In this document: positions 1 through 64,000 of the stretch, one piece after another | How the letters are laid out: every line of letters starts with the position of its first letter | Numbering within the stretch: position 1 is the first letter of the stretch | IMG/VR virus record: IMGVR_UViG_3300037249_001368 | Coordinates: 114,154-178,153 of that record | Length of the DNA stretch: 64,000 nucleotides | Source of the DNA: a virus | Lineage: Duplodnaviria; Caudoviricetes | Reading direction: 5' to 3' (one strand) | Notes under the pieces: model-generated | The model's input: the letters and a program-made list of their open reading frames with translations, nothing else | What the model was told of the DNA's origin: nothing | Database searches by the model: none | Program-made: the position numbers and the translations under genes

Positions 1-55
1 TGAACACCCAGAAAACTAATACCATTTATGTCAGAAAACTAAAAATTGACAAACC

Positions 56-643
56 ATGAAATACAATAAAGAAGGAGACTTCACCCACTTCAGTGCTTTG
101 ACGTCTGACGCCTTGTCATTCTTCATCAGGATGGACGTCCCCATGCTTATTTACGCTGTCGACGACAACAAGAAGGTCTATTCGTGCATGGCTTTCCACG
201 ACAGCATGAATAAGAAATCTAAATCGAGGGTTGACACCAAGAATTGCAAGTATAAGGTAGAAATCAAAAGTTCTTCCTTTGCTGGTGAGAAAACCCTTAC
301 CGCTTTGGAGATTCTGAAAACCATTTCTAAATTCACCAACAACGGTAAATACGATATCGGTGTCACAATCAGAAATAAATGGGTTGACAAGTACAGTGTT
401 ATATTCCCGCTCATCGGCAAAGTCAAATCTTCTGTGTTGGAGCAGTACTACAGAATTAAAGTCACTGACGAATACATTCTGTTGACTGGTCGTGACATTC
501 AGAATTATCCTCAGGAGGTGTATTACTTCTATGAGGACTACAGCCTGCTGAAGTTTGATGAGAAAGGATTCGACACCATCATCGACAAGAGCAAATCCAA
601 ATTCACTCCTGCTATTATCTTTAACTCCGTAAAATTCAAGTAA
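56..643 (+). CDS. hypothetical protein
   Basis: 195-aa ORF, A-rich start context (caaaccATG), no recognisable motif. Confidence 0.75.
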   Translation: MKYNKEGDFTHFSALTSDALSFFIRMDVPMLIYAVDDNKKVYSCMAFHDSMNKKSKSRVDTKNCKYKVEIKSSSFAGEKTLTALEILKTISKFTNNGKYDIGVTIRNKWVDKYSVIFPLIGKVKSSVLEQYYRIKVTDEYILLTGRDIQNYPQEVYYFYEDYSLLKFDEKGFDTIIDKSKSKFTPAIIFNSVKFK

Positions 644-645
644 TC

Positions 646-1704
646 ATGATTGGCGATAACACTGAGTTCATGGGCACCGAGTTTTACGGAGGTCCATTGT
701 TCGAGCACCGAGGCAAACCAGACCCCGCGAAAGCCAGAGCAAGAGCAGAAGCCCACAAGCGCGGCATCTTACGTTCTAAAAACGCCCGTCGTCGTGAAAA
801 GGAGGCCGAGGAGCGCCGCAAGGAGCGTGCCAAGAAACGTGCTCAACGCGAAAAAGAGCTGAAAGCCATGGGCTTGTCGGATAACGACATCAAGAAACAA
901 CTGGAACGTGATGACAAAGATTTCGAGGCTCAGGAAAAGAAGCATCAACAGGAGAACCAGATTCAGGCTGGTCAACAATTTTCTAAGGAGCAAGCAGCTG
1001 ACATTGACAAGAACCACAAAACGGCTCTGAACGGTGCCACTGCTGCTCTGAAGAAGGTTGAAGCCAAGACCAAAACCGAGAAGAAACTGGTTTCTGACAT
1101 CGAAGATTACATCGACGAGGTAAATTCAGCTGTGACTGAATCTGTTGAAAAGGGTGAGAAGTTTGACATCCAACAAATTTTGGATGACACGGCTGCTGAA
1201 TACGAAAAACAACTGACCGAAACCGATTACGATGTCAATGATTTCTCCGATGATTTTGACTATAATCCTAAGACCAAAAAAGTTACCAAGAAAAAGAAAC
1301 CAAAGATTTCTGATGACAGTAACTACAGGGACTTACAGGATGACGATGCCAAAAAGAATAAGAAAATCAATGACATCAATCGCAAGATTCAGGAGTTGAA
1401 AGATAAGCATGACGAAGAAATTTCGGCCGCAAAGTCAGATGCAGAACGCAAACGCATCTATAACAGAAACCGTCGCGAACTTGACAAATTGAAGGATAAC
1501 CTGAAAAAGATGGAAATCAAGTCCCGTGACGATTATCAGGAGTTCAAGCGTGAGAAACGCGAACGCAGAAAAGAGCGTTTCGACAACAACCCAGCGGTTA
1601 TGTTCTTCAGATATAATTTCTTGAAGTTCACAGAACCTTTCGTCAAATTTGCAGGTTACTACAATGACCTGTATGATTATACCACCTCAAATATAGGTGG
1701 ATAA
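646..1704 (+). CDS. highly charged coiled-coil protein, possibly virion internal protein
   Basis: 352-aa K/E/R/D-rich ORF; N-terminal LFE resembles prohead-protease cleavage sites (inference). Confidence 0.6.
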   Translation: MIGDNTEFMGTEFYGGPLFEHRGKPDPAKARARAEAHKRGILRSKNARRREKEAEERRKERAKKRAQREKELKAMGLSDNDIKKQLERDDKDFEAQEKKHQQENQIQAGQQFSKEQAADIDKNHKTALNGATAALKKVEAKTKTEKKLVSDIEDYIDEVNSAVTESVEKGEKFDIQQILDDTAAEYEKQLTETDYDVNDFSDDFDYNPKTKKVTKKKKPKISDDSNYRDLQDDDAKKNKKINDINRKIQELKDKHDEEISAAKSDAERKRIYNRNRRELDKLKDNLKKMEIKSRDDYQEFKREKRERRKERFDNNPAVMFFRYNFLKFTEPFVKFAGYYNDLYDYTTSNIGG

Positions 1705-1706
1705 AT

Positions 1707-1734
1707 CAGACTAAATGGATATTTTTAGTTAGTT
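1707..1734 (+). promoter_or_regulatory. phage bipartite promoter (CAGACTAA-N16-AGTT)
   Basis: copy of recurrent motif with exact 16-nt spacer, upstream of SSB. Confidence 0.75.
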
Positions 1735-1807
1735 ATTTAGAATGTCCCAATTAAGTTATCAATAGTTTTTCAAAAAGTTTTAAGTTTAATTTCAAAAAGT
1801 TTTCAAA

Positions 1808-2908
1808 ATGAGTAACAATCCGAATTTAAGTAGTCTGTTAGTAAACGTTTCTAAGACAGAAGTCAACGAAGTTGTTAAAGCCGAAGATTTGCAGGAAGGC
1901 GGCATTAACTGGAAAGACAAGTTCTTTGAACCAGAGGTCGGCAACTCCTACGTCATCAAGTTCCTCCCCAACATCGAGAAGGACGGGGCTTGTGAGAGCA
2001 ACATCGTTCACCGAGTCTACTACAAGGACCTCCCAGACCCCGAGCGCAAGGGCAAGAAAATGACTTACATTTCTCCTGGCAAGGGCTGTCCTGTGATGGA
2101 ATTGTTCTTCGAGATGTCCTCGGCCAAGAAGGCTGGTGACGTCATCGCCGAGCAAAAAATCAAGAGGTACTTGTCCCGCAAACAGCAGGCTTGCGCGAAG
2201 GTGCAAATCATCAAGTCCCCTGACAAGGAGCAAATCGGAAAGATTTATCTGTTCCGTTTCAACACCTTTGGACAGAACGCCATCATCGCAAATCTCATCA
2301 ACCAGAAGTTGAATCCTACCAAGGACCAAATCGAGAACGGCGAAGACAAGGAGAATATCTTCAACATCTTCGAGAGTTCCGTGATGAACATCGTTTGCAA
2401 GGAAGAAACATTCGATGGTCAGAAAGGTCGCGGTTACGCAAGTTCAACTTGGCTGCAGAAGAAGCGCGGCGCTTTCATCCAACTCGAAAACGGTGAGAGC
2501 CACGAGTTCACTCCAGCTGACCTTGACGCAGACGGCAATTACAAACCAGAAGTGATGCCTTTCGTCGAGGAATTTATCAATCAACTGACCCGCGACGACG
2601 TGTCCATGAAGAGATGGTTCTCGTATCGCAGACCAGAGGATTGCGAGACCGAAGAGGATAAGGCCTACGTGACCAATGTTCTCAAGAAGGTCCAAACTAT
2701 CATTCCTGTCATTCGCGACAAGAGCATTACCGAAATCGAAAACTTCGGCAAGGCCGAGCCCGCGGAAAAGAAGGATGCAGGGGGTGACATCTTGAAAGAG
2801 TCCATCCCCGATGAACTCAAAGGTGTAATCGGAGAAGAGAACACCCCCAAAGCTGCAGAAACCAGTTCAGACGATGACCTGATTGAACAAGCTTTACAGA
2901 ACAGCTAA
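1808..2908 (+). CDS. single-stranded DNA-binding protein, T4 gp32-like
   Basis: GNSYVIKFLP (gp32 GNGxAVIRFLP), CPV, acidic tail SSDDDLIEQ. Confidence 0.85.
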   Translation: MSNNPNLSSLLVNVSKTEVNEVVKAEDLQEGGINWKDKFFEPEVGNSYVIKFLPNIEKDGACESNIVHRVYYKDLPDPERKGKKMTYISPGKGCPVMELFFEMSSAKKAGDVIAEQKIKRYLSRKQQACAKVQIIKSPDKEQIGKIYLFRFNTFGQNAIIANLINQKLNPTKDQIENGEDKENIFNIFESSVMNIVCKEETFDGQKGRGYASSTWLQKKRGAFIQLENGESHEFTPADLDADGNYKPEVMPFVEEFINQLTRDDVSMKRWFSYRRPEDCETEEDKAYVTNVLKKVQTIIPVIRDKSITEIENFGKAEPAEKKDAGGDILKESIPDELKGVIGEENTPKAAETSSDDDLIEQALQNS

Positions 2909-2930
2909 TCCCCCATCAACACCAATCATC

Positions 2931-2970
2931 AGAGAAGCCCTGATGCCAGTGAGCGTCAGGGCTTTTCTTA
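2931..2970 (+). terminator. intrinsic terminator
   Basis: aagccctgatgc/gcgtcagggctt hairpin followed by ttct. Confidence 0.8.
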
Positions 2971-3016
2971 TGCCATTTTTACAAGTTTTTATTAGCCCGT
3001 ATCTTAATACATACTC

Positions 3017-3799
3017 ATGCGACAAAAGAAAATTTCAACGATTGAGGAACTTCTGAAAGATGAAGTGGAATTTATGACTGAGCGCGATAAGTATGCTCAG
3101 AAATACCAGAAATCGTTGGAAGAGGCGAGAGCCCGTGAAGGAGGTTTTAAGAAAAACTCCAAGTATTCTTTACGCACGAAAATACTGAAACATGAATGGT
3201 TAGGTCACAGACCTGCTTCCAGAGCATTGAATTGGTTGTATAAAACCGTATTCAAAAACCCTGACAAATATCGTTATACGAAACGGTTAATGTATCAGGG
3301 TGGTCTGTTCATTTTTGAATACAAGAACCCTAAATATAAAGATACATCTGTTCTGCCGTGGTTTGACCAATACCCGTTAGTTTTAAGTTTAGGACCCATA
3401 ACCACGAATTTAGGTAACAGAAACATGGGATTTAATCTGCATTTGTTACCTCCGAGAATCCGTATCATAGTTTTATGCTACATTTTCGAGATTTACAAAA
3501 ACGCATATCGCTATGGTGTGTTTTTGAAGAGAGACATATACCCTGTTCCTGTCAGTTATCACAGCATTGTAGACCAGTTACGGATTTATGGTGTTGAGTT
3601 TTGTATCAGGATGTATATCCCAGCCAGACAAAAACAGATAGTTCACTTCCCATTAAAAGAATGGCAAAACGCAATTTTCATTCCTTCTCGGGGTTATTAC
3701 GATATCAGAGCCAAGAAACTCATAAAAGAGTGGAAGGAATTTTGCCGCAGCCGTCACATCTATGTGTCTGAAAAAGTCAACTGGAAAAATATCATTTAA
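3017..3799 (+). CDS. DNA end protector protein, T4 gp2-like
   Basis: YKNPKYKDTSVLPWFDQYPLV...GFNLHLLPPRIR matches the gp2 pattern. Confidence 0.8.
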   Translation: MRQKKISTIEELLKDEVEFMTERDKYAQKYQKSLEEARAREGGFKKNSKYSLRTKILKHEWLGHRPASRALNWLYKTVFKNPDKYRYTKRLMYQGGLFIFEYKNPKYKDTSVLPWFDQYPLVLSLGPITTNLGNRNMGFNLHLLPPRIRIIVLCYIFEIYKNAYRYGVFLKRDIYPVPVSYHSIVDQLRIYGVEFCIRMYIPARQKQIVHFPLKEWQNAIFIPSRGYYDIRAKKLIKEWKEFCRSRHIYVSEKVNWKNII

Positions 3800-3845
3800 C
3801 AGCAGAATATTTTTCTTCAGACAAAAATCCATATTTATAAGTTTT

Positions 3846-3873
3846 CAGCCTAATCAAGCCAAAAAGCTTGGTT
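3846..3873 (+). promoter_or_regulatory. phage bipartite promoter (CAGCCTAA-N16-GGTT)
   Basis: exact-spacer copy upstream of UvsW-like gene. Confidence 0.8.
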
Positions 3874-3882
3874 TATATCACT

Positions 3883-5535
3883 ATGAAATTTAGATTTATA
3901 GCAGGTAAAAATTGTAGGGATTTTGTTGTAATGGAATCCATTGAGACAGAAAAGGATTTTCAGATGTATGCTATCGTCGAAAAAGTTCTGTCGAGAGAAG
4001 AGTACAAACCTTTTATGAAGGGGGATTTCGACAAACACATCCGTTACAGTTACCTATTCAATAAGTCAATCTTCCCATATCAGTTTTGGTCTGATGTAAG
4101 AAATGCTCTGAGTCAAACCACTGGTTATCTGTGTGAGGAAAAGGATTTAGAACTGCTTGATGACCCATACAAAACAGGTCATTACAGGTCTCCGATAACC
4201 TACGAAGAGTTTTATGACTGGGTTTATTCTCTGAAATTACCTGATGATATTTCAGTCGATGACGAAAAATATAGTTATCAGCCAGAGTCAGCAATTAGAG
4301 CGATAAACGCTCATGTTGCACGAATCGAGGTAGCAACCGCCGGTGGTAAAACTTTCCTCACATACCTTTATTGTAAGTGCCTGATGCAAGTCATCGGAAT
4401 CAAGGGAAAGATTCTGATTATTGTTCCATCACAAACATTGTGCAAACAGCTGAAAGATGATTTTTATCATTACGACAGTATGAATGATTTTGACCAACAG
4501 ATTGTAGTTGAAACCATTTACGCTAATTCAAAGCGTCTCGTTGATGCAGAAATTGTTTGTGGAACTTATCAGTCTTTGTCGAACTACGAGGAAGATTATT
4601 TTGAGGATTTCACTGTTTGCATTTGCGACGAATTACACAGAGCAAAAGCTTACAGTATCAGAAATGCTATTTACGCTAAATTAAGAAATGTTCAGTACTT
4701 CTTCGGAATGACTGGTACATTCCCCGAATACAAAACTCTAGACTACATACACATAGTTTCTATGTTTGGGCCTGAGGTAATGAATGTTTCAGCTAAGCAG
4801 TTGATGGACACGGGTGTTGCTAATTACACCGCTATTAAAATGATTCAGCTGGAATATTACAACACCAACACAAATGACCCGAATGATAGAATCAAGAACT
4901 TCTCGGAAATTGTCAAAGAATTTCCTGAGATGCACCCAGAGTATTTTGAGACACACCCAGACCTCGTGATACCAAACGAAGATGAAGGCGGTAAGTGGGA
5001 GAACCCATCGCAACGCTACTATTTGGAGAAGTATTATTATCAGCACAATACTGCTCGCTTAAAGGTATTGTCTAATCTTGTCAACAAATTTGAGGAAAAC
5101 TCGATTGTGTTTGTTGATACAGTTCAGTATTGTGAAGAGATTTATGATTTCCTTACAGCAAATTGCCCAGACCCTGAAAGAAAGTTTTTCATCATCCACG
5201 GCTCAGTGAAACACAGAGATGATATTCTTGATGAGGTCAAATCAACAAACGGAAAATGTGTGATAATTGCTACATACGGAACTATGTCCACCGGCGTATC
5301 AATTAAAAATTTAACAAACGCATATATAGTGGACGGAGGTAAATCTTCAAATAGAATCCGTCAGTCGATAGGTCGTTTGATGCGTATCATCGAGAACAAA
5401 AAGACTTCCAAGGTTTTTGACTTTTGTGATGACATGAATGGTTCAAGCTTTAAGAAACAGGCTAAAATCAGAAAGTCGACATACGAGTTCAATAACTTTG
5501 ATGTATCATCCTTTAGAATCAAAATTCTGAAATGA
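3883..5535 (+). CDS. uvsW: SF2 DNA helicase, UvsW-like
   Basis: ATAGGKT, CDELH, MTGT, STGVSIKNL, QSIGRLMR; ATG 3883 preferred because the called TTG lies inside the promoter. Confidence 0.88.
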   Translation: MKFRFIAGKNCRDFVVMESIETEKDFQMYAIVEKVLSREEYKPFMKGDFDKHIRYSYLFNKSIFPYQFWSDVRNALSQTTGYLCEEKDLELLDDPYKTGHYRSPITYEEFYDWVYSLKLPDDISVDDEKYSYQPESAIRAINAHVARIEVATAGGKTFLTYLYCKCLMQVIGIKGKILIIVPSQTLCKQLKDDFYHYDSMNDFDQQIVVETIYANSKRLVDAEIVCGTYQSLSNYEEDYFEDFTVCICDELHRAKAYSIRNAIYAKLRNVQYFFGMTGTFPEYKTLDYIHIVSMFGPEVMNVSAKQLMDTGVANYTAIKMIQLEYYNTNTNDPNDRIKNFSEIVKEFPEMHPEYFETHPDLVIPNEDEGGKWENPSQRYYLEKYYYQHNTARLKVLSNLVNKFEENSIVFVDTVQYCEEIYDFLTANCPDPERKFFIIHGSVKHRDDILDEVKSTNGKCVIIATYGTMSTGVSIKNLTNAYIVDGGKSSNRIRQSIGRLMRIIENKKTSKVFDFCDDMNGSSFKKQAKIRKSTYEFNNFDVSSFRIKILK

Positions 5536-6158
5536 AAATTGGTAGCGATGTCAATGTCAGTAAATTGGATTCCTTGATTGAAACAGAATCAGAGGAAGAA
5601 TATGCTATTGGCTTGGGAACAGAATTTGAGAGTGATGATTCTGATGATTTCTTTGAATATGACCCGTCATTCCAAAAACGGTTCATAAACAGTACCTCAA
5701 ACGACGAGAGTCAGAACAAAGCAGTTTCCTTTGACTACATAAACATATCAGAGGAGGTTTATGGCATAGTAGTAAATGTCGTGGGCACCACTGAATTTTC
5801 TAAAGACAAATCGAGAAACAATTCAGTTCTTTACGAACAGGTCAATAAGAATTTTTCAAAGATTGTCAAGGAAATTTTACAAGACCAGAAAAAGAAGAAA
5901 TTCCCAGGAATCATATCAATAGCATTTATACAGTTCTCCGAATATATAAGTTCAATGACTGCTGAGGGGAAACCTGATTTAAGTTATTATGATGTATTCC
6001 ACGCCATGAACGAAAAGTTCCAAAACTTTATTAAAAAGGAACTGATACAAATGATTGGTGCTGATAGTTACAGGAGAGCAGAGAAGAGAGCCCAAGCAGA
6101 TTTGAAACCAAGTATTGACAATCACTTTGATGCCATAATCAAGAAAATAAGTTTCTGA
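5532..6158 (+). CDS. hypothetical protein with acidic N-terminus
   Basis: 208-aa ORF overlapping the helicase stop (ATGA-type coupling). Confidence 0.7.
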   Translation: MKIGSDVNVSKLDSLIETESEEEYAIGLGTEFESDDSDDFFEYDPSFQKRFINSTSNDESQNKAVSFDYINISEEVYGIVVNVVGTTEFSKDKSRNNSVLYEQVNKNFSKIVKEILQDQKKKKFPGIISIAFIQFSEYISSMTAEGKPDLSYYDVFHAMNEKFQNFIKKELIQMIGADSYRRAEKRAQADLKPSIDNHFDAIIKKISF

Positions 6159-6159
6159 G

Positions 6160-6999
6160 ATGTATTCCCAAAAAGCAAAGATTTACGGTTTTAAGCAAAT
6201 GCTCAGTGCAGCCATTGCTTTCGTCACAAGTATCTCGAAAACACTTCACGAACTGATGCCTGACTTGCCGGTGTTTGTCCTCGTTTCAGGTGACAATAAT
6301 TATATCATGGACGAGAAGTTCAAAACCGTTGCCAAGGAATTATATGAAAAGACTCCTCGCTTTGTGATACGATTTAATTCCTTTGAAAGAGACCAAGCAC
6401 AGGACACAGCAGTTTACAACCGTTACGAATTTATATCTCAGGACGAAGACGCAGAAGAACAGGGTGAGTTGGCAAGAGCCTCAATCAGGAGGTTATGTAC
6501 TTACCTGAATTGTAATTGCACGATGGTTTCATCGAATTTCATCAGTGCAATGATGCACCTTGAAATGCTTTATGCTATATTTTCAAGAGAGAATCCATTC
6601 AGTTATGAGTATCAGGGTTCGGCATTTAATGGGGCTTTCACGACAGATTCTCAAGATTTTAACTTTCCTGAGCAAGATTCAGGCACGAGAAATTTTAATC
6701 AAAACATAGACGTCAAAGTTCAAGTACATTTATACACACCAAAAATCAACACTATCGTTCTCGGCAAAGATTATGATTATGATGGTGTTGCGGTGACAAT
6801 TCAGGAAAAAGATGTCATAAACCGTGTTGAAGTTTCTGAAGAGGAAACCGACTATGTGGAGAAAGACATGATTCCTGAAGAAATTGACGTCGAGGGTGAG
6901 ATACCGCAGGATGGTGGTGAAGGCAAGGTCAAAGTCGTGGAACCACGTCAGGATGATGACATTCCTTATACCAGCACAAATCGTGAAACAAATGTCTAA
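6160..6999 (+). CDS. putative tail completion/sheath stabilizer, T4 gp15-like
   Basis: TPRFVIRFNSFERD resembles the gp15 PR-hydrophobic-D motif; beta-rich C-terminal half. Confidence 0.5.
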   Translation: MYSQKAKIYGFKQMLSAAIAFVTSISKTLHELMPDLPVFVLVSGDNNYIMDEKFKTVAKELYEKTPRFVIRFNSFERDQAQDTAVYNRYEFISQDEDAEEQGELARASIRRLCTYLNCNCTMVSSNFISAMMHLEMLYAIFSRENPFSYEYQGSAFNGAFTTDSQDFNFPEQDSGTRNFNQNIDVKVQVHLYTPKINTIVLGKDYDYDGVAVTIQEKDVINRVEVSEEETDYVEKDMIPEEIDVEGEIPQDGGEGKVKVVEPRQDDDIPYTSTNRETNV

Positions 7000-7011
7000 A
7001 ACTAAAATATC

Positions 7012-7197
7012 ATGTGTCAGTATTGCGAAAACCATGTCCCACTTAACAAAACCAAGGTAAAAACAGGGACTTACATCAGCGAAGGTGGAGACGGATTCTT
7101 CTACCTAAATAACCCTAACGGAGTGGTTAGAAGAATTAACTTTTGTCCCGTGTGCGGTGCTAAGTTGACTCCGTTTGATAATCTTGATGTTGACTAA
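7012..7197 (+). CDS. small zinc-ribbon protein
   Basis: CQYC ... FCPVCG. Confidence 0.7.
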   Translation: MCQYCENHVPLNKTKVKTGTYISEGGDGFFYLNNPNGVVRRINFCPVCGAKLTPFDNLDVD

Positions 7198-7209
7198 AAT
7201 GTACCGCCT

Positions 7210-7434
7210 ATGTTCAAATTTATACCCAAAGACGAATTTTACTTAATGATAATTTCCTCAGTTCTGTGTTTCATCATAGAATACATTTTGGAAGTTATCA
7301 TCGACAGAAGCTACTTTAATATGAAAAGAATACAAAACCTATCAATGATTCAGTTCATAGTTTTGGTTGCTTATGTAGGTGTTCTTTTCTATCTGATTTT
7401 CAAAGACTGGAAAATCAACTGGAATTGGTTATGA
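7210..7434 (+). CDS. small two-TM membrane protein
   Basis: two hydrophobic segments. Confidence 0.6.
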   Translation: MFKFIPKDEFYLMIISSVLCFIIEYILEVIIDRSYFNMKRIQNLSMIQFIVLVAYVGVLFYLIFKDWKINWNWL

Positions 7435-8006
7435 AAGAAAATTACGAATATACCCTAATCAAAAAACTTGAGAAAAGGGATAAGAAAGGAAAAGGCAACA
7501 ATTTTCTGAAAGCAGTCTTTGCTCCTTACTATTTCCTTGCTGAGTGCTATTGCAGGAATAAGATTTGGAGTAACTTCATTTTCAAAAAAATGATTACCAC
7601 TGACGACGTATTCAAATTCCTCGACGAGCAGGATTTTGAAGTAAGGAAGGGGAAGCGTTTCGTGAAAATGGATTTGTTGCAAGATTCGAGATATGATTTT
7701 AATGACTTGAATCAGTCTAAAAAACTCATTTTTCAAGATTATTCAGACGCGACGCTTGCTGTATTAAGAAAGAACATTCCTTTCGACGTGGAGAATTTCA
7801 TGAATCTTCATGTAGAAATCGACGATAAAATCGTGACATCCGAAGACGGAGAAATATACCACTCCTTGGTTTATTACGTATGGATTCAGTACTGGCGCGA
7901 AACACGCTACAGAGACTCCTTGAATCGTTTAATTAAGTGGGTAGTTGCTTTCATTTGTTTAGTTTTATGTGTATTGTTATTGATACGTATTTTCTCCGTT
8001 ATTTGA
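7431..8006 (+). CDS. hypothetical protein with C-terminal TM anchor
   Basis: ATG 7431 overlaps the previous stop; hydrophobic C-terminus. Confidence 0.65.
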   Translation: MKENYEYTLIKKLEKRDKKGKGNNFLKAVFAPYYFLAECYCRNKIWSNFIFKKMITTDDVFKFLDEQDFEVRKGKRFVKMDLLQDSRYDFNDLNQSKKLIFQDYSDATLAVLRKNIPFDVENFMNLHVEIDDKIVTSEDGEIYHSLVYYVWIQYWRETRYRDSLNRLIKWVVAFICLVLCVLLLIRIFSVI

Positions 8007-8035
8007 AAATCATTACTCCTAAATAATATTCAATA

Positions 8036-9577
8036 ATGAACAATTTAGACAAACAGAAAACCCTTGAAAAGGGTTACGAAAATGCTCAAATGCACTTTTT
8101 CAAGACTGTGACTGAGTATCTTGGTGAAATCAAAGATAAGCACGTCCGTCTTGAGATGGCAGAGAGCCTGCATGATGACATTGAGCAGAATTGGGAAACC
8201 GCCAAAGGTACATTCCAATTCCTTGGCTGTATGGCTTACCTCGTTGGTTTGGACTTCTGCTCACAAACTTACCCCAACAGAAACGTCATCGGAAATGCTC
8301 GTAAGCGTATCGAGACATTTGTGCTTCCTGCAGACTTCCAAAAGGAGTTTCTTGAGAAATTCGTGGCAGTCATTGAAAAGACTGACATGAAGGACTTTGA
8401 AGCCATCTACGACCGTTACTCAAAGGAAGCAGAAGAAGAAATTCCTCAGAAGTATGTGGGGACGCTGAGCGGCATCGCTTACAAGACCAAACTCATCCTT
8501 GCCAATTCATCAATCGCCGTAAAATATGCGGTTGACGTGAAGAACATCATGGACAAGAACGCATGGACCTATCAGGACATCATCAAGATGAATACCACGG
8601 TCTCACAGTACTGTAAGTTCATGGGCAAGCCCGCTATCAACAAGTTCAATGCTCTGTTCATGGACAAGAACTACCAAGACTTGTTGAAGACTGCTGCCGA
8701 CAAGTTTGAGCAGTACAAGTTTGGTACTCTGTTCATGGAGTCTATCCAGACCATGAAAGACTTCTTGATTTCGGGAAGATTCAGCAAGGAAGACATCTTA
8801 CGTATGCTCAACAACGAGATTACCGAGGAAGAGTTTACCAAGGCAGAAGCAGAGTTCCAAGAGAAACTGAAAGCCGATGAACTGAAGAAGGAAGACAAGG
8901 CCCCAGTCTACGAACAGACCGTCGAAGACATGATGCACAAAGACCCCGTCAACGCGGTTTTGGTCATTGCTGACGAAGCCATTGATTTCGGCCTCAAAAC
9001 CGAGGAAGATTTCATCAAAGGTATCGAGGCAGTGTGCAACGCCCCCGAATACATGGGCAGCATTTATCACTACATCAAGGCCAAGATTTCCGCAGTGGAC
9101 AATACCTGCACTTTGGGTAAATACAACTTCACCATCGAGAAACTCATAGAGACCGTCGATAAGAAGGTTGTGGAACTCAGAGCAGATTACAAGGCCGTTG
9201 CTGAAGAGATTTGCGAGGACCTCGGTGATAACAAGAAGGAAGTCAATCAACTGGTCAACGCCATGATTGGTTGCTTGATTCTTGAATCAAACGACCAGAA
9301 GAGTTACCTCATTTCTCAATACATGCAACCTTCGATTGAAACATATCAACACCTCACTCAAATCATGAACCTGATTGAGGAGTCTGACATGATTGCCAAC
9401 GATGAAGGACTGAAGACCTACGGCAAACTTTACAAGTTCGTCAAGGAAACTCCCGCAATCGCTGACAAACTCGTTTCAATCAACAGAGCAGAGCCTCTCT
9501 TCAATAAACTGTCTATGTTTATTGCGGTGAAAGACCTGTTTAATAAATATAAGGAATCCTGTAATACACCTGAATAA
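8036..9577 (+). CDS. hypothetical alpha-helical protein, probably highly expressed
   Basis: 513-aa ORF, C-ending codon bias like the SSB gene, own terminator. Confidence 0.75.
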   Translation: MNNLDKQKTLEKGYENAQMHFFKTVTEYLGEIKDKHVRLEMAESLHDDIEQNWETAKGTFQFLGCMAYLVGLDFCSQTYPNRNVIGNARKRIETFVLPADFQKEFLEKFVAVIEKTDMKDFEAIYDRYSKEAEEEIPQKYVGTLSGIAYKTKLILANSSIAVKYAVDVKNIMDKNAWTYQDIIKMNTTVSQYCKFMGKPAINKFNALFMDKNYQDLLKTAADKFEQYKFGTLFMESIQTMKDFLISGRFSKEDILRMLNNEITEEEFTKAEAEFQEKLKADELKKEDKAPVYEQTVEDMMHKDPVNAVLVIADEAIDFGLKTEEDFIKGIEAVCNAPEYMGSIYHYIKAKISAVDNTCTLGKYNFTIEKLIETVDKKVVELRADYKAVAEEICEDLGDNKKEVNQLVNAMIGCLILESNDQKSYLISQYMQPSIETYQHLTQIMNLIEESDMIANDEGLKTYGKLYKFVKETPAIADKLVSINRAEPLFNKLSMFIAVKDLFNKYKESCNTPE

Positions 9578-9594
9578 GGTGTCGGTCATGTTGG

Positions 9595-9630
9595 TCCCTC
9601 CGATGGCGCAAAACGTCGGAGGGATTTTTT
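9595..9630 (+). terminator. intrinsic terminator
   Basis: tccctccgatg/cgtcggaggga + T6. Confidence 0.85.
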
Positions 9631-9666
9631 ATACATAGATACTTTGCAACAAAAAATTTCTAGGTT

Positions 9667-10524
9667 ATGTCAATATCGAAGTTCAAGGATTTTATCAAGA
9701 GATGTGTAACAGTTGTTGCGTCAAGAGAGTTTGCATTTATTTACTGCCTTTTAGGAACCTTTGGTGAAGTAGCGCATTGTTATTTTCTATTAGATTCAGT
9801 ATCATCATTTAATGGTTTCTTCAAACATTTCCAAGCAGGGGTATTATCATTATTCATATCTTCGTCACTGATGTATTTCGTTTCCATCTCGGATTCAAGT
9901 GATGAAGAAACAGAACAGAAGCGTATCAGAAGAGCAGTAAACCTGTTCATGGTTATGGAAATACTCATGAACATGTATTACTATTGTCAGCACCTTATCA
10001 TAAAAGCAGAAACCATGAGGTTGTTTGATTTCATCTTCGGTACCGTAATTTCATGTCTGATTCCTGTAACTATTAAATTGTACTCGAACTCCATTAAAGC
10101 CAAACAATGGATTAATGAAATCGAAAGTCAGCAATCGAATGACACTGAAAATGTAAATCAGCCTAATTCATCCCAAGAACCTGGTTTATCAAAAAGTGAT
10201 GTCCAAGAAATTGTAAATGTCACAGTCCAAGAAAAAATCAAAGAAGTTGAGATACCAATTAACAAAGAACAAGTCCAAAAAACAATAGATGAGGTTTTAG
10301 ATGAAAGATTAAAAGAAAAGACCGCTGAAGATGGGTATTCTGTTGATGACTTATTGTTTGAAAGCAAGTTGAAAGCCATTGTCGAGGAGAAAGTCAATGA
10401 AGCATTGAGACAGAACCCAGACGTAAAAACAAAGGAACTTCTTAAGAGTCTCGTAATCGAACAGTTTGAGAAAATACAAAAATCCAACGAAGAATATATC
10501 GACAAAAAACTTGAAGAAAAATGA
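9667..10524 (+). CDS. multi-TM membrane protein with C-terminal coiled coil
   Basis: about four hydrophobic helices then a charged heptad-like tail. Confidence 0.7.
   Translation: MSISKFKDFIKRCVTVVASREFAFIYCLLGTFGEVAHCYFLLDSVSSFNGFFKHFQAGVLSLFISSSLMYFVSISDSSDEETEQKRIRRAVNLFMVMEILMNMYYYCQHLIIKAETMRLFDFIFGTVISCLIPVTIKLYSNSIKAKQWINEIESQQSNDTENVNQPNSSQEPGLSKSDVQEIVNVTVQEKIKEVEIPINKEQVQKTIDEVLDERLKEKTAEDGYSVDDLLFESKLKAIVEEKVNEALRQNPDVKTKELLKSLVIEQFEKIQKSNEEYIDKKLEEK
10159..10186 (+). promoter_or_regulatory. intragenic bipartite promoter (CAGCCTAA-N16-GGTT)
   Basis: exact-spacer copy inside 9667..10524, upstream of the clamp loader. Confidence 0.65.
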
Positions 10525-11471
10525 GCAACACCACACTTCTTGAAAAATATGCTCCACGTGATTGGGATACTATAATCATTCCAGAGAAAGTTAAAAGTTC
10601 TTTGATGAACATAATTCAACAGAAAGGTTATCGTGTCCTGTTCTACGGTTCTCCCGGGAATGGGAAGACCAGTAGTTCTAAGATAATGTCAATGGGCGAC
10701 AACGTCCTTTATTTATCAGGTTCCAACGATTTCAATGTCGAAACCTTGAGAAGTAAAGTAACTCCGTTTGCATCAGGCATGGCAGTTAAGGGTGTTACCA
10801 AAACCGTAATCATCGACGAGTTTGAAAACATCAGGGATAACGTCCAAGATGCTTTCAAAATTATCCTTGACAAGTGCAAAAACACCAACTTCATATTTTG
10901 CACCAATGAAGTTGAGAAAGTAAATTCTGCATTAAGAAGCCGTTGCACCCAATTTGATTACGATTTTGTGTCATCAAATCTTGAGGAGCACAAGCGTAAT
11001 TACATCAAATGGTTGGTCAACATCGTTAAAGACATAGCCGCTGAGTATAAAATCAAAGCCACGAAAGAGGGCATCAATCTGCTTGTCAAGAACAATTTCC
11101 CCGACTTCAGACATACGCTCGTAACATTACAACAGGTCATTGATTCGGGGTCAGATATCACGGAAGAAGCCATTGCTTCCTGCTCAGATAACACCAAACA
11201 AATCGTGGAGTTATATGAGTTAGTCATGAACAATGCAGCATCAGGCGAAAAATTCTATCAAGAAGCCTGTGCATACAAATCACGTGAAAGGGAATGTTTG
11301 ATGGCTTTGGGTGAGCCATTCTTCAAGTACTTAAATGACAACGGTCGTTGGGAGCAAGTCATTCCCGCAGCAGTGATTGTTGCCAAGTATTGCGACAACT
11401 ACAACATGTCAATAAACAAGTTCGTGAGTTTTGTTTCTTGCATCAGCGAGTTAAAGACATTATTCAGATGA
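10521..11471 (+). CDS. clamp loader AAA+ subunit, T4 gp44/RFC-like
   Basis: LEKYAP, GSPGNGKT, IIDE, SRC, FPDFR. Confidence 0.92.
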   Translation: MSNTTLLEKYAPRDWDTIIIPEKVKSSLMNIIQQKGYRVLFYGSPGNGKTSSSKIMSMGDNVLYLSGSNDFNVETLRSKVTPFASGMAVKGVTKTVIIDEFENIRDNVQDAFKIILDKCKNTNFIFCTNEVEKVNSALRSRCTQFDYDFVSSNLEEHKRNYIKWLVNIVKDIAAEYKIKATKEGINLLVKNNFPDFRHTLVTLQQVIDSGSDITEEAIASCSDNTKQIVELYELVMNNAASGEKFYQEACAYKSRERECLMALGEPFFKYLNDNGRWEQVIPAAVIVAKYCDNYNMSINKFVSFVSCISELKTLFR

Positions 11472-11920
11472 ATTGTTTCTTTCATATTTTCTTATCGAGG
11501 GTCGCAACCCAAAATTCTTACATCAGGGATTGTGTTGCTTGGATAGACCAAAACATCAAAGGCAACTTCCCATACAAGATTTACTTCTCTGATAAAAGAT
11601 TAAATCTAAAGGACTTCAATGCCAATCTTAAGCCAGCCAATACCAACATCATTATGTGGGATTCTATGCTGGTAAAAGAAAACTTTGAAATTACGGAGTT
11701 GGGCGACGTCAATGTAATTTTTCTGAAGCACAAAACAGAAATTTTCAAAAACACTAAATCCAAAAACGAGGCGGTTGATGAAAATTTTCTGTTGTTCAAT
11801 GGTTTCAAATGTGTGTATCTAAACCCCGATAAGAACGAAACGAATTATCAATACGACACCATAATTTCCGAGGACAAATACATTTTTGATTTGTCGAAGT
11901 ATACAAACAATAAAGCATGA
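11468..11920 (+). CDS. hypothetical protein
   Basis: ATG 11468 overlaps the clamp-loader TGA; more likely than the called TTG start. Confidence 0.65.
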   Translation: MNCFFHIFLSRVATQNSYIRDCVAWIDQNIKGNFPYKIYFSDKRLNLKDFNANLKPANTNIIMWDSMLVKENFEITELGDVNVIFLKHKTEIFKNTKSKNEAVDENFLLFNGFKCVYLNPDKNETNYQYDTIISEDKYIFDLSKYTNNKA

Positions 11921-11966
11921 ACATCTGAAAGATGTGAGTGATTAAAAACCTAAACAATCATTAATC

Positions 11967-13187
11967 ATGACCAGATACTTAGCTATCGACGGCAACTATT
12001 TTGCCACAAGGTGTATCATGATTCTCAACCAAGGGGATAACGTGAATAACCTTGAAACTGACTTAGAATGTCAGAATTATTATGAAGCCCTAAAAGTCCA
12101 ATTCGCAAAGGTTTGGGACATTTTGGGCAGATACTGTGACAATGTGATTTTCGTGGCTGATTCTTGGTCATGGCGCAAACAACTTAAACCCTATGTTCCT
12201 TTCTATGTCAAGAAGCAGATACAGGAGGAAGAAGGTGTGGAAATCAACATTGAGTATAAAGGTCTGAGAAAGGAATACAAGGAGCAGTCCGACATTAATT
12301 ACGACAACCTGTACAAAATCTTCGGTCAGTTTGTTGATATGATTTGGGACAAGATTCCTACATTCAGAGTTGATGGCCTCGAGGGTGATGACTTACTTTG
12401 TCTGTTGTCAAAGAAGATTAATCATGACCACGACCAATGTTGTATGTTTGCAACCGATAAGGACTTGACGCAACTCATTGACGGTGGCATGTTTATGTAC
12501 ACCAACACCAAGTCCAAGAGAAACCCCTACGGAGCATTCATCATTTCAAGAGAACTTTCAGATGCTTACATCCCCGAAAAACCAGACCCGCTGAAAATGT
12601 TGATGGCGAGAAACGGCGATGATGCCACTTTCAAGCAACTGCTCAACATTGACATGTATGACCGAATGAATACTATACAAAGGTCAATGACCAGCGGTAT
12701 TGAGATTTCATCCCCGTACAAAACCATCCTTCTGAAGATTATATGTGGGGATAAATCCGATAACATTCTACCGTTGATTAGATGGCGTACCAATGAAAAA
12801 ACATTCTCCGTCACAGAAAAAATGGTTGAGAGAGCTTTCCAAAACATGATGGAGAACTTCAACGAAGGAACCGCAAAGATGATTCTCAACGATAACGACA
12901 GTGTCGTGGACCTGCTTGGCAATCTTATGATTATCACCAAGCAAAAAACATCAATGACGAATCTTAGAGAACATTTCAATCATAACAGAAAACTCGTGGA
13001 GTTGGACCCCAAATACTTCCCCGAGGAATCTGTCACAAAGTTTGAAACCCGCTATAAAGAACTTCTGCCTAAATTAAATCAAAATTTGGGTTATGAATAC
13101 ATAAGAGAGATTCTCAATTTGGCAACAGCCCAAATCAGTGACAAGGCAACTAACATCTTGAGAGACTCAATACCTGAAGACTTTTGA
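11967..13187 (+). CDS. rnh: RNase H / 5'-3' flap exonuclease, T4 rnh-like
   Basis: AIDGN, SWRK, YKGLR, LEGDD, TDKDLTQL, GDKSDNI. Confidence 0.9.
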   Translation: MTRYLAIDGNYFATRCIMILNQGDNVNNLETDLECQNYYEALKVQFAKVWDILGRYCDNVIFVADSWSWRKQLKPYVPFYVKKQIQEEEGVEINIEYKGLRKEYKEQSDINYDNLYKIFGQFVDMIWDKIPTFRVDGLEGDDLLCLLSKKINHDHDQCCMFATDKDLTQLIDGGMFMYTNTKSKRNPYGAFIISRELSDAYIPEKPDPLKMLMARNGDDATFKQLLNIDMYDRMNTIQRSMTSGIEISSPYKTILLKIICGDKSDNILPLIRWRTNEKTFSVTEKMVERAFQNMMENFNEGTAKMILNDNDSVVDLLGNLMIITKQKTSMTNLREHFNHNRKLVELDPKYFPEESVTKFETRYKELLPKLNQNLGYEYIREILNLATAQISDKATNILRDSIPEDF

Positions 13188-13213
13188 TTTTCAAATATCA
13201 TAATCATATCACA

Positions 13214-13720
13214 ATGGATTACAAAGAAATAACTTTTAAGGACCTCAAAATCTCAGAGGAGCAAGAACCGTACATCTACTCTATCGAGGGCCTGTTTGAG
13301 CAAAAAGTCTTCAGCAACGAAATCGAGCTTGTGCCTAAATGCACCAAACGGTCCTTCTTGATTATGGACAACGAGAAGTACAACGAAACATATCTGAAAG
13401 ATGTGTTCGAGGAATGGTACAAGGAACTCGATGACGAAACCAAGGCAAATGCAGCAGAAGTCGACTATTACTACACAGGCGACTTCAGACTCAGGATGCT
13501 GCTCACCAAACCGCACATTTTTGACATCAGGAAAGAATACACCGAACAGGAAAAAACTTTGATGGAGCACCAAGTTCTTTCTCCAGTGATTCTATCATTC
13601 AATCCTAACAGTAATGTCATTGGCATTATCGAAGAACCGAGAATGGGCGTTATAACTAAGTTTGACATTCCAGACATTTTCAAATTTTTGCATGACGATT
13701 CAATAACATTGGACGACTAA
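13214..13720 (+). CDS. hypothetical protein
   Basis: in-frame ATG at 13214; no motif recognised. Confidence 0.65.
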   Translation: MDYKEITFKDLKISEEQEPYIYSIEGLFEQKVFSNEIELVPKCTKRSFLIMDNEKYNETYLKDVFEEWYKELDDETKANAAEVDYYYTGDFRLRMLLTKPHIFDIRKEYTEQEKTLMEHQVLSPVILSFNPNSNVIGIIEEPRMGVITKFDIPDIFKFLHDDSITLDD

Positions 13721-14211
13721 TGGGAGCCAAGGAACAGCAATTTCAAGCATTTCAAGAGTTTCAGAAAGTATTTTTTACGAGCCCAGAAAGATTTTCAAGA
13801 TACACTAATTTTGAGGTTAACAAGCATGCTTTCATTTTACTGACGAATATCTCTAAAGGTTTTCCTGCGATGATTGACCAGATTCTGAACTTAAAAGGTT
13901 TTGGATGGACAGGTTTTCAGTCATTAGAAATACTCAGGGCACTTCAAATGAAGTTAATAAACCCATACACAGGCAGTAGATTACCGTCATATTTGTTCTA
14001 TAAAACACAGAAGGCTACTAAGGAAAAATCAAAGAAGACCGATAAAGGATTAGAGTTTTCCCCAGACGTCGTCGCTGAGATTTGCAGTATTCTTAAAATG
14101 GATTCGAAGACTTTTGAGTATCTTAAGTATTCACCAAGAGTGCAAAACACAGGAAGACAGATTATAGGTGACTTCAGAGAAGTAGAAAAATCATCAAAGA
14201 AAAAGAATTAG
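13720..14211 (+). CDS. possible clamp loader small subunit, gp62-like
   Basis: size, FILLTNIS segment, basic linker then helical tail, location near gp44-like gene; weak. Confidence 0.35.
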   Translation: MGAKEQQFQAFQEFQKVFFTSPERFSRYTNFEVNKHAFILLTNISKGFPAMIDQILNLKGFGWTGFQSLEILRALQMKLINPYTGSRLPSYLFYKTQKATKEKSKKTDKGLEFSPDVVAEICSILKMDSKTFEYLKYSPRVQNTGRQIIGDFREVEKSSKKKN

Positions 14212-14249
14212 TTAATAGTTAGACAGTAGTTAAACGTTTCATCTTCGAG

Positions 14250-14286
14250 GAAGCCTGTCGCCGTGAGGTGGCAGGCTTCAATTTTG
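14250..14286 (+). terminator. intrinsic terminator
   Basis: gaagcctgtcgcc-GTGA-ggtggcaggcttc then aatttt. Confidence 0.8.
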
Positions 14287-14336
14287 CTTAAATGTTTTTG
14301 GTAATATATACCTAAACATATTTAATCCGTAAAATC

Positions 14337-14633
14337 ATGTTAAGTCTTAAGATTCAAAACATCCAAGAAAACGCCGAGGAACTTGAGCGCAGGGTTAGAA
14401 AATCGACGGCCTTGTCTGCCAGTGTCAAGAAAAACATTCTGAAATACATCAAGACCGAAGATTGGTACAATGTCATTCGTCAGTTGCTTTCGGCCTTTGA
14501 CGGCGTTACTTACGACAAGATTCTGAACTATCCTGGCAAGACTCGTATCGAGATTACGATGGCTTTGGCTCAGTGTACTGCCTACAAGTTCAACGAGTTC
14601 TGTCAAAAGTGCTATGACAAATACTTTGTCTAA
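14337..14633 (+). CDS. hypothetical protein
   Basis: 98-aa ORF with aaaatcATG start. Confidence 0.7.
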   Translation: MLSLKIQNIQENAEELERRVRKSTALSASVKKNILKYIKTEDWYNVIRQLLSAFDGVTYDKILNYPGKTRIEITMALAQCTAYKFNEFCQKCYDKYFV

Positions 14634-15238
14634 TGAAGAACAGTGTCGTTAAATATCTGATAACTGCCATAGTAATCCTTTCTATGGCAGTTGTCGGGTT
14701 GATTTGTTATTTCACATCACCCCGATACCTAAAACCGTGCGGTGATGTGGAAACAAGTGACACTATCACAAAGACAGATACTTGTTGGTTGCCATCAGAC
14801 ACCGTTTACTTAGATAAGTTCGTACCGAAACCTGTTCCTGTACCTCAATACATTTCTGACACTGAATGGATGCCATGTCAGGATTCAGTTCCAATCACCC
14901 AACAGTATTTCAAGAACGACGTCCTTGATTTGTGGGTGTCAGGGTTTAATGTTCAGGTAGACAGCATGAGATACCGCGAAACACACATTCACGATACGGT
15001 CATAATCAAAGAAACAACCCAAATAAACAATACAAAGATTGAGAGATTTAACGTGGGTGTTGGTGTGGGAACTTACTATTATCCATTCAAGGGTTCATTC
15101 AATCCATACATGGAATGTGATGCAAGTTACCGATTCAAAAACAAAGTTGGGGTAAATGCAGGAGTTGGTTTGATTGGAGACATACCCCAAAAAGACATAC
15201 AACCATTTGTTAAGGTTGGAGTCACTTATAATTTCTGA
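14633..15238 (+). CDS. membrane-anchored protein of Bacteroidota-phage type (DUF6808-like; possibly lysis/spanin-related)
   Basis: N-terminal TM, DT-repeat segment, LWVSGF..VDS, Gly/aromatic beta strands ending in F. Confidence 0.5.
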   Translation: MKNSVVKYLITAIVILSMAVVGLICYFTSPRYLKPCGDVETSDTITKTDTCWLPSDTVYLDKFVPKPVPVPQYISDTEWMPCQDSVPITQQYFKNDVLDLWVSGFNVQVDSMRYRETHIHDTVIIKETTQINNTKIERFNVGVGVGTYYYPFKGSFNPYMECDASYRFKNKVGVNAGVGLIGDIPQKDIQPFVKVGVTYNF

Positions 15239-15285
15239 GAGTGTGATTATTCTTCATAGGATGGGTATAACATTTTTCTTTGTGG

Positions 15286-15317
15286 GAAAGCCGTCAGCAA
15301 TGGCGGCTTTTTCTTTA
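15286..15317 (+). terminator. intrinsic terminator
   Basis: gaaagccgtca-GCAA-tggcggctttt. Confidence 0.85.
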
Positions 15318-15319
15318 TT

Positions 15320-15347
15320 CTGCCTAAAGATTTATCTGTCTTTGGTA
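15320..15347 (+). promoter_or_regulatory. phage bipartite promoter (CTGCCTAA-N16-GGTA)
   Basis: exact-spacer copy upstream of the primase-helicase. Confidence 0.75.
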
Positions 15348-15380
15348 TAAAGAAATAAGGTCTAAAATCATTGATAATTT

Positions 15381-18300
15381 ATGCAGTCGCGAGACATAAT
15401 TAGGGCTGTTGACATAGATTTTAGGGAAGCGAATGTCAGCAGTGAAATAAACGAAGAGATTGCCAAGTACATAAAATCTCTGGTTGTCAAGAAACTTAAC
15501 CAAATCAAAAAGACTGAATCGGAACAGAGGGGCGATGACAAGTTCGAGGTAACAGAAGAACTGAAAGAAAAAGTCAAAGCAGATGTCCTCGCCAGTGATG
15601 ATGTCAAAAAATATAAAGAATTTTTAGCGGAGAATATCAGAAAGAAGATTCAGAATTATTCAATGATTCGTAACGAAATCGACAATATGAACGAACTCCA
15701 CGTACTGGGTTCTCACGTCGAGCGGTTAGGTTTCCAAGATTTGGTAATGAAATCATTGAAAGAACTCATCAAGATAAGTTCAGACAACATTGATGATTAT
15801 AATCATATTTGTGGTCAGTTGACAGCAAAGATTGATGAATACATTAATCGTTACAAAGGAACAGAGTTAAAATTTCGTAAGAAGTACAACAACCTTTTTG
15901 ATGAGAAAGATTCCCTACAGATTTTGTTGAACATGCGTAAACTTTACACCATCAAAAAAGACATGGACGGTGTGGAGTTGTATGACATGTTCAATATGTT
16001 TGATAACATTGATATGAGTAACCTGTTATCAGACATTTGTTTTTATAACTGTGCCAATAACATCAAAAGCAATCTTCTGAATGAGTTGAATCATACAGAT
16101 AGGGGTGTTGGTAAATTGATTCAGAATAACATAGTAACAAATAAGTTGCTTGGTTGTTTATTTAGAAACACATTACAACGGAATACAGAAGATTATCCAG
16201 ACTTTCCAATCATAACAAATAACGCTGTAACTTGTCTTGACACAACTTATACAACCACAATGACTGATACCAAAGTTTACAGTACAAGAACTTTAGGTGA
16301 GTTGTTGTTTGAAATCACGAACGAGGATTTGAGGTACATAGACAAAACCCAGCGTCAACAGATTTATATGACCTATGACGGTTCTCGTCCAAAATCAGAC
16401 GAGTATTGGAAATGGAATGGATTGCAGGTTTTTGATATTGACTTGAAAGAATGGGTAAAACGGGGAAACAATATCAAAAAGTTGAAGGACCGTTTATTTG
16501 AGACTTTGTCTGATTTTAGATGGTTCCTTTGGATTTGTTTTTCTTCATCAGGACGTGGTATCCACATTTACACCAAAGTCGCACCTCCACATCATGTGTA
16601 TATCAAGGATGAAGCCAAAAATAATCAGATTTCTGAGTATTGTTATAGGATTAATTACTACACCAAAGCATCAGTTATCTATACACTGTTTTATAAAATA
16701 AGGAATGAGTTTGGGTTCACTGAGGAAGATTTTATGACAGCGGGAAATGAATCACAATACTCAACTGGTTTTGAATTGAAGTGCTTGGACAATACCGTAG
16801 GTAGAATTACATCAGGTATTCGTTTGACATACGACCCAGATATTATGGTGAATATGAACTTCATGGATTTACCAATATTTTATAACTTGTGTCAAACTTA
16901 CAATGGTTTCAATTACAAGAAAGATATCGACAATATAATTTTCAGAAATACCAAGATATCACGGAGCGCATTAGACACCATCGAGGAACTTTATCAAGCA
17001 ATGAAGAACCCCGATAAGACAGAACCAGAAAAGAAAGTAAATATATCAGAGTTAGTCCTTCAGGGTTACGACATAACCAAGTATAAAGAATTACCAATAT
17101 CAGCAATCAAGTACAAACTTCGTTACGAAGTATGTAACACATTGGCAGCGTTGTATGGCAAGGATGGTTTACAACTGGCGCACATGATTCTTAGGAGTTC
17201 TGAATGTAGAAACGAAAAAGAAATCAATGCGTTCTACGCTTCAGCATTAAGAAATAAGAAGGAGGCCTCGAAGTTTGGGTTGGATGTGTTACAGAAAGTT
17301 GGTGTTGTAAAATCTGTCAATAAGGAATTTGATGAAACCCTTGTTGATAAGTATAAGTTATTCCTCAAAAAACAAATCGAGAAGTCGGCTGAGGTAAGTG
17401 AGCAGGATTACAATCTGCGTCTTGGTGACGGAGAGTATTTGGGCACTAACCGAGAAAAATTGTTAAATTTGTTGAAACAGGAAAAAATAAATCTGATTTA
17501 TGCTGCACCAGCCAGTGGTAAATGTCTCGGAAAAGATACACCAGTTCTGATGTATGACGGGAGTATTAAAATGGTACAAGACATAAAAGAAGGAGACCTG
17601 TTGATGGGCATTGACTCCACACCAAGAACAGTGATTTCTACATGCAGTGGTAGGGAGGAAATGTTTTTGATAACACCAAAAAAAGGTGGTGATTCATATA
17701 CGTGCAACAAATCACATATAAACTCATTTGTAATGAGTGGTGATTGGAAATTCCAGATGACTTCATATGGTCCGAAAATACCTGATTTAACTAAAATAGT
17801 TGATATCGATTGCCAAGCACTGATAAATTCCGGTTACAATTATAGATGGGGCAAGTTTAATCTTTTCCATGTTCCAGTGAATTTTTCTGAAAAAGAAGTT
17901 CATATCAATCCGTATTATTTAGGATTATGGTTAGGAGATGGTAGAAAAGATTCTACAAGTATAACAATAGGTGGTCAGGATATTGAAATAACACATAGAT
18001 TTCTTGAAGAATATGCGGAAGAATTGGGGATGCAAGTTGCAGATTACAAAGATTTGAGAAGAGATGTTTGGGTATCAGGTATTATAAAACCAGACAAAAC
18101 AAAGCATAATAAGTTTTATCCAAACATTTTATTAGAAAAACTAAAAGAATACAACTTAATTAATAATAAACACATACCCACAGATTTCTTAAGAAATTCA
18201 AGAAAAATCAGGTTAGAAATTTTGGCAGGTTTACTTGATTCTGATGGATATGTTGCCAGTCCCAATATGGAAATAACACAGAAATCTTTGAGATTGGCAG

Positions 18301-20630
18301 AAGATATATGTTATCTGTGCAGGTCTTTAGGATTTCAGGTAGGAAAAAGTATAAAATATGTTAACGGTGTTCCTTATTACAGAGTAAGATTGAGTGGAGA
18401 TTTTTCACAGGTTCCAATGAAAATACTAAGAAAAAAACCGGTTAGAATAGATTATCAAAAAAATCCCTTAGTATCAGGTTTTACTATAAAATCGATAGGT
18501 GAGGGAGATTATTACGGTTTTGTTATTGATGGGCCTGACAAACATTTTCTGTTGGGAGATTTCACGGTAACACATAACACAGAGTTAATCAAGTCCCTCG
18601 CAAGAGAGAAGCGTGTAATGTTAGTTCTCCCGTTTATTTCAGTAATCAAGAACAAGATTGAGTCCGATGAATCAATCATGGAGCTTTTTGACTGTTATTA
18701 TGACAACAAGGATATTTCAAAAATTGAGCACGGAATCAATGCTGTTACCACGTTTGATAAATTCTCTAGAGCAGATTATGAGAAAATTTCGCGAATGTTT
18801 GATTACATTGTGATTGACGAAGAGCACCTATTGTTTAACTCACAATACAGAATCCATACAACCTCGAACAGCATTAAGAAATTAAGACAGTTGCAGTACA
18901 TTGCTTCTAATGACCCATTCTCAGCCAAAATTTTGATGATGACTGGTACTCCAACAGGCTCTGAATTTTTCTTTAAGAACAACGGCAATTTTATCCGTGT
19001 TTACAAGAAAATGATGGATAAATCTATGGAGTTTCACATTTGCAACGATTTGCTGGATGCGACGACTCGTATGGCTTATAAGTGTTATCAGTTGATAAAC
19101 CAAAATCATAAAATCATAATTCCAACAAACAAGGGAGACATATACACAGAGAAGTTGGTTGGTATGATTCGTCATTTATTGGGCAGAGATGTTCGTTATG
19201 GATATTATAAGAGGGCTAATAACGAGCAAGATATCGTTGCAAATATCAATCAATCGAATACAGTCGGTGATTACGAAATAATCTTTTGCACCAATTATCT
19301 GTCAGTTGGTATCGACATTAATGATACCACCAATCCATTCGCGGTAATGTATTTGGGTAATTGGAGTGCGTTTGAGATTGAGCAGTTTAATTCAAGAATC
19401 AGAAGACAAAATATCCAATCATTCTACTTCATAAAAACTCTGACAAACAACAACAAATTTGACGATTTATTGTATGAAGAGCCAGAGTTCCAGCTGCGAT
19501 TAACAGATGAAGATATCGAAAACTTTAAGGATGACAAGGAAATTGCAGCCAAGAAACAGGAATTTATAGCTGTCTATGACCCGCTATTGAATAATATAAC
19601 GACTCCTGGTTTTTCAACAATCGCTGGACAAATCAAATTCAACAAGGAGGAATACGAACTGGTGAATTTTGAAAACAAGTATTCTGAATGTTTCCAACAC
19701 CCATTAAAGGTGGCTTCAGTTCTTGCAAGTTATGGTTACAACATATCAGTAAGTTTGGATTTTGATGGATTGGATATTGATTTGCAGACAGAACTTAAGC
19801 AGGTAGGTATAGATTCAGCCAAGGAGGAAAAAGTCAGGAAAAATGATTTAATGATTGGAACATTCATGGATTTGATTAAACTGAACAAGTATGTTTCTCA
19901 ACAAACTATGTTGGAGTTTAACAACACTATCGAGTACATTATGAAAAACACTTATGATGTAGTTGAAGACCGTGATATGGCTGATTACGTCAGTGTTACA
20001 TTTAACCAATTCGCACAACCAGAGAAGATTTTCGTAAAATCGAAAGTTGCTTTGGATAAAATGATTCGTCCTGCTTATTACCTAATTCAGAGATATTCGC
20101 CAAACAAATGTTATGATATCATAAATCAGTACATTGACTCCAATGGAATTTTGAAGAAAAAGAACTTTCAGCGTGCAGTCAATCTATTGAAGTTAGTTGA
20201 GGCTCACGGTAACAACGAGTTGTCAGTTGGTGTTGAAAAAGTCATAGAAAACATATACGAGTATACAGATAAGTTCATTGTTGACGAAAATTATTTGGTT
20301 TCGTATTCATCATACATGACGTATATCGACAACCTTACAAATGATTACATAACATTTCTCGGTATGAACATTAGAACCCGATATGGTTATGACAAAATCA
20401 GAGAATCAATCCTTGAAATTTTCAAAGACATAACCGTACCAGAAAAACACGGCAAAAACATTCGTTTCAAATATAACAAGATGCCCGAGCAAGATTCATC
20501 ATCAATCATAAATCGTAGAAGTGTTGATATTTTGATTGAAAAGATGTTTGCGGTCACGAATGATGTCATCAGCAGTTCTAAGTTGAAACTTAGAGAAAAT
20601 CACATAGTATTAGAACCTCAGAAGTTTTAA
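15381..20630 (+). CDS. PrimPol-like primase fused to SF2 helicase, intein-containing
   Basis: WNGLQVFDID and SSSGRGIH (AEP/BT4734-like); APASGK|T, DEEH, MTGTP, SVGIDIN, EQFNSRIR. Confidence 0.75.
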   Translation: MQSRDIIRAVDIDFREANVSSEINEEIAKYIKSLVVKKLNQIKKTESEQRGDDKFEVTEELKEKVKADVLASDDVKKYKEFLAENIRKKIQNYSMIRNEIDNMNELHVLGSHVERLGFQDLVMKSLKELIKISSDNIDDYNHICGQLTAKIDEYINRYKGTELKFRKKYNNLFDEKDSLQILLNMRKLYTIKKDMDGVELYDMFNMFDNIDMSNLLSDICFYNCANNIKSNLLNELNHTDRGVGKLIQNNIVTNKLLGCLFRNTLQRNTEDYPDFPIITNNAVTCLDTTYTTTMTDTKVYSTRTLGELLFEITNEDLRYIDKTQRQQIYMTYDGSRPKSDEYWKWNGLQVFDIDLKEWVKRGNNIKKLKDRLFETLSDFRWFLWICFSSSGRGIHIYTKVAPPHHVYIKDEAKNNQISEYCYRINYYTKASVIYTLFYKIRNEFGFTEEDFMTAGNESQYSTGFELKCLDNTVGRITSGIRLTYDPDIMVNMNFMDLPIFYNLCQTYNGFNYKKDIDNIIFRNTKISRSALDTIEELYQAMKNPDKTEPEKKVNISELVLQGYDITKYKELPISAIKYKLRYEVCNTLAALYGKDGLQLAHMILRSSECRNEKEINAFYASALRNKKEASKFGLDVLQKVGVVKSVNKEFDETLVDKYKLFLKKQIEKSAEVSEQDYNLRLGDGEYLGTNREKLLNLLKQEKINLIYAAPASGKCLGKDTPVLMYDGSIKMVQDIKEGDLLMGIDSTPRTVISTCSGREEMFLITPKKGGDSYTCNKSHINSFVMSGDWKFQMTSYGPKIPDLTKIVDIDCQALINSGYNYRWGKFNLFHVPVNFSEKEVHINPYYLGLWLGDGRKDSTSITIGGQDIEITHRFLEEYAEELGMQVADYKDLRRDVWVSGIIKPDKTKHNKFYPNILLEKLKEYNLINNKHIPTDFLRNSRKIRLEILAGLLDSDGYVASPNMEITQKSLRLAEDICYLCRSLGFQVGKSIKYVNGVPYYRVRLSGDFSQVPMKILRKKPVRIDYQKNPLVSGFTIKSIGEGDYYGFVIDGPDKHFLLGDFTVTHNTELIKSLAREKRVMLVLPFISVIKNKIESDESIMELFDCYYDNKDISKIEHGINAVTTFDKFSRADYEKISRMFDYIVIDEEHLLFNSQYRIHTTSNSIKKLRQLQYIASNDPFSAKILMMTGTPTGSEFFFKNNGNFIRVYKKMMDKSMEFHICNDLLDATTRMAYKCYQLINQNHKIIIPTNKGDIYTEKLVGMIRHLLGRDVRYGYYKRANNEQDIVANINQSNTVGDYEIIFCTNYLSVGIDINDTTNPFAVMYLGNWSAFEIEQFNSRIRRQNIQSFYFIKTLTNNNKFDDLLYEEPEFQLRLTDEDIENFKDDKEIAAKKQEFIAVYDPLLNNITTPGFSTIAGQIKFNKEEYELVNFENKYSECFQHPLKVASVLASYGYNISVSLDFDGLDIDLQTELKQVGIDSAKEEKVRKNDLMIGTFMDLIKLNKYVSQQTMLEFNNTIEYIMKNTYDVVEDRDMADYVSVTFNQFAQPEKIFVKSKVALDKMIRPAYYLIQRYSPNKCYDIINQYIDSNGILKKKNFQRAVNLLKLVEAHGNNELSVGVEKVIENIYEYTDKFIVDENYLVSYSSYMTYIDNLTNDYITFLGMNIRTRYGYDKIRESILEIFKDITVPEKHGKNIRFKYNKMPEQDSSSIINRRSVDILIEKMFAVTNDVISSSKLKLRENHIVLEPQKF
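17523..18578 (+). mobile_element. 352-aa intein with LAGLIDADG homing endonuclease
   Basis: starts CLGKDTPV, ends VTHN with +1 Thr; YLGLWLGDG and LAGLLDSDG; removal restores Walker A GKT. Confidence 0.95.
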
Positions 20631-20647
20631 CAAGAGATATACTCCAT

Positions 20648-20675
20648 CAACCTAAATCCAAACCAATAAACAGTA
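20648..20675 (+). promoter_or_regulatory. phage bipartite promoter (CAACCTAA-N16-AGTA)
   Basis: exact-spacer copy heading a small-ORF cluster. Confidence 0.65.
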
Positions 20676-20698
20676 TACATAACCAAACACATAACATT

Positions 20699-21731
20699 AT
20701 GCCAACAGGACCGTTATTGGGATTTCAGAAAATAGAAGGAAAACATCTTGAGAGAGTAACTCGGATGAAAAAGGACACCTTAGACCGTCTCAAAGAAGTA
20801 TACGGAGAGAGTGTGCCGCAACCAATATTAGACCAGATTGAATACATAATCAGAGAATCGTACAAAGAGGCTTATGTCTACGGTTTCAATGACTGTTATT
20901 GGGAATCTCACTAAAATTTCACGGATATGATGACAGAACTGATTTACACAATTTTGAAACTCCTTGGAGCACTGATTATTGTTGGTGTCGTGGGTGTGAT
21001 AATGGTGGCGGGTGTTATGTTTCTTTATAGTGTGTTTGAAGACATATTCAAAACTAATAAAAATCGAACAGATGATACGGTTCAATTTCAGGATAATCTT
21101 CGACCAGAAGAGCAAAGTCAACAAACTCAGAAAACGGATTGAAGCACAGAAACAGAAGGAAAAGGAGTATGCTATGCTCATGCAACAGTACGGCATCTCT
21201 TGTAAGACTTGTCAAAATGGTGAGTGCTTGAGAGCAGGCATAGCCAACAGTCCTTGTTTTTGTTTGGATTTCAGAAAATAAATATGTTAGGTTCTTGGTA
21301 CTATAATTTACTTCTACTGATAGCTTGCATGTCTTTATGTTCTAGAGGAGCATCAATCATTGGTGGAATAATCGAGTTCAAGCACCAACTTGAAAAGCAT
21401 GATAAAACCAATGTTTCTGTTGGTTTTGATTGTTGGATAGTAGGTGCGGCTCTTTCTTATATAATTTGGTACATAACACAACATTAATGATATGAATGAA
21501 CTCAGATACATTTTCTACTTTGGTATGTTGGTGATTGCCTGTATTTTTGCTTGTAACTGTTTCATGAATCTTTACGGCAACGCAGCTAATATCAAAGAAA
21601 TTGATAAAACCAAGTACGGGTGTGTGAATCATAAAATTGATGTTTGGTCATGCATCATGTTTGGTGTTTCAGTAGCGTACATAATTTGGTTCGTTTTGAT
21701 AAATCCCTTAAAATCTATACAATTATGGTAA
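20699..21731 (+). CDS. cluster of five small hypothetical ORFs (20699-20914, 20927-21142, 21072-21281, 21284-21487, 21492-21731), three membrane-type
   Basis: tightly packed ORFs; the last two share a (S/A)YIIW(Y/F) TM helix. Confidence 0.6.
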
Positions 21732-22732
21732 ACAAAGAAGGCACACGGATAGAGATTTTCGAGAAAGGAATCGTTGTTGACAGGGAACTTCCGAAATATA
21801 CTCTCATCCAAAAAATTGTTGAGGAAAACCGTGAAAAGCAACGCCTCGATAAAAATATGGAAGTGGTGGAATCTGAACCATCGATGGATATACAAATGGT
21901 GGATGCCACTACCGATAACAAGATTGATTTCAAAAAGTTTGAGGATGCAGGTATCCGTGATTTGAACATTTACATCCATTCCAATCTGTTCAACAACGTA
22001 TTTAATAAATTCTCCCTGGGTTATTGGGAAGGAGATACTTCAACCCCAACTATGTGTCCCGAAGATAAAACACCCAAAAAATCTATATGGAGACGCCTTA
22101 GCGAAAAACTCCATTCCAAGGAATTTGAGGATATCATTGAATTTGATGTGTTTCAGTTTTTCACCAATGTCAAACAACTGACTGAAGATTCAGTCAATAC
22201 GTATACAGATAGAATACTTGGTTACATCATTGCACTGAAAAATGTCGAGCAAACAGGTCAAAAAGCCCTGAAAGAAAAACTATTGAGAAACATTGTTATC
22301 AACAGATACGAATCCATCCTTTACGCTCGTGGCATTTACCATGTGGTTTTCGAGAACGAACTACTCGAATTTTACAAGAAATCTGAGAAAGGTGTGAATC
22401 TGACCTACATCAAGAACTTCGTCAGACCATTGCCTCCTGAGGTCGTTGATAAAATCGTGGAGACTAACAAACTAGAAATTTTCGACAACTATGTGGTTCT
22501 GCATTATGACCCTGAAAAGAAGTCATATCAACAGACCCTTGAAGAGAAAAAGAAGGAATACGAAAAGCGCCGTGACCCGATTCTGTTCGGTGTTATTCAG
22601 GGCTCTGAAAAGTTGTATTACATCACTGATTGGGTGGATGAGTATTGTGATTTAACCCTCGATAAGTTCGCCGAGGTGCTTCAAATCAACAAAGACAGTT
22701 TGAAGTTACCGGCAGAAATCAAAGTATCATGA
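21725..22732 (+). CDS. conserved phage hypothetical protein
   Basis: FDNYVVLHYDP...DPILFG...LYYITDWVDEYCDLT; ATG 21725 preferred. Confidence 0.75.
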   Translation: MVNKEGTRIEIFEKGIVVDRELPKYTLIQKIVEENREKQRLDKNMEVVESEPSMDIQMVDATTDNKIDFKKFEDAGIRDLNIYIHSNLFNNVFNKFSLGYWEGDTSTPTMCPEDKTPKKSIWRRLSEKLHSKEFEDIIEFDVFQFFTNVKQLTEDSVNTYTDRILGYIIALKNVEQTGQKALKEKLLRNIVINRYESILYARGIYHVVFENELLEFYKKSEKGVNLTYIKNFVRPLPPEVVDKIVETNKLEIFDNYVVLHYDPEKKSYQQTLEEKKKEYEKRRDPILFGVIQGSEKLYYITDWVDEYCDLTLDKFAEVLQINKDSLKLPAEIKVS

Positions 22733-23175
22733 CACAGACAACTGATGAACTCGTAAATAGAGAAGTTGCACAACTTCTCATGGAGAATGGTTTTGATGAG
22801 CCATGTAAATTGGCTTGGACGAAAACATCCAAAAAGCCCATCCAAATAAAGCTGAAACTTGGTTTTGATTCTACCAAGAAGGAAACCATGGACACATTGA
22901 AAAACCATTACATGATGGCTCCAACCCAACAAAGAGCCATCAGGTGGTTGCGTGAAAACAAAGATGTGATTGTGGATACCCCGATTCATAGTTTCGTAGA
23001 AGAAACTTGGAAGTACAACATATATTACGCACTGACCAAGACTCTTTATAAGTGTCCTAAGGTTTTCAAAAACTTTGAGGAAATGGTGAACATCGCACTG
23101 ACAGAAGCCTTGAAACACATGAAGGACCACCAACCTCTAACAGCACCGGCAGAACTGCTTGATGAAGAATATTGA
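22729..23175 (+). CDS. hypothetical protein, Bacteroidota-phage family
   Basis: EVAQLLMENGFDEPC...APT...RWLRE pattern. Confidence 0.65.
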   Translation: MTQTTDELVNREVAQLLMENGFDEPCKLAWTKTSKKPIQIKLKLGFDSTKKETMDTLKNHYMMAPTQQRAIRWLRENKDVIVDTPIHSFVEETWKYNIYYALTKTLYKCPKVFKNFEEMVNIALTEALKHMKDHQPLTAPAELLDEEY

Positions 23176-23680
23176 TGACATCAAATTTCACGCATTGTTG
23201 AATCAATGTATACATCTTAGACAAATGGAAGAACCTAGAATCAGAGTTTCTACTCACGACATACTTGGAAGGATATTTTCCGAATACAAACACACAGAAA
23301 TCTTCAATGGTGAAAAAGTTCATTATCACGATTGGAGTATGTTTGATGATTCGCATGAAAAAATAGCAACATTCACGGTATACACCTATGACGATGACTC
23401 ATCAACAGCATACTTTTCTGATTTTATTGTGAAAGAAACTATGCGAGGAAACGGTATTGGTGGATTTATCATCAACAACATATCACATTTCATACCAACT
23501 GAATGTGGCAGAGTTTATCTTTGGGTTCAGAAGTCAAAATCCAACAAAGCGTTATCAGCAGATGTGCTCATTCCTTGGTATGAGCGTCACGGCTTTGAGC
23601 AGGTGCCTGATTTGGAGGAAGAAGATTGTGTTTGGTTGATTAAGCAAATATCCAACATTCAGGAAAATCAGACTAAATAA
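23159..23680 (+). CDS. GNAT-family acetyltransferase
   Basis: VKETMRGNGIG (motif A), WYERHGF. Confidence 0.8.
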   Translation: MMKNIDDIKFHALLNQCIHLRQMEEPRIRVSTHDILGRIFSEYKHTEIFNGEKVHYHDWSMFDDSHEKIATFTVYTYDDDSSTAYFSDFIVKETMRGNGIGGFIINNISHFIPTECGRVYLWVQKSKSNKALSADVLIPWYERHGFEQVPDLEEEDCVWLIKQISNIQENQTK

Positions 23681-23696
23681 AATCAAAAGACTGGTT
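23669..23696 (+). promoter_or_regulatory. phage bipartite promoter (CAGACTAA-N16-GGTT)
   Basis: exact-spacer copy overlapping the GNAT stop. Confidence 0.7.
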
Positions 23697-23705
23697 TTAT
23701 CAATT

Positions 23706-25668
23706 ATGATTGTAGTAAAAACATCAAACACAATTACACAAGCTGACCTCAAAGACCTCGGCCCCGCAACAACACCATGCATGTATCTTATGACTGGTGA
23801 CTGTTTGACGAGGTTTTGTAAAAGAGGTCACTTTCCCGTGAATTGCTTTAATTGCCCCGATTATGACACCCGAATAAGTTCTGTTTAATATGAAATACAA
23901 CAAAGTTCTGTTCTTTGAAAGAAATCAGCAAGGAACATTCACCCTTTCAGGACAAACCGAGGTCCTGTCAAATTTTGAAGCGTTGCAAGTCTACGCTAAC
24001 ACCCCAAATCCAGCTTCCTGCTTCATCGAGGCAGATGATATTGATTCTTTGGTTGTAAAAGTTGGACAAACCATTGACAACATGGGTAATCTCGATTACG
24101 TCGAAAAATACGTAAATCCTTGCTTGTGATATGAAAACGCCCCGTTTTTGTGATTGTATCAGGTTTCCTCGTCTGAAAACCAAGTACTACGTCACAGATT
24201 ATTGTTCATTGAAACCAAAATACCTGAAAGGGTATAACGATTTTTCTGACAGAATCATTTGGACAGATAAACCATACGGTTTCTTTTACAAGGAAGATGC
24301 TCTGCTTTTTGCGATACTGGCTAAATCCTTTGGTTATAAAGTAGAAGTCTTCTCAATAACATATCCAGACAAACACATAAAATATTTATAATAATGGAAA
24401 AGTTTCAAAAACTCATTGATTTGGGTATAGACATCAACAGCGCTGATATGAAGTCGTTCAGAACTAATCAGTACGACGACCTCAGCGGTGAATGGTCTGC
24501 CCCAATCATTACATCTTGGGATGAGAAAACCATTCATCTACATTTTCCAACAGCTCAAATCGAACCTTACTGGTCAACCGACAGACTACTTGAGTTGGTG
24601 CCCAAAAAGATTAACATCAACAACGAAACCTATTTTATGGATTTGACCAACGAAGTCAACATCAGCAATAAGACTGGTCAGGCTACCGCTGTTTACTATC
24701 TTGCTTACAGAAACGAAAGCAAGATTTTCGTCAATATGCAGAATGACAGCCTGCAGCAGGTCTTGATTGACTTCTTGATTTACATCCTGACACTTATCAA
24801 GGTTTCTTCTCAACAACAAACACGAGAAACAGGAAATGTAGAACCTCAACCCGAGCAGCACGATGAGACCGATAATAGTGGTAACGAGTGAAGACCCTGA
24901 TTTTGCGGTAAAGACACAACACCCAGTTATCGAAGCCAACTTTGCGAAAGAAATCTGCGACAAATGTTTGAATTTAGATGCCACTGATGCCGAGCCAGTG
25001 AAATGTATCAAAACCGTTTCACTGGCAGCCATCACGGTTTTCTTCTATTACGGATTTCTTAAGCTGGGTCTTGATGTTAGTTTTTGGATGATTAAAAACA
25101 ATCCATGCAAAATCACCCAAGTTGGTCTGAATGATATTTTCGCCTCATTTAATCAGGAATATGACCATGTAGAAACATTCTTCGAGGAAGGAGAATATGA
25201 GGAGATTACCGAAAAGGTCATGTCTGATGGCAGTGACGTACAACTATCGTTACCGATGAAAGAAACCTACCCAATCCATAAATTTGATGATTTGTGGACT
25301 ATGGGAATTTGTATCGATTTAGAAAGAACATTCAAACCAAAACGCTGAAAATCATGATTTTAGAATATAAAAACACTGTCATAGACATAGAAAAACTTTA
25401 TTACGTTGATTGTGGGTTTTTCAAAGAAAAGATTTGTTTTGTACTTTGGGACGACCTGATGGCGTTTATGTCAAAAACCGTAGGTTTTGATTACAGCATC
25501 AAAAGCACTTCAGTAGACGTAATTCCGAAAGACACGCCAATTTACATTCCTCAGAAACCTGAATTTGGCAATGGCTACAGCAATTACAAGTTTGTGAAGC
25601 TGGAAGATGTTATTATACCAGAAGAGTGTGAATCAGTTTTCAGAAGATTCGAGAATCAAAATTATTAA
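23706..25668 (+). CDS. cluster of small hypothetical ORFs (23706-23888, 23890-24129, 24131-24391, 24394-24891, 24863-25348, 25354-25668)
   Basis: abutting plus-strand ORFs; 24394 is a paralog of 39342. Confidence 0.6.
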
Positions 25669-25670
25669 AT

Positions 25671-26162
25671 ATGGAAGAACTCAACCAACAGAAAAACGAG
25701 CGCCCATCATGGGATGATTATTTTCTTGGAATAGCAGATGCCGTTTCCAAGAGAGCCACTTGCAACCGAGGTAAGACTGGATGTGTCTTTACCAAAGACA
25801 ACCAGATTCTTGTTACAGGTTATGTCGGAGCACCTAAGGGACTACCTCACTGTGACGAGGTCGGGCATAAGTTCCAGACTGTTGTTCATGAGGATGGTCA
25901 CAAATCAGAACACTGCGTCAGAACGGTTCACGCCGAACAGAACGCAATCGCTCAAGCAGCCCGCCGTGGAATTGCTTTGGAAGGTGCCACTCTTTATTGC
26001 CGTATGACTCCTTGCAGAGTCTGTGCTATGATGCTTATTAATTGTGGAATCGTGAGAATAGTTTGTGAAAGACGCTATCACGAAGCCGCTGAATCAGAAG
26101 AAATGTTCAAACAGGCAGGTATAGAACTTACCTACAAGTTTGATGAAGTACAAACTTACTAA
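25671..26162 (+). CDS. dCMP deaminase
   Basis: RPSWDDYF, HAEQNAI, PCRVC. Confidence 0.93.
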   Translation: MEELNQQKNERPSWDDYFLGIADAVSKRATCNRGKTGCVFTKDNQILVTGYVGAPKGLPHCDEVGHKFQTVVHEDGHKSEHCVRTVHAEQNAIAQAARRGIALEGATLYCRMTPCRVCAMMLINCGIVRIVCERRYHEAAESEEMFKQAGIELTYKFDEVQTY

Positions 26163-26173
26163 ACACAAAAATC

Positions 26174-26509
26174 ATGAATTATCAGTTCATTTTAGCCATC
26201 GTAATCGTGGTTCTGATGGTGGCTCTTCTGGTGACGAATATTGTCATCAATCATAAAAACTATCAAGCAACCAAGGAAATCAGAGAAAGTCTTGAAGCAG
26301 GTAACAGCCTCATGGATAAACTCGTTTCATCAATCAAAAACAACGAAGAATCCCGCCGCGAAGATTTCAAACAACACCTCGACGTCCTGAGCCTTATTCG
26401 CAAAAACACTAACAAGAAGGATTCAGGCCAGAAAAAGGACTTCAAGAAACCCAACGACAAGCATAAGAGTTTCCAAGGAAATCAGCAAAAACCTACGGGT
26501 AATAAATAG
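26174..26509 (+). CDS. membrane-anchored hypothetical protein
   Basis: N-terminal TM, coiled coil, basic tail. Confidence 0.65.
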   Translation: MNYQFILAIVIVVLMVALLVTNIVINHKNYQATKEIRESLEAGNSLMDKLVSSIKNNEESRREDFKQHLDVLSLIRKNTNKKDSGQKKDFKKPNDKHKSFQGNQQKPTGNK

Positions 26510-26551
26510 GTGAAGTTAAATTGCCGTAATAGAAGTTTGAAGGTTTATTGT

Positions 26552-26586
26552 GAAAGCCTGCCCCCGAAAGGAGCGGGCTTTCTTTA
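26552..26586 (+). terminator. intrinsic terminator
   Basis: gaaagcctgc...gcgggctttc + ttt. Confidence 0.8.
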
Positions 26587-26601
26587 TGGGAAAATTCCAA
26601 T

Positions 26602-26629
26602 CAGCCTAACTCATTGTATGAAAACGGTT
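26602..26629 (+). promoter_or_regulatory. phage bipartite promoter (CAGCCTAA-N16-GGTT)
   Basis: exact-spacer copy just after the terminator. Confidence 0.8.
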
Positions 26630-26664
26630 TATTTCTATGAAAAATGAAATGAAAAATAGTAGCA

Positions 26665-27087
26665 ATGAACCAATCAGAATACATTCGACAGATACTAACC
26701 GAGTTTGCTGAAAAGGTCAATAAGTCCAAGGAAATGGTAAAAATCTACTGCGTCATCAGCAGCAGTGCAAGAGCAGGTGGCAAGACCTATAACATCATAA
26801 AAGCCTTGGAAGCCAGTGGATTACAAGTAGCCATGATAAACAGCAAGGACGAAATCCAAATCATCAACGGCGAAAATGCGATTTTGATTGATGAAAATAA
26901 ACTTGAGCCAGAGGAGCAAGAATCAGGACTTGAGAAATTGAACGAAGCTGTGGCTCAGTTACATCTTTACGAAAGAGCGCCTCATTCATCAGAAGAGATA
27001 ATCAGAAGCCAAAGATTACACCAAAATAAAATCGACAGAGACCAAGCAAGATTCCGTAAGAGATACCAACACAAAAATTACAAATAA
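26665..27087 (+). CDS. hypothetical protein with P-loop-like ARAGGKT
   Basis: 140 aa; GGKT and ILIDE but short. Confidence 0.55.
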   Translation: MNQSEYIRQILTEFAEKVNKSKEMVKIYCVISSSARAGGKTYNIIKALEASGLQVAMINSKDEIQIINGENAILIDENKLEPEEQESGLEKLNEAVAQLHLYERAPHSSEEIIRSQRLHQNKIDRDQARFRKRYQHKNYK

Positions 27088-27097
27088 CCTTCAAACC

Positions 27098-28057
27098 ATG
27101 TACGACTTAATCATCCCAAAGCATTTCCTCGAAGAGAACATCGAGGCCATGCTGAAGAGCCTTGAAAGGCAAATGTATGACATCACCGGCATCCCGAAAT
27201 CACGGGAAAATCCTGAATATCCATCACTGTTCCCCAACAGGTTTGTCAAAAACAATAACAACATCATTTGGTGTGGTCAAGAATGGCAATGTTGCATGGA
27301 GGGTTACCGCTTAATTAATACAAGCAACCCTTGGCAATGGTATTCCGAACACTGCGTCAGAATCTTGGATTCAGGCACTTTGGTCCTAACAATGAAGAAA
27401 GACCCTCGTCAGATAAAACATTGGGATGGAGAAATATACAATCCAGAGTACGGTGTTGGTACCTTAAGAAGTGTTGAAGCGTACTCCTACGGTACTTTTA
27501 AGGGCAAGGTCATGCTCCCGAAAGGCAAAGGTTTATGGCCTAGTTTTTGGCTCAGCTGTAAAGAAACGCACCTCGAATTTGAATACGAGCGTAAGTTCCG
27601 AGGACAGAGTCTGTGGCCTGCTGGTGGTGAAATCGACGGTACTGAAGGCTGGTCAAGGAATGACAAGTACTTTACAATGTTCATAGCTAAACCGCCGTAT
27701 GTGTGTCCGAGTTGGAGAATCAGCACCACCAACATTCACTACGCAGAGAACGGTCAACACGCATCAATCGGAACGAGGAACATTCCTTGGTGCAAGCAAC
27801 ACAAATCACCAGTCGACAACTACATAGAATATGAGATTGAATGGCTCCCTGATAAAATCACAATAAAGGCCAACGGTAAAATCGTGAGACAGGACACCAA
27901 GTCAGCAATCGCTATCACGAATCATTGGAAGAGCATCGGTCAGAAACCAGGCATGGCGGTAATATTCAATGTTTGGATTGAAGACCCAGCGTACAACGAT
28001 GTTTCAATCTATAATGATATGTATGTCAAAGATTTTGAATATCTGCCAATGCCATGA
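27098..28057 (+). CDS. glycoside hydrolase family 16 protein
   Basis: YGTF, GKGLWPSFWL, catalytic GEIDGTEG (ExDxxE), IEWLPDKI. Confidence 0.85.
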   Translation: MYDLIIPKHFLEENIEAMLKSLERQMYDITGIPKSRENPEYPSLFPNRFVKNNNNIIWCGQEWQCCMEGYRLINTSNPWQWYSEHCVRILDSGTLVLTMKKDPRQIKHWDGEIYNPEYGVGTLRSVEAYSYGTFKGKVMLPKGKGLWPSFWLSCKETHLEFEYERKFRGQSLWPAGGEIDGTEGWSRNDKYFTMFIAKPPYVCPSWRISTTNIHYAENGQHASIGTRNIPWCKQHKSPVDNYIEYEIEWLPDKITIKANGKIVRQDTKSAIAITNHWKSIGQKPGMAVIFNVWIEDPAYNDVSIYNDMYVKDFEYLPMP

Positions 28058-28821
28058 TTAAATCACTGAAAATAGACCTAAGCAAAAACTTAGGTAAGTT
28101 CTACTATCTGAAGAATATCAAGAATCTGCCGACAGAATATGATTTCAAAGATGGAATGAATATCATAATTGGGCCTAATGGTTCAGGTAAGAGCAGTATT
28201 CTTAAGGTTTTGCAACAACTGACTTTATGTAATACCGATGATGGTTTACCAAAGTTGTGGAGAGGCTTGCGTTTTTCAACACAAACCGAATTAATCAGAG
28301 AATCTGACGGTTTTGATTTGACCAACGACTGGAGGTTCCCAACCGCCATGTTGTATCGTTCAGAACAACTCGAAACATCAGGTTTTGATTTTATCAACGC
28401 AGAATTATGTGCCCAGAAGATGGAAGGCGGAAGTCTTTCCGACGGTGAAAATCAAGCATATTCCATGCGTTGTTTCGTTGAGAGGTATTCCAAGTTCATT
28501 CATGAATATGATTTGGAACAGATGCTCAAAAACGAAAACGGAAATGAAATGATTGCTTCAGTTTCTGATTATATCAAGAAACACAGTTACGACCAAATGG
28601 ATGAATCCATGCACTCAACAATTCTGATGGATGAACCCGACAAAGGTCTTGATGTAATCCTTCTGAAAGCATTGTACGGTATGCTGAAAACAGACAAGAA
28701 AGATATTCAAATAATAGCAGTAGCACACAATCCGTTTTTGATTCACATGCTTGCCAAATTCAGCAACGTAATCGAGACATCAAACGGTTACATGAAACTT
28801 ATCGAAGACTTTATTAAATAA
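28054..28821 (+). CDS. stand-alone ABC/SMC-type ATPase
   Basis: GPNGSGKS, LSDGE, LMDEPD, H-loop AH. Confidence 0.85.
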   Translation: MIKSLKIDLSKNLGKFYYLKNIKNLPTEYDFKDGMNIIIGPNGSGKSSILKVLQQLTLCNTDDGLPKLWRGLRFSTQTELIRESDGFDLTNDWRFPTAMLYRSEQLETSGFDFINAELCAQKMEGGSLSDGENQAYSMRCFVERYSKFIHEYDLEQMLKNENGNEMIASVSDYIKKHSYDQMDESMHSTILMDEPDKGLDVILLKALYGMLKTDKKDIQIIAVAHNPFLIHMLAKFSNVIETSNGYMKLIEDFIK

Positions 28822-28839
28822 TTTCTAAAATCTAAACAA

Positions 28840-29841
28840 ATGTTATTAATCAGAAGTAAGGCTTCTTTGATTCAGCCACAGGGCTACGATGTGCTTTCCA
28901 TCAAGAAATTAGTGGAATCAGCCGGTAGAACCTGTTACAAATCAGAGGACAAAATCACCGATGACAGCGCCGAAACATTCGTGCAGAACATGATTGACAG
29001 AGGTCACACGGCCATGCTTGAAGCTGGTCCTGTGTATCTAAAATGCTATGGGTCAAGCGAGGCCTTGAGAAAGTACAGAAGCAACAAGTTCTCTACTTAC
29101 GATTCCGTTTACGAGGGCAAAGAAGTCTTCGAAGACGGTAACGATGTTGATATTGATTACTACCACACAGAGTACGTGACCACGAACTTGCGCGTTATGT
29201 TGGAAAACAACTGGTTGACAGATTTGCAATATGTTTGTGAACCTGACCCAGAACACCACTCACTCCGAATTTCAATGCGATTCATCACCGACAGAGGTGT
29301 TTCTCATGAACTTGTCCGTCACCGCGCTTTCAGTTTTGCTCAGGAATCGGCTCGTTTCTGCGACTACAACAAAACGAAGTTCGGTAAGCAAATCACCTAC
29401 ATCATCCCGAGTTGGTTGCCAGAATTACCTGAGGGACATGTAGACTACCAAAATGATTACCCAGTAGTTATCACAGAAAATGGTATTCACAAATGTTCGG
29501 AACTCGAAGCAGTGTTTATTAACCAACTCCAATCAGCAGAAGATTGTTACATGGATTTGGTCACTAAATGGGAAGAACGCAAACCAGACCGTCGCTACAG
29601 AACTGGTTACAAGGGTAATCCTTTGACACCTCAACAAGCAAGACAAGTCCTTCCTAATGCACTGAAAACTGAAATCGTGCTCAGCGCTTTCACCAGTGAT
29701 TGGAAACACTTTTTCGATTTGAGGTACTACGGTACCACAGGAAGTCCGCACCCAGATATGCTTGAACTTTCAACGAAAGCAGTTGAAGTGCTGAAAGCAA
29801 ACAATCTGTGGGACATCTGTCATAACGAACCACAACAATAA
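28840..29841 (+). CDS. thyX: FAD-dependent thymidylate synthase
   Basis: AGRTCYKS, HELVRHR-x-SFAQESAR, ARQVLPNALKT, HPDM. Confidence 0.93.
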   Translation: MLLIRSKASLIQPQGYDVLSIKKLVESAGRTCYKSEDKITDDSAETFVQNMIDRGHTAMLEAGPVYLKCYGSSEALRKYRSNKFSTYDSVYEGKEVFEDGNDVDIDYYHTEYVTTNLRVMLENNWLTDLQYVCEPDPEHHSLRISMRFITDRGVSHELVRHRAFSFAQESARFCDYNKTKFGKQITYIIPSWLPELPEGHVDYQNDYPVVITENGIHKCSELEAVFINQLQSAEDCYMDLVTKWEERKPDRRYRTGYKGNPLTPQQARQVLPNALKTEIVLSAFTSDWKHFFDLRYYGTTGSPHPDMLELSTKAVEVLKANNLWDICHNEPQQ

Positions 29842-29932
29842 AGCAATTCGTCAGCACTCTGACACGCATGGTTGTTTTTTGGTGCAATACGCATCAGAGG
29901 ATGTAAGAAGGATGATTCATAGTATTTCGTTG

Positions 29933-29977
29933 GGGGCAAGGTTATCTTCGGAGTGCTGTAACCTTGCCCCTATTTTT
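29933..29977 (+). terminator. intrinsic terminator
   Basis: ggggcaaggtta/taaccttgcccc 12-bp stem + tattttt. Confidence 0.85.
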
Positions 29978-30000
29978 ATGCCCAATCAAAACATAACAAA

Positions 30001-30258
30001 ATGGACACATCAAAAAGAATAGAAATATCGGTAGAAGATTTCACCCAATTACTGTACAACGGAGGTATAAAAAGAATAAGTTTCACGTTGAGCAGTCTTG
30101 ATTATATTGTGCCTTGTATTTTGAAAGCCTGTGTGAGAGAAGGAAACGAGGATTTTGTAATCAATTTTCTGAAAAAGTTTCCATACACTGATGCAGAAAT
30201 TTCCAAATATATCGAAAAAGTCAAAGAATCGATTGCCAAAGATTCAAGAACCAAATAA
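30001..30258 (+). CDS. hypothetical protein
   Basis: 85-aa ORF with A-rich start. Confidence 0.6.
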   Translation: MDTSKRIEISVEDFTQLLYNGGIKRISFTLSSLDYIVPCILKACVREGNEDFVINFLKKFPYTDAEISKYIEKVKESIAKDSRTK

Positions 30259-30277
30259 TCACTTGAAAAATAACAGT

Positions 30278-30305
30278 CAGCCTAAGTGGATTTTCTGTTT
30301 TAGTT
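30278..30305 (+). promoter_or_regulatory. phage bipartite promoter (CAGCCTAA-N16-AGTT)
   Basis: exact-spacer copy. Confidence 0.8.
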
Positions 30306-30335
30306 ATAAAAACCAAACCTTCGAAATTAAATAAT

Positions 30336-31100
30336 ATGCAAAACGAGCTTCCTCAAATGTTGCCAACTTACATAGCAGCAGGAGACATCCTCAAAGAGAT
30401 GTCTAAAATCAAGAGAGAAACCGTGGACTTGGTTATTTGCAACATTGACTACGAAACCAAGGACGAGTTCCTCAAAAAGTTCTGTAAATCGCTTATCAGA
30501 GTTCTTAGCCCAAAAGGAACTATAGTGTTCTTTGGCAAAGAAATGTTCACGGTGCGAGTCATCAACGCGATGGCTAAGTACTATAAATATAGGTATGTTT
30601 GGAAAAAGGGCAACACCAGTACAGGTTTCTTGAACTCATCTCTGCGCCCATTGCAAAATCACGAGGATATTATGATTTTCCAAAAGGCAGAAAAAGCCAA
30701 TGATACCACTTACAATCCTCAGATGACTCAGGGTGCTAAGAGGTATTCGAGTATCAAGAATCTTGGCAAGGAGAAACATTCCAACATTTACAGCCCTCAC
30801 AAGGAAAGCCTCAAGGAGGACACAACCGACAGGTACCCAACATCAGTCCTTAACTATGATATCGACCGCCCGATTAAAGACGTTGGTCAGAAGCCAATGG
30901 CTCTGATTGAGTTCTTGATTAGGACTTATTCAAACCATGATGACACTGTTTTGTTCCCCTGTTTGGATAAGAGCGGGAACATAACTATCGCTCACGCTTT
31001 GAATCGCGGTTATATCGGCATAGCAGCAAACGAAGAACTCAAGGAACTTGTCGAAAACCAGTTGGATGAGACACCAATCATCAAAGAAATCAACGTATAA
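30336..31100 (+). CDS. DNA methyltransferase-like protein (N6/N4 family) with degenerate catalytic motifs
   Basis: VWKK, RPLQNHEDI, YNPQM, QKPMALIEFLIRTYSN; motif IV reads NIDY and motif I reads FPCLDKSG. Confidence 0.75.
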   Translation: MQNELPQMLPTYIAAGDILKEMSKIKRETVDLVICNIDYETKDEFLKKFCKSLIRVLSPKGTIVFFGKEMFTVRVINAMAKYYKYRYVWKKGNTSTGFLNSSLRPLQNHEDIMIFQKAEKANDTTYNPQMTQGAKRYSSIKNLGKEKHSNIYSPHKESLKEDTTDRYPTSVLNYDIDRPIKDVGQKPMALIEFLIRTYSNHDDTVLFPCLDKSGNITIAHALNRGYIGIAANEELKELVENQLDETPIIKEINV

Positions 31101-32641
31101 TGTTACAAGTAAACGCAGCATCTTTCATCGAGAAAAATCTGATGAAAGTCAAGGGGTACGATTATAATTGGATATCTATGATATCTTCTACCCCCTTGAT
31201 TTTCGAGGATACGAACTATCTCCGTGTGCTGCATTACATTGATAATACCATAACTGAGCAGGAACTACGAGAATATCGTAATGGAAATCTCCGTAAGGTG
31301 TATGCCAATTTTGAGTATATGCTGATGGACAACTTGGAATATTATGACAGGATTATGGCTTTCTGTACAATGTATTTTCACAAGTATATTTCCATAGATG
31401 GGGACAATACACAAAAACATATACCGAACCATGTAATCAGCATGAACATTACTCCTACGAAGATTTGGTGTGCTACGATGCTTTCGATTTCGAGCACCAG
31501 ATTTGAGATAGAGTACGGCTGGGATATGAGGTGTGTGGATTTGAACAACGGTAATTCTTGGTTACAAAACAACTTCCATATTCTGAAGCGAAACCCGATG
31601 TTTGATGTGTTTATATCTTACAGAGCATATATCAATAACACATCAGGTTATCGTGAAACATTCATCGCTGATAAAACACAAGACAAAAGACTTTATCAGA
31701 TTTGTAAGAAGTTTACTGAACAATCCCAAGTCTTTAGTTCTGATGATATTCAGTTGTTGGATGAGTATACGCAGCATGTCGACGAGTATGTAAAGAACCT
31801 GTATGATTCGCTCTCTGATTGTATGAGTGTGTTATACAACAACGACAAATCCGCTTACGCGATTTATGTGTTTGAGGATGAGTTTATGATTCATACTACT
31901 CATTTTGGTATGCGTGTATTCAAAAAGAATGGCCAAATTTCCAAAGATTACATGTCCAATTCTTATGAGTGTTTCGTAGCGGAACCGTATCTGAAACCAT
32001 CAATCAAAAAACAGATACAATGGTGTAAGTATATTGTTCCATTTAAGTATCAGCGTGTTATCGAAATTCTGACTAAAGTTCTCGAAAAGTTATTGGAGAC
32101 AGATTTTCATAATGTAGTTGCTGTCAAAAGAATGAATCCAAAAACCAATACCGTTTCTTATGTGAGGTTTACGGGTATTTTCGACAGAGTCTACATTTAC
32201 GAAAAATTCATGCATGACAACAAAGTCGTTAAAGAGTACAAGCGGTGTTTGTCAAAAACAAACGCAGCAAAATACATCGTGGAGCGAGGGTATTATATCT
32301 TTGGTCTGAAGGAGGACATAGATAATCTGTTGAATGACTTTGAAAATTCAATACAACCAAGAATCAATATACTCAGAAATCATTACAACAAGTACTGCGT
32401 AAAGATTGATGAGTTTATGAAAGGTGTCGTTGAACGCTACAACAGACAAAACGCAAAGATTATAAATACCTATATCAATGGTGTAAAAGATTATAGTATT
32501 TCCAGTGACGTAAAAGTTACTTCGTTGAAATCTGATGGAGATACCGTAAACTTAATCATAAAAACCGTAAACGGTAACATTAAGAATAAAACTAAGTCAG
32601 ACACCGAGATAAAATCCTATTACGACGTCATAAATTCGTAA
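31100..32641 (+). CDS. hypothetical protein (Tyr/Asn-rich)
   Basis: 513-aa ORF coupled to the previous stop. Confidence 0.7.
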   Translation: MLQVNAASFIEKNLMKVKGYDYNWISMISSTPLIFEDTNYLRVLHYIDNTITEQELREYRNGNLRKVYANFEYMLMDNLEYYDRIMAFCTMYFHKYISIDGDNTQKHIPNHVISMNITPTKIWCATMLSISSTRFEIEYGWDMRCVDLNNGNSWLQNNFHILKRNPMFDVFISYRAYINNTSGYRETFIADKTQDKRLYQICKKFTEQSQVFSSDDIQLLDEYTQHVDEYVKNLYDSLSDCMSVLYNNDKSAYAIYVFEDEFMIHTTHFGMRVFKKNGQISKDYMSNSYECFVAEPYLKPSIKKQIQWCKYIVPFKYQRVIEILTKVLEKLLETDFHNVVAVKRMNPKTNTVSYVRFTGIFDRVYIYEKFMHDNKVVKEYKRCLSKTNAAKYIVERGYYIFGLKEDIDNLLNDFENSIQPRINILRNHYNKYCVKIDEFMKGVVERYNRQNAKIINTYINGVKDYSISSDVKVTSLKSDGDTVNLIIKTVNGNIKNKTKSDTEIKSYYDVINS

Positions 32642-32671
32642 CCATAAATTTAATAACTTAAATAATCCGAT

Positions 32672-33598
32672 ATGAACATCTTAGAGCAAGAAAAAATCAG
32701 CGCTGCTGAGTTTCCTCAAATTCTTGACAACATCTACAACATGGACTGTCTTGAATTTCTCAAAAAGTTGCCAGACAACTGTTTAGACATTGTGGTAACT
32801 TCACCTCCCTACAACTTACAGAATCAGAACCGCTCCGAAAATCCCAAGGTTTTCAGAAAGCCATTCGACCCCATGAAGAAAAACGACCGCGACAATAACT
32901 TGATTACCAACAGCGGTTACGACAGCGGTGGTGAGTGCTTGCCCCATTCAGTTTACGTCAGGCAACAAAGAACTCTCATCAACCAAGTCATTAGGTGCTT
33001 GAAACCCCACGGTGCATTTTTCTACAACACCAAGTGGAGAATGTACAATGGCTTGCTTGACATGCACACTGACATCACTGAAGAGTTCCCCATTCGCCAG
33101 ATTATCATTTGGAACCGCTACGCGACTTTCGCCCGCAACAATGTATCATTCATGCCTGTGTATGAAGTGATTTACTTCTTTGTCAAGGGAAGTACCGAGG
33201 ACGGCACCTGCTGCCATCTGAAAAATGATGGTATCAATCTTACCGATGTTTGGGAAATCCTCCCCGAGCGTGAAAAGAAAGACCATCCCGCTCCGTATCC
33301 GTTGCAGTTGGCTTACAACTGTGTCATGAGTGTTGAAAACAAAAAGAATGAGCCTTTTGTGGTTTACGACCCGTACATGGGTACTGGCACATCAGCAATC
33401 GCAGCTCTGTCATTGGGTTATCACTACATTGGAACCGACATTTCCGATAACTACATTAATATGGCGAAAAACAGGATTGAGCGCAATAAAATCAATCCCG
33501 AACATATCCTGCTCAACTCTAAATCAGAGCAAGCCAAGCAATTTAAGAAATTCGACAACGTGAAAGAAACCATCGGCGTCAAGAAAATCTTTGGATAA
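32672..33598 (+). CDS. DNA methyltransferase, beta class (N4-C/N6-A)
   Basis: TSPPY, HPAPYP, DPYMGTG. Confidence 0.9.
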   Translation: MNILEQEKISAAEFPQILDNIYNMDCLEFLKKLPDNCLDIVVTSPPYNLQNQNRSENPKVFRKPFDPMKKNDRDNNLITNSGYDSGGECLPHSVYVRQQRTLINQVIRCLKPHGAFFYNTKWRMYNGLLDMHTDITEEFPIRQIIIWNRYATFARNNVSFMPVYEVIYFFVKGSTEDGTCCHLKNDGINLTDVWEILPEREKKDHPAPYPLQLAYNCVMSVENKKNEPFVVYDPYMGTGTSAIAALSLGYHYIGTDISDNYINMAKNRIERNKINPEHILLNSKSEQAKQFKKFDNVKETIGVKKIFG

Positions 33599-33600
33599 TC

Positions 33601-34756
33601 ATGCGCAGAGAAAGAAATAAAGATTCAGAATCTCAAAATCCTCAGAAACCTAAGGAAGAGAAGAAATATGTCAAAGAACCACCAAAGTGGGACGCGGCAC
33701 AAATCAAATCTTTCAAGGAAAAGGATATTGAGATTCTGAATTATCTTGATTCTATCGGAGAGGGCATCTATGACGAGGGAAGATACCCAGGAATGTATCT
33801 CAAGAAACACAACGGTGAACTTTCCGATAGAGTCAAGAAACAGTTAAATACCCACGCCCGAAGAAATGTCGAGCAGGAAGAACCAGAAAATTCTGAAGCA
33901 CTTCTTAGGGAATTGTTTGGTAACCTCAAAGAATCCACTGAAAGTTAGTAGTTATGGAAAAGTTTGTTGCAAAAGCTGAACTCAATGTTTATGGGATATG
34001 CACAATCCCTGAAGCCACGGGAGAAGTTACAGGTCACTTGATTACATTCTATGCTACTTATCAAGAAGCATACAATGTTTATAAAGCAAGGTATGGTAAC
34101 AGAGCAACGGTATCAAGTGAGTCTCCTGCTTACAAAAACACCGACTTCATCCACCGTTTCATAATTCCGAAAGGTGTATCTTACACAAGGGATGATTTTG
34201 AAATTGTGGCTGAGGAACTCCAATTCGCTGAAACAATCTTTAACATCGAAACTTACGGCAAAAACAATAACCAATGAGTGTTGAGTGTCAAGGTGAACCA
34301 AAGATTGCCGACCACAATATAATTGTGTATAAGTGCTTCAGAAAAGAAGGTATTTTTCTGCTTAGCCCTTTTCACGATAAGTTGGTTGTTTGGTTACCGT
34401 TCATCACTTATCACTGCCGTGGTTTTAAGTATACCGAAAAGGCTGCAATCACATCAGCACCAGTCAGAGTTCTATCAAAGGACGGATATTATTCGGTCAA
34501 TAACTGGCAGAATCTTGAAAAGGAACTTGGTAAATTAAATCCACCAAAGTACAACAACGACATCGTGATTAGGGAGTGTTTAATTCCCGCAGGAACCAAA
34601 TACTACTGGTATGCAGGAGAGTATTGCTCCGAATATCTAAGAATAATTTCAACAAAAAATCTTGAAACAAATGATACAAGTAAAAATGTTGGCTGGCTTA
34701 GAAACGCCATCCTACGCCACAAAAAATTCTTCAGGTGCAGACCTGAAATCCAATGA
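33601..34756 (+). CDS. three hypothetical ORFs (33601-33948, 33954-34277, 34274-34756)
   Basis: the last two share an IIPKG/LIPAG-x-x-Y motif typical of a phage protein family. Confidence 0.65.
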
Positions 34757-35102
34757 GGATGTTCTGATTTTCCCTATGGAAAGAAAACTTGTCCACACGG
34801 GATTATACATGGAAATCCCCGAAGGCTACGAAGGTCAGGTTAGACCTCGCAGTGGACTCGCCCTCAAACACGGAATCACCGTACTGAACACACCTGGCAC
34901 CATTGATGCTGATTACAGAGGTGAGATTTGTGTTATTTTGTATAATTCTAACCCACCAGGTTCAGACCCCTATGAAGTGAAGAAAGGTGACAAGATTGCT
35001 CAGCTGGTTTTCGCTTCAGTCATTCAAGCAGAAATTATTCCCGTAAACGAGTTGTCATCAACCGACCGTGGCAAAGGCGGTTTCGGTCATACAGGGAAAT
35101 AA
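34671..35102 (+). CDS. dut: trimeric dUTPase
   Basis: [33 protein letters not shown]. Confidence 0.95.
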
Positions 35103-35103
35103 C

Positions 35104-35485
35104 ATGGAATTTGTACAGTACATTTTCGGAAATTTTTGGCATTTCATAATGTTTGTTGTCGTTTTGGCAGTTATATTCGATGGAATTGCTGATATTGTCC
35201 GAGCTTTCAATAAACCACCAACAAAAAATACTGACAACGATGATAATGATTAATGGTGTCATGTATCAAGAGAAGCAGAATCTTGATGAAGACTTTCCTT
35301 CCTGTTCTTTGTGCAAAGTTCCACTGAGCCAATGTCAAAGCCAGTGCAAGCAATTCGGTAACAACTACTTCTTCACAACTGCTAACCCAGAAGATGCAGG
35401 AAAAGATATTTCAGGTTGTATGAAATGTATTGGAATCTGTGGAATTATCATAGCAGTAGTTATCACCCTTCTTCTGATTTTTTAA
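35104..35485 (+). CDS. two small membrane proteins (35104-35253; about 35240-35485)
   Basis: hydrophobic helices; the second has a Cys cluster. Confidence 0.5.
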
Positions 35486-35503
35486 CCATCAATAACATAT
35501 CTT

Positions 35504-36496
35504 ATGAAAATCATTTACCCAAACGGTATCACCATTGAGTGTACCCGTGATGAATATTTGGAATGTATCAAAGACGAACAAGTACAATCACAGAAGGAAG
35601 TCGTAAACGCTATCAATGATTTCAAACAAGCATTACTGGCGAAAACCGACTCCATTAAAGACATCGCAAATGCAGGTTTACTCCTTTTCCAAAAGTTCTG
35701 TGAGGAGTATTTGAAGAATCTAACCGTCGTCACTCATGGCGATTCTGATTCTGATGAGATACTCAGGAAACTCAGAGAAGGAAAATTTGAGTATGAACCA
35801 CCGAAGGTCCAAGTCCAAGACAATGAATTTTTACATCATGTCCCGCTCGGAACATCAGTGTCAGCAGGTGGTGCTGTTGAACACGAAAACACATCAGAAA
35901 CAGATGTAACAACTAACAGCGAACATATTTCGTTCACAGGCGAAACCATCGAAAACTCAGAAGAAATGTTGAAACAGATAATCTATGCTTACAAGTCCGA
36001 CAGAATAAATCCTGTCGACATCGACAACCCTGACGAGAAATATGAATCACCGAAAGAAGCAGCAGATGCCCACAATCTCAGCATCCAAGAATTTATGAAA
36101 TAATTGGATAGTGACACCATCTACAACGGTTACATTTTTATGTCAGAGAAGAAAGCCAAGCAAAGAGCTGCCAAAACCAAGAAAAACTCCAAATCACAGC
36201 AGGTCTATGTTTATGACGAAGATTGGTCAAATGAACGAGTCTTTGATTCAGTGACCCAAGCTTCTCGGATGCTTGCTATCGCGATTTTAACCATTAAAAA
36301 CAACATCGACAAGGGGCGGCTTGTCAAACACAAATACTATTTCAGAAGCAGAAAACTTCCCAAGACCGAAACCAATATTATCAATCCGATTGCGGACAAA
36401 ACCGCCGAGGAGGATATCCCCGAAATCGAGAAAACCATCCGTGAGATTGACGCAAGGAATAAAGAGCCGTATCAGACCTCTCCAAAGATTTATTGA
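35504..36496 (+). pseudogene. NUMOD1-repeat DNA-binding protein split by one in-frame TAA (36101-36103)
   Basis: both ORFs in the same frame and abutting; first NUMOD1-like repeat YESPKEAADAHNLS...K*LDSDTIYNGYIF spans the stop. Confidence 0.6.
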
Positions 36497-36521
36497 TTCT
36501 GAAAATACTTAAACAAGAAAC

Positions 36522-36549
36522 CAGCCTAAACGGTACATTCGTAATAGTT
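36522..36549 (+). promoter_or_regulatory. phage bipartite promoter (CAGCCTAA-N16-AGTT)
   Basis: exact-spacer copy. Confidence 0.8.
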
Positions 36550-36580
36550 TGATAAATTAGAAAATCTAAGACTTTCCAAT

Positions 36581-36961
36581 ATGTCAGATAACCCGCAGAA
36601 ACCCGAATTTCAGAAATACTTCAAGCCACCGTACAATGTCGACGAATGTGGTTGTTATGTTTTCTGTAATGACGAAACCCAGATGGTTTTTGATTTCTAC
36701 TCTGAAGAGATTTCATCAGAAGAGGAACAAAGAATCAGAGACCTAATCGAGGGTAAAGAAGCAGAGCCGTTCGCGGATGTGATTCATAACGATGAAACCA
36801 TTTCATTGGTGAAACATAATCACACGGTTACAGTGCTTTCAGTTCGCGGTTGGGGTTATCTGACTGGACGTCTTGGATTAGATTCCAAAGAAGCTGTGAA
36901 AATTCAGGACCAAATGGTCGAGTTCTTCACAAAACTTCTTAAGGGAGAAGTCAAACCTTAA
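36581..36961 (+). CDS. conserved phage hypothetical protein
   Basis: FKPP...VRGWGYLTG...EA-x-x-IQD pattern. Confidence 0.7.
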   Translation: MSDNPQKPEFQKYFKPPYNVDECGCYVFCNDETQMVFDFYSEEISSEEEQRIRDLIEGKEAEPFADVIHNDETISLVKHNHTVTVLSVRGWGYLTGRLGLDSKEAVKIQDQMVEFFTKLLKGEVKP

Positions 36962-36973
36962 AATCATAGTATA

Positions 36974-37885
36974 ATGTTAGTAATGATTACTAACCGCTGC
37001 CACGAAGGCTGCAGACATTGTATGTCCGACTGTAAACCAGAAGGGACAGACATGGATTTGATGACTTTCGGCAAAGCCGTCAAGTTTGCAAGATTCCTCG
37101 GGGCGCGGTTTCTTGTTTTATCAGGTGGCGAACCAACACTCAACCCCGATTGGTTCAGAATGTGTCAGATTCTTAATGACCAGTACCATATGCCTTTTGG
37201 TATCTGCACCAATGGTACTTGGGTTGAAGACCAGAAGACCTTCAAACGCATGGCTCGTGTCAACGAAATGAAGTACTGCACAGGTATTCAAGTTTACACG
37301 AACCAAATGTTCTACAAATCTTATAACCTGGTTAAGTCTCATGAACAAGACCTGTTAAAAATTGGTCTACGTATCGACGAGAGCCCAATTCGTTCTATGA
37401 AGGATTTGGGACGTGCCAAAACCGACCCAGCCTGTCAGGCAGTTATCGACAGAGATAAATACTTTATGTCGTGCTTGAATACAGCGCTCGCCGCTAAGCA
37501 AGTGGCTGTTTCAGGTAACTTCTGTAAAGTGCTTGAAAACGAAGCAGGACACTTCTGCAAGCCTTGCGTAGACCCGACAGGAAAATTACACATGTCAGAA
37601 TCACAATTATGTCCTGTGGTTGGAGACATAACCAAAGAATTTTTCACCGATATTTGGGACAATATGCGCCAATGGCAGCCATGTGGCGGTTGTAAGGATT
37701 ACTACAAGTTCAGAGATTCTGAACGACCCGAATTGATACCTGCCAGAGCACTGCTAGGTATCACGAAACCCGAACCTGATGGCGAAATTCAGCAAACACT
37801 CGCCCAATTCCTCGGTGATTGTCCATTGATGAGCCAAGAAGCACATGAAAAACTCCAAAAGTTTACTGAAAATCAACAACAATGA
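36974..37885 (+). CDS. radical SAM protein with Cys-rich (SPASM/twitch-like) C-terminus
   Basis: ITNRCHEGCRHC, SGGEP, TNG, later Cys residues. Confidence 0.88.
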   Translation: MLVMITNRCHEGCRHCMSDCKPEGTDMDLMTFGKAVKFARFLGARFLVLSGGEPTLNPDWFRMCQILNDQYHMPFGICTNGTWVEDQKTFKRMARVNEMKYCTGIQVYTNQMFYKSYNLVKSHEQDLLKIGLRIDESPIRSMKDLGRAKTDPACQAVIDRDKYFMSCLNTALAAKQVAVSGNFCKVLENEAGHFCKPCVDPTGKLHMSESQLCPVVGDITKEFFTDIWDNMRQWQPCGGCKDYYKFRDSERPELIPARALLGITKPEPDGEIQQTLAQFLGDCPLMSQEAHEKLQKFTENQQQ

Positions 37886-38103
37886 CCGTATATTTCTTTG
37901 ATTGTCATTCAGTTGAAATAATTACGACATGGGAAAATCCTACAGTAGTCCCATGTATTGGTGACAGAGTAATTCTAGAAATAGATTCAGAAAATCAGAT
38001 AATTCAAAGAATTTATGGCGTAACTAACAGAACTATACTGAAAGACTCAGTACGCATCTTCTGTAAGTTTGCCGATTCAGAAACAATAATCCCGAAAAAA
38101 TGA
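37882..38103 (+). CDS. hypothetical protein
   Basis: VPCIGD motif; ATGA coupling. Confidence 0.6.
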   Translation: MTVYFFDCHSVEIITTWENPTVVPCIGDRVILEIDSENQIIQRIYGVTNRTILKDSVRIFCKFADSETIIPKK

Positions 38104-38435
38104 ACAGAGAACAAATCGAATCGTTGGACGGCACCAAGCCTTATTGCACCGAGACCGAAAGGGAACAGCAGTGGTACGAAGCAGGTTTGGTTGAAGGACT
38201 TGAGGTTGGTGACACCGAACCCAAACCAAATAAAACCGTGTCGGAGATTCTTAATGATTTTACTGGCACGGAAATGTTCATCATGGAACAGAAATACTTT
38301 GATGATGTAGTCCTTTGGATTGCGGAGAAAGATAAGATTGAGGCAGTGAAAGCTATCAAAGATTTCTTCAAATCAGGGCTTTACGAAGCCAAGCAATACT
38401 TGGATAAAATCACTGAAAATCATAAACAATGCTAA
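38100..38435 (+). CDS. protein with C-terminal ribosomal bL12 (L7/L12) CTD-like domain
   Basis: DKIEAVKAIKDFFKSGLYEAKQYLD fits KIxxIKxxR...GLxEAKxxV(D/E). Confidence 0.65.
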   Translation: MNREQIESLDGTKPYCTETEREQQWYEAGLVEGLEVGDTEPKPNKTVSEILNDFTGTEMFIMEQKYFDDVVLWIAEKDKIEAVKAIKDFFKSGLYEAKQYLDKITENHKQC

Positions 38436-40335
38436 AGATTCGCAAAGGCAGAAAATACATCTGCACCAAAACTGTCACAATCAACGAAGAGGTGGCTTTC
38501 ATCGAGGGAGACGTGTATGTTTCTCTGAAGGATGACATGCTTATTGACATCAACGGAGTCCACCGTAATCTTGATGTCATGCAACTTGAGTGCTTTGAAC
38601 TGAAATCAATCGACAATCATGGTTATTGGGAGAAGCTGTGGCATGATTACACCATCAAGATTTTCTGCAATTCATTGCAAACACCCGAAATTCAGAAAAT
38701 CCTCATCGCACCTAACGATGTATGTTCTTACGAGGAGAAGTGCCATGTTACCGAACAGGCCGAGAACTTCGCAATCAACGCTGCAAGACACCTCGTACAG
38801 AAAATCATGGAACAAACCAAGGAGGACAACAAGCCTCTTGAAATCACTGAATAAAACTGATTGTCATGCTCTGTTATTTACAGAAAATAGGAGAAATTTC
38901 CGGAAATAATTACTACTTCAATGTTCCTTACAAAACCACGGAGGAATTTATTGAGTACATCGGAAAGAAACCAGACGATTTCGGTTCAATGTTCTTTGGT
39001 ATAGACAGAACATCTATGGTTGAGAACTTGTATGCTGTAAGTTTTCATGTCACCAGAATACACACTTCGCCCGAAAAGGAATACTACATACATTATCACA
39101 TGTTTTCCAAGAAGAATTATTCTGAGACATACAACCCTGTTTTAGAAGATTCCGAAGGTGACATGGAATTTTCTTCCATTGATGAAATTAAATCATTTTT
39201 GATAAAATTCATCGAAGATAAGAAACTTACCGAAGTGTGCACAGAACTTATAGAAAACGAGATAGATTCGGCTTGTAAAGTCATAGAGAGACAAAGAGCC
39301 ATAATCAAAAGATTCAAAAAAGCTAAATCATATCTTTAATCATGAATAAACAATTCACCGAATACGAAACCGCACAAGAACTTATGAAGCTTGGTATTTC
39401 AACGGATACCGCTGACATGGTTTATAAGTTTGATGCAGGTTTCTTACAAGAACACAAGCCGTACTTAGACAGTCTCAAAGACGAACAGAGAATCAGAGAT
39501 ATGTTTATCAAAGGTATGACCAATAAAGGTGCTACCGAAGACTGGCTCAAGCGTTTCAAACCACTCCAACCATGTTGGTCGCTCGCAGGACTTCTTGACG
39601 TTCTACCAAAAAACCTGAAAGACAAAGAAGGAACAATACGTGTGCGACAAATCATTGGTGGAGATGTGAGTTACGCAGGACTCGGTATGGTTTGGAACAG
39701 CCAACCAACATTACTACTCAACGTCGTAGACGCCATCAAGACCCTTATCGCTGAGGGTTATTCATTGGAAGATGCAACACCAAAACCGTCTGAAGAATGA
39801 AAGCAATCAAAAATCTGAAGAAGGGTGACAGAATAATTGTCAGTTACCAAGAAACAAGTTCTGTTTTTGTAGAAGCAGTCAAAGCTGTCAGGATTGATGG
39901 TAGAGAATTTGTCATAAACACTAACCATGAGCAGAATGTTGCTGGCAGAGAAATTCTCCGTCAAGAATGGCCTAATCACTGGCCTATAAGAATACCAGTA
40001 GTTGCAACGGCAGGTAACAGTCATACTTTCAAAGCTGGGAAAGATGTTGAGGGTAAGATAACTGTCGCGGATAGAGCAGATATAGATGTGATATGTCCAC
40101 CGTCAGACTATGATGATTTATAACCATGAGCGCACCCAACAAATCACCCGAAGCCAAGAAATGTTATCATCACAGCTGCGTACCTGGTAACTGTGTTTAT
40201 GAATCTTGGACAACAGATTGTACATACCCAAATTGCAATAAGGGTATTCCAAAAGGTTCTGCTTACAAGCCAAAAGACGAACCCGAACAACCAATCGGGG
40301 ATTTATCAGAACTTGAAGCAGAATATCTAGACTAG
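38429..40335 (+). CDS. cluster of hypothetical ORFs (38429-38854, 38866-39339, 39342-39800, 39797-40123, 40126-40335)
   Basis: abutting plus-strand ORFs with A-rich starts. Confidence 0.65.
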
Positions 40336-40406
40336 AATCCAGTTTTGGCACGAACACGCAGTGTGAGTGCTATGTTCTGAAAAATTTTCATTCCATATTT
40401 TTTGGT

Positions 40407-40447
40407 TTAGGCTGGTTGGGGTAAAATCCAATCAGCCTAATTTTTTT
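40407..40447 (+). terminator. intrinsic terminator overlapping a promoter
   Basis: ttaggctggttgg/ccaatcagcctaa + T7. Confidence 0.8.
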
Positions 40448-40460
40448 GCCTCGATTGGTT
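40433..40460 (+). promoter_or_regulatory. phage bipartite promoter (CAGCCTAA-N16-GGTT)
   Basis: exact-spacer copy upstream of the Mre11-Rad50 fusion. Confidence 0.8.
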
Positions 40461-40494
40461 TACATACAACAGTAGAAATAATTTCCATAATACC

Positions 40495-43400
40495 ATGAAA
40501 ATTGCACATATCGCAGACGTTCAGGTCAAAAACCGTGAAAAGAACTTGGAACGTCCCTACAATGATTCATTACAAGAGATTTATGACAAAATCAACGCTG
40601 ACAACGAAATAGAAATTTTAGTCATCGCTGGTGATTTGTTTGAGTACGCAGAACCAAACGAATCCGAGCGTGCCATGATTTATACTTTCCTGTCAAGGTT
40701 GCCCGAAATAAAACACCTGCACGAAATAGTTTTAATTCCTGGTAACCACGATTTGGTGAAATTCGGTAAATCACAAGCAGTCAACGAATCACTCACCGAA
40801 GATTTGAACATCAAATCAACACCACTTGACCTTTTCAATGACATCATTCAGACATTGAATCCTGATTATGCCAAGAAGTACATCTACATTGACCATACAG
40901 GGGTTTATGAATCAAATATTTTGAGTAGGCTTATCTACGTAGGTTACTCTTTGGAAGATGGCATGAAATTCCCGTTTGATGAATCAATTCTCGACAATGA
41001 TGACCGTCTGAAGATTTGTGTTTTTCACGGTATGCTTAAAGATTACGTGGAAACCAAGAAGATTCCTCTAAGAAAAGATATACTCGAACGCCTGACATCA
41101 TTGGAGAACTTCCCAGAAAGGTCTCGTGTGCTTGCTGGTGATATCCACCAAATACTCAGTTTTGATGACCCAGCAAGAGACATATATTTTTGGTATTCAG
41201 GCTCAACCCAACAACATACACACAGCGAGGGTTGGTATTTGTACACTGATAACCAAGCCAAAAACTCAATCACTGACGAACGTAAAGCCATACTTACTTA
41301 CGAATACGAAGGTTATCATTTACAGAAACCTGAGAAGATATACTTAAGCAACTGGGTAAGTTACGTAACAGTTACCACCTCACTTGAACAATCAGGCACA
41401 GAAATCATTGAATCACTCAACGCTATGGATTGGGAAAAATGTGCAGGTGTTGATGTAACTTATGTGGTTGTGAAATCCAAACACAAATTCTCCAAGATTG
41501 AGCGGAAGATTTATGAGATAATTAAATCGCATATCCCTAATGCTATTATATCATTTGATTATGGCAAAATAACAATGGACATCAACACCGTTGAATCCAC
41601 CGTTGTCAAGGATATCCTCGACGAAAAGACAGAAGTCACTGAATCAGAAACTGATGAACCACATCAGTTTGATTTTAACGACATAGACAATCTGGTTTTA
41701 TCGGATGAACAACTCCAAAAGATGTTCAACTATGTGATTCAGCAACAACTCACAAAAGTCGAGACAGACAATACCGAAAAGATACACACAGCCCTGATGG
41801 ATTTGTTTAAGACACAGTTATCAGATGTTGTCACCAAATCTAAACATTACTCCATAGACCTGAAACAAGTCTATTGTTCCCAATTCATGGCGTTAGGCAA
41901 AAACAACATAAAACTTGACATCAACGGAATAACGAGAATCTTGGGAACAAACGGAATTGGCAAAACCACTCTTTTCCGAATGATTAGATGGGTGTTTACG
42001 GGCGAGGTTTTCGAGGGCATGAAGTCAAATACCAGTGTCAGAAACAACATGGGTATTTTCAATGAACGTCTAGATGATGACTCTTTGACTGTGAGCCTTG
42101 CAATAGAAAATAATCACATTCCCGTCGTGATTAGGCGGACTGCCACCCGTAAATGGAAAAATAACACAACTTACGAACAAAAACATTCCAAAGAATGGCA
42201 GGATTTCGTGAGCACGATTCAGATGGATTTGCAATTCACCATTAATCCAAACACCGAGAATCAGAAGATTATTGTTGGTGAAAACGCTCAAAAGAACATT
42301 AACGTTTGGTTGGGAGATGCAATCAATAAACTGATGTTCATCAACCAAATGAAGATTGAAGAGATACTCAAATCCGAGAAAGTCAACATGAATGATACAA
42401 TATTAGACTTCATTGGATGTGATTATCTTAATTCTTTGGAGAATAATTTGGATGAGGTCAAGAACGAATTGATGACGATACCTCGTCCGAAACGCGACAG
42501 GATGCAAATCTTGACAGACATTTCCAAGGAACAGGCTGCCATCAAAGAATGTGACCAAAACATAGAAGCCAACAATAAGGAAATTTCTGATACAGAACAG
42601 AAACGCTCAAAGAAAACAGAGGAAAGAAATTCCACCAACACAGAATTAATCAATTTGGGTAATGTGGAGAACCAAATCACTGAAAACGACCAAGAAATTG
42701 AGAAAGTTCAGGGATTGGTTGATTCTTACAAACCACAAGAGCCAAAAGAACTCATCAAACCAACTATAACAAAACCTGATTATCCTCAATCAGCAATAGA
42801 CGAGTTACAGCAGAAACTAAAAACTCAAGAACAACGTCAACAGGAATCCAATGACAAAATCATAGGAATCAGGACACAAATTGTAACCGAGATTCAGTCA
42901 CAAATTAGTGCAGAGCGAGACAGTATCAAAGAATCTGCTCATAATGTATTAAAGATTGAAACATCTGTCACTGATTACGAAACACAGATTAAAACATTCC
43001 TTAGTGAAGTAAGAATTAAGTTACAGAGTAAGGTTTCTGAACAGGATAGAATCATTGCAGAGTACCGTAAAACGATAACAGAAAACAAAGCAAGTATCAC
43101 GAACGGTGTTTGTCCTAAATGTGGTAGACCTTTCTCTGATGATTACGAAACACATAAACAAACCCTTGAAGCAGAAATTTCTAAGTACGAAGAATTAATT
43201 AAAAACGAGGAAGCAATCAAGTCCACTTACTCCAAACACATCGACGAATTGCCTAAGTTTACGTCCTTTGACGGTATGGCTCATGACCAGATTGCAGTTA
43301 TGCAAACAAACAAATTCCTGCAACCTAAGTTCGGTGATATACTTTCTAAATACAAAGAACTTACAGCTGATTACAATACTCATAAGCAAAATCAGATGCA

Positions 43401-44451
43401 GGCAGAATCACAGGTAGCGGTCTTAGATGAAATACTTAGTCTCGTCAATACCAAAATCAATGTCAGTGAGCAACTACCGAAGGAATATAAAGAAATCAGT
43501 ATCAATGATTTTGGTTACAATGATGCGGTTACTGAGTGGAAGTTTATCATTGATGATGTTCAGAAAACTACTAAAGAAATTTCTGATACCAAAGAATCAT
43601 ACAACACAAAGTTACAAGAATACACAAACCATATCGAGGAAGTTGAAGCCAGAAATAAGGAAATCCGTGAGTACAATTCAGGTATAGAATCTGCTAAAAA
43701 TACCCATGAACAGAATGTGTTGAAATTAGGTCAGTTGCTCACCAAGAAAAAGTTACTTGATTCTCAGTTACCAACTTACCAAAAACTGAAACATGATTTG
43801 GATGTTGCTGATGCAACTATAAAGGATTTTGGTGATTACATACAAACACTCACAAACAGCAACACACAAATTTCCATAGACAAAACCCGTCACGAAGGCA
43901 ACATACAAAATCTTGAAAAGGAAAAATCTGATTACGATAAGTATCAGGAAAATAACATAATTTGGAAGATATACAGTAAAGTTATCAAAGATAATTTCAG
44001 GGATATTGTTTTTGAATACTACAGAACATTCCTAAACAGAACTTTGGATGTTATACTTGATGACACAAACTTTAAGCTGTTTTGGGATTCTGACAACCAA
44101 CTGATAATTGTTTCCGTCAAAAATGGAAATACCACTTACACACCTATCAAACAGGCTTCGGGTATGGAAACTATTTTTACTGGTTTGGCTTTAATATATA
44201 CGATAAGTCTACTGAATATCAAACACAGATGTTCCCATATATTCATAGATGAATTATCAGGACAGTTATCGACTGGCAAAAACCTTAGCGGAGATGTCAA
44301 AAACTATCAAGAAATCTTCATCAAGATTTTACATAAGTTCGTTGATAAATCCATTTTCATCGTAGACCACAACATAGATTATATGGGTGAGAATGTCTGT
44401 TACGAAGTCAAGTACGACGAATCAGGAAACATTTATTGTATAAAAGATTAA
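40495..44451 (+). CDS. Mre11/SbcD-Rad50/SbcC (gp47-gp46-like) fusion nuclease-ATPase
   Basis: HIADVQ, AGDLF, PGNHD, FHG, GDIH; GTNGIGKTT; coiled coil with CPKC hook; ASGME; FIDE; DH. Confidence 0.9.
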   Translation: MKIAHIADVQVKNREKNLERPYNDSLQEIYDKINADNEIEILVIAGDLFEYAEPNESERAMIYTFLSRLPEIKHLHEIVLIPGNHDLVKFGKSQAVNESLTEDLNIKSTPLDLFNDIIQTLNPDYAKKYIYIDHTGVYESNILSRLIYVGYSLEDGMKFPFDESILDNDDRLKICVFHGMLKDYVETKKIPLRKDILERLTSLENFPERSRVLAGDIHQILSFDDPARDIYFWYSGSTQQHTHSEGWYLYTDNQAKNSITDERKAILTYEYEGYHLQKPEKIYLSNWVSYVTVTTSLEQSGTEIIESLNAMDWEKCAGVDVTYVVVKSKHKFSKIERKIYEIIKSHIPNAIISFDYGKITMDINTVESTVVKDILDEKTEVTESETDEPHQFDFNDIDNLVLSDEQLQKMFNYVIQQQLTKVETDNTEKIHTALMDLFKTQLSDVVTKSKHYSIDLKQVYCSQFMALGKNNIKLDINGITRILGTNGIGKTTLFRMIRWVFTGEVFEGMKSNTSVRNNMGIFNERLDDDSLTVSLAIENNHIPVVIRRTATRKWKNNTTYEQKHSKEWQDFVSTIQMDLQFTINPNTENQKIIVGENAQKNINVWLGDAINKLMFINQMKIEEILKSEKVNMNDTILDFIGCDYLNSLENNLDEVKNELMTIPRPKRDRMQILTDISKEQAAIKECDQNIEANNKEISDTEQKRSKKTEERNSTNTELINLGNVENQITENDQEIEKVQGLVDSYKPQEPKELIKPTITKPDYPQSAIDELQQKLKTQEQRQQESNDKIIGIRTQIVTEIQSQISAERDSIKESAHNVLKIETSVTDYETQIKTFLSEVRIKLQSKVSEQDRIIAEYRKTITENKASITNGVCPKCGRPFSDDYETHKQTLEAEISKYEELIKNEEAIKSTYSKHIDELPKFTSFDGMAHDQIAVMQTNKFLQPKFGDILSKYKELTADYNTHKQNQMQAESQVAVLDEILSLVNTKINVSEQLPKEYKEISINDFGYNDAVTEWKFIIDDVQKTTKEISDTKESYNTKLQEYTNHIEEVEARNKEIREYNSGIESAKNTHEQNVLKLGQLLTKKKLLDSQLPTYQKLKHDLDVADATIKDFGDYIQTLTNSNTQISIDKTRHEGNIQNLEKEKSDYDKYQENNIIWKIYSKVIKDNFRDIVFEYYRTFLNRTLDVILDDTNFKLFWDSDNQLIIVSVKNGNTTYTPIKQASGMETIFTGLALIYTISLLNIKHRCSHIFIDELSGQLSTGKNLSGDVKNYQEIFIKILHKFVDKSIFIVDHNIDYMGENVCYEVKYDESGNIYCIKD

Positions 44452-44453
44452 CG

Positions 44454-44900
44454 ATGAAAAAGAAAGTCTATGAAGCCATTAAGGCTTATGTCAACGACTA
44501 TAAGGATTTTGACGACGTCAGGTTGAATGTCGATTCATACATGGCGACATTACAAAGAAAGCATCCTCGTTGGAATACCAGTGACTTGTTGAAGCCAGCC
44601 TGTATTGAATACGTTGCTGACGGAAATCTTGCCACTTATCCCTCTGACCAATTCAACGACTTGGTTGGAATATTCAGAACCGCAGGCGAAAAGTTCAAAC
44701 CCGAGGTTTATCTCAAGAAACCTGCTTTGGATGAAATCAAGAAATTTGGTTTTGACGAGTGGTTTGATAAGTACAACAACCTCGCTGACCACTACGAGTT
44801 ATTCAAACAGACAGGAAGTGATTTCACGGTGACCCGCTGGTATCAAACCTTGATTGGTCTCGCCATCGCGAAAATGTACGAGGATTTTGACAAGCAATGA
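44454..44900 (+). CDS. hypothetical protein
   Basis: in-frame ATG just after the fusion stop. Confidence 0.65.
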   Translation: MKKKVYEAIKAYVNDYKDFDDVRLNVDSYMATLQRKHPRWNTSDLLKPACIEYVADGNLATYPSDQFNDLVGIFRTAGEKFKPEVYLKKPALDEIKKFGFDEWFDKYNNLADHYELFKQTGSDFTVTRWYQTLIGLAIAKMYEDFDKQ

Positions 44901-44944
44901 ACATCTGAAGGATGTTCATTGGTTAATGAAATAATAAAAACAGT

Positions 44945-45355
44945 ATGGACAAGATGACACGTTTTGTTGATGTCATGGTTTTTAACACCAATAATCAACT
45001 ACTCCTTTTAAAGCGATGTGACTCTGCCGAGTTTATGCCATCTAAGTGGTGTCTGCCTGGTGGACATGTCGAGAATGGTTCTCTGATTGAAAACGCTCAG
45101 CGTGAGTTGGAGGAGGAAACAGGAATTATAGCATCCCAATTATACCTGATGAAGGGAACTAATTGGACTTACGAAACTGGTGATGCTTGTACAACTGTTT
45201 TTGTTTCTTTCATGGAGTTCATCGGAGAACAGACACCTCGTATAACCATAACGGAGCACTCTGAATATAAGTTCTTCGATATTGACAGTCTGCCTAAGGA
45301 AGATATGCTCCCTGAGTTATATGATATAATTAAGTACGTATTGCAATCACAATAA
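44945..45355 (+). CDS. Nudix hydrolase
   Basis: PGGHVE...AQRELEEETGI Nudix box. Confidence 0.92.
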   Translation: MDKMTRFVDVMVFNTNNQLLLLKRCDSAEFMPSKWCLPGGHVENGSLIENAQRELEEETGIIASQLYLMKGTNWTYETGDACTTVFVSFMEFIGEQTPRITITEHSEYKFFDIDSLPKEDMLPELYDIIKYVLQSQ

Positions 45356-45381
45356 TTACTAACAATAAAAATCAGATTATT

Positions 45382-46413
45382 ATGCCATTTGGACGTGACA
45401 ACGAAAACAATGAGGAAATGCTGCGACAGGAAATCGAAAACGAAAACCAAGAAGCAGACCAACAGCCCATTGAAGCACAAGAATTACCTGAAGAACAGGC
45501 AGTGGTAGAAGCAACAGCACCTGCACCACAACCACAACAACCACAAAAACCAAAAGAACAACAACCAAACCTTGTTGATGGTTGGCGAATTATCAACAAC
45601 GATGACCTCCCGAATCACGGAGTTCTGTATCCAAGTTCATGGCGTTTTGCCTATCGCTGTCCAACTGCTAAGGAAGTGATTAACTTCTCTACAGTGGACG
45701 ACCGCGATACCCCAGCAATCATCGCAGCTATCGAGGATTTGGTGAGAAAGTGTGTCAAGATTTGGGACACCGACACCGAGCAAGAGGTGTCATCCACTGA
45801 AATCAACGACGGTCACAAGTTGTATTTCATCCTGAAACTGAGGGAGTTCTACATCCCGAACAACTATGTGATTCTCAGCAACATTTGTAGCATCTGTCAC
45901 GAGGAGTACAATGTTGAGCTGAAACCGCAATCAATCAGTTATCCCGAACCGAGTGAGAAACTGCTCGAAGCTTACGATGGCCGTGTCTTCCATCTTTACA
46001 TGGGCGATGATGACGAACCAATCGAGTTCAGAATCCCGACCATCGGTACAACCAGTCGTCTCTTCAAATACATGGTGCGTGTTTACAACGACCGCAACAC
46101 CAAGGATAAGGAGAAGAAAGATAACAAGCTGATGTTTGACAAGAGCTTCCTGAAGATTGCTCCATTCCTGTTCGTGACTGGTAAAGAGCCAATCGCCGAA
46201 ATCATCAACAAGTTCAAGAAACTTAAGAACGACGACGCGATGCTCGAGAAATATGTTTCAATCATTGACAACATTGAACTCGACAACGCCACCGAAATCG
46301 CTTCGATTTGTCCCAAGTGTGACGGGGAGGACACGGTAGAAATTACCTTTCCAGGAGGTTGGAAGAAAATATTCGCTAAAGACTTCGACACTCGCGGATA
46401 TTTTAGAAATTAA
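45382..46413 (+). CDS. baseplate hub assembly protein, T4 gp26-like
   Basis: LPNHGVLYP, CSIC, FRIPT, CPKC, FPGG..IF C-terminus. Confidence 0.65.
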   Translation: MPFGRDNENNEEMLRQEIENENQEADQQPIEAQELPEEQAVVEATAPAPQPQQPQKPKEQQPNLVDGWRIINNDDLPNHGVLYPSSWRFAYRCPTAKEVINFSTVDDRDTPAIIAAIEDLVRKCVKIWDTDTEQEVSSTEINDGHKLYFILKLREFYIPNNYVILSNICSICHEEYNVELKPQSISYPEPSEKLLEAYDGRVFHLYMGDDDEPIEFRIPTIGTTSRLFKYMVRVYNDRNTKDKEKKDNKLMFDKSFLKIAPFLFVTGKEPIAEIINKFKKLKNDDAMLEKYVSIIDNIELDNATEIASICPKCDGEDTVEITFPGGWKKIFAKDFDTRGYFRN

Positions 46414-46424
46414 CGAAGATATAC

Positions 46425-46459
46425 TGGAAAAGCCCGATGAGTTCATCAGGGCTTTTCCA
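46425..46459 (+). terminator. strong hairpin (terminator-like or recoding element)
   Basis: tggaaaagcccgatga/tcatcagggcttttcca. Confidence 0.6.
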
Positions 46460-46468
46460 TTATCACCG

Positions 46469-46753
46469 TTGTTCGGTTACATCTACAAACAATGCACTGT
46501 TGACCTAAACGATTACTATGAGACAGCGGCTTACATAATGTATAGGATGCACATATCCCAAAACGAACAGGATTCATTAGAGTTCTATGTTTGGAATAAC
46601 ATCGGTAAGTATCTGACAAATATAATCGAAAAGGAAAACGAGGCAAATTCTGGCAAAGGAAGTGAAAACGAAAAGTCATACATGACCAAGTTCAACAATA
46701 TGAAAAATAGCATGAAGCAGTTCACTGCTCCAAAATCACCAAAACTTAAATAA
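46469..46753 (+). CDS. baseplate hub assembly catalyst, T4 gp51-like (start uncertain)
   Basis: YYETAAYIMYRMHIS.NEQDSLEFY...LTNIIEKENE; directly after the gp26-like gene. Confidence 0.55.
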   Translation: MFGYIYKQCTVDLNDYYETAAYIMYRMHISQNEQDSLEFYVWNNIGKYLTNIIEKENEANSGKGSENEKSYMTKFNNMKNSMKQFTAPKSPKLK

Positions 46754-46755
46754 TC

Positions 46756-47052
46756 ATGGACGGAGATAATTACAAAAATCCCACTGCTCCGTTATCGGAC
46801 AGTGACAATGTGAATCACCCGAAGCATTACAACTCACACCCATCAGGAATCGAGTGTATAGAGATTATACGTCATCACGACTTCAACATCGGAAATGCAA
46901 TCAAATACCTGTGGCGTGCTGGTTTGAAAGGTGGTGAAGAAAAGTTGGTCGAGGATTTGAAGAAAGCTATTTTCTACATTCAAGACGAAATCCAACTTAT
47001 CGAAGAACGGCAGAAGAAAAAAGCCGCTGAAGAACATCATCAAGCATCATGA
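46756..47052 (+). CDS. DUF3310 family protein
   Basis: DNVNHPKHY, IECIEII, GNAIKYLWRAGLK, EDLKKA. Confidence 0.88.
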   Translation: MDGDNYKNPTAPLSDSDNVNHPKHYNSHPSGIECIEIIRHHDFNIGNAIKYLWRAGLKGGEEKLVEDLKKAIFYIQDEIQLIEERQKKKAAEEHHQAS

Positions 47053-47108
47053 ACATTGAAAATGTGAGTGATGTGTATATTATAAATTTTCATTGAACCA
47101 CACCATTT

Positions 47109-49772
47109 ATGGATTACATCGAAAAAGAGATTGCATTAGACTCTCTCGCTACATCAGTTTGGGACAACAAGTATAAACTCGGAAACGAGCAAAGCCCCAA
47201 AGATACGATTCAAAGATTAATTAAGGAATTTACGGCTCAATTACAAGCCAACGCCAAAAACTGGAAACTTTCGGAGGACCTTTCTGCTCACGGTAAAATC
47301 GTTTGTGGTGCTGGTTACAATCCCGAAAATAAAACCATGAAAAGGATTCTTACGGAACTTGTGAAAGACTCTATTGGTTTCGATAAGATTATTCCTGGTG
47401 GTTCTGCTATTTTCGGCATTGGTAATATGGAAGCCAATTCATCTATTTCTAACTGTTTTGTTATTGACTATCCCCATGATTCATTGGAGGGTATCAACTA
47501 CAGAATTAATGAGATGTGTTGTCTTGAAAAGGCCCGTGGCGGTGTAGGTGTGAATTTATCATCACTGCGCCCAAAAGGAGCAACCGTAAAGAACCAATCG
47601 AAAACCTCTACAGGTGTCGAAACATTCGTGATTGATTTTTCACAGAATAACAATATCGTTGCACAAGACGGACGTCGTGGTGCTCTGATGATTTGTTTGG
47701 ACGTGAACCACCCTGATGTTTTGGACTTCGTTCGTCTGAAGGAAGACCTGACAAAAGTCACTGGAGCCAACCTATCAGTTCTGATTGATGACCAGTTTAT
47801 GTGGGATGTGATTTATGACAATGACTACATAACATCATATCCACTGAAGACTCGTGAGGAACTGAGCAATGTATTTTCATCCCAATCTGAAGCATTAAGA
47901 ATTGCCAGAGAAGCCGATTATGGACAAATGTTCAAAATCGGCGATTCTTATTATAAGAAGTTCTCTGCCAAAGAAGTTTGGAATGAGATTTGCAGATGTG
48001 CTTGGAAGATGGCCGAGCCAGGTATTCTGTTCCGTTCAAATTGGATTAGTGGCGGTACTGATGGAGTTTATCCTCAGTACAAACCCATTGCAACCAATCC
48101 TTGTTCGGAAATCGCCATGCAAGCATACGATAGTTGCCGGTTGATGTCATACAATCTGACAGATTGTGTTGTAAATCCCTACACTTCAAAGGCTCACATA
48201 GACTTTGATAGGTTATATGCAATGTGCTACAATCAAATGCTTCTGTGTGATACCATGATTGACATTGAGATTCGTCACATAGAAAACATCATTCAGAAGC
48301 TGCAGGAAGATTCTACAACACCACAACAGATTAAGAACTCTCCAATCAAATTGTATAAAAAGATTCTCGAAAATACACATAATGGTCGGCGTTGTGGCTG
48401 CGGATTTACGGGTTTCGGGGATATGATTGCTTCTTTAGGATTGGATTATAACGACTTCACTAACAGACAATCAACAACATATCAAATCACCGAAAAAGTC
48501 TTCCAAACGAAGATGCTTGCTGAACTTGATTGCAGTGTTGATTTAGCAATTCTCAACGGAGAACCGTTTAAGCATTTCAATGCTAAGGTAGACCTCTCGC
48601 AACCATTCTTTGGTAACATGAGTGGTAAATTCCGTGACGGTTATGTCCTTAAAAGAATGGCTCAGTTCGGTCGTCGTAATGTTTCTTGGTCAACAGCCGC
48701 ACCGACAGGCACAATTTCATTACTCGCTGGAACCACCTCAGGCATTGAGCCTTTGTTCATGCCATACTACATACGTCGAGTCAAAGTTGATGCCTCGAAG
48801 CAGAGCTTTGATTACGAAGATGTGGATGGTAATAAGTTCCAAGAATTTATTTCAATCCACAGAGGATTGTACCGTTGGTATGCTGCTTACAGAGGTATCA
48901 GTTACGAAAGAGCACATCAAGAACTGTCTGCCAAAAAGTCGGATGAATTGGAGAAGATTTTCCAAAAATCACCCTACTACAAACAGTGCGCAAATGACTT
49001 AGATTACCAAGCAAGACTTAACTGTCAGGAATTGGTCCAGAAATACACCACCCACTCCATTTCATCAACGCTTAATCTTCCGAACTCAGCGACACAAGAA
49101 GAGATTTCCAAAATCTACATGACTTCTTGGAAACTTGGTTTGAAGGGTAACACCGTTTACAGAGATGGTTGCCGTGGAGGTGTTATAGTTTCTGTTGACA
49201 ATAACAAGAATACTAAACCAGAACATCGCCCTGAATCCATAGACGGAATCTTGCATAGAATCAATATTCAAAAACAATGGTACGGAATCCTAATTGGGTT
49301 CATTGACAAGCAACCGTACGAAATGTTTGTTCTGAACGGTATGTCTGTTCTTAAGAACTACACGGCTATGAAGTTCCACGGTAAAATCACCAAACAAACA
49401 GATACCGACGGTTCTTCTCAGTACATTTTCGTTCAGAACGATGATGACTACACAACTGAGTACGAAAACGAAACCAATCCTTGTCTGATTGAGTTGCATG
49501 ACTTGGACGATATGGAAAACAAGGACGAGAAACTGCTCTCGCTCATGATTTCTAAGTTATTCAGAACAGGGTGTACCGTAAACGACGTCATAAAACTTAT
49601 CGACAAATCACAACCTATTTCGGGTACATTCTCTTCAAGACTGATTAAGATTTTGGGAGAGTATGCCGAAGAGGAAATCCTTGACGAAAAGTGCCCGAAA
49701 TGTGGAGCAAAACTTCACAGAGAAAACGGGTGCAAGATTTGTAAGGATTGTGGTTGGTCAGCTTGCAGTTAG
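47109..49772 (+). CDS. nrdJ: class II (adenosylcobalamin-dependent) ribonucleotide reductase
   Basis: SNCF, GRRGALM, TNPCSE, APTGTIS, YRDG, C-terminal CPKC...CKDCGWSAC. Confidence 0.9.
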   Translation: MDYIEKEIALDSLATSVWDNKYKLGNEQSPKDTIQRLIKEFTAQLQANAKNWKLSEDLSAHGKIVCGAGYNPENKTMKRILTELVKDSIGFDKIIPGGSAIFGIGNMEANSSISNCFVIDYPHDSLEGINYRINEMCCLEKARGGVGVNLSSLRPKGATVKNQSKTSTGVETFVIDFSQNNNIVAQDGRRGALMICLDVNHPDVLDFVRLKEDLTKVTGANLSVLIDDQFMWDVIYDNDYITSYPLKTREELSNVFSSQSEALRIAREADYGQMFKIGDSYYKKFSAKEVWNEICRCAWKMAEPGILFRSNWISGGTDGVYPQYKPIATNPCSEIAMQAYDSCRLMSYNLTDCVVNPYTSKAHIDFDRLYAMCYNQMLLCDTMIDIEIRHIENIIQKLQEDSTTPQQIKNSPIKLYKKILENTHNGRRCGCGFTGFGDMIASLGLDYNDFTNRQSTTYQITEKVFQTKMLAELDCSVDLAILNGEPFKHFNAKVDLSQPFFGNMSGKFRDGYVLKRMAQFGRRNVSWSTAAPTGTISLLAGTTSGIEPLFMPYYIRRVKVDASKQSFDYEDVDGNKFQEFISIHRGLYRWYAAYRGISYERAHQELSAKKSDELEKIFQKSPYYKQCANDLDYQARLNCQELVQKYTTHSISSTLNLPNSATQEEISKIYMTSWKLGLKGNTVYRDGCRGGVIVSVDNNKNTKPEHRPESIDGILHRINIQKQWYGILIGFIDKQPYEMFVLNGMSVLKNYTAMKFHGKITKQTDTDGSSQYIFVQNDDDYTTEYENETNPCLIELHDLDDMENKDEKLLSLMISKLFRTGCTVNDVIKLIDKSQPISGTFSSRLIKILGEYAEEEILDEKCPKCGAKLHRENGCKICKDCGWSACS

Positions 49773-49803
49773 GAATTAGCGCGAAAACTAAAAATTACCG
49801 AAT

Positions 49804-50731
49804 ATGAAAAAAGACCTAAAACTTAAAGACCTCATCGGGATATGTAAGAAGCAGCCCGTATCAAAATCCATAATGGATTCTGAACTCAAGATTTTAGAAA
49901 CTGCCGAAGAACTTGGTTATGTCTTCAATCTTGATTATGAATTTGTTGGTCAGGAAAACTCATCGGTTCTGATTGATGGTATAATCCTGAAAAACAAGAA
50001 GGACCATTTCCTGAGAATCACCCGCATTTTCAGAAGCACTCATTACGAAATCGACAATCAGAAAACCAAGTTCTGTCTCGATTGTCCTGAAACCGATGAC
50101 GTCGTTTCATTCCTGAAAAATTACATAAACTATTAAACCCTAAAAGTCATGAAAACATTTTGGAAAATCTTAGGATGGATTGTCGGTATAGGATTACTGG
50201 CAGCCATGTGCGTCATCGGATATCAGAACCGAGGATTCTTCAAGACCTATTTTGACCAGAAACAGCAAAAACTGGAATTGAGAACCGAGGAATCAGTTGA
50301 CTCATTACTGAATGTCATTGCCATGCAAGACCTCAAGATAGCCGAATTAGATTCGGTGAATGAAGCCATAGGTCTGAAATTTGACCAGTACATGGTTGCT
50401 ACTGACCTGAGAATCGACAGCATCATTAAGCATTACGAAACAGACAGAACCAAGCTATTAAATGTCATAACGCATCAGAACCAGATGATTGATAAGTTGA
50501 ACGCCCAACTCGGTGGCAAGGCTTATGACTAACAAAGAGAAACAGTACCTGGCTCTCGAGGAAATGTTCAATAACGATGAACTGGAAGAGTTCACCGATA
50601 ATGACGGAAATGTTCATTACAAGAACATACAAACAGGAATTTTCTACGACAGTGAAGGTGCGGTTGAGAACATAAGTTCTTTCAGCGAACTTATGTTAGA
50701 CAGTGAGGAAGAAAATTTCATATCTGACTAA
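49804..50731 (+). CDS. three hypothetical ORFs (49804-50136; 50149-50532 TM + coiled coil; about 50525-50731 acidic)
   Basis: abutting plus-strand ORFs. Confidence 0.6.
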
Positions 50732-50751
50732 ATCTTATCATTAATCTGGTT
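50724..50751 (+). promoter_or_regulatory. phage bipartite promoter (CTGACTAA-N16-GGTT)
   Basis: exact-spacer copy. Confidence 0.7.
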
Positions 50752-50756
50752 TTTAT

Positions 50757-50856
50757 AAATGGTTCTTTGAAATTGCAGAGATGCCCCTAAGTGGTTGAGG
50801 GGCGTATTTCCGCAGTTGGAGGGTGCCGTGTGCAATCAGCGGCACCCTTTGTTTTT
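50757..50856 (+). ncRNA. candidate ~100-nt small RNA or attenuator leader
   Basis: promoter, hairpin atgcccct/aggggcgt, then terminator agggtgccg/cggcaccct + T tract; no ORF. Confidence 0.45.
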
Positions 50857-50874
50857 ACATAAATCTCAGCACAA

Positions 50875-52671
50875 ATGACCAACGAAGAAAAATTAGAACT
50901 TTGGAAAAGAGCATCTGACGCTTATTACAATTCCGATGAGCCCATAATGGAAGACATGGAATTTGATGAGTTGACTGATGAACTTAAAGAAGCAGGTTAT
51001 AACCTTGATAAGTACATAATGATGAAGCAAGGTTTGGAAGATGTTTCCAACCAAGATTCATCTAATATCGGTTTACAGGTTTCTCTGAAAAAGATTAAAT
51101 GGAAAGACCGTTCCACCGTTGCAGAAATACTGAAGTTTTTCAGAAAGTTTCCTAGAAGTAATTTCTATGTGGCAGCCAAGTATGACGGTTGTTCTCTGAA
51201 ATTGGTTGAGGAGGATGGAACCATTATGACTCGTGGTGGTCAGGATGTTACCGAAAAAATCAAAAACAACCACACAATCCTTAAAGCGAAATCAGACATA
51301 CATACCAAAACAGGTTATATCGTTGGTGAATTATTGATGCCAAAAGCATCATTCAACGAAAAATACTCTGAAGATTTTAGTAACCCAAGAAACATTGTTG
51401 CTGGTGCGTTGAACAGAAAAGATATATCACCAGCGGTTATCAATGATTTAGAGTTTGTTGCATACACCGATGGAATGAATCCATTGCTTGATACCAATGT
51501 TTGGATTAAGATACCTGAATTATCAGTTTCGGGATTGCTTGGTTATGAATTCGATTTGACCAAGTTCATTGAATATCTGAAATCTGACCAATTCCCGTAT
51601 TTGGTTGACGGTATCGTGATTGCTACACCTGTTGAAAAGCGAGAAATTGTTGATAACTATCCTACAAACATGGTAGCAATCAAATTCCCATCAGAGGTGG
51701 TTGCAACCAAAGTTATTGACATCGAGTGGTCACAGAAAAAGACCTCAAAACTCACCCCAACGCTCATAACAGAACCTGTCACAATTCAGAGTACAACAGT
51801 ACACCGTTGTGCTGGTAACAATTACGCGTGGTTGCGAGATAGAGGTATAGGTGTAGGCTCAGTTATCAAAATCACAAAATCAGGTGACATCATTCCTCAC
51901 TGCGTTGGAGTTATTTCCAAGGGCACAATTAAAATGCCCGAAGTTGAGTATAAAATCATCGGTAAAAATCTGATAGCATCAGAAGATAACATCGAAACAA
52001 AGCAATCAAAGTTCTTTAATGCCATCAGAAGGCTTGGGATAAAAGGCATCGGTGATGTTCTGAGTAACATAATCGCCGAAGAATCCGATTACGACATATT
52101 CAAGATTTTCGACAAGAATCGTAAGATTGATTATCTGTCAAAGTTAGGACCTGATTCAGCAAACTGGAAGATATTCTCCCAAGTTTATGACATTAAAACA
52201 TTGCGTCTTTCTGATGTAATCTTTATGTGTCAGTTCAATGGTGTCGGTGATAAATTCTCAGAAAAGATATCATTGGTAATTTCTAAGAAATCTACGGATG
52301 TATCCAACTTATCTGATTATATCATAAACAATGTATGCCGAGGAGAAGGTTTCCAGAAAATCAAAAGCAGCATGCATGAGTTGATTGGTTACGGAATTTC
52401 GGTGGTTTTGGATTCTGTCACAGATGAAAATACCATCACATTTGAAATGACCGGCGAACCTCCGGGAATGACCAAGGACCAATATGTTGCTTTAATTACA
52501 AAAAGATTTCCTCAGATGAAGCATATCAGCCTAAAGAAGGATACCAATCTAGTTATTACTAATAACAAAGCGAGTAATTCGGGTAAAATGACTAAGGCGA
52601 GAAAGTACAATATCAAAATTGTTACGTACAACGAAACCTTGCTTCCGACATTTGACCCGAGCTCATTATAA
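50875..52671 (+). CDS. ligA: NAD-dependent DNA ligase
   Basis: ASDAYY...EFD, KYDG, TRG, GEL, NPRN, DGIV, AIKF, GDIIP, HhH repeats, BRCT. Confidence 0.92.
   Translation: MTNEEKLELWKRASDAYYNSDEPIMEDMEFDELTDELKEAGYNLDKYIMMKQGLEDVSNQDSSNIGLQVSLKKIKWKDRSTVAEILKFFRKFPRSNFYVAAKYDGCSLKLVEEDGTIMTRGGQDVTEKIKNNHTILKAKSDIHTKTGYIVGELLMPKASFNEKYSEDFSNPRNIVAGALNRKDISPAVINDLEFVAYTDGMNPLLDTNVWIKIPELSVSGLLGYEFDLTKFIEYLKSDQFPYLVDGIVIATPVEKREIVDNYPTNMVAIKFPSEVVATKVIDIEWSQKKTSKLTPTLITEPVTIQSTTVHRCAGNNYAWLRDRGIGVGSVIKITKSGDIIPHCVGVISKGTIKMPEVEYKIIGKNLIASEDNIETKQSKFFNAIRRLGIKGIGDVLSNIIAEESDYDIFKIFDKNRKIDYLSKLGPDSANWKIFSQVYDIKTLRLSDVIFMCQFNGVGDKFSEKISLVISKKSTDVSNLSDYIINNVCRGEGFQKIKSSMHELIGYGISVVLDSVTDENTITFEMTGEPPGMTKDQYVALITKRFPQMKHISLKKDTNLVITNNKASNSGKMTKARKYNIKIVTYNETLLPTFDPSSL
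52527..52554 (+). promoter_or_regulatory. intragenic bipartite promoter (CAGCCTAA-N16-AGTT)
   Basis: exact-spacer copy in the ligase 3' end, pointing into the tRNA/ncRNA locus. Confidence 0.65.
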
Positions 52672-52689
52672 CAACGAGCAGCAAAGCAA

Positions 52690-53335
52690 AGCTTCAATAG
52701 AGTGCGGTGATACGCCGCCGAACTTCGACGGACGCCGTCGTACTGGCTCACAAGTTCAAGTCCCAACAACTTCTTAGCGTGAGCCGTCGATGCGGGTTAG
52801 AGCAGTAGGTAGCTCGTCAGACTCATAATCTGGAGGTCGGGGGTTCGAGTCCCTCACCCGCTACACCCAGTCGAGACACTCTTCGGACAGCCGTCTTCAC
52901 CGTCAGTCAGCGGCTTTTGTAGTGTCAGGTAACTGGTTTTCGCCCAACATCGGGCATCATCTCCCATCTTGAGATTCGGTGAACTCATTTGGGAGCAACA
53001 ACCAAAGAAAATCCTCATAATCCGATTCATTCGGAAAGAGAACGCCGGGTTCATTGGACCTAAATGCGGGTTAAGGCCTGCCGTCGGAACGTTACCGAGT
53101 CCGTTATCGCCATGACAGACCGACTCAGTCGCAGGAGCGGCCGCCACAGGAGAAATTCTCTACCACCCGTTCATTGCACTCGCCCCTCCATCACAAATCT
53201 TCAGCTGGACATCAGCGAAGCATCGCAGGGGCCCGCCGCGCCAGAGTCCAAACATTTGGGCGTTTTTCTTAGACTACCCTCTTCCCATCATAGAAAGGCA
53301 GAACTCCTTTTACCTGCCAACGGCTGTTGAGTTCA
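52690..53335 (+). ncRNA. candidate large structured non-coding RNA flanking/embedding the tRNA
   Basis: GC-richer than flanks by eye, no credible ORF, at least ten stems; G-U pairs favour the plus strand. Confidence 0.55.
52791..52863 (+). tRNA. tRNA-Met(CAT), initiator type
   Basis: cloverleaf TGCGGGT/ACCCGCT, D stem GAGC/GCTC, loop CTCATAA, GTTCGAGTC; 1:72 mismatch, A11:U24; CCA not encoded. Confidence 0.92.
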
Positions 53336-53361
53336 ATCATGTCCGGATATATTTGAACAGT

Positions 53362-53390
53362 CAACCTAATCATAGTACTGAGGTGTGGTT
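53362..53390 (+). promoter_or_regulatory. possible promoter variant (CAACCTAA-N17-GGTT)
   Basis: motif match with a 17-nt spacer. Confidence 0.4.
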
Positions 53391-53479
53391 TTTAGAGTCA
53401 CACCAATGTGAAAGCTTGTTCATAATCGGTAAAAAATACGTGTTTCAAACAATGACTTGAGTTTACACACCACAGCTCT

Positions 53480-53767
53480 ATGAATAAAAAAGTACAGGAA
53501 ATCAATGGTCGGAAAATCACCGACTATGATGAAGAGTACCGAGGTATTAAGATTCTGTGTAGAATCACGGAAACCAACATATTCTCAAGCACCAAGTCTT
53601 CGACTTACATAGTTGATTATCCTGTAAAAATCACCGAAATAATTCCTAAAGGAAAAGTCATAAACTATTGTGAAGATGTTGGGTACGGATTACCGACATT
53701 CACAAATCTGAACTTAGCAAAATCTTTTATTGATAGAATCCTAAATCCCGAACACATACAGTGCTGA
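53480..53767 (+). CDS. hypothetical protein
   Basis: 95-aa ORF followed by a terminator. Confidence 0.65.
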   Translation: MNKKVQEINGRKITDYDEEYRGIKILCRITETNIFSSTKSSTYIVDYPVKITEIIPKGKVINYCEDVGYGLPTFTNLNLAKSFIDRILNPEHIQC

Positions 53768-53805
53768 GAACCCGAGTTTTCTTAGGAAGGCTTGGGTTTC
53801 TTTTT
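53767..53805 (+). terminator. intrinsic terminator
   Basis: gaacccgagttttc/gaaggcttgggttt + T tract. Confidence 0.75.
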
Positions 53806-53821
53806 GCAAAAAATATAATCA

Positions 53822-54451
53822 ATGACAAAATTTTACACTACACCTTACACTTTGAAGTATTTTGACTGCAGCAATTACGAAGGATGGCAGACTAAATCAG
53901 TATCACAAAAACTGGATATTATAAGAGAATTTGTGGAAACAACTCCTGAATACCAAAAACCATTTGATGTAATCATAAAGATACCTGTGAAAAAATTTAT
54001 GGAGCCTCAAACATTCCAAGAAATTCCTGAACTATTTCTGCAAGTATTAACTGCACCAAAAATTATCAATGAAATTTTACTCCCAATCGAGAAAGAACAC
54101 CTTATAGATTATTTAGACCCAAATGTCGCAGAAAAGTATGGAAGAGATTTTAATGAAGAGGTCGAGGTTTTTGGCGATTTTTGTGATAAGATGCCCTCAG
54201 AATATCACGTCCAATGTCATTACATACCAAAAGAATACAGAGAATATCTGAAAAATTATTGGAAAGGGGTACCGTACAAAGAAGAAATAGAATATGCTCC
54301 GTTGATAAATGACAAACGGATTCTTATAATCGACCCCTACGCAAAGGGATTGACCCAAATTTCTCAGTTTACCCAATGTATACTGGAATTTTATGACCCA
54401 AGTGAATCTATTGTTTTTACATATAATGACCATAAGGAATGGAAACCATAA
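53822..54451 (+). CDS. PRTase-like protein with degenerate PRPP-binding loop
   Basis: paralog of the next gene; INDKRILIIDPYAKGLTQ. Confidence 0.65.
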   Translation: MTKFYTTPYTLKYFDCSNYEGWQTKSVSQKLDIIREFVETTPEYQKPFDVIIKIPVKKFMEPQTFQEIPELFLQVLTAPKIINEILLPIEKEHLIDYLDPNVAEKYGRDFNEEVEVFGDFCDKMPSEYHVQCHYIPKEYREYLKNYWKGVPYKEEIEYAPLINDKRILIIDPYAKGLTQISQFTQCILEFYDPSESIVFTYNDHKEWKP

Positions 54452-55194
54452 CTATAGACATATCAAACAAAAATGTTTTGTGTGGTTCTGATACACCCAA
54501 CAATATCCAAGAATATCGTTACACATCACCAATAAACGGGCTGTATTATGACAGAATCAACGCTAAGTCTTATAGGCTCATTTCTGCTTTCAGAAGACCT
54601 TATATTGACGAAATTATGTTTTCGTGGAAATATGAAAACGGCTGGTATATGGGTCAAAAAGTAAAAGAATCAATTCTTAGAAACGCTGTATCAGAACTTG
54701 GTTCATTTGACACCATAATAGAGATTCCTTCGATTAGTACAGTGAATAAAGAAATAGCTGTCTCATTGTGTAAAATTATTCCTCACACGAACCATGTATA
54801 TGAATATTTCTTGGGAATGTATAAATCATCTGCGGTAGAAACTGTGAATGTTGCTATGCTTAAAAGTGACGGTTTGGATGTCAAGAAATTTTTCAAGGAT
54901 TTGGAGAAATGGTTCGACACTATGCCTGCAGAGTATTTTCAGTACAGACACATACCACCTAAATACAGGAAATATTTTGATAAAGAAAAAGCCGTGCCAG
55001 AGGAATCTGTTCTTGAATATGCAGAAATGATAAATAACAAACGTGTTCTTGTAATTGATGACACAATTTCTACCGGTAAATCCATCACCGATTATTGTAA
55101 GGCAGTTGTGCAATCATTTACCCCGAAAGAACTAATCATATTCACAGCATTTTTCACCACCAATAAGAAAGTTATAAAAGAAATCAAGTCATGA
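54439..55194 (+). CDS. type I phosphoribosyltransferase-family protein
   Basis: NNKRVLVIDDTISTGKSI PRPP-binding motif; IIEIPS. Confidence 0.8.
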   Translation: METITIDISNKNVLCGSDTPNNIQEYRYTSPINGLYYDRINAKSYRLISAFRRPYIDEIMFSWKYENGWYMGQKVKESILRNAVSELGSFDTIIEIPSISTVNKEIAVSLCKIIPHTNHVYEYFLGMYKSSAVETVNVAMLKSDGLDVKKFFKDLEKWFDTMPAEYFQYRHIPPKYRKYFDKEKAVPEESVLEYAEMINNKRVLVIDDTISTGKSITDYCKAVVQSFTPKELIIFTAFFTTNKKVIKEIKS

Positions 55195-55487
55195 GATTCA
55201 AAGAAACAGAAACATATCAGTGGTTACAAACCCTGAATCAAGACGCCAGAAGTAAAGCCCAGCGCCGTATTTTTGCTATGGCATTGGCGCACAAAAGAGG
55301 TAAACTAAATTCTAAGTATCTTTCCAAAGACATAGAAAAACTGTCTAGATTGGATGTAGAGACCCTCGAAAAATTCGCCAAGACCAAGCAGAAAAAACGC
55401 AAAAAGGACGGCACCATTTCTAAACGCAACGCCCTGCCTAATTACATGAAAGACGGGAAAGCTTACCGTACCAAGCCCAAGAAATGA
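55191..55487 (+). CDS. DUF3008-like basic protein
   Basis: ARSKAQRR...ALAHKRG...LEKFAKTK. Confidence 0.7.
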   Translation: MRFKETETYQWLQTLNQDARSKAQRRIFAMALAHKRGKLNSKYLSKDIEKLSRLDVETLEKFAKTKQKKRKKDGTISKRNALPNYMKDGKAYRTKPKK

Positions 55488-55516
55488 CAGGTGTCATTAA
55501 AAACACACAAAACCAT

Positions 55517-55544
55517 CAGCCTAAACCAAGTCCCGCTTTTGGTT
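55517..55544 (+). promoter_or_regulatory. phage bipartite promoter (CAGCCTAA-N16-GGTT)
   Basis: exact-spacer copy upstream of the topoisomerase. Confidence 0.8.
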
Positions 55545-55573
55545 TTTATAATAAAGTCAAATAATTATGAGCT

Positions 55574-56983
55574 ATGAGCAGTAGCAAAAACTTAGAAGTA
55601 AATCAGGAAATCACACCTATCAAGATTTCAAACTTCTTAAATACAGACGTTAAGGATTATGCACGGTATTGTATTGAGACCCGTGCTTGTCCTAAACTTG
55701 CTGATGGTTTAAGGACTGGTGCCCGTAAGATTGTGTACGCGGCTCTGACTGGTGATTTGAAGTCTAAAAACAAAGTGAAATGTTTGGCACTCGTCGGTGA
55801 TACTATGAAGTTGGAATACCACCACGGCGATGCTTCGTTATACAACACGATTGTTCAACTTGGTTCTGACTATTTGAATAAGTACAAACCCTTAGACATA
55901 ATTGGTCAGATTGGTTACATTCGCCAAACAGATATTGATGTCGCTCCTCGTTACTTATCAGTGTCAAAATCTAAGTATATTACGATGTTTTCCACTGACA
56001 GTGAACTTTGGGAAAGACAGATGGAGGACGGTACCAAGATTGAGCCAAAATCTTTCTTCCCAATCATTCCTAATATAATGCTGTACAGAACCAATTCTCC
56101 TGGTTTTGGTTTCAGTTACAGAGCATTTTCCTATTCGTTGGAATCAATCATAATGAATTGTATCGAGGCCATAACAACAGGTCAATGCAGCGGGGATAAT
56201 CAGTTAAAACCAGAAATCGACGGTTATGATAGCAATAATTTCATATACTCGTACCGTAAATGTTCTTGGTACAGCATTGGAAGTTATGAAGTGGATTTGG
56301 ATGATAACCGTTTGACTATCACGGATTTACCATACAGCGTCCAATACGAGCAGTACGAAAATCATCTACAGGATTTGAAAGACAGGCTCATCATTAAATC
56401 TTTCACAAATCTGTCTACAGGAAATAATGTAAAGTACGTGATAAGATTTGGTTATGGTGTCTTGGAGCGTCTGTATCGTGATAAATGGAAATTCTACCAA
56501 ACATTCAAGTTGTGTAAAAAGGTCGCTCCCGATATTTACAACGTAATCAATGACCACAATAATATAGTTCATTACGAAAACGGTTATCAGCTGATTGAGG
56601 CCTTCGTAAAGAACCGTTTGAAGATTTACGAGAAGCGCAAAACCAACACAATCATTTATCTTCAGGGTGAGATTGCTCGCTTGAGCGAAATCATTAAGTT
56701 CATCAAACTGTATATCAGTGGTGAAATCAAAATCAATCAACGTCCCATTGCGGATATCAAGAGGGACTTGCTCAAGTTTGAATTACCTGAATCGGTACTA
56801 AAGATTGCCATCGAAAAACTGACTAAGGAGGAAATAGAAAAACTTGAAAAAGAAATTTCTGATTTGAAAGCCTACCTAAAGTATATTCAAGAAACTAGTA
56901 TTGAAAAGATGTACCTGATTGAACTCATAAAATTGAAGGAAGAGTTCACGGGTCCTATCGTAGATATGACCAAGATTAAATAA
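55574..56983 (+). CDS. type IIA topoisomerase DNA-cleavage subunit (T4 gp52/GyrA-like)
   Basis: DGLRTGARK, YHHGDASL, APRY catalytic Tyr, ITDLP. Confidence 0.92.
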   Translation: MSSSKNLEVNQEITPIKISNFLNTDVKDYARYCIETRACPKLADGLRTGARKIVYAALTGDLKSKNKVKCLALVGDTMKLEYHHGDASLYNTIVQLGSDYLNKYKPLDIIGQIGYIRQTDIDVAPRYLSVSKSKYITMFSTDSELWERQMEDGTKIEPKSFFPIIPNIMLYRTNSPGFGFSYRAFSYSLESIIMNCIEAITTGQCSGDNQLKPEIDGYDSNNFIYSYRKCSWYSIGSYEVDLDDNRLTITDLPYSVQYEQYENHLQDLKDRLIIKSFTNLSTGNNVKYVIRFGYGVLERLYRDKWKFYQTFKLCKKVAPDIYNVINDHNNIVHYENGYQLIEAFVKNRLKIYEKRKTNTIIYLQGEIARLSEIIKFIKLYISGEIKINQRPIADIKRDLLKFELPESVLKIAIEKLTKEEIEKLEKEISDLKAYLKYIQETSIEKMYLIELIKLKEEFTGPIVDMTKIK

Positions 56984-57001
56984 TCAAAGAACCATATAAT
57001 C

Positions 57002-57994
57002 ATGGAAAATCTGTATAAAATTTATAACAATGTTTCTTTGGCAGAATCAATGGTTACCAATGTCATTAGTAAAAAGGGCAAGGCAACCAAGGAACAGATT
57101 TTAGCCGAAGTAAAGATTTCAGAGAACGCTTTCGATTCCATCATCAACAAACTTTTATCAAGTAATGTTATAAAAATCAGTGGTGATGCCTATGAGTACA
57201 CAACCCCGCTTAAGGGTGATGTTGTGGTTCTCGATGGCGATTTGCTGTTGCCTGTTTCAGTTATCAACGAAGGAAAAACGAAGATTGTTTCCAGAGGAGA
57301 TAAGTGGTATAGATTCAGTGCCGATTTTGATTTGAGGAGGATTGTTTGGAATGTGAGTCTTAAGAACTTGGGAAATGCAGGGAACAGAACTTTGGTTGAT
57401 TTGTTGACGACACAGGTGGTTGCGGAAAAGAGCAGAGGTATCAAACATCTGTCCGAGTACGACCACTTGGTGAATAAGATTGTGCCCTACAGTGATGAGA
57501 TTGGTTTGTTGATTAACAAAGTAGGTGAATACTTTGTTGATATTTCAATAATCCACAAAATCAAGATTGGGGATGGGGACATTTCTCAAGTAATCAGAAC
57601 ATTTAGAACTCATTCAGAGATTTCGACACAGGAGTTATTGTTGGAATTGAACAAAGAAACCGAAGACAGGAACTTTGAAAACATCCAACTGGAACACTGT
57701 ATCAATATCGAGGATATAATCATCACAGGAAATGAGATTCCTGTTTCCTACGCAAAAGATAAGTATGGAACTGAGAGTCAGTATATGACTGATAAACTCA
57801 AGTATCTGAAAATCAAGAAAATGTCAAAGGAAATTGCCTTTGATATTTGTGTCAGGGAATTAGGAGGTACAACCACGGTGATTGACAGTTTCACATACGA
57901 AAGTATCAGTGAAGGTATCGAACAGATAATTTCTTTGTGCAAACCATTCGTTGACAAACTTTTCAGAGTCAACGATTTTGTTTTGGATATTTAG
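57002..57994 (+). CDS. hypothetical protein with N-terminal winged-helix-like domain
   Basis: KGKATKEQILAEVKISENAFDSIINKLLSSNVIKISGDAY. Confidence 0.6.
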   Translation: MENLYKIYNNVSLAESMVTNVISKKGKATKEQILAEVKISENAFDSIINKLLSSNVIKISGDAYEYTTPLKGDVVVLDGDLLLPVSVINEGKTKIVSRGDKWYRFSADFDLRRIVWNVSLKNLGNAGNRTLVDLLTTQVVAEKSRGIKHLSEYDHLVNKIVPYSDEIGLLINKVGEYFVDISIIHKIKIGDGDISQVIRTFRTHSEISTQELLLELNKETEDRNFENIQLEHCINIEDIIITGNEIPVSYAKDKYGTESQYMTDKLKYLKIKKMSKEIAFDICVRELGGTTTVIDSFTYESISEGIEQIISLCKPFVDKLFRVNDFVLDI

Positions 57995-58037
57995 TATGGG
58001 TTACGCTATCAGAAATCAATCAAATAATCGTAATAAA

Positions 58038-58511
58038 ATGGGAGCCGCTATCAGAAAATGTACGCAGGAAATGGTAACCAAACTCAAAGAGATGGGTTAC
58101 GTGGATGGCACATGGCCTCAGTACAAAGACAGGCCTATGGAAGAAATGTCATTGGCCACTTATGTTGGAAACGCTCGCAGTGAATCGTGGGATTTCGTGT
58201 ATTTCATGGTTCCTTCAGAAGAATGTTTTCATAAAGACCCTCGCCGTAATTGGATTGAGAACAGGACAGTTTTCACCGACGAAGAAGCGTTTCTTGCTTA
58301 CGCCGCTGCCGAGAAATTCCACATGTGTATTCAGTATCTTTACAAGCATTGCTGGTTTGTTGACAGAGATGGTTTGTATAAGCAATGTGAAACAGCAAAA
58401 CCAACCGAGGAAGAATTTCCTAAGGATTGGTGGCGTGTAGCAACTCCCCAAGACATAACCGAAAGTTTTGAGTCATGGCAGAAAATCCACAGGAAGAATA
58501 CGTCGTCGTAA
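58038..58511 (+). CDS. hypothetical protein
   Basis: ORF with probable ATG at 57996 or 58038. Confidence 0.6.
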   Translation: MGAAIRKCTQEMVTKLKEMGYVDGTWPQYKDRPMEEMSLATYVGNARSESWDFVYFMVPSEECFHKDPRRNWIENRTVFTDEEAFLAYAAAEKFHMCIQYLYKHCWFVDRDGLYKQCETAKPTEEEFPKDWWRVATPQDITESFESWQKIHRKNTSS

Positions 58512-60442
58512 AACCCGACATAACACAGACAGACATAATCAATGTAATCAAAGCCGTCAAGGATAAGTATTCACAGTCGGGAATAAAGTTTGACCAGAAA
58601 CTTACCGTGACGATTTTTACATTGTGCAAGTATTTCTTTTTAGACGACGCACGGTGTGTTGTGTTGCAAGCACCAACTGGTTCAGGTAAATCAGTCATAT
58701 CGTTTATGTTTTCCGAATGTGTGTCCCGCATTATGGCTATAGCCATAGACCGAGGGTATTCATTTGAACAGAAAGCATGCTACTACTTGACGAGTTCAAA
58801 ATCGTTACAGGACCAGATTTCAGGTGATTTAATCAGATTCAAAATTAAGAACAATGTTATCCTTAAGGGTGTAGACAATTACCCGTGTTTGTTTGAAAAG
58901 GGCAAGACATACAAAAATAGGTGTTGTGCAGGTTACTCAGGTGAAGAGATAAATGAGAAGTTTTGGTGTGCCACTGATTGCCCATACAGGTTACAGAGAT
59001 ATTTGGCATCAGAAGCACCAACCGCAACACTGAATTACCACTATTTCTTGAATGTAATGCGTACAGAATTTAAGCCGTTTTTCGACAAGCGGTTTATGAC
59101 CATCTGCGACGAGGCACATAAACTTGATGGAATAATTGATGACACATTCACAACACAGTTTTCTCCGTACCTGCTTGAAGACATAAGCAAGATTGTTGAA
59201 ATGCTTAAGACTGTTAGGTATTTCATCGAAGAAGGTGAGATGGATTTTAAGATGGCTAATGCCAAAGAAATGTTTTTCGATGAGAAAACTTCACCAGAGA
59301 CCTTACTCAACAAGTACGGTGGGATGCTCACCAATTACAAAAACAAATTCCAAAAAGCGCATCAGTACTACAAGAAAATGGATGAGAAGATGCATTCATA
59401 TACACACATCTTGGATGCTCTGACCAAAATCATCGAAAGAATTATTAACATAGAAACCACCATAGATTATTTCAAAGGTGTGAGAAAATCTCGTCCACAG
59501 GATTTGTTCATCAGAACGAGTGTTTGGGGTAATTATAGAGATTCTAAGGACAGAAACAAGTGGATATTTGAAATAAAAGATTTAGACCAGACTCAGAACA
59601 TACAAGCAAACTTTGTTTCCAAATGTAACAAGGTTTTGATGATGTCTGCCACCATTGGTGATTACTATGAAATGATTAAGTTGTTTGGTTTCAGTGAGGA
59701 TGAATCCCGCTACATAAAGTTACCCAACACCTTTGATTTTTCTCATTCACCAATCTACATCACAAATTCGGGCAGCCTCACGAAAAAGAATTTTGATGCC
59801 AATATCGAGGGTTGTATAAACGACGTGGTAACCATTGTCAAAAAACTTCACCCAAATGATAAGGGAATAATTCATACACACACCTTCAATATAAAACAAC
59901 TGCTGCAGGATAGAACCTACATGGATGAAGAGTTACAGAAAAGATTGTTGTTTTATACTGATGCAGAAACCAAGAAAACTGCTATCGAGACTTTGAAAAG
60001 CAATGATTTTCCCTATGTCATTTGCGGGCCATCACTGACTGAAGGAATCGACCTAAGGGACGACCTTGGAAGGTTTAATATACTTATAAAAGTCCCATAC
60101 CCGTACTTAGACCAGTACGCACAGGTTATGTGCAAAAGGTGTGAGTTTTGGTATTCCCGCAAAACTAAGAACGAAATCATACAAGCGATAGGACGCACCA
60201 ATCGTAACAAGAATGATTTTTCAGATGTGTACTTAGTAGACAGCAAGTTCAAGGACATAATCATAGAATTGGACACTGAGATTGTTTCAAGATTACAACA
60301 ACTGAAACTACCAGAATACGAGAAACCACAAATGACACCGATTCACCAAACACCTCCGAAACCTGCCAAAGTCACGGACGGTATGGATGCAATGCTTGAC
60401 TCGGTCATTGACGAAGAATTTACGGATGACCTGCCATTCTAA
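58475..60442 (+). CDS. DinG/XPD-family SF2 helicase
   Basis: APTGSGKS, Cys cluster ending DCPY, DEAH, MSAT, EGIDL, QAIGRTNR. Confidence 0.9.
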   Translation: MAENPQEEYVVVKPDITQTDIINVIKAVKDKYSQSGIKFDQKLTVTIFTLCKYFFLDDARCVVLQAPTGSGKSVISFMFSECVSRIMAIAIDRGYSFEQKACYYLTSSKSLQDQISGDLIRFKIKNNVILKGVDNYPCLFEKGKTYKNRCCAGYSGEEINEKFWCATDCPYRLQRYLASEAPTATLNYHYFLNVMRTEFKPFFDKRFMTICDEAHKLDGIIDDTFTTQFSPYLLEDISKIVEMLKTVRYFIEEGEMDFKMANAKEMFFDEKTSPETLLNKYGGMLTNYKNKFQKAHQYYKKMDEKMHSYTHILDALTKIIERIINIETTIDYFKGVRKSRPQDLFIRTSVWGNYRDSKDRNKWIFEIKDLDQTQNIQANFVSKCNKVLMMSATIGDYYEMIKLFGFSEDESRYIKLPNTFDFSHSPIYITNSGSLTKKNFDANIEGCINDVVTIVKKLHPNDKGIIHTHTFNIKQLLQDRTYMDEELQKRLLFYTDAETKKTAIETLKSNDFPYVICGPSLTEGIDLRDDLGRFNILIKVPYPYLDQYAQVMCKRCEFWYSRKTKNEIIQAIGRTNRNKNDFSDVYLVDSKFKDIIIELDTEIVSRLQQLKLPEYEKPQMTPIHQTPPKPAKVTDGMDAMLDSVIDEEFTDDLPF

Positions 60443-60481
60443 GCACAAAATCTTATTATCAAATCATAAAATCAAAGAACC

Positions 60482-63167
60482 ATGACAGACGAAAAATTGA
60501 AAGAATGTAACGAAGTTTCCGCGATGCTGAAAGACGTGGAAGCAATCGTTGAGAAAATCACAGCAGCACAGCCAACAGAACAGGATGCTAAGACTCCCGA
60601 AATCAGTATTAGACTGGTCATCAACAACAAGGAAGAACGCCGTATGACCATTCCATCAGACAGCCGTGCGACCAAAGAGTTCATGGAAGCCATGAACTCA
60701 TTACAAGGAAAACTTCAGTTCGCATTTAATATGTTGTAGGCTATGTTAGGAGATGTCAAAGGTTACTGCACCATCAAAAGTTTCGATGATGTGTTTATAG
60801 GTGTTTCTGAGGACGACTACCCAGAACTTTATGCTGATATCAAGAAGTCGATTTGCGCTCCGATGCGTATCATTGATATTGCAGTTGACAAGAGCGGTTT
60901 TCTCTGTTTGGAACCAAAAGGTCGCTGCTTGATTGACGTCAGAAATATGGCTTCTGTGGATAAGTACTTCTTTTGCAACGAACTGAACAATATAATTATT
61001 CCTGATTGTGGTGAGAATGTTGCAAGACAGATGTATGAGTGCACTCTTCGTATGATGCGAGTTCCTCATTACGACATGGTTACCAAAGCAGCCGTTATAA
61101 CAAAATCATTACTTGAGGGCAAGTTTTGTGACAGTTGGTTGCTTTACCCAGAAAAAGCAGAATCAGCAGCAGTGTACGAAGATGCACCTCAATAATCAAA
61201 TAGCAGAAGGCTTAATTGACCAGATTCTTGATAGGATAAACACATACAAAAAATGTGTACATCATCTCACTGAAAAAGGTATCGAGGGTTATATCATAGA
61301 AACTGAGCAACCAGGACACATGACCATTTCCGTTGAGGATTTAGATGCACGGGAATACACACTTGAACAGACAGAGTGCCCTGATGTGTTATCAGAGGAA
61401 CTCATGTATGATGTGCTGGAGGGAACATTCCTTGATGATAATTTCGAGGTTTTGAACTTACGCCCAATGCGGTGGCAAGATTGGTATAATGAACGCATTG
61501 ACAACATTCAAAATACCATAAAAACTTTGTCAGAATACATAGACCACAATAAGCATCGTTTCTAATGACAAATTACCCCGCAATCAAATTACCTGAGAAA
61601 TACTTATCACTGGATTTGCAAGGTGTGTATAAACCAACTACATACATTGTGAAGGCCAGAGATTATTTCTATTCAGACGGTTATGATGAACCTGTTTCTG
61701 ATGATTACATCATACAGGAATTTATGCAGGAAGAGGTCATATCATTGGTTGAGTATTACATGCCTGACCTTAAGGACGTAACCCTTAAAACCATAAACTA
61801 TGAGTATCTGAAAATAATGGAGTCATACAGTGAACACGCGGTTGTTCTCATGAAAGCCATTTACGGTTACTTGGTGACTTCTACTGATTCAGAAGCAAAT
61901 AGTTATATGTTGGCGTTGGTGCCAATCACCGAAGACCAATTCCTGAGAATCAAAGCCAACGAACCTCGTCTGAAAGGTTTCAGTTATGAATCATTCATTA
62001 CCAATCTGTTTAAGAAAATGGAGGCAAAATTTGAGAAAACCCTCAGAAAGAAATTCCCTCCGTACCTCTACAAAAACGTAAACAATCAACTTAAAAAAAT
62101 ACTGTAATGGGAGCAGGAAACATATTTTTACTGCCAGTTGAAATTGGCTCAGAAAAGGTTTGTGAACCTAAAACATATTACGTCGAAGAAGAATTTCTGA
62201 ATACTATCGGTTGCTTCATCGACGAAGAAATGGATTTCATGGACTGGGATTTGAAAGATGTCTGTGAGCATCTGCAAATCATGTTTAAGAAGAAATTCCC
62301 AAATTGGGAGTTTGGTGAAGGACAACAGGTATCAGGAGTCTTCTCAGAAATTCGCAACAGCAACGCTATGCTGGTGCTTGAGGAAAAGAACTCATTATGT
62401 CAGATTGTAGCCACCGTGAGTCAGTACGATGACTACAGAGTTGCGTTTGGAATCATACCTGGTGATTATGACAAGTTCGTTGATTACGCAGTGTACTACG
62501 GCAGTGCCGAAAGTGAGGCATTTGCCAGAAAGTACGGGATTCCCGCCAATGTAGACCCAGTGGAGCAGGAACACATCCTCGAAAAAGCATACAAGAAATT
62601 CGTGAAGCAGTACTACACCAAACAAGCCGCTGCTTTCGAGAATTATTTGAAAACATCAGGTTATTTCAAAGGCATGGTTTCATACAGAACCAGTGCATGG
62701 ACCTCAGGATTACTCTAATGGAGATAAACAATAAATTATAATCATATATAATTTTTCATAATATGTCTGATATCAAAAAACATTACCTGTGTCTTGAGCG
62801 TTGTCATTACGCGGATGGCTCTGTTGGTGATGTAGAAACATCATACGGGTCGATGAAACCGAAAATTGGTGAAAAATTTGAAACAGTTTTTTGGTTCAAA
62901 GGTTACGACACAGCATTTGGCTACGAAGCATACAAGGCGTTGTGTAAAAGAATCCAAGCTTACAAAGGTAAAATCAGCGACGAGTTTGCCAAAGACCTTG
63001 CCGAAGATGTTATCAGAAATTATGATGACGACCAGGCAATGTGGGATTATGAAACAAAAATCACGAAAATTCAGAGAGAAATCGAGAGATTGCCGAAAGA
63101 ATCCCGTGATTATGGTCTGGTTTGTGAAGTCATGAAAAATATAGAAACGATAGTAAATCACCAATGA
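60482..63167 (+). CDS. cluster of hypothetical ORFs (60482-60739, 60743-61195, 61182-61565, 61565-62107, 62107-62718, 62763-63167)
   Basis: abutting plus-strand ORFs, no motifs recognised. Confidence 0.65.
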
Positions 63168-63676
63168 TATACAGAATTTTATTTGCGGATTTGGATGACA
63201 CCATCATAACTACCAAGACAGGCAGAAAATTTCCTCATGGTATTTATGATTGGAAATTCAAAGATGGGATTTTGGAAGCAATCAAGGCTTATAACCCATC
63301 AGCAATTTTCATAGTCACTAACCAAGGTGGTCTGAAATCCACAATGGTGGTGAATATGTTCAAGTACAAAATCAGTACAATCCTGATTTATCTGACTAAT
63401 TATCTTGTGAGGTACAAGGAAATGGTTAAAATGCCTTACACGAATTATAAATTCTGTCTGACAACCGACGAAAACGACCCTGACAGGAAGCCCAATCCTG
63501 GCATGATAAACTATTTCATAGACTTGTATAACTTAGACCGTGACAAATGTCTTATGATTGGTGACGCCAGTGGTAAGGATGGTGATTTCTCTGATTCTGA
63601 CAAGAAAGCAGCAGAAAATGCAGGAATCGGTTATATGGATGTGGAACAATTCATTAACAAATATAAACAATCATGA
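63164..63676 (+). CDS. HAD-IIIA DNA/polynucleotide 3'-phosphatase
   Basis: DLDDT, TNQGG, RKPNPGM, GDASG...FSDSD. Confidence 0.88.
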   Translation: MIYRILFADLDDTIITTKTGRKFPHGIYDWKFKDGILEAIKAYNPSAIFIVTNQGGLKSTMVVNMFKYKISTILIYLTNYLVRYKEMVKMPYTNYKFCLTTDENDPDRKPNPGMINYFIDLYNLDRDKCLMIGDASGKDGDFSDSDKKAAENAGIGYMDVEQFINKYKQS

Positions 63677-63954
63677 CATTTATTAACATAATCTGTCCGT
63701 CGCAGAACGACGCTGAGGATTATCCTCAAATCGCTAAGGATGCTCTGACATCTGAAATTAAGCTCATTTATGCTGTGAAAACCGAAGGCAAGGTCTTTAT
63801 ACTGTTCGTCGGCGAAAGTGAGTTCATGGAATCTTCTGTGGTTAAAACCAACCTCAATATGGCTCTGCCGAAGGAAACCTCCATCATTGTTTCCGAGCTT
63901 CGTGGTGACACTAATAAACCAATGCTCTTTGGTGAATTTGATGTTCTTTCATGA
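63673..63954 (+). CDS. hypothetical protein
   Basis: 93-aa ORF, ATGA coupling. Confidence 0.6.
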   Translation: MTFINIICPSQNDAEDYPQIAKDALTSEIKLIYAVKTEGKVFILFVGESEFMESSVVKTNLNMALPKETSIIVSELRGDTNKPMLFGEFDVLS

Positions 63955-64000
63955 AAGAGATAATTTCCGAATACGACCCTCGGACTGGGGAATATCAGAG

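Follow-up and report, generated by a model that had tools for sequence, protein, structure and literature searches.

Genomic setting of the locus

The window is the 64-kb stretch with which a 178-kb IMG/VR virus record ends; the record is ~77% complete and has ~40% GC, and nearly all genes of the window are carried by the + strand. Between the gene for an NAD-dependent DNA ligase and the next ORF, which encodes 95 aa, there is a gap of 808 nt (52672-53479) without a credible gene. A first-pass annotation had picked out this region as the sole big gap, and it is indeed the largest non-coding stretch of the window, the runner-up being 396 nt long (34757-35152). The block was also said to be GC-richer than its surroundings, which it is: GC reaches 0.48-0.58 over 52600-53300 vs ~0.37 in the flanks, the gap comes to 50-60% GC in a phage of 39-40%, and the elevated GC is kept in all allele types of the locus. 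The gap accommodates a structured leader, a tRNA-Met, an abundant RNA that ends at an intrinsic terminator, and the 5' UTR of the next gene (Table 1).

The ligase gene, the upstream neighbour of the tRNA-Met and the RNA, served as the anchor for locating homologous loci; PF01653 and PF03120 are present in its homologs, and its closest GenBank phage relatives are <30% identical. When GenBank phages were searched with the locus, the tRNA was the sole match. The first-pass annotation had also placed a dedicated promoter copy at 52527, in the 3' end of the ligase gene; a sigma-70 scan, which returns 3 weak sites vs 2.2 expected from shuffled sequence, does not verify it. A replication origin or primer RNA was considered and rejected: the cumulative GC skew has no extremum at the locus.

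Table 1. Features of the tRNA-Met locus and its neighbours (window coordinates)
Feature	Position	Strand	Basis
NAD-dependent DNA ligase gene	50875..52671	+	ORF list
Leader hairpin H0 (gcgg/ccgc)	52704..52719	+	Manual reading
Leader hairpin H1 (cgacgg-acg-ccgtcg)	52726..52740	+	Comparison of 8 distinct sequences
Leader hairpin H2 (ggctcac...gtgagcc, inner aagtt/aactt)	52745..52785	+	Homolog comparison
tRNA-Met (anticodon CAU), initiator-like	52791..52863 (or 52864)	+	ARAGORN; Rfam tRNA, 63.6 bits
10-nt spacer, tRNA discriminator base to RNA 5' end	52864..52873	+	Contig starts
Abundant structured RNA, ~390 nt	52874..~53263	+	Metatranscriptome contigs, homolog folding
Variable 5' domain	52875..52995	+	MFE folds
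P1 (gacact/agtgtc)	52875-52926	+	MFE folds
P2 (gccc/gggc)	52942-52955	+	MFE folds
P3 (ctccca/tgggag)	52961-52995	+	MFE folds
Conserved A-rich single-stranded stretch (caaagaaaatcc..ataa), then P4	52996..53035	+	Alignment A5
Hairpin P4 (tccga/tcgga)	53021-53035	+	Alignment A5, 92% of cells paired
Conserved core AGAGAACGCC-GRGTTCA-TTGGAC	53037..53059	+	Invariant in A, B and C alleles
3' domain	53060..53245	+	Covariance model R1 of A-type sub-domain, homolog comparison
Pa	53066-71/53165-70	+	3' domain helix
Pb	53075-83/53138-45	+	3' domain helix
gagtc/gactc arm, loop GCCATGACA	53091-53132	+	3' domain helix
Pc	53149-53161	+	3' domain helix
Pd	53182-87/53227-32	+	3' domain helix
Pe	53199-53220	+	3' domain helix
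Intrinsic terminator (gtccaaa-ca-tttgggc + TTTTT)	53246..53267	+	Terminator scan; present in every A, B and C allele
5' UTR of the next gene, outside the RNA	53287..53479	+	Low-depth contigs, two studies, starting at 53287 and 53291
Downstream ORF, 95 aa	53480-53767		

The tRNA-Met and its leader

The tRNA-Met, which has no encoded CCA, had been described as an initiator tRNA, a designation that holds in part. The 1:72 position is unpaired (U1.U72, flagged as non-canonical by Rfam), as it is in all homologs, and the D stem GAGC/GCTC provides A11:U24; a canonical bacterial initiator tRNA has C1xA72. The three consecutive G-C pairs at 29-31/39-41, however, are missing: the anticodon stem TCAGA/TCTGG has one G-C pair (30:40), and those of the homologous tRNAs have one or two. 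The four other tRNAs of the phage are without a comparable trailer, with the exception of tRNA-Ala, which has a tmRNA behind it.

Upstream of the tRNA, H0 keeps its stem with another loop in one relative (L055) and gives way to ggtgc/gcacc in the B-type alleles (manual reading). The next two, cgacgg/ccgtcg and ggctcac/gtgagcc, were on the first-pass list of stems and are borne out by the homologs. In H1, both sides have changed at five of the six pairs with 87.5% of cells paired (8 distinct sequences); in the outer stem of H2, compensatory changes affect three of seven pairs, and pairing holds in 90.5% of cells; and the two together, over the 8 distinct sequences, reach 90% of cells paired with 8/18 pairs compensatory. 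Sliding the partners lowers pairing to 32-52%, and the observed values were reached by 0/500 shuffles. At the position of H2, allele D has gcacagc/gctgtgc and allele E gcatggt/accatgc, stems that are wholly unlike in sequence. H2 carries an AAGTTCA motif and ends 5 nt upstream of the tRNA.

An abundant RNA 3' of the tRNA

Six metatranscriptomic runs contain part of the locus, and contigs of four of these were placed on 52400-53800. A 398-nt contig from X20 covers 52874-53249 at a depth of 790, between flanks at 11 and 10.5, with the adapter tail TCCGATCT directly before 52874; the X15/X16 contig (probably a single data set filed twice) covers 52874-53202 at a depth of 85, with flanks at 5-10 and the same 5' start; and the X17 contig covers 52717-53263 at a depth of 234, with flanks at 0, and runs from 53263 through AAG into the Illumina adapter AGATCGGAAGAGC. 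RNA contigs from two studies share the exact start at 52874, one nucleotide upstream of the first stem (P1), and adapter sequence stands at both ends of the RNA, directly before 52874 in X20 and <=3 nt after 53263 in X17. Across these rumen metatranscriptomes, the contig depth of the RNA is 8-70x that of the flanking contigs, and leader contigs are of low depth; strand, exact ends and relative levels are indirect here because they come from contigs rather than reads, contig depth being a rough measure of expression.

How does this RNA compare with the one first proposed, a large structured RNA spanning 52690-53335 and surrounding the tRNA? An expressed + strand RNA does adjoin the tRNA, but it lies wholly on the 3' side, from 52874 to ~53263. 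The proposed co-transcription with the tRNA is consistent with the X17 contig, in which part of the leader, the tRNA and the trailer (52717-53263) are joined, and the suggested release by tRNA processing is compatible with a 5' end at 52874.

Beyond the terminator, the low-depth contigs that begin at 53287 and 53291 probably mark the start of the next mRNA. Its 5' UTR contains a hairpin at 53296-53318 and another, GAGTTCA...ATATTTG, at 53322-53364; the ~200-nt stretch behind the terminator is 85-98% identical among alleles, and the first hairpin varies from ggcag/ctgcc to gacgg/ccgtc or gacag/ctgtc. Two elements once assigned to the RNA fall here. The stem ggcag/ctgcc (53297/53314) lies past the terminator and the 3' end of the RNA, in the 5' UTR of the next transcript, as does the 53320 partner of an 8-bp pairing, acagccgt/acggctgt (52887/53320), that had been suggested as a possible closure of the whole 3' domain; since the 3' boundary of the RNA is the terminator at 53246-53267, closure with 53320 is impossible within the RNA.

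Architecture of the RNA

The 5' domain changes fast: in all alleles a long hairpin follows straight after the tRNA and is followed by one to four more, whose sequences and number vary with allele type, and natural variants carry a 13-nt insertion 3' of 52980. The A-rich single strand that comes next, reading CAAAGAAAATCC..ATAA, is conserved. The P4 hairpin behind it changes sequence and keeps its pairing: TCCGA pairs with TCGGA in A alleles, TCCGT with ACGGA in B and ACTAC with GTAGT in C, so that column pair 43:49 is A-U, U-A or C-G and column pair 40:52 is C-G or A-U. The listed stem tccga/tcgga is supported by these compensatory changes in the homologs.

In the MFE folds of 6/6 A, B and C sequences, the conserved core pairs with the 3' end and closes the 3' domain; the predicted long-range pairs join AGAACGCC with GGCGTTTT and TTGGAC with GTCCAA. 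The core finds a complement in each of the two terminator halves, and the helix between the core and the 3' end competes with the local terminator hairpin; it falls short of proof because its columns are nearly invariant. A local stem, ggttc/ggacc (53048/53056), had been listed here, but it requires G at 53048, where all other alleles have A.

For the 3' domain, a covariance model (R1) was built from the A-type sub-domain 53054-53177, with 30 pairs and 3 A-type sequences; among these three, 97.8% of cells are paired vs 30-45% with partners slid, and 3 pairs are compensatory. Applied to the B-type allele B1 (L003), R1 weakly places Pa, Pb and Pc (E 0.23), in agreement with their placement by eye; applied to C, it retrieves a single hairpin, the one whose loop is GCCAUGACA (E 0.46). 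Natural variants of the A1 kind have 10 variable sites in the 3' sub-domain, of which 8/10 are unpaired; the two paired ones (53124 and 53161) alternate between G-C and G-U, keeping the pair. Homolog comparison supports the gagtc/gactc arm, which the first reading had listed, and the hairpin at 53149-53161 too; that first reading also had gcccct/aggggc with an inner stem, and on manual comparison equivalent helices substitute for these in other alleles. A T-box-like reading, in which the GCCAUGACA loop would be an AUG 'specifier' for the tRNA, was rejected: the motif is missing from B-type alleles.

The RNA ends at a hairpin (53246-53261) followed by TTTTT, and the end of the X17 contig, 53263, is the first T of this T-run. 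Alleles D and E are built differently at this point. On manual reading, both share the internal-loop motif of the core (AAGTTCA opposite ATATTTA), set between dissimilar stems, ATGAT/ATCAT and CATGCC/GGCGTG in D, ATGGT/ATCAT and CACA/TGTG in E; a T-run lies behind this module and a small loop alone inside it. The recurrence of one internal-loop motif between unrelated stems suggests, as a lead rather than a result, that A, B and C may have their 3' domain nested within an ancestral terminator module; RAGTTCA hairpins resembling this module also stand in H2 and at 53322-53364.

Folding and coding tests across homologs

Most of the stems with which the first-pass annotation had tiled the region exist and appear in the MFE fold, yet the window copy alone does not rise above chance: its MFE fold scores z = -1.8 for the + strand and z = -0.9 for the - strand, and with single-sequence scores this weak, a list of stems is by itself no better than what GC-rich sequence yields in general. 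The homologs tell more. The mature RNA has negative z-scores in all eight (-1.7, -2.4, -3.1, -2.9, -2.7, -4.3, -0.8 and -4.1), and the consensus fold of the three B alleles has 129 pairs, 17 of them variable: among these are 5 compensatory pairs and 7 changes to G-U, vs 0 to A.C. This asymmetry is what selection for + strand pairing predicts, and it fits the earlier remark that some G-U pairs would work on the plus strand only, as one-sided changes yield G-U and none yields A.C. The RNA is very probably made from the + strand.

Leader hairpins, P4 and several helices of the 3' domain show compensatory and G-U changes; with 7-8 related distinct sequences, the covariation is qualitative rather than statistical in the R-scape sense. 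Between allele types, alignment breaks down in the 5' domain and over much of the 3' one. No reading frame is conserved among alleles, inter-allele matches switching frames, and a Pfam search of the longest ORFs in the RNA matched no family.

Allele types and cassette exchange

Relatives were gathered through homologs of the ligase and of the 95-aa protein in ENA and Logan assemblies, which gave eight distinct versions of the locus from related phages; the metagenomes concerned were sampled from bovine gut or rumen. At least 13 DNA runs (X2-X14) contain relatives in which <60% of the sampled words of the stretch recur. The alleles sort into types A (A1 in the window, A1b in L055, A2 in L008), B (B1 in L003, with ~99% identical copies in L009, L010 and L012; B2 in L007; B3 in L013), C (L015), D (L004) and E (partial, in L006 and L014). 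All have in common the tRNA, a structured leader, a long trailer and the same downstream gene.

The divergence of these parts does not run in step. Between L008 and L007, the 3' part of the ligase gene is 94% identical, the downstream gene 99% and the tRNA 95%, vs 59% for the leader and 58% for the RNA; between L007 and L013, the ligase 3' part (86%) and the downstream gene (81%) differ more, and tRNA (97%), leader (98%) and RNA (92%) are close. Leader type and RNA type are invariably inherited together. Because the divergence of the RNA is uncoupled from that of the flanks, the block of leader, tRNA and RNA consists of old, distinct allele types that recombine among co-circulating phages.

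The 18-nt core ACGCCGRGTTCATTGGAC, scanned in IMG/VR, JGI metagenomes and GTDB genomes, gave nothing but seed-only chance matches; so far as these scans reach, the RNA family is restricted to one clade of rumen phages.

Search for known RNA families

An Rfam 15 search (4227 families) had been named as the first check, and in the window and six homologous loci it returned no family beyond tRNA at the gathering threshold or at E<=10, setting aside chance-level matches (E 2-7) of which none falls within 52865-53270. The statement that the RNA matches neither GOLLD, ROOL, RNase P RNA, tmRNA nor SRP RNA is upheld by the Rfam 15 models. Nor do models of 6S RNA, T-box, riboswitches, group I/II introns or self-cleaving ribozymes match the window or the six homologous loci; we take RNase P RNA, SRP RNA, 6S RNA, the T-box, riboswitches, introns and ribozymes all to be represented in Rfam 15. 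For ROOL (RF03087, threshold 99.1 bits), nothing turns up at E<=10 across the entire phage record, the window or the six homologous loci, and GOLLD (RF02032, threshold 150 bits) has no match at E<=10. Two further candidates were rejected: degenerate tRNAs in the trailer, of which there are none at E<=10 in the window and six homologous loci, and a tmRNA at the tRNA-Met locus, for which ARAGORN and the Rfam tmRNA models are negative and which shows no tRNA-like domain or tag reading frame.

Interpretation

What, then, is this RNA? A new non-coding RNA of phages is the probable answer. We put at roughly 0.6 the probability that it is a stable structured non-coding RNA of an undescribed family, carried on the tRNA transcript and ending at an intrinsic terminator. 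Its production could proceed as follows: (i) leader, tRNA-Met and the ~390-nt RNA would be transcribed jointly, and transcription would stop at the conserved terminator; (ii) host enzymes would excise the tRNA, RNase P cutting at its 5' side and either RNase Z or some other endonuclease at its 3' side; and (iii) the downstream product would be trimmed to the base of P1 and accumulate as a stable folded RNA, its core pairing with the terminator region to close the multi-helix 3' domain. This processing route is modelled on established tRNA maturation and on the position of the RNA 5' end. In the infected cell the RNA might then work in trans, as a scaffold or decoy that binds proteins; other abundant phage RNAs offer an analogy for such a role, and the cassette-like diversification of the locus also favours it. 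That alleles are exchanged as cassettes may point to a part in conflict between phage and host or among phages.

A more ambitious version, which we hold tentatively and regard as rather doubtful, has the RNA as a new class of large structured trans-acting phage RNA whose surface is diversified by the swapping of leader-tRNA-RNA cassettes between jumbo phages. Such an RNA might be a decoy or scaffold against, for example, a factor or defence of the host directed at tRNA or at the initiation of translation, and might, by analogy with ROOL and GOLLD, form higher-order RNA assemblies.

Does the RNA need a role of its own at all? The leader hairpins and the trailer could together be a cis-acting element for maturation or stability of the tRNA that protects the precursor, sets termination and guides processing, with the 390-nt RNA a long-lived by-product. 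The way in which leader and trailer types are always co-inherited around a conserved tRNA is what this account would lead one to expect, as are the hairpin modules containing RAGTTCA on either side of the tRNA and the presence of leader, tRNA and trailer in a single RNA contig; GC-rich hairpins and a terminator alone would stabilise such a fragment. We nevertheless think it unlikely: 390 nt of multi-helix structure goes well beyond the requirements of known tRNA trailers, neither the conserved single strand nor the core varies among the A, B and C alleles, and the other four tRNAs of the phage, save tRNA-Ala with its tmRNA, do without such a trailer.

Less probable still is that the stretch is DNA without function, a relic of a former tRNA array, a piece of a gene or an import of GC-rich DNA, and that it is transcribed passively because it follows a strong tRNA promoter. 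The alleles do diverge very fast, with indels, the folding z-score of the window copy is weak and the distribution is narrow, but decay would not be expected to leave compensatory and G-U-only changes, an invariant core and single-stranded block, high GC in all alleles and negative folding z-scores in 8/8 homologs, and at E<=10 there are no tRNA-like remnants, nor is there a conserved ORF. A riboswitch-like attenuation leader for the downstream genes, with the core as anti-terminator and the abundant RNA as the terminated 'off' product, is very improbable: the complementarity of AGAACGCC..TTGGAC to both terminator halves would permit two exclusive folds and accumulation is typical of terminated leader transcripts, but the core lies ~190 nt upstream of the terminator, unlike in known attenuators, the downstream mRNA apparently has its own start at ~53287-53291 (low-depth contigs, two studies), a conserved 200-nt UTR lies 3' of the terminator, no RNA contig spans the terminator, and riboswitch and T-box models find no match.

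A structured phage RNA released from a tRNA transcript thus remains the preferred reading, and it would be a convenient one to pursue. The RNA has a defined 5' end, a defined terminator and very high apparent abundance in rumen metatranscriptomes; its natural allele types are ready-made mutants, and it is linked to an initiator-like tRNA. If it is functional, rumen jumbo phages invest in abundant non-coding RNAs, and at ~390 nt it would offer a tractable system for probing the role of such RNAs.

Comparison with known systems

GOLLD and ROOL belong to a small group of big bacterial RNAs that still lack a known function; the RNA described here adds a smaller, unrelated example beside these tRNA-linked phage RNAs. 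Its context resembles theirs: it lies 10 nt 3' of a tRNA-Met in a virus from bovine gut or rumen samples. ROOL is a large structured RNA that was discovered in cow rumen metagenomes and is often found near tRNAs, in phages and prophages (PMC5737381). With it the present RNA shares the rumen habitat, the phage, the tRNA neighbour, the high GC and the structure; unlike ROOL, which averages 581 nt, it measures ~390 nt and has a simpler architecture, with fewer junctions in the predicted folds. GOLLD, which is large and ornate, is often found close to tRNAs and in prophages and may be co-transcribed with those tRNAs (PMC5737381); it is far bigger than the present RNA. GOLLD and ROOL form RNA-only complexes, as seen by cryo-EM (bioRxiv 10.1101/2024.12.08.627333). 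The failure of both models, together with the much shorter length, indicates that the phage RNA is a member of neither family. A published catalogue lists ~10,000 candidate structured RNAs from IMG/VR (PMC10690425); IMG/VR apparently holds a single copy of the locus, and so a comparative method is unlikely to have caught the RNA there.

In its presumed release from a tRNA precursor, the RNA also resembles a pair of RNAs of phage T4. The T4 tRNA cluster yields 'species 1' and 'species 2', stable RNAs of ~120-140 nt that are co-transcribed with the phage tRNAs, are released by host tRNA-processing nucleases and accumulate, with no known function. A similar release from a precursor would be compatible with the contig that runs from the leader through the tRNA into the trailer, and with the start of the RNA 10 nt past the tRNA. 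A parallel in layout comes from the genome that carries the present RNA, in which a permuted tmRNA (G000:C1:9942-10148) lies directly 3' of tRNA-Ala. The tRNA-Met locus differs from it in having no tmRNA, and is like it in having a structured RNA behind a tRNA; in tRNA-Ala and its adjoining tmRNA, this phage therefore already has an instance of such an arrangement.

Exchange of the leader-tRNA-RNA block

Comparison of window positions 52672-53245 with the homologous loci on contigs of five related phages (L003, L007, L008, L013 and L055) shows that the leader, the tRNA-Met and the structured RNA together behave as an exchangeable cassette. Between L008 and L007, identity is ~58% in the leader and the RNA but 94-99% in the flanks; between L007 and L013, this pattern is reversed. 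Two Logan contigs from related phages, L005 and L006, break off within the tRNA or just beyond it; these breaks agree with assembly-graph branching where a conserved tRNA adjoins hypervariable flanks.

The tRNA-Met(CAU) itself (window 52791-52863) combines initiator-like features, U1.U72 and A11:U24, with a lower anticodon stem that contains only one G-C pair. Position 33 of the anticodon loop, near-universally U in tRNAs, is C in the alleles of L004, L007 and L008 (CCCAUAA).

A recurring pair of hairpin motifs

Hairpins with RAGTTCA in the 5' arm and A(T/C)ATTT(A/G) in the 3' arm are repeated across the locus at three sites: upstream of the tRNA, in the terminator module of the RNA and in the 5' UTR of the next gene. 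Their stems are wholly unlike from allele to allele. The motif pair may be a recognition site for a protein or nuclease, or a recombination joint.

The transcript downstream of the RNA starts with two conserved hairpins (window 53296-53364), the first of which is GGCAG/CTGCC here and GACGG/CCGTC or GACAG/CTGTC in other alleles. These hairpins are part of the 95-aa gene's 5' UTR and lie outside the RNA.

Locations of the motif pair and of RNA genes elsewhere in the phage record (G000:C1, virus record numbering)
Feature	Sequence	Coordinates	Source
Motif-pair sites	window	52753-52759; 53047-53053; 53330-53336	
Motif-pair sites	L004, related phage	~6175-6240; ~6300-6335	
Motif-pair sites	L014, related phage	~130-190; ~215-360	
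tRNA-Ala(UGC) and permuted tmRNA	G000:C1, outside window	9860-10148 (= L056:1861-2149)	Rfam, ARAGORN
Other tRNAs	phage record	Phe 8369; Lys 13153; Gln 103605	

Other regions of the phage

A further two genes of this phage (window 53822-55194), flanked by those of 95 aa and 98 aa, are absent from the relatives L003, L004 and L013: one, of 209 aa, is without a family, and the other, of 251 aa, has a C-terminus that weakly resembles phosphoribosyltransferases, below Pfam cut-offs. The second-largest stretch lacking an ORF of at least 70 aa (window 34757-35152; 396 nt, GC 0.44) has no Rfam match at the gathering threshold.

The phage that carries the tRNA-Met-linked RNA also has a permuted (two-piece) tmRNA directly 3' of a tRNA-Ala(UGC). 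This tmRNA scores 67.3 bits against Rfam family RF04321 (gathering score 47), and ARAGORN assigns it the tag GNNYEMRAAA*.
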